Assembly: GCA_035542775.1 (NCBI GenBank)
Contig: DATKKX010000078.1
Coordinates: 1 to 23,279 of the forward strand
Source of the DNA: Phycisphaerae bacterium
GTDB taxonomy: Bacteria > Planctomycetota > Phycisphaerae > UBA1845 > UTPLA1
Reading direction: 5' to 3'
DNA length: 23,279 nucleotides
Part shown: positions 1 through 23,279 of the stretch, in pieces
Position numbering within the stretch: the stretch's first letter is position 1
Layout of the letters: each line of letters begins with the position of its first letter
Program-made: the position numbers and the translations under genes
The notes under the pieces: generated by a model
Told to the model about the DNA's origin: nothing
Databases searched by the model: none
What the model saw: only the letters and a program-made list of their open reading frames with translations

Positions 1-765
1 CTTTTTGGCAAATATGCGCTACAAAAACGCGTCCAGCATAGACCGGTAGAAAGCAGCAGGTTCGGCTTGCGCATTGCCCATGACAAGGTTCTGCAGGAGA
101 ACGAGGCGGAGAACCTCATGGTTGACCTCCACAAGCGGGCAGCGTGCGCCGATAGTAAGAATTGGGCAGCTGCGCAGCTCGACGAGCTGATTATCATGGC
201 GCTTTTGTCATCAGGATTGCGCAACTCAGAGTTTTGCTCCCTCGCCGTGGGTGATACGATCCTGGGTTCGGGGACGTCCGCGTTCGTGGTCCGGCGGCCT
301 GCCAGGCGAAAGCGGACGGTATTTGTACCCCGTAGAGTCAGTTCGCTGGTTGAGCAGTACGCAGGGACGGTCCGGCCGCGGTTCCTGCCAGAGGGTACGG
401 ACCCGGATGATCGCACAAAGCCGCTGCTGTTCAACGAGCACCGGCGGCCGTTCGACCGGACCGGGCTGTACCGGCGTGTAGTGAGGATCCTGACTGAGGC
501 CGGCTTGGGGGATCGTGCCAACGTGCAGCTTTTGCGCCATACATATGGATACTTGGCGTATCTGCGGACCGGCGGCAATCTGCTGTTCGTGCAGCGCCAG
601 TTGGGACACGCCCACCCCGCCACGACCTGTGTGTACGCGAAGCTGGTCGACGAATCATATTCGGATTTGGCGGAGCGCATTATGCCTGGCGGGCGTCCTA
701 TGGGGGCCATTGAGGGAAAGCCAGGCGGTAAGACGGTGCCGCGGTTTGATTGCGAGATTGACTGA
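1..765 (+). CDS. Tyrosine-type site-specific recombinase/integrase, catalytic C-terminal part (5' end lies outside the window)
   Basis: The 67..765 ORF has the phage-integrase catalytic-domain signature: box I '...[12 protein letters not shown]', box II '[39 protein letters not shown]' (XerC/XerD-like, nucleophile Tyr in 'VYAKL'). Frame 1 has no stop from nt 1 to 67, so the gene almost certainly continues upstream. Confidence 0.75.
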
Positions 766-854
766 TTCGCCGCAGGGGGCGCTCGGGAGGCGGCACCCCA
801 CCGGCGATGCCCTTGCATGGCGGCAGTGATGGAGATCTTTTGAGGCGACGAGGC

Positions 855-2285
<1,431 letters not shown>

Positions 2286-2304
2286 ACAGCAAAGGCTGGA
2301 ACTT

Positions 2305-2952
2305 ATGAGTAGTAGCACCACCAGCAACTTCGATCTGCGCAGCTATGTCTTTCTCGACAGTCTGCAACCGCAGTTTGCCTCCTTCCTGGCCACCGTGGCC
2401 CAAGGCTTCCTGCCGGTCGCGCATCAGGCGTCGCTCTTCGTCGAGATCTCGCCGGGCATCGAGATCAACCGCATCACCGACATCGCCCTCAAGTCCACGC
2501 GAGTGACGCCCGGCATGCAGATCGTCGAACGGCTGTACGGGATGCTCGAGATCCACTCCGACTCGCAGGCGGACATCCGCCAGGCCGGCCGGTCGATTCT
2601 CGCCGCCCTCGAGCTCAAGGAGGACGATCGCATCAAGCCCGTCGTCGTCTCCAGCCAGGTCATCCGTCGCATGGACGACTACCAGACCCAGCTCATCAAC
2701 CGCATGCGGCACGGCAACATGATCCTGCCCGGCCAGACGCTTTACATCATGGAATGCGTTCCGGCCGCTTACGCGGCCATCGCCGCCAATGAGGCCGAGA
2801 AGGCCGCGGAAATCAACATCCTGGAGGTCCGCACCTTCGGGAGTTTTGGGCGCCTTTACCTGGGTGGTGAAGAGCGCGATATCGACGTGGGCTACCGCGC
2901 CGCCGTGCAGGCCGCGCAGGCTGTCACAGGCCGCGTTGTGGAAAAGGTGTAG
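2305..2952 (+). CDS. BMC shell protein, tandem-domain (BMC-T; possibly permuted PduB/EutL-like)
   Basis: 215 aa with two BMC-like halves: '...[31 protein letters not shown]...' and '...[33 protein letters not shown]...' (D/E-x-A-x-K-[AS]-x-x-V pattern). 20 nt downstream of the fusion gene. Confidence 0.6.
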
Positions 2953-2999
2953 ACACAGTCAGACGATTAGTTCTGACACATAGAGGAGTGTATTCGTCA

Positions 3000-3311
3000 A
3001 TGGCAGAAGCGCTTGGAATGATTGAAACGAGGGGCTTTGCCGCCATGGTCGAGGCGTCCGACGCCATGGTCAAGGCCGCGAAAGTGGAACTGGTCTCCTA
3101 CGAGAAGATCGGCGGCGGTTACGTTACCGCCATCGTCCGCGGCGACGTCGCAGCCGTGAAAGCGGCCTGCGATGCCGGGCAGATCGCGGCTTCGCGGGTC
3201 GGCGAAATCGTGTCCGTGCACGTCATCGCCCGGCCGCACACGAACATCGATATCGTGTTGCCGCTGGGACGCGCCGAGCAGGCCGCGGCGGAGATGCAGC
3301 AGCGCAAGTAG
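3000..3311 (+). CDS. BMC-H shell protein (PduA/EutM/CcmK-like hexamer)
   Basis: Canonical '[60 protein letters not shown]'. ATG 3000 is preceded by AGAGGAG (2982-2988). The track ORF starts at GTG 2988. Confidence 0.9.
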
Positions 3312-3372
3312 GCGCGGCGCGAGCGGATCGCTGCCCTCGACGCCGCTGATGTACGTGCGAGAAAGGATTTTC

Positions 3373-3392
3373 GCGCGAGCGAACTTTCGCGC
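3373..3392 (+). promoter_or_regulatory. Intra-operon hairpin between the BMC-H and BMC-P genes
   Basis: GCGCGA (3373-3378) pairs with TCGCGC (3387-3392) around an 8-nt loop, inside a 166-nt gap that is unusually long for this otherwise tightly packed operon. Flanked by the direct repeat TTTCGCGC..AGCG ×2. Confidence 0.25.
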
Positions 3393-3477
3393 CAGCGGCG
3401 CACAGAGATGCCGGTGAGGGCACCGGCACCACTTGGGCGGCAGTTCACGTGGAAGGAAGACGCAGCGGAGCATCCAA

Positions 3478-3777
3478 ATGCTACTAGCGAAAGTCTTAGG
3501 CACGGTGGTGTCGACGAAGAAAGAGGAGAGCATGAAGGGCCTCCGCTTCATGCTCGTCCAGCCCGTCGACGCCGATGCGAAGCCCGCCGGCGGCCCGGTC
3601 GTGGCCGTGGACGCCGTTGGCTCCGGTCCCGGCGAGTACGTCCTCTACGCCACGGGCAGTTCCGCCCGCCAGACGGTCGCGACGGACAAGCGTCCTTGCG
3701 ACGCTGTCATCATGGCCATCGTGGACAACTGGGAGGTAGGCGGCGACATCAAGTACCGCAAGGGCAAAGGCGGCTAA
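3478..3777 (+). CDS. BMC-P vertex protein (EutN/CcmL/PduN family), paralog 1
   Basis: 'MLLAKVLGTVVSTKK...LRFMLVQPVD...PVVAVDAVGSGPGEYVLYATGSSAR...DAVIMAIVD' fits the EutN/CcmL fold pattern. ATG 3478 with GGAG 7 nt upstream. The track ORF starts at TTG 3433. Confidence 0.85.
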   Translation: MLLAKVLGTVVSTKKEESMKGLRFMLVQPVDADAKPAGGPVVAVDAVGSGPGEYVLYATGSSARQTVATDKRPCDAVIMAIVDNWEVGGDIKYRKGKGG

Positions 3778-3813
3778 CGACGGGACGTTACGCGATGATT
3801 CAGGAGCATGCCC

Positions 3814-5277
3814 ATGTCTCGGCTGAGTGATGAGCACGTGGATCAGATCGCCCGGCGGGTACTGCAGCGCCTCGGTCCGTCCTCGGTCCCACCTCCGGCC
3901 GCTCCGGGACGGCTGTCGACCGCCGAGGCCCGTGCTCTGGGCGACCCCGACAGGCCGGGCGTTTTCGACAAGCTCGATGACGCCATCGAGGCTGCAAGCC
4001 AGGCCTACCGCGCTCTCGATGCGATGTCGCTGGCGATCCGCGACAAGTTCATCGCCAACATCCGCGAGGTGATACTCGCCAACGCCGAGACCCTGGCCCG
4101 TGAAGCCCAACAGGAAACCGGCCTGGGCCGCTGGGAAGACAAACTGGTCAAGAACCGGCTCGTCGCCACCAAGACGCCGGGGACGGAAGATCTTGTGCCG
4201 CGGGCAGCCAGCGGCGACCACGGCCTGATGATCATGGAGCGGGCACCTTTCGGCGTCATCGGCTCGATCACACCCAGCACGAATCCGACTTCCACGATTA
4301 TCTGCAACACCATCGGCATGGTCGCGGCGGGAAATGCCGTCGTCTTCAATGTTCACCCCTCCGCCAAGCGAACGTCCGTCCACACGGTCGCCTTGCTCAA
4401 CGAAGCGATCATGAAGGCGGGTGGTCCCCGCAACATGATCACGACGCTCTCCGAGCCGACGATCGAATCCGCCCAGGCGATGATGAAGCACCCGGGCATC
4501 CGCCTGCTGGTCGTCACCGGCGGCCCCGGCGTCGTCAAGGTCGCCATGGGGAGCGGCAAGCGGGCCATCTGCGCAGGCCCCGGCAACCCGCCGGTCGTCG
4601 TCGATGAAACCGCCAACATCGATCAGGCCGCACGGGACATCGTTCGCGGCGGCTCCTTTGACAACAACGTCGTATGCATCGATGAGAAAGAGGTCCTGGT
4701 CGTCAGCTCCGTTGCTGACGCGTTGCTCAAGGCTCTGCCGAAGCATGGCGCCGTCGTCCTCAATGACACCCAAACCAGGCAGCTATCGAATGCCATCTTT
4801 GAAAAACGGCATGGCCCGCGCGAAGAGGGCGCTATGAAGAAGGAGTTCATCGGCAAGAACGCCTCCGTCATCCTCAGCGCCATCGGCATGAACGTCGGCA
4901 ATGACGTTCGCCTGGCGGTCGTCGATGTGCCGTTCAGCGACCCACTGGTCTGGACGGAACAGCTTATGCCGGTCATGCCGGTGACTCGCGTGTCCGACGT
5001 GGACGAGGCCATCGACGCGGCCGTCCTGGTCGAGGGCGGCCGACGGCACACGGCGGTCATGCACTCGCGCAACATTGACAAACTCAGCCGCATGGCCCGG
5101 CTGGCGAATTGCAGCATCTTCGTGAAAAACGGCCCCGCTTTCGCCGGTCTGGGTGAAGGGGGCGAGGGATATTCATCGTTTTCGATTGCCAGCCCAACAG
5201 GCGAAGGTCTCACCGGGCCGCGCAGCTTTTCGCGTGAACGCCGCTGCGTGCTGGTGGACCATTTTCGGATTGTGTGA
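3814..5277 (+). CDS. CoA-acylating aldehyde dehydrogenase (PduP/EutE family) with N-terminal encapsulation peptide
   Basis: N-terminus 'MSRLSDEHVDQIARRVLQRLG' followed by a Pro-rich linker. Catalytic motif 'SFDNNVVCIDEKEV' (PduP/EutE-type Cys). 'GAGPGNPP' CoA/NAD region. AGGAG sits 7 nt before ATG 3814; the alternative ATG is at 3808. Confidence 0.9.
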   Translation: MSRLSDEHVDQIARRVLQRLGPSSVPPPAAPGRLSTAEARALGDPDRPGVFDKLDDAIEAASQAYRALDAMSLAIRDKFIANIREVILANAETLAREAQQETGLGRWEDKLVKNRLVATKTPGTEDLVPRAASGDHGLMIMERAPFGVIGSITPSTNPTSTIICNTIGMVAAGNAVVFNVHPSAKRTSVHTVALLNEAIMKAGGPRNMITTLSEPTIESAQAMMKHPGIRLLVVTGGPGVVKVAMGSGKRAICAGPGNPPVVVDETANIDQAARDIVRGGSFDNNVVCIDEKEVLVVSSVADALLKALPKHGAVVLNDTQTRQLSNAIFEKRHGPREEGAMKKEFIGKNASVILSAIGMNVGNDVRLAVVDVPFSDPLVWTEQLMPVMPVTRVSDVDEAIDAAVLVEGGRRHTAVMHSRNIDKLSRMARLANCSIFVKNGPAFAGLGEGGEGYSSFSIASPTGEGLTGPRSFSRERRCVLVDHFRIV

Positions 5278-5849
5278 TGACACCGCCCGCCATTGCAGTA
5301 CTGGAGTTCGACAGCATCGCCGTCGGCACGCGCGCCGCCGACGCGATGGTCAAGAGAGCCCCCATCACCGTCTTCCGGATCGGCACGGTCCACCCCGGCA
5401 AGTTCATCGTGCTGGTCGGGGGGAGCGTGGCCGACGTGCAGGAATCCCGGACGGAAGGGCTACTCGTCGGCGGGGCATCGGTTCGCAGCGAGATTCTGTT
5501 GCCGGACGTCCATCAACAGGTCTTTGACGCCGTCAGCGGCAAGCGTCAGGCCAATACCGGCGACGCGCTCGGTGTTATCGAGACGACATCGATTCCGATC
5601 AACGTCGCCGCCGCGGACAAGGCGGTCAAGACCGCCGATGTCACCATCATCGAGATCCGTCTCGGTGACGGGCTCGGTGGAAAGGGCATCACGCATATGG
5701 CCGGTCTGCTCCATGAGGTGCAGGCTGCCGTCGAGGCCGGAGTGGCCGTCGCCACGCGCGTGGACGGCACCGTGTGCCAGAGCATTATCCCGATCCAGCA
5801 CGTTGAGCTGCGCGAGCAGGTGAACAAGGCCACGGAGTTCTACAAGTGA
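5277..5849 (+). CDS. BMC-T shell protein, two canonical tandem BMC domains (PduT-like size, ~190 aa)
   Basis: Domain 1 'IAVLEFDSIAVGTRAADAMVKRAPITVFRIGTVHPGKFIVLVGGSVADV'. Domain 2 'ALGVIETTSIPINVAAADKAVKTADVTIIEIRLGDGLGGKGITHMAG'. ATG 5277 overlaps the ALDH stop TGA (TGATG). GTG 5274 is the alternative start. Confidence 0.75.
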   Translation: MTPPAIAVLEFDSIAVGTRAADAMVKRAPITVFRIGTVHPGKFIVLVGGSVADVQESRTEGLLVGGASVRSEILLPDVHQQVFDAVSGKRQANTGDALGVIETTSIPINVAAADKAVKTADVTIIEIRLGDGLGGKGITHMAGLLHEVQAAVEAGVAVATRVDGTVCQSIIPIQHVELREQVNKATEFYK

Positions 5850-5889
5850 CCGCGCCGGCCGTCATCGTCGTCCAAGCGGAGTCATCGCG

Positions 5890-6174
5890 ATGCTTCTAGG
5901 GCGCGTCATCGGGACCGTTACTCCCTGCGCCGTGTACACCGGTCTGGCAGGCGTGCCTTTTCTGCTGGTTCAGCCGCTCGATCGCGTGGGAAAGGTTACC
6001 GGCAAGCCACTTGTCGCCGCGGATGCGACCAAGATGGCCGGCCCCGGCGAGCTGATCCTGTATGAAGGCGGGCGTGAGGCGGCGTTGGCCCTGGACCCCT
6101 GGTTTGTGCCCGTCGATCACACCATCGTCGGCATCGTCGATCATGTCGACCGTGAGGGATGGAGAAGAGCATGA
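5890..6174 (+). CDS. BMC-P vertex protein (EutN/CcmL family), paralog 2
   Basis: 'MLLGRVIGTVTPCAVYTGLAGVPFLLVQPLD...GELILYEGGREAAL...TIVGIVDHVD'. GGAG 9 nt upstream of the ATG. Confidence 0.8.
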   Translation: MLLGRVIGTVTPCAVYTGLAGVPFLLVQPLDRVGKVTGKPLVAADATKMAGPGELILYEGGREAALALDPWFVPVDHTIVGIVDHVDREGWRRA

Positions 6175-6446
6175 TCCTGTGCCGCGTCAAGGGCGAAGTG
6201 GTCGCCACCATCAAGCATCCGGCCTACAACAACTGGCGGATGCTGTTCCTGGATCGCATCGACCCCGGCGGCAAGGAGACCGGCGCATACCTCATCGCTC
6301 TCGATGCCGTCGACGCCGATCTTGGACAGACCGTCCTGGTCATCGATGAAGGCAATTCCGCCCGGCAGGTGGTCGGCGATCCGCAGGCCCCGATCCGCTC
6401 GGTCATCATCGGTATCGTCGATGAGATTGCCGTTACAGCATCGTGA
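6171..6446 (+). CDS. BMC-P vertex protein (EutN/CcmL family), paralog 3
   Basis: 'MILCRVKGEVVATIKHP...MLFLDRID...AYLIALDAVDADLGQTVLVIDEGNSAR...VIIGIVDEI'. ATG 6171 overlaps the stop of paralog 2 (ATGA), with GGAG at 6162-6165. Upstream ATG 6159 is the alternative start. Confidence 0.8.
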   Translation: MILCRVKGEVVATIKHPAYNNWRMLFLDRIDPGGKETGAYLIALDAVDADLGQTVLVIDEGNSARQVVGDPQAPIRSVIIGIVDEIAVTAS

Positions 6447-6468
6447 CGTCTCGAGGTCACGTTCGACT

Positions 6469-8028
6469 ATGACAGCTCGCGATCTTGTCATTGGCGTAGA
6501 TAGCGGCACACAGTCCACCAAAGTCGTGCTGGTCGACGGCGAAACCGGCGAGGTGGTGGCCGCGGCGAGCGTTCCGCACCGACTGATCGAAGGCCTGCCG
6601 CCCGGGCACCTGGAACAGCGTGCCGAGGACTGGTTCACGGCCTTGGAAGAGGCACTCCAGGCGGCCCTCGCTGATCATTCAGCGGATCCGAAGCATATCC
6701 GTGCCATTGGCGTATCCGGCCAACAGCATGGACTGGTTGCGCTGGACGCCGACGGCCGAGTGATCCGGCCGGCCAAGCTCTGGTGCGACACGTCAACCGC
6801 AAAGCAATGCGAAGAGATCATCGCCCGTGTCGGCGGCCTGGCCCGCTACATAGAGCTCACCGGTAACGGCCTGCCGCCCGGGTTCACAGCATCCAAGCTC
6901 GCCTGGCTGAAAGAGCGTGAGCCGGCGAACTACGCCAGGCTGCGAACCGTATTGCTGCCGCACGACTATCTGAACTACCGGTTGACGGGCCTGTGCCGGA
7001 TGGAGCCCGGGGACGCATCGGGCACGGCGCTGCTCGATGTCCGCCGCCGAACGTGGTGCACCGAAGTCATTGCCGCAATCGACGGCGCGCTCGTCGAAAA
7101 GCTTCCGTCATTGATGGCCAACGATCAGCCTTGCGGAATGCTGAGAAAGGAACTAGCCGACAAATGGGGTCTGCCCGGCGACGTTCTGGTCGCGTCCGGC
7201 GGTGGGGACAACATGATGTCCGCCATCGGAACCGGCAACGTGACCGACGGCGTCGTCACGGTCAGCCTGGGCACGTCGGGCACGATCTTTGCCTATTCAT
7301 CCTCACCGATCGTGGACCCGTTGGGCGAAATCGCGGCGTTTTGTGACAGCACCGGTGCGTGGTTGCCACTGATTTGTACCATGAACGTTACCGTGGCCAC
7401 CGAGCTCACCAAGGCTCTATTCGGTTTGAACAATGAGCAGCTCGACAGCGCCGCCGCCCGTGTGCCAGTCGGCAGCGCTGGTCTCATGTTGCTGCCCTAC
7501 TTTGAAGGTGAACGCACACCCAACGTGCCCAACGGCACGGGCGTATGGTTCGGAGCCAACCGCCGAACCCACACCCCGGCCCACTTTGCGCGGGCAGCGA
7601 TGGAGGGCGCGACATTGGGCCTGAACTACGGCCTGAGACGCTTGCGAGAGTTGGGAGTCGCGGACGAAGAGATCCGCCTGACCGGCGGCGGCGCCAACAG
7701 TGCCGCCTGGCGGCGGATCGCGGCTGACGTATTCAACCGACCGGTCGTCTGCCTCGCCCAGACCGAGGCCGCGGCGTTCGGTGCGGCGATGCAAGCGGCA
7801 TGGTGCTGGCAGAAACAGCGCCTGCCGCAACTGACTATCAGCCGGCTCGCCGAGCGATGGATAGTACCGCTGGAGCAGACGCGAGTGCTCCCCAATCCGC
7901 GAAACGCGGAGCGCTATGCTCGGTTGCAGCGGCTGCACGATCGGCTTTCTATTGCCTTGCGTGAGTCGTTCGATATGCATCGCGAGATCGCGTTGGAGGG
8001 TTTTGAGGGTGGGAGGGCAGGACTATGA
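6469..8028 (+). CDS. xylB: FGGY-family carbohydrate kinase, xylulokinase-like
   Basis: 'LVIGVDSGTQSTKVVLVDGETGEVVAAAS', 'IRAIGVSGQQHGLVALDADGRVIRPAKLWCD', 'GFTASKLAWLKEREPANYARLRTVLLPHDYLNYRLTG', 'GGGDNMMSAIGTG', 'LPYFEGERTP' align along E. coli XylB. ATG 6469 lies 22 nt after BMC-P3. The track ORF start at 6304 is upstream read-through. Confidence 0.85.
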   Translation: MTARDLVIGVDSGTQSTKVVLVDGETGEVVAAASVPHRLIEGLPPGHLEQRAEDWFTALEEALQAALADHSADPKHIRAIGVSGQQHGLVALDADGRVIRPAKLWCDTSTAKQCEEIIARVGGLARYIELTGNGLPPGFTASKLAWLKEREPANYARLRTVLLPHDYLNYRLTGLCRMEPGDASGTALLDVRRRTWCTEVIAAIDGALVEKLPSLMANDQPCGMLRKELADKWGLPGDVLVASGGGDNMMSAIGTGNVTDGVVTVSLGTSGTIFAYSSSPIVDPLGEIAAFCDSTGAWLPLICTMNVTVATELTKALFGLNNEQLDSAAARVPVGSAGLMLLPYFEGERTPNVPNGTGVWFGANRRTHTPAHFARAAMEGATLGLNYGLRRLRELGVADEEIRLTGGGANSAAWRRIAADVFNRPVVCLAQTEAAAFGAAMQAAWCWQKQRLPQLTISRLAERWIVPLEQTRVLPNPRNAERYARLQRLHDRLSIALRESFDMHREIALEGFEGGRAGL

Positions 8029-9149
8029 CGTACGTGCTGTGCGATCTTCGTTATCAGAAAGTCAGGCGAACCCGAGCCGAGTTGCTCAACCATTTGAAGC
8101 ACTTCCGGCTCAAGCCGCGCATTTCCGTGGGCATCTGGTACTTCACGCCCGGCGGCGGACGCTTTCACGATCACTATGTACCGCCCGCCGGCATCGCCGA
8201 GCGCCTGGAGATGGCGGCGGAGCTGGCCCCACTCGGCGTCAGCGGGATTGAGGCCCACTATCCCGCGGAAGTGAACGAAGAGAATCTGCATCTGTACAAG
8301 AAGCTGGAGGAACAGGCCGGCATCCGTCTGGCCGCAATTCCATTCTCCCATTTCTTCGACAAGGATTTCGAGTTCGGCAGCCTGTCCAGCCCGTACCCCG
8401 CGGTCCGCCGCAAAGCCGTCGAGATAGCCATTGGCGGCCTGAAGCTTGTTCGAGACGCCGGAGCTTCGGTGGCGATCTCCTGGCCGGGCATCGACGGCTA
8501 CACCTACTCTTTGGGCACGGTATTCCCGTGGATGTGGGATCGATTCGAAGGAGCGTTGGCGGAGGCCATGGACGAGGTTCCCGGCGTGCGGGTCGCCATC
8601 GAGCCGAAGCCTTATGAGCCGGCCCCAAACAACATCTATCGCACGACTGCCGAGGGCATCCTCGCGGCACAGCGGATCGAGGCCCGGCTGACCAACGTCG
8701 TCAACCGCAAACTCCTTGACGCGGGACACGCCCTCGTCGGCTTGAATCCCGAGATCGGGCACGTCCGCATGGGGGGGGAGGATTGCGCCGCCGTGTTCAG
8801 CGTGGTCGGAGTCGAGGGGCGGCTGGCACATACGCACTGGAACTCGCAGCCACTCGGCAACTACGACCAGGATCTGAATATCGGAGTAGTCGACTGGCAG
8901 CAAGCGGAGGCCCTGCTGTTTGCCCTTTGGCAAATGGGCTACGCCGAGTGGTTTGGAATCGACATCAATCCCGAGCGAATACCGGTGCGCAAGGCGGTCG
9001 AAATCAATGTGACCGTCTTGCGGATTCTGCAGGAGCGGATTGAGGTGCTGCCCGTGGAGAGGATTCTGGATTGCGCTGAGGATCCGGCCGCTCATCGTGG
9101 CGAACTCGAGATGATCCTGGCGGAGACCTTTCGCCGCCGGCCGTTGTGA
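8025..9149 (+). CDS. Xylose-isomerase-family (class I XylA-like TIM barrel) sugar isomerase, divergent
   Basis: 'VAIEPKPYEP' (XylA IEPKPxEP motif), 'GLNPEIGHVRMGG' (NPEVGH metal site) and 'GNYDQDLNIG' (DQD metal ligands) are present. Length 374 aa fits a class I XylA. ATG overlaps the kinase stop (ATGA) with GGGAGGG 7 nt upstream. Confidence 0.7.
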   Translation: MTYVLCDLRYQKVRRTRAELLNHLKHFRLKPRISVGIWYFTPGGGRFHDHYVPPAGIAERLEMAAELAPLGVSGIEAHYPAEVNEENLHLYKKLEEQAGIRLAAIPFSHFFDKDFEFGSLSSPYPAVRRKAVEIAIGGLKLVRDAGASVAISWPGIDGYTYSLGTVFPWMWDRFEGALAEAMDEVPGVRVAIEPKPYEPAPNNIYRTTAEGILAAQRIEARLTNVVNRKLLDAGHALVGLNPEIGHVRMGGEDCAAVFSVVGVEGRLAHTHWNSQPLGNYDQDLNIGVVDWQQAEALLFALWQMGYAEWFGIDINPERIPVRKAVEINVTVLRILQERIEVLPVERILDCAEDPAAHRGELEMILAETFRRRPL

Positions 9150-9303
9150 TCTTCCCCGATTGGGCTGCAAGCCCTCGGCACGTGCCCGCTCCGTCCCCAT
9201 TGGCATTGCAGACAACACCGCCACGGAATGATGCTTTCACAAGGCTCTTTGTCTGAACAACCGCAAAGAAAGCCGGTTTCAATTCTCCGGGCGATGCCGG
9301 CTC

Positions 9304-9313
9304 GTGGTAGAAT
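9304..9313 (+). promoter_or_regulatory. Candidate extended −10 promoter element (TGgTAGAAT) upstream of the nuclease gene
   Basis: TG-n-TAGAAT at 9305-9313, ~43 nt upstream of GTG 9356. No convincing −35. Lies in the only sizeable + strand intergenic gap (9150-9355). Confidence 0.2.
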
Positions 9314-9355
9314 AGCACCGGCGAGAGAGACCGCAGGGGATGGGAGATCTACAAC

Positions 9356-23279: not shown

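Follow-up and report, generated by a model that had tools for sequence, protein, structure and literature searches.

A complete SPU3-type metabolosome operon encoding no cofactor-recycling enzymes in a Phycisphaerae bacterium

The window considered here, the whole stretch of 23,279 bp that was analysed and the entire contig of an NCBI MAG, contains a complete operon for a "sugar-phosphate-utilising" (SPU) metabolosome of the SPU3 type in a Phycisphaerae bacterium, as assigned from gene content and a match to the literature. The CoA-acylating aldehyde dehydrogenase (AldDH) of this locus is accompanied by neither a phosphotransacylase (PTAC) nor an alcohol dehydrogenase (ADH). Because SPU3 loci have been published as lacking both, this is not an anomaly but the normal make-up of the class, and the finding is an ordinary one. 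The most plausible reading, to which a probability of roughly 0.72 is attached, is that of a complete SPU3 metabolosome in which DERA feeds AldDH and cofactors pass to and from the cytosol, the pore of the shell protein BMC-Tdp being the likeliest route.

The block comprises eight genes, encoding an RpiB-DERA fusion, BMC-Tdp, BMC-H, three BMC-P proteins, AldDH and BMC-Ts. All eight are intact, DERA and AldDH retain their catalytic residues, and close spacing with start-stop overlaps indicates that the genes form an operon. This is the gene set given for SPU3 by Sutter 2021 (PMC8217296, Supplementary Data 2) and Dwyer 2024 (PMC11585597), with Planctomycetes among the listed host phyla: one BMC-H, a BMC-P triplet, a CcmP-like BMC-Tdp and a BMC-Ts that has no pore cysteine and no PduS partner, together with a pfam01791 aldolase and a pfam02502 RpiB-type protein, here fused with RpiB N-terminal, and no PTAC in the locus. 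The same block recurs across phyla in numerous genomes, its proteins being 60-90% identical, and in the Phycisphaerae the SPU3 loci are compact, with six shell genes accompanying two enzyme polypeptides. The features of the window, all on the plus strand, are as follows.

67..765, plus strand: short tyrosine recombinase ("integrase"), 232 aa, catalytic domain only (Pfam Phage_integrase, E 5.5e-16)
855..2285, plus strand: RpiB-DERA fusion, the SPU signature enzyme (Pfam LacAB_rpiB, 2.6e-54; DeoC, 2.3e-19)
1374..1430, plus strand: internal amphipathic helix of 19 residues between the fusion domains (conserved in orthologues)
2305..2952, plus strand: BMC-Tdp, CcmP-like double-stacking trimer with a large gated pore (NCBIfam CcmP, 328 bits; Pfam CsoS1D_N)
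3000..3311, plus strand: BMC-H hexamer shell protein (Pfam BMC, E 7.3e-29)
3478..3777, plus strand: BMC-P pentamer protein, first of three (Pfam EutN_CcmL, E 3.4e-31)
3814..5277, plus strand: CoA-acylating aldehyde dehydrogenase, EutE/PduP type (Pfam Aldedh, E 9.4e-38)
3823..3873, plus strand: encapsulation-peptide helix of AldDH, residues 4-20, LSDEHVDQIARRVLQRL (conservation, hydrophobic moment, AlphaFold2)
3874..3957, plus strand: flexible Pro/Ala-rich linker of AldDH, residues 21-48 (high entropy, frequent indels, variable length)
5277..5849, plus strand: BMC-Ts, PduT-like tandem-domain trimer with no pore cysteine (two Pfam BMC domains, E 1.1e-30)
5890..6174, plus strand: BMC-P pentamer protein, second of three (Pfam EutN_CcmL, E 3.5e-17)
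6171..6446, plus strand: BMC-P pentamer protein, third of three (Pfam EutN_CcmL, E 6.6e-23)
6469..8028, plus strand: xylulokinase, FGGY family (NCBIfam XylB TIGR01312, 538 bits, cut-off 380)
8025..9149, plus strand: xylose-isomerase-like TIM-barrel sugar isomerase (Pfam AP_endonuc_2, E 4.2e-12)

The AldDH scores 654 bits against the NCBIfam model for EutE-type aldehyde dehydrogenases (NF011927; cut-off 403), and its catalytic Cys288, in the motif NNVVCIDEKE, is invariant among 60 homologues. The original prediction placed its start at 3814 and credited it with an N-terminal encapsulation peptide (EP), and both points are borne out: orthologues open with M-[SA]-R-L and AGGAG lies 7 nt upstream of the start, while the extension consists of a conserved amphipathic helix and a variable linker, modelled by AlphaFold2 as a helix and then a disordered stretch. 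Within the helix, A13 is invariant and L4 and I12 are at least 90% conserved across the 60 homologues, and the hydrophobic moment of residues 4-20 (0.73) ranks second among 473 peptide windows (mean 0.28, s.d. 0.14). The linker is composed largely of Pro, Ala and Gly, with high entropy and so many indels that the N-terminal extension varies from 37 to 62 aa across homologues. In the AlphaFold2 model a helix at residues 6-20 gives way to a stretch (residues 21-41) with pLDDT below 50, and the folded domain begins at about residue 49.

In the fusion protein, a single ORF, Pfam assigns residues 27-164 to LacAB_rpiB and residues 267-474 to DeoC, and the latter part scores 274 bits against the NCBIfam deoC model TIGR00126 (cut-off 117). 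The three residues of the DERA active site, which in E. coli are D102, K167 and K201, are all kept, as D336, K400 and K430, and DERA activity is predicted from sequence. The helix between the two domains is conserved in seven orthologues and in a 29-sequence alignment and is probably an internal encapsulation peptide; an internal EP-like sequence has been reported in fused SPU3 proteins (Sutter 2021, Supplementary Data 2, PMC8217296). More than 120 homologues of the fusion occur at 60% identity or above, and those with a named source come mostly from Phycisphaerae/Phycisphaerales MAGs.

Two of the shell proteins bear directly on how cofactors might cross the shell. BMC-Tdp matches CcmP (PDB 4HT5) with E 3.6e-79, and its Glu-Arg gate motif, ERLYG at residue 75, is preserved. 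BMC-Ts scores 91 bits against the NCBIfam model eut_PduT, which is under the cut-off, and the Fe-S-binding Cys38 of PduT is replaced by His39; His occupies this position in five of six orthologues.

The original prediction that the window holds no PduL, Pta, AckA or Fe/Zn-ADH is upheld and can be extended to PduS, as Pfam scans and tblastn found none of these encoded in any window frame. Among the 22 predicted genes and candidate ORFs, together with seven ORFs from the gaps, Pfam detected no PTAC, PTA_PTB, Acetate_kinase, Fe-ADH, Zn-ADH or Complex1_51K domain. Six probe proteins, each confirmed by Pfam as a member of its family, were compared by tblastn with all six frames of the window, and none matched better than E = 0.31 (23.5 bits), E 0.31 being the best value for the PduS probe.

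The same absence extends to related loci. Seven relatives (L003-L009), with fusion proteins 60-81% identical to that of the window, have identical first genes in identical order, and six of the seven keep the whole eight-gene block; L005 is the degenerate relative among them. The complete Phycisphaerales genome CP070685.1 has the block in intact form. Within 10 kb on either side, none of these seven loci encodes PF06130, PF01515, PF00871, PF00465 or PF01512, so that neither the window nor its seven closest relatives co-encode PTAC and ADH in the manner of a canonical complete-core metabolosome. In a further scan of genome contigs, the matches listed were mostly non-Planctomycete SPU loci and added no close relatives. 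Across 87 loci with RpiB/DERA (1.35 Mb), the probes matched no PTAC and no Pta, and AckA, Fe-ADH, Zn-ADH and PduS once each. Clustering of 4,292 ORFs from the 87 loci gave 20 recurrent neighbour clusters, among them GntR/UTRA and SorC-type regulators, kinases, a phosphoribosyltransferase, a EutJ-like protein and PNP, and no recycling enzyme was found by Pfam among the 20. Tdp, by comparison, is present in all 22 loci that have both the fusion and AldDH, and in 45 of the 47 that have AldDH.

As a premise, the idea that PTAC and ADH are normally present in catabolic BMCs is only partly sound. It fits PTAC in SPU1, SPU4 and SPU7, almost all of whose loci encode it, and ADH is encoded in some SPU2, SPU4 and SPU6 loci (Dwyer 2024, PMC11585597), but as a general rule it is too broad, SPU2, SPU3, SPU5 and SPU6 having been published without them. 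PTAC-less loci typically encode BMC-Tdp, and exit of acetyl-CoA via the Tdp pore has been proposed (Dwyer 2024, PMC11585597).

Since the organelle encodes no internal recycling enzymes, its cofactors would be exchanged with the cytosol. On this reading, deoxyribose-5-phosphate, the presumed substrate, would enter the shell, where the DERA domain would yield acetaldehyde and the co-packaged AldDH would turn it into acetyl-CoA and NADH, each enzyme putatively targeted into the shell by its own amphipathic helix. CoA/acetyl-CoA and NAD+/NADH would then swap with the cytosol through the gated BMC-Tdp pore, which is proposed to conduct CoA/acetyl-CoA, NAD(H) and sugar phosphates, and cytosolic metabolism would consume the acetyl-CoA and NADH. 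Recycling through shell pores had been among the suggestions made for this locus. The pore route is essentially the published hypothesis and is retained, but the wrong tile had been named, as the conduit proposed is BMC-Tdp; the PduT-like BMC-Ts, in which His replaces the Fe-S-binding Cys and which lacks a PduS partner, is rejected in this role.

Another way of supplying the missing functions would be a satellite locus, in which recycling enzymes encoded elsewhere in the genome carry EPs and are packaged into the shell. Such loci are known for several BMC types, the DERA of SPU7 itself lying at a satellite location (Sutter 2021, PMC8217296). Moreover, single ADH genes adjoin the block in a few SPU3-like loci of other phyla (a Zn-ADH in L021 and an Fe-ADH in L025), and some lineages may therefore need NAD+ recycling. 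Nevertheless, satellite loci are not common for SPU3 (Sutter 2021, PMC8217296), SPU BMCs are seldom found alongside other types of BMC (Dwyer 2024, PMC11585597), and none of the AldDH-bearing loci that so regularly encode Tdp encodes PTAC. So consistent a pattern of PTAC absent and Tdp present argues for a difference in design rather than for scattered genes, and a satellite locus is unlikely here.

Recycling might also take place inside the shell by unrecognised means, through the altered RpiB domain or through a Cys-rich insert that would give the fusion a redox or metal centre, perhaps together with the His-lined pore of BMC-Ts. Measured against the E. coli RpiB sequence, the catalytic Cys66 is replaced by Asp73, as in SPU-type RPI proteins, and His99 is retained as His106; of the other mapped residues, D9, H10, N100, R133 and R137 are kept and only Thr68 is changed, to Ala. 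An SPU6 homologue of RpiB has been published as inactive on ribose-5-phosphate. About half of the Phycisphaerae-type fusions contain the motif C-x3/4-C-x2-C-x2-C, the window protein having three of its four Cys, and the pore His of BMC-Ts recurs among orthologues as described above. The Cys motif is, however, absent or incomplete in many orthologues, the window included, and therefore cannot be essential; nor was any NAD- or flavin-binding domain detected by Pfam or NCBIfam in any protein of the block, or any thioesterase or transferase domain found in it. Internal recycling chemistry would, if true, be a novel way for metabolosomes to turn over NAD+ and CoA, but it is judged improbable.

A third explanation, put forward in the original prediction, is that PduL, ADH and AckA lie beyond the integrase, parted from the shell genes by insertion of a mobile element. 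A Phage_integrase-family gene does stand at the left end of the window, with 66 nt of contig remaining upstream of it; a second assembly, an ENA contig found via a BMC-P protein look-up, breaks at the same base, beginning exactly where the window does. A look-up by exact match of the fusion protein, read from a start at 807, gave no hit. In L003, the closest relative, the gene upstream of the recombinase encodes triosephosphate isomerase, which is SPU-associated in other subtypes. Against a split locus, the recombinase is complete at 232 aa and is conserved at the head of the block in four loci, L003, L004, L005 and L006, where the genes upstream of it differ (TIM, LacI, unknowns) and no PTAC, ADH or AckA lies within 10 kb. 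The more distant relatives L007-L009, which have no recombinase, are also without the partner genes, as are published SPU3 loci. The recombinase belongs to a Planctomycetota-wide family of short recombinases found elsewhere in housekeeping contexts, and scans revealed no att-like direct repeats in L003, L005 or L006, no convincing inverted repeats in these loci or the window, and no tRNA in the window. The idea of a locus split by the integrase is given up as very improbable.

The recombinase itself covers positions 2-169 of the 172 in the Phage_integrase profile and keeps the catalytic R, K, R, H and Y, with Gln for the first His of HxxR. Among solved structures its closest match is the C-terminal domain of XerA (PDB 5HXY), and with Xer-type recombinases (XerA, XerC/XerD) it shares the catalytic-domain fold and these five residues. 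Unlike them it has no N-terminal core-binding domain, and it reaches 76 bits against the XerA model (cut-off 220). It resembles the short invertases of the FimB/FimE type in length (about 230 aa), with E of about 0.006 to the invertase models, and it scores far under every NCBIfam cut-off. Orthologues are 232 aa long (215 aa as called in L005), and in L003, L005 and L006 they have an equivalent start codon and an almost identical C-terminal half. With no core-binding domain, no att-like repeats found in L003, L005 or L006, no tRNA in the window and homologues in housekeeping contexts, it does not have the attributes of a prophage or integrative-element integrase. A BMC-specific recombinase was likewise rejected, because homologues 55-58% identical to it, located beside truA or acyl-carrier-protein genes, have no BMC genes nearby. 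As regards an invertible promoter, inverted-repeat scans of L003, L005, L006 and the window, where only 66 nt lie upstream, returned weak, non-homologous pairs, and the regions upstream of the recombinase show little conservation when aligned. tRNA genes occur 1.2-5 kb upstream in L003, L005 and L006. A genomic island was considered and rejected, as direct-repeat scans for att sites across the tRNA-to-block interval of these three loci revealed nothing tRNA-derived.

That the locus is a decaying remnant, with no functional organelle and with enzymes missing through gene loss, would suit L005 (CP070691.1), where AldDH is truncated and the Ts tile and two of the BMC-P genes are gone, but is hardly credible for the window, where eight intact genes preserve their catalytic residues, are spaced and overlapped as an operon, and recur across phyla at 60-90% protein identity.

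Downstream of the block, the xylulokinase gene begins 22 nt after the last shell gene, and the start of the isomerase gene, whose product matches XylA weakly (68 bits), overlaps the xylB stop. Homologues of the two were found in none of the 86 other loci; they are lineage-specific accessory genes, and their presence hints at a substrate other than, or besides, deoxyribose-5-phosphate. Farther on, an S1/P1 nuclease at 9356-10390 was rejected as below significance (Pfam E 0.052, PDB E 0.41).

How NAD+ and CoA are supplied in metabolosomes without PTAC and ADH is a recognised question, and absence of the kind seen in the window has already been catalogued. What is added here is the removal of the mobile-element explanation, the finding that an eight-gene block without nearby recycling genes is intact in six of seven Phycisphaerae relatives, and the PTAC-absent, Tdp-present pattern in 45 of 47 AldDH-bearing loci. 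The Phycisphaerae SPU3 loci would make a good minimal system for studying the passage of dinucleotides and CoA esters through the Tdp pore.

Comparison with known systems illustrates both the kinship of this locus and its particular features. With published SPU3 loci the window shares an AldDH with an N-terminal EP, an RpiB-DERA fusion with an inter-domain EP-like helix, BMC-H, the BMC-P triplet, a CcmP-like Tdp, a BMC-Ts without a pore cysteine or PduS partner, and the lack of PTAC. It differs in the short recombinase gene that heads the block in its Phycisphaerae subclade, unmentioned by Sutter 2021 and Dwyer 2024, and in the xylulokinase and xylose-isomerase-like genes appended to the operon at this particular locus. 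The SPU1, SPU4 and SPU7 systems and the PDU and EUT organelles have in common with it an aldehyde-generating signature enzyme, an EP-tagged AldDH and a shell of BMC-H, BMC-P and BMC-T proteins, but they encode a PduL-type PTAC and often an ADH or PduS-PduT, whereas the window encodes none of these recycling enzymes. SPU1, SPU4 and SPU7 are without BMC-Tdp (Dwyer 2024, PMC11585597), and the window is their opposite, with Tdp and no recycling enzymes. The window Tdp also matches the Haliangium ochraceum shell proteins HO BMC-T2/T3 (PDB 5V74, 5V76) with E near 1e-70. With CcmP of the beta-carboxysome, the alignment noted above is full-length and the Glu-Arg gate is kept in both, but the window Tdp, unlike CcmP, belongs to a catabolic, aldehyde-oxidising organelle.

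The AldDH gene, encoding a CoA-acylating aldehyde dehydrogenase, lies in a block of genes, all co-directional, defined from Pfam, NCBIfam and precomputed gene calls:

67-765, + strand, short tyrosine recombinase
855-2285, + strand, RpiB-DERA fusion protein
2305-2952, + strand, CcmP-like double-trimer shell tile (BMC-Tdp)
3000-3311, + strand, BMC-H shell protein
3478-3777, + strand, BMC-P shell protein
3814-5277, + strand, AldDH
5277-5849, + strand, PduT-like tandem-domain trimer tile (BMC-Ts)
5890-6174, + strand, BMC-P shell protein
6171-6446, + strand, BMC-P shell protein
6469-8028, + strand, xylulokinase (TIGR01312, 538 bits)
8025-9149, + strand, xylose-isomerase-like TIM-barrel protein

The remaining genes of the window (G+C 60-66% over 23,279 bases) are unrelated and encode a secreted dockerin protein, an SPFH protein, an ABC exporter, an M16 peptidase, a desaturase and a lactate permease. 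The window is one entire contig, of the same length as the NCBI MAG record. Two independent records, ENA k141_113522 and the NCBI MAG contig, share the same first base, 66 nt 5' of the recombinase start, which suggests a reproducible assembly break arising from a repeat, strain variant or rearrangement.

The AldDH is of the EutE/PduP type (654 bits on NF011927, cut-off 403), with Cys288 invariant across 60 homologues. Its proposed start at 3814 is backed by orthologue starts and a Shine-Dalgarno-like AGGAG, and the original prediction that it bears an N-terminal encapsulation peptide (EP) is borne out by residues 4-20, which are conserved and amphipathic, with a hydrophobic moment of 0.73, the second highest among 473 windows of the protein. 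The Pro/Ala/Gly linker that follows is indel-rich and of high entropy (total extension 37-62 residues across homologues), and the AlphaFold2 model consists of a helix at 6-20, a stretch with pLDDT <50 at 21-41 and then the folded domain, so that all three defining traits of an EP are present. The claim that phosphotransacylase, alcohol dehydrogenase (ADH) and acetate kinase are absent from the window also holds; Pfam detected none of these, nor PduS, among the predicted genes and the ORFs in and across gaps, and six probe proteins (PduL, AckA, FucO, Pta, AdhP and PduS, the family membership of each confirmed by Pfam) gave a best E of 0.31 by tblastn against the six frames of the window.

More than 120 homologues that are themselves fusions share at least 60% identity with the window protein, and those named by source are mostly from Phycisphaerae or Phycisphaerales MAGs. 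In the neighbourhoods of seven of these (L003-L009), read with 10-kb flanks, no gene for PduL-type phosphotransacylase (PTAC), Pta, AckA, Fe-ADH or a PduS-type protein was found, and the order fusion, Tdp, H, P, AldDH, Ts, P, P is complete in six. In L005, from a complete Phycisphaerales MAG genome (CP070691.1), only 328 aa of the AldDH remain (12948-13933), and the Ts gene is lost along with two BMC-P genes; this is an example of a decaying locus of SPU3, a subtype of the sugar-phosphate-utilising (SPU) microcompartment loci. A scan of a genome collection gave at least 80 more RpiB/DERA loci, drawn from many phyla, and the set compared comprised 87 loci (1.35 Mb, 4,292 ORFs): the window, six relatives' loci and 80 further ones among the matches listed. 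Across these 87, the PTAC (PduL) and Pta probes had no ORF match, and the AckA, Fe-ADH, Zn-ADH and PduS probes had one each, in L058, L025, L021 and L039, respectively. Within the same set, again with 80 loci from the matches listed, Tdp occurs in all 22 loci having both fusion and AldDH and in 45 of the 47 that bear AldDH. The gene content, catalytic residues, targeting helices and this conserved co-occurrence pattern are direct observations.

Among the single matches, the Zn-ADH gene of L021 (949-2025; SPU3-like, Elusimicrobia) is directly 5' of the fusion, and the Fe-ADH gene of L025 (7221-8423; SPU3-like, Verrucomicrobiota) lies near the block, 1.6 kb upstream. In L058 (Terriglobia), neither AldDH nor any shell gene lies within 10 kb of the fusion (9842-11491), so the fusion also occurs outside microcompartment loci; the acetate kinase gene (14203-15435) is 2.7 kb downstream.

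We infer the substrate, encapsulation and transport route as follows. Deoxyribose-5-phosphate would enter the shell, the DERA domain would yield acetaldehyde, and co-packaged AldDH would capture this as acetyl-CoA, generating NADH. Since the locus encodes no PTAC, ADH or PduS-PduT pair for recycling inside the organelle, both CoA/acetyl-CoA and NAD+/NADH have to pass the shell; the gated Tdp pore is the most plausible route, after which they would be consumed in cytosolic metabolism. In work attributed to Cheng et al. in 2012, Salmonella pduQ mutants reportedly still grow on 1,2-propanediol, which implies that even PDU shells let some NAD(H) through and makes such exchange reasonable. Against CcmP (PDB 4HT5) the window Tdp scores E 3.6e-79, and its Glu-Arg gate is retained. 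Recycling through shell pores, one of three explanations offered originally, survives in its general form, which agrees with a published hypothesis, but not in its choice of the PduT-like Ts as conduit, the CcmP-like Tdp being likelier. In the Ts, His39 occupies the position of the cluster-binding Cys38 of PduT; this pore residue is His (TVHPGK) in five of six orthologues, where PduT has an Fe-S-binding Cys, and a trimer would place three of them along its axis. For the second explanation, that the partners are encoded elsewhere, satellite loci are described as uncommon for SPU3 (Sutter 2021, PMC8217296).

The first explanation, that the partners lie upstream of the integrase and a mobile-element insertion split the locus, is not supported, as the recombinase is complete and conserved in L003-L006, with differing upstream genes and no partners within 10 kb. 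It is directly 5' of the fusion in these four closest loci and consists of the catalytic domain only (window 67-765; L003 9293-9991; L005 9235-9882; L006 9288-9986). In the relatives it is complete at 232 aa (215 aa as called in L005) from a start codon equivalent to window 67, with a C-terminal half near-identical between loci and 10-119 nt from its stop to the called fusion start. The gap to the gene before it in L003 is just 130 nt, which leaves no N-terminal domain unaccounted for. The genes 5' of it vary by lineage (triosephosphate isomerase, a LacI regulator or unknowns). A search gave 788 relatives, of which the top 120 range from 186 to 287 aa (most 211-267 aa) and carry PF00589 only, their named members being Planctomycetota; three relatives at 55-58% identity adjoin truA or acyl-carrier-protein genes, with no microcompartment genes nearby. 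The family is thus Planctomycetota-wide and elsewhere found in housekeeping contexts; together with the complete gene and varied 5' genes, this identifies a lineage-typical short recombinase rather than the edge of an inserted element. Genes for tRNA (Arg, Lys or Met) lie 1.2-5 kb 5' of the block on the opposite strand in L003 (8008-8083), L005 (4154-4226) and L006 (6161-6235); none occurs in 13 other SPU loci (10-21 kb each), and no att-like repeats were found over the stretch from tRNA to block in these three loci.

Two features go beyond the cited papers. The recombinase heading the SPU3 block in one Phycisphaerae subclade is unmentioned ("integrase" has no occurrence) in Axen 2014, the supplementary files of Sutter 2021 and Dwyer 2024. 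The other is the pair of xylulokinase and isomerase genes added to the end of the operon (6469-9149). The pair starts 22 nt after the last BMC-P gene, with overlapping start and stop between its members, and no homologue of either gene was found in the 86 other loci, 80 of them among the matches listed. It may supply pentose to the organelle as a lineage-specific trait, or be no more than a neighbour in the operon. Neither feature changes the reading of the absent partner enzymes.

The fusion has a Cys-rich motif at residues 206-215 (window 1470-1499), after the internal helix and before the DERA domain; roughly 14 of 29 related fusions read C-x3/4-C-x2-C-x2-C here, and the window has Arg in place of the fourth Cys. 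The motif may be a metal site, though it is not universally conserved. The secreted product of 9356-10390 begins with a signal-peptide-like segment and ends in a dockerin (E 0.004); it also has an S1/P1-nuclease-like H-x3-D-x-H-x-P-L-H, a non-significant match (Pfam E 0.052, PDB ENDO2 E 0.41). If it does act as a nuclease, that would agree with the DNA scavenging proposed as a role of SPU organelles. In L009, an Exo_endo_phos nuclease/phosphatase (3422-4474) and a PNP_UDP_1 nucleoside phosphorylase (10265-11101) flank the block, and phosphoribosyltransferase ORFs lie near 11 of the 87 loci compared (e.g. L029 4523-5092). Such recurring nucleotide-salvage genes beside SPU3-like blocks fit a deoxynucleoside origin of the substrate.

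Compared with the SPU3 subtype, the window gene set agrees feature by feature with the published description, which includes AldDh with an N-terminal EP, pfam01791 and pfam02502 (Supplementary Data 2), in some loci a fusion in which pfam02502 comes first and an EP-like sequence separates the two domains, a shell of one BMC-H, a BMC-P triplet, a CcmP-like BMC-Tdp and a BMC-Ts that lacks both a pore cysteine and a PduS partner, and hosts that include Planctomycetes (Sutter 2021, PMC8217296). In the window fusion, the DERA active-site residues are intact and the RpiB catalytic Cys is replaced by Asp, as in all SPU RPIs (Dwyer 2024, PMC11585597). Judged by sequence, the locus matches an SPU3-type sugar-phosphate-utilising microcompartment, readily recognisable to a specialist, and its cofactor-supply question has already been posed in the literature. 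Nearly every SPU1, SPU4 and SPU7 locus carries PTAC, and some SPU2, SPU4 and SPU6 loci carry ADH; SPU loci lacking PTAC typically encode BMC-Tdp, through whose pore acetyl-CoA exit has been proposed (Dwyer 2024, PMC11585597). The "missing" partners are therefore a documented property of this type of locus.

Follow-up and report, generated by a model that had tools for sequence, protein, structure and literature searches.

A XylB-type kinase and a distinct xylose isomerase-like protein downstream of an SPU3-type microcompartment operon, probably a separate aldose cassette

The window (the whole 23,279-nt stretch of DNA analyzed) carries a bacterial microcompartment (BMC) operon, followed by genes for an FGGY carbohydrate kinase, a TIM-barrel isomerase, and a secreted protein (p344) (Table 1). 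The BMC operon encodes an RpiB-DERA fusion, a CsoS1D-like BMC-T, BMC-H, BMC-P1, an acylating AldDH, a tandem BMC-T, BMC-P2, and BMC-P3. SPU3 loci with an RPI-DERA fusion have been described (PMC11585597), and the operon resembles SPU3 loci (Sutter 2021; Dwyer 2024) in this fusion, the AldDH, the BMC-P triplet, and the CsoS1D-like BMC-T. Based on this gene content, we assign it to the SPU3-type sugar-phosphate microcompartments. However, it differs from the described or sampled SPU loci in the presence of the kinase and isomerase, neither of which is mentioned for SPU loci in the main texts of PMC11585597, PMC8217296, and PMC4207490.

Table 1. Coordinates of the features at the kinase-isomerase locus, numbered by position in the window
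Feature	Position	Strand	Basis
SPU3-type BMC operon, upstream	807..6446	+	RpiB-DERA through BMC-P3
Spacer BMC-P3/kinase, 22 nt	6447..6468	+	Read from sequence
FGGY carbohydrate kinase, XylB-type xylulokinase, 519 aa	6469..8028	+	PF00370, PF02782, TIGR01312
Kinase stop/isomerase start overlap, ATGA (predicted translational coupling)	8025..8028	+	Read from sequence
XI/L-RhI-like two-metal TIM-barrel isomerase, 374 aa, distinct conserved family	8025..9149	+	PF01261, AF2 model, Foldseek
Glu193-Pro-Lys195 codons in IEPKPYEP (XI Glu181/Lys183 equivalents)	8601..8609	+	Alignments, invariant in isomerase family
Glu243 to His246 codons in NPEIGH (XI Glu217/His220 equivalents)	8751..8762	+	Alignments
His271 codon, aligned to XI metal-1 ligand Asp245	8835..8837	+	Pairwise and profile alignments
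Asp281-Gln-Asp283 codons in YDQD (XI Asp255/Asp257 equivalents)	8865..8873	+	Alignments
344-aa secreted protein (p344)	9356..10390	+	S1-P1 nuclease / Zn-phospholipase C superfamily, dockerin-like tail

The last nucleotide of the BMC-P3 (EutN_CcmL) ORF is 6446 and the kinase begins with the ATG at 6469, in agreement with the 22 nt given for this gap in the initial annotation. The kinase start is supported by its orthologs, whose N termini coincide with MTARDLVIGVDSGTQ. At the second junction, the ATGA overlap described earlier can be read directly, with the kinase stop TGA at 8026 to 8028 and the isomerase ATG at 8025 to 8027, and a GGGAGGG Shine-Dalgarno-like run lies approximately 8 nt 5' of this ATG. 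The two genes are predicted to be translationally coupled to each other. At neither junction did a promoter and terminator scan of positions 1 to 10600 detect a promoter-like site on the plus strand or a convincing terminator, the spacer in front of the kinase containing neither type of element. Since the 22-nt gap lacks a terminator, the pair is probably read through from the SPU3 BMC operon and co-expressed with it here.

A 6-bp hairpin across the BMC-P3 stop and the kinase Shine-Dalgarno region was no more stable than its shuffled counterparts (z = -0.21). Judged by GC and GC3, the pair does not look like a recent insertion of foreign DNA, its GC3 falling inside the range of the neighboring genes.

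The kinase contains both the FGGY_N and FGGY_C domains (PF00370 at 1.8e-60 and PF02782 at 7.2e-24) and scores 537.9 bits on the XylB equivalog model TIGR01312, above the cut-off of 380.25, bearing out the XylB-like identity first given to it. Rhamnulokinase models reach only about 50 bits.

The isomerase was likewise correctly recognized as xylose isomerase-like, being a PF01261 xylose-isomerase-like TIM barrel (46.7 bits) with a xylose isomerase (XI)-type fold. However, it reaches 68.4 bits on the xylA model TIGR02631, for which the cut-off is 447, and the profile search gave no match to a class II model. The two L-rhamnose isomerase (L-RhI) models are missed as well (TIGR02629, 19.8 bits versus 646.75; TIGR02635, 45.2 bits versus 531.35). 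In Foldseek comparisons, the AF2 model of the isomerase (pLDDT 87, pTM 0.89) aligns to class I XIs with a TM score of 0.70 to 0.72 at about 23 to 24% identity (E about 1e-18), and it shares the (beta/alpha)8 barrel and helical C-terminal tail of the Streptomyces, Thermus, and Actinoplanes enzymes. The L-RhI of Pseudomonas stutzeri (D-XI-type; TIGR02629), with the same two-metal hydride-shift architecture, gives a TM score of 0.75, but at 18 to 19% identity and with the isomerase about 60 residues shorter. The top structural (TM 0.76/0.86) and profile (89 bits) match is 3ktc, a putative sugar isomerase of Pectobacterium atrosepticum from structural genomics, which has the same barrel but differs in its length of 333 aa, an Asp at the position of His271, and an Asp in place of Glu243. 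These scores set the isomerase apart from the XylA equivalogs, and its family is neither canonical XylA nor L-RhI.

This family occurs in at least 430 species, is conserved at 60 to 92% identity, and extends at 60 to 70% identity to Asgard, Bathyarchaeial, and Nitrososphaerial archaea and to at least a dozen bacterial phyla. Its members go under differing annotations: some are called "xylose isomerase," others "TIM barrel protein" and others again "sugar phosphate isomerase/epimerase." Literature searches found no assayed member, returned only noise for a "class III" xylose isomerase, and gave nothing usable on D-apiose isomerase and apulose kinase as a possible alternative isomerase-kinase-transketolase pathway. 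The family is very large, tightly conserved, and inconsistently annotated, and it is apparently uncharacterized.

Class I XIs bind their two metals through Glu181, Glu217, His220, Asp245, Asp255, Asp257, and Asp287. Six of these seven ligands are kept in the isomerase together with the EPKP motif, while Asp245 is replaced by His271. The IEPKPYEP, NPEIGH, YDQD, and GIDINPE motifs are all present, providing the equivalents of Glu181/Lys183 (in IEPKPxxP), Glu217/His220, Asp255/Asp257, and Asp287; the ring-opening His (His54 in XI) is kept in EAHYPAE, as are the Trp/Phe pocket residues aligned with Trp16, Phe94, and Trp137. Of the two PROSITE signatures of XI, the one with the catalytic Lys, [LI]-E-P-K-P-x(2)-P, matches IEPKPYEP, which is invariant in the family. 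The other, [FL]-H-D-x-D at the ring-opening His, does not match: the isomerase keeps the His but not the HDxD motif, its alignment with Thermus XI having an 8-residue gap where the DxD segment would lie. The family also has invariant residues of its own, among them H109, E116, F117, and an NSQP motif.

The replacement of the metal ligand Asp245 by His, proposed in the initial annotation, is confirmed by the pairwise phmmer alignment of GRLAHTHWNSQPLGNYDQDLNIG with Thermus XI and by a profile alignment of 26 sequences. This more careful alignment rules out a better register in which Asp returns to the metal site, and His271 is invariant in 26/26 family members. Nor is the substitution unique, as 14 of 17 more distant relatives also carry His at this position. 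In L-RhIs, moreover, His is the normal M1 ligand (His281, the third ligand, in the P. stutzeri-type enzyme), where it accompanies binding of the substrate through O1/O2/O3 instead of O1/O2/O4 (PMC11485043). The His is thus unusual, as had been claimed, when set against canonical XylA, but not against L-RhI or the distant relatives, and taken alone it says little in favor of a substrate other than xylose. Compared to the L-RhI M1 set of Glu, Asp, His, and Asp, the isomerase shares the His but has Glu, as in XI, as the second ligand (Glu217/Asp254 position).

Based on these alignments, the protein would be an aldose-ketose isomerase of the XI/L-RhI clade that acts by a metal-mediated hydride shift at a two-metal center. 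Glu193, Glu243, His271, and Asp313 would bind M1, and Glu243, His246, Asp281, and Asp283 would bind M2, with His78 and Lys195 as the retained catalytic residues. That it is instead a sugar-phosphate isomerase or epimerase, acting after the kinase, would fit the name "sugar phosphate isomerase/epimerase family protein" of some members at NCBI and the many such enzymes within PF01261. We consider this very improbable, since the full set of two-metal XI/L-RhI ligands, with the EPKP Lys and YDQD, is kept and is of the free-aldose hydride-shift type and not that of single-metal epimerases, and since the nearest folds are those of XI and L-RhI. With its hybrid metal site, which combines the Glu of XI with the His of L-RhI, the 374-aa protein might also represent a third class of xylose/aldose isomerase, a tentative proposal to which we give somewhat less than even odds. 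Such a class would have spread by horizontal transfer over bacterial phyla and archaea, and many biomass degraders that are uncultured could have in it their real, so far overlooked xylose isomerase. If the family is a true xylose isomerase, predictions of pentose utilization in many uncultured bacteria and archaea hinge on it, and its His-containing M1 site would offer a new scaffold for glucose/xylose isomerase engineering.

In other genomes, gene neighbors were counted by tblastn, leaving out the antisense shadow ORFs that a greedy ORF caller produces where GC content is high. In 50 of 80 loci, the isomerase gene has an FGGY kinase gene as its immediate neighbor on the same strand, in either order, and this kinase usually scores as XylB, a pairing also known for class I XI. 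Partner kinases exceed the XylB cut-off in Endomicrobia (549.7 bits), another Phycisphaerae-like contig (524.4 bits), and Gemmatimonadota (381.8 bits); those of Spirochaetes are divergent FGGYs below the cut-off, with XylB still as their best match. Recurrent neighbors are a GH3 protein with xylan beta-xylosidase as its best match, a GH31 protein that scores 568 bits where the alpha-xylosidase model has its cut-off at 606, a genuine transketolase (781 bits), sugar-binding proteins and SSF symporters for transport, and ROK proteins. This arrangement resembles xylAB operons, in which an isomerase gene adjoins a xylulokinase gene, often with ROK regulators, transporters, xylosidases, and transketolase. 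It differs from them in that the isomerase is orthologous to neither canonical XylA class and, here, in that the pair follows a BMC operon. The isomerase gene is also found by itself, amid unrelated genes, in many loci (Sumerlaeota, Dictyoglomota, and archaea). From its distribution, the kinase-isomerase pair appears to be a free-standing cassette.

The initial annotation had regarded the pair as coupled to the BMC, creating a metabolic puzzle, in that a ketose-5-phosphate made by the pair is not accepted as a substrate by DERA. This biochemical premise agrees with established knowledge, but the coupling is not conserved. Genes for BMC, DERA, or AldDH proteins occur within 10 kb in none of the 80 genome loci of the isomerase family. 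Reciprocally, the isomerase is absent from all 80 metagenome loci of RpiB-DERA relatives, one of which has a distant FGGY. The closest relative (92% identity) has the same BMC gene set, and the BMC, the pair, and p344 stay together, but their order differs: p344 has changed place with the pair and lies between BMC-P3 and the kinase, with spacers of 230 nt and 205 nt. An 85% relative has no BMC. Neither the kinase nor the isomerase bears an encapsulation-type extension; their termini, and the length of the kinase, are those of orthologs without BMC linkage. The adjacency of the pair and the BMC thus looks like a lineage-specific accident of gene order and not a functional part of the BMC, and the metabolic puzzle mostly dissolves.

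A link in which the pair feeds the BMC would run from the pentulose 5-phosphate through an epimerase and RpiB to ribose 5-phosphate or a related sugar phosphate, which DERA would cleave to an aldehyde for AldDH. The 22-nt gap with its probable co-transcription, the shared neighborhood in the 92% relative, and the unexplained role of RPI in SPU BMCs (PMC11585597) speak for such a route. However, besides the missing reciprocal linkage, the shuffled order, and the absent extensions, the window encodes no ribulose-phosphate epimerase, and the DERA domain, with 274 bits versus a cut-off of 117, is by score a true deoC equivalog. The RpiB domain lacks its catalytic Cys, an Asp standing in its place, as has been reported for SPU RPIs whose activity on R5P is low or absent (PMC11585597), which makes a pentose-phosphate link via RpiB unlikely. 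We therefore regard feeding of the BMC by the pair as a most improbable route.

The non-conserved linkage, the XylB-type kinase, and the xylosidase-like neighbors instead favor the alternative raised in the initial annotation, namely that the pair serves the pentose-phosphate side and the BMC handles another sugar phosphate. With a rough probability of 0.6, we propose that the pair is a self-contained, presumably cytosolic aldose cassette of the D-xylose type leading into the pentose-phosphate pathway, its adjacency to the BMC being accidental. The likeliest reaction of the isomerase would be the conversion of D-xylose to D-xylulose, which the kinase would phosphorylate to D-xylulose 5-phosphate for entry into that pathway. 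The BMC would degrade deoxyribose 5-phosphate via DERA and AldDH, apart from the pair. For BMC biology, this outcome is largely negative but of use: inventories of SPU-BMC components should leave out the kinase and isomerase, and neither DERA nor RpiB calls for new chemistry.

Several observations stand against the xylose assignment: the isomerase falls far below the XylA cut-offs, lacks HDxD, has the L-RhI state (His) at M1 (PMC11485043), and is often solitary, and one relative (locus L081) has a rhamnosidase and a rhamnulokinase 4 to 7 kb away. The low XylA scores, the His at M1, and the two rhamnose genes in L081, together with a fold likeness to P. stutzeri L-RhI that equals the likeness to XI and the divergent Spirochaete kinases, could indicate that the same cassette acts on another free aldose (L-rhamnose/L-lyxose-type, D-ribose, L-arabinose, or a rare sugar) and the kinase on the matching ketose. 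This is unlikely, however, as partner kinases of three phyla pass the XylB cut-off while rhamnulokinase models give about 50 to 65 bits, and L-RhI models give the isomerase 20 to 45 bits against cut-offs above 500. The rhamnulokinase in L081 is a gene of its own, so the XylB-like kinase there is not the rhamnulokinase. In the window, the partner of the isomerase is XylB-type, whereas an L-RhI of the P. stutzeri or Streptomyces subtype would be expected beside a rhamnulokinase and an aldolase. The GH3, GH31, and transketolase neighbors, the Glu at the XI-217 position, and the retained XI pocket residues also argue for the D-xylose-type cassette.

More speculatively, the isomerase may have been recruited in this lineage to co-expression with the SPU BMC, co-regulating pentose and deoxypentose scavenging. 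The neighborhood of the pair persists in two related genomes, and some regulatory logic is possible.

The window carries co-directional, tightly packed genes on its plus strand. Sugar-phosphate-utilizing (SPU) microcompartments (BMCs) of the SPU3 subtype are defined by the set encoded here, an RPI-DERA fusion together with an acylating aldehyde dehydrogenase (AldDH), a BMC-P triplet, and a CsoS1D-like BMC-T; degradation of DNA-derived deoxyribose 5-phosphate has been proposed for them (PMC11585597; PMC8217296). Within the shell operon, the overlaps between the AldDH and BMC-T genes (4 nt, 5274-5277) and between the BMC-P2 and BMC-P3 genes (16 nt, 6159-6174) indicate that translational coupling is tight here too. 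The recombinase gene lies 41 nt 5' of the operon, an arrangement shared with the closest relative and a hint that the BMC locus belongs, or once belonged, to a mobile element. In 8 of the 21 longer SPU-like loci (L082-L161; e.g., L160, 1811-2596), a GntR/UTRA-type regulator gene is found just upstream of the RpiB-DERA gene, the place occupied in the window by the integrase fragment.

Genes of the microcompartment operon and its flanks in the window
Feature	Position	Strand	Remarks
Tyrosine-recombinase (phage-integrase-family) gene fragment, 232 aa	67-765	+	
RpiB::DeoC fusion	807-2285	+	deoC equivalog, 274 bits; RpiB, 183 bits
215-aa BMC protein	2305-2952	+	CsoS1D_N in its ortholog
BMC-H	2988-3311	+	
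BMC-P1	3478-3777	+	
AldDH	3808-5277	+	PRK15398, 654 bits
Tandem-domain BMC-T	5274-5849	+	
BMC-P2	5890-6174	+	
BMC-P3	6159-6446	+	
Kinase	6469-8028	+	
Isomerase	8025-9149	+	
344-aa secreted protein	9356-10390	+	206-nt gap before its gene

The initial annotation described a XylB-like kinase starting 22 nt after BMC-P3 and an isomerase overlapping it by ATGA, and both junctions are borne out by the sequence, with a GGGAGGG run upstream of the overlap. Scanning of the 6446/6469 junction revealed no promoter-like or terminator-like signal and only a small, nonsignificant hairpin, so read-through from the BMC operon into the pair is likely in this genome. Codon-position GC is unremarkable. The arrangement is not under strong constraint, as shown by the shuffled gene order in the closest relative (a 57.7-kb contig, 92% identity). 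The same BMC operon is present there, but the 344-aa gene separates BMC-P3 from the kinase and is flanked by spacers of 230 and 205 nt.

When 80 genome loci of the isomerase family, including Phycisphaerae relatives at 76 to 80% identity, were searched up to ±10 kb by tblastn with all nine BMC-operon proteins, no shell protein, DERA, RpiB, or orthologous AldDH was found. In the relative at 85% identity (L081), the pair stands beside sulfatase, permease, and rhamnose genes, without a BMC. Reciprocally, the isomerase was absent from all 80 metagenome loci carrying RpiB-DERA relatives (32 of at least 8 kb, about 23 with a full shell set); an FGGY gene (28% identity) lay several kilobases away in one, and no gene family recurred downstream. 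Compared with orthologs not linked to a BMC, neither the kinase nor the isomerase is extended at its N or C terminus. In addition, Asp replaces the catalytic Cys in the RpiB domain of the fusion (IVIDRAGIG versus IVICGTGLG; Asp codon at about 1071-1073), and this removes the only obvious bridge from pentose phosphates to the compartment. The window reads Asp-Arg-Ala where characterized RpiBs have Cys-Gly-Thr, and SPU RPIs without the active-site cysteine have been associated with little or no ribose 5-phosphate isomerase activity (Dwyer et al., PMC11585597). The metabolic puzzle raised by the initial annotation, namely, a pair coupled to a BMC that cannot use its product, is largely resolved in favor of the first alternative offered there, that the pair feeds the pentose-phosphate side and the BMC acts on another sugar phosphate.

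The neighborhoods of the isomerase family include SSF symporters (15 loci), GH3 enzymes best matching a xylan beta-xylosidase model (13 loci), GH31 enzymes (6 loci; 568 bits on the alpha-xylosidase model, cutoff 606), true transketolase (4 loci; 781 bits), ABC sugar-binding proteins (4 loci), and ROK proteins (3 loci). No second gene of the xylose isomerase (XI) type was found in these neighborhoods or in the window. Such surroundings are what a xylose or xyloside utilization module would be expected to have, and we therefore read the pair as a route in which the isomerase would convert D-xylose, its inferred substrate, to D-xylulose and the kinase would yield xylulose 5-phosphate for the cytosolic pentose-phosphate pathway. 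In Endomicrobia (L010 and L016, 6408-11113), the genes run from sugar-binding protein through XylB and full-length transketolase to isomerase; in a spirochaete (L038, 3591-8201), a split transketolase follows the isomerase. These orders are compatible with xylose catabolism and also resemble routes by which other pentoses are used through an isomerase, a kinase, and a transketolase. The isomerase gene stands alone among unrelated genes in many genomes. Downstream of the pair in L081 (11500-16739) come an amino-acid permease and a short second PF01261 protein, along with alpha-L-rhamnosidase fragments and an FGGY that resembles rhamnulokinase (445 bits, below cutoff); this is a mixed plant-sugar scavenging neighborhood.

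The XylB assignment of the kinase holds, at 537.9 bits against an equivalog threshold of 380.25; its scores on the models for rhamnulokinase, ribulokinase, and fuculokinase are far lower. The isomerase family's own conserved partner is an FGGY kinase, encoded on the same strand and no more than 300 nt away in 50 of the 80 loci (40 downstream, 10 upstream). The XylB cutoff is passed or reached by partner kinases from Endomicrobia, Gemmatimonadota, and a second Phycisphaerae-like contig, and XylB is still the best match of the divergent ones of Spirochaetes and Fibrobacteres.

The remaining interest of the locus lies in the isomerase family itself. The protein is a PF01261 TIM barrel that reaches 68 bits on the class I XylA model (cutoff 447), has no match to the class II model, and is 23 to 24% identical to solved class I enzymes. 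It is orthologous to neither canonical class; its own family is a distinct one whose conservation is remarkable. Bacterial homologs at 60 to 92% identity occur in Phycisphaerae, Sumerlaeota/BRC1, Gemmatimonadota, Spirochaetes, Elusimicrobia/Endomicrobia, Dictyoglomota, Atribacterota, Aminicenantes, and Fibrobacteres, and others in Asgard, Bathyarchaeial, and Nitrososphaerial MAGs; relatives matching the family-specific peptides [IL]EPKPYEP and SWPG[IM]DGY are encoded in 430 species-representative genomes. The archaeal MAG members (L013, L032, L053, L060, L072, L079, and L164, from Promethearchaeota/Hodarchaeota, Bathyarchaeota, and Nitrososphaeria) are 60 to 67% identical to bacterial proteins, which implies inter-domain transfer. 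At the Hodarchaeota locus, the isomerase gene does not adjoin archaeal SPU-type compartment genes. The AlphaFold model (pLDDT 87, pTM 0.89) is about equally similar to class I XI (TM 0.70-0.72), the structural-genomics protein 3ktc (0.76/0.86), and Pseudomonas stutzeri L-rhamnose isomerase (L-RhI; 0.75).

Across 26 family sequences, the residues aligned with the XI active site are invariant (XI counterparts in parentheses): Trp38, Phe110, and Trp153 (Trp16, Phe94, and Trp137), His78 in EAHYP (ring-opening His54), Glu193 and Lys195 in IEPKPYEP (Glu181 and Lys183), Glu243 and His246 in NPEIGH (Glu217 and His220), Asp281 and Asp283 in YDQD (Asp255 and Asp257), and Asp313 in GIDINPE (Asp287). Equally invariant in AHTHWNSQP are His269, with no XI equivalent assigned, and His271. 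As first noticed, His stands opposite metal ligand Asp245: both the pairwise alignment to Thermus XI and the 26-sequence profile alignment place His271 against the Asp of FHIDLN, so careful alignment does not restore Asp. By alignment, the family retains six of the seven metal ligands of XI, Asp245 being the exception. In L-RhIs, the M1 ligands are Glu219, Asp254, His281, and Asp327, Asp254 and His281 being the counterparts of XI Glu217 and Asp245 (2024 review, PMC11485043). The predicted metal site is therefore a hybrid, XI-like at the first of these positions and L-RhI-like at the second. We regard the family, which is widespread, tightly conserved, and inconsistently annotated, as a third lineage next to XI and L-RhI that has a putative hybrid site.

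The substitution had also been taken to hint at a non-xylose substrate or a different metal geometry. An exhaustive search covering 1.84 billion cluster representatives supplied 17 more distant relatives (26 to 50% identity), of which 14 carry His in the Asp245 column, including a roughly 325-aa group (HxHxND); one has Asp, as does 3ktc itself, and two look degenerate. The change is thus real relative to XylA, yet it is the common state in the surrounding sequence space and is weak evidence for an unusual substrate. In two full-length relatives of about 380 aa (P0257 and P0259, alignment A3; 32 to 33% identity), EPKP has been lost together with the His of NPEIGH and the His/Asp ligands; these proteins may be catalytically dead paralogs of the isomerase family.

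The 344-aa protein downstream has, in this order, a signal peptide, WGASGH, an HxxxDLHNPLH motif, and a dockerin-like tail. The protein itself matches no Pfam family, and its gene is absent from all 80 other SPU-like loci; in the closest relative, it and the pair trade places. In its homologs (40 to 47% identity), S1-P1_nuclease or Zn-dependent phospholipase C domains are combined with T9SS or PEP-CTERM anchors. Were the protein a nuclease, this would be consistent with scavenging of DNA for the SPU compartment.
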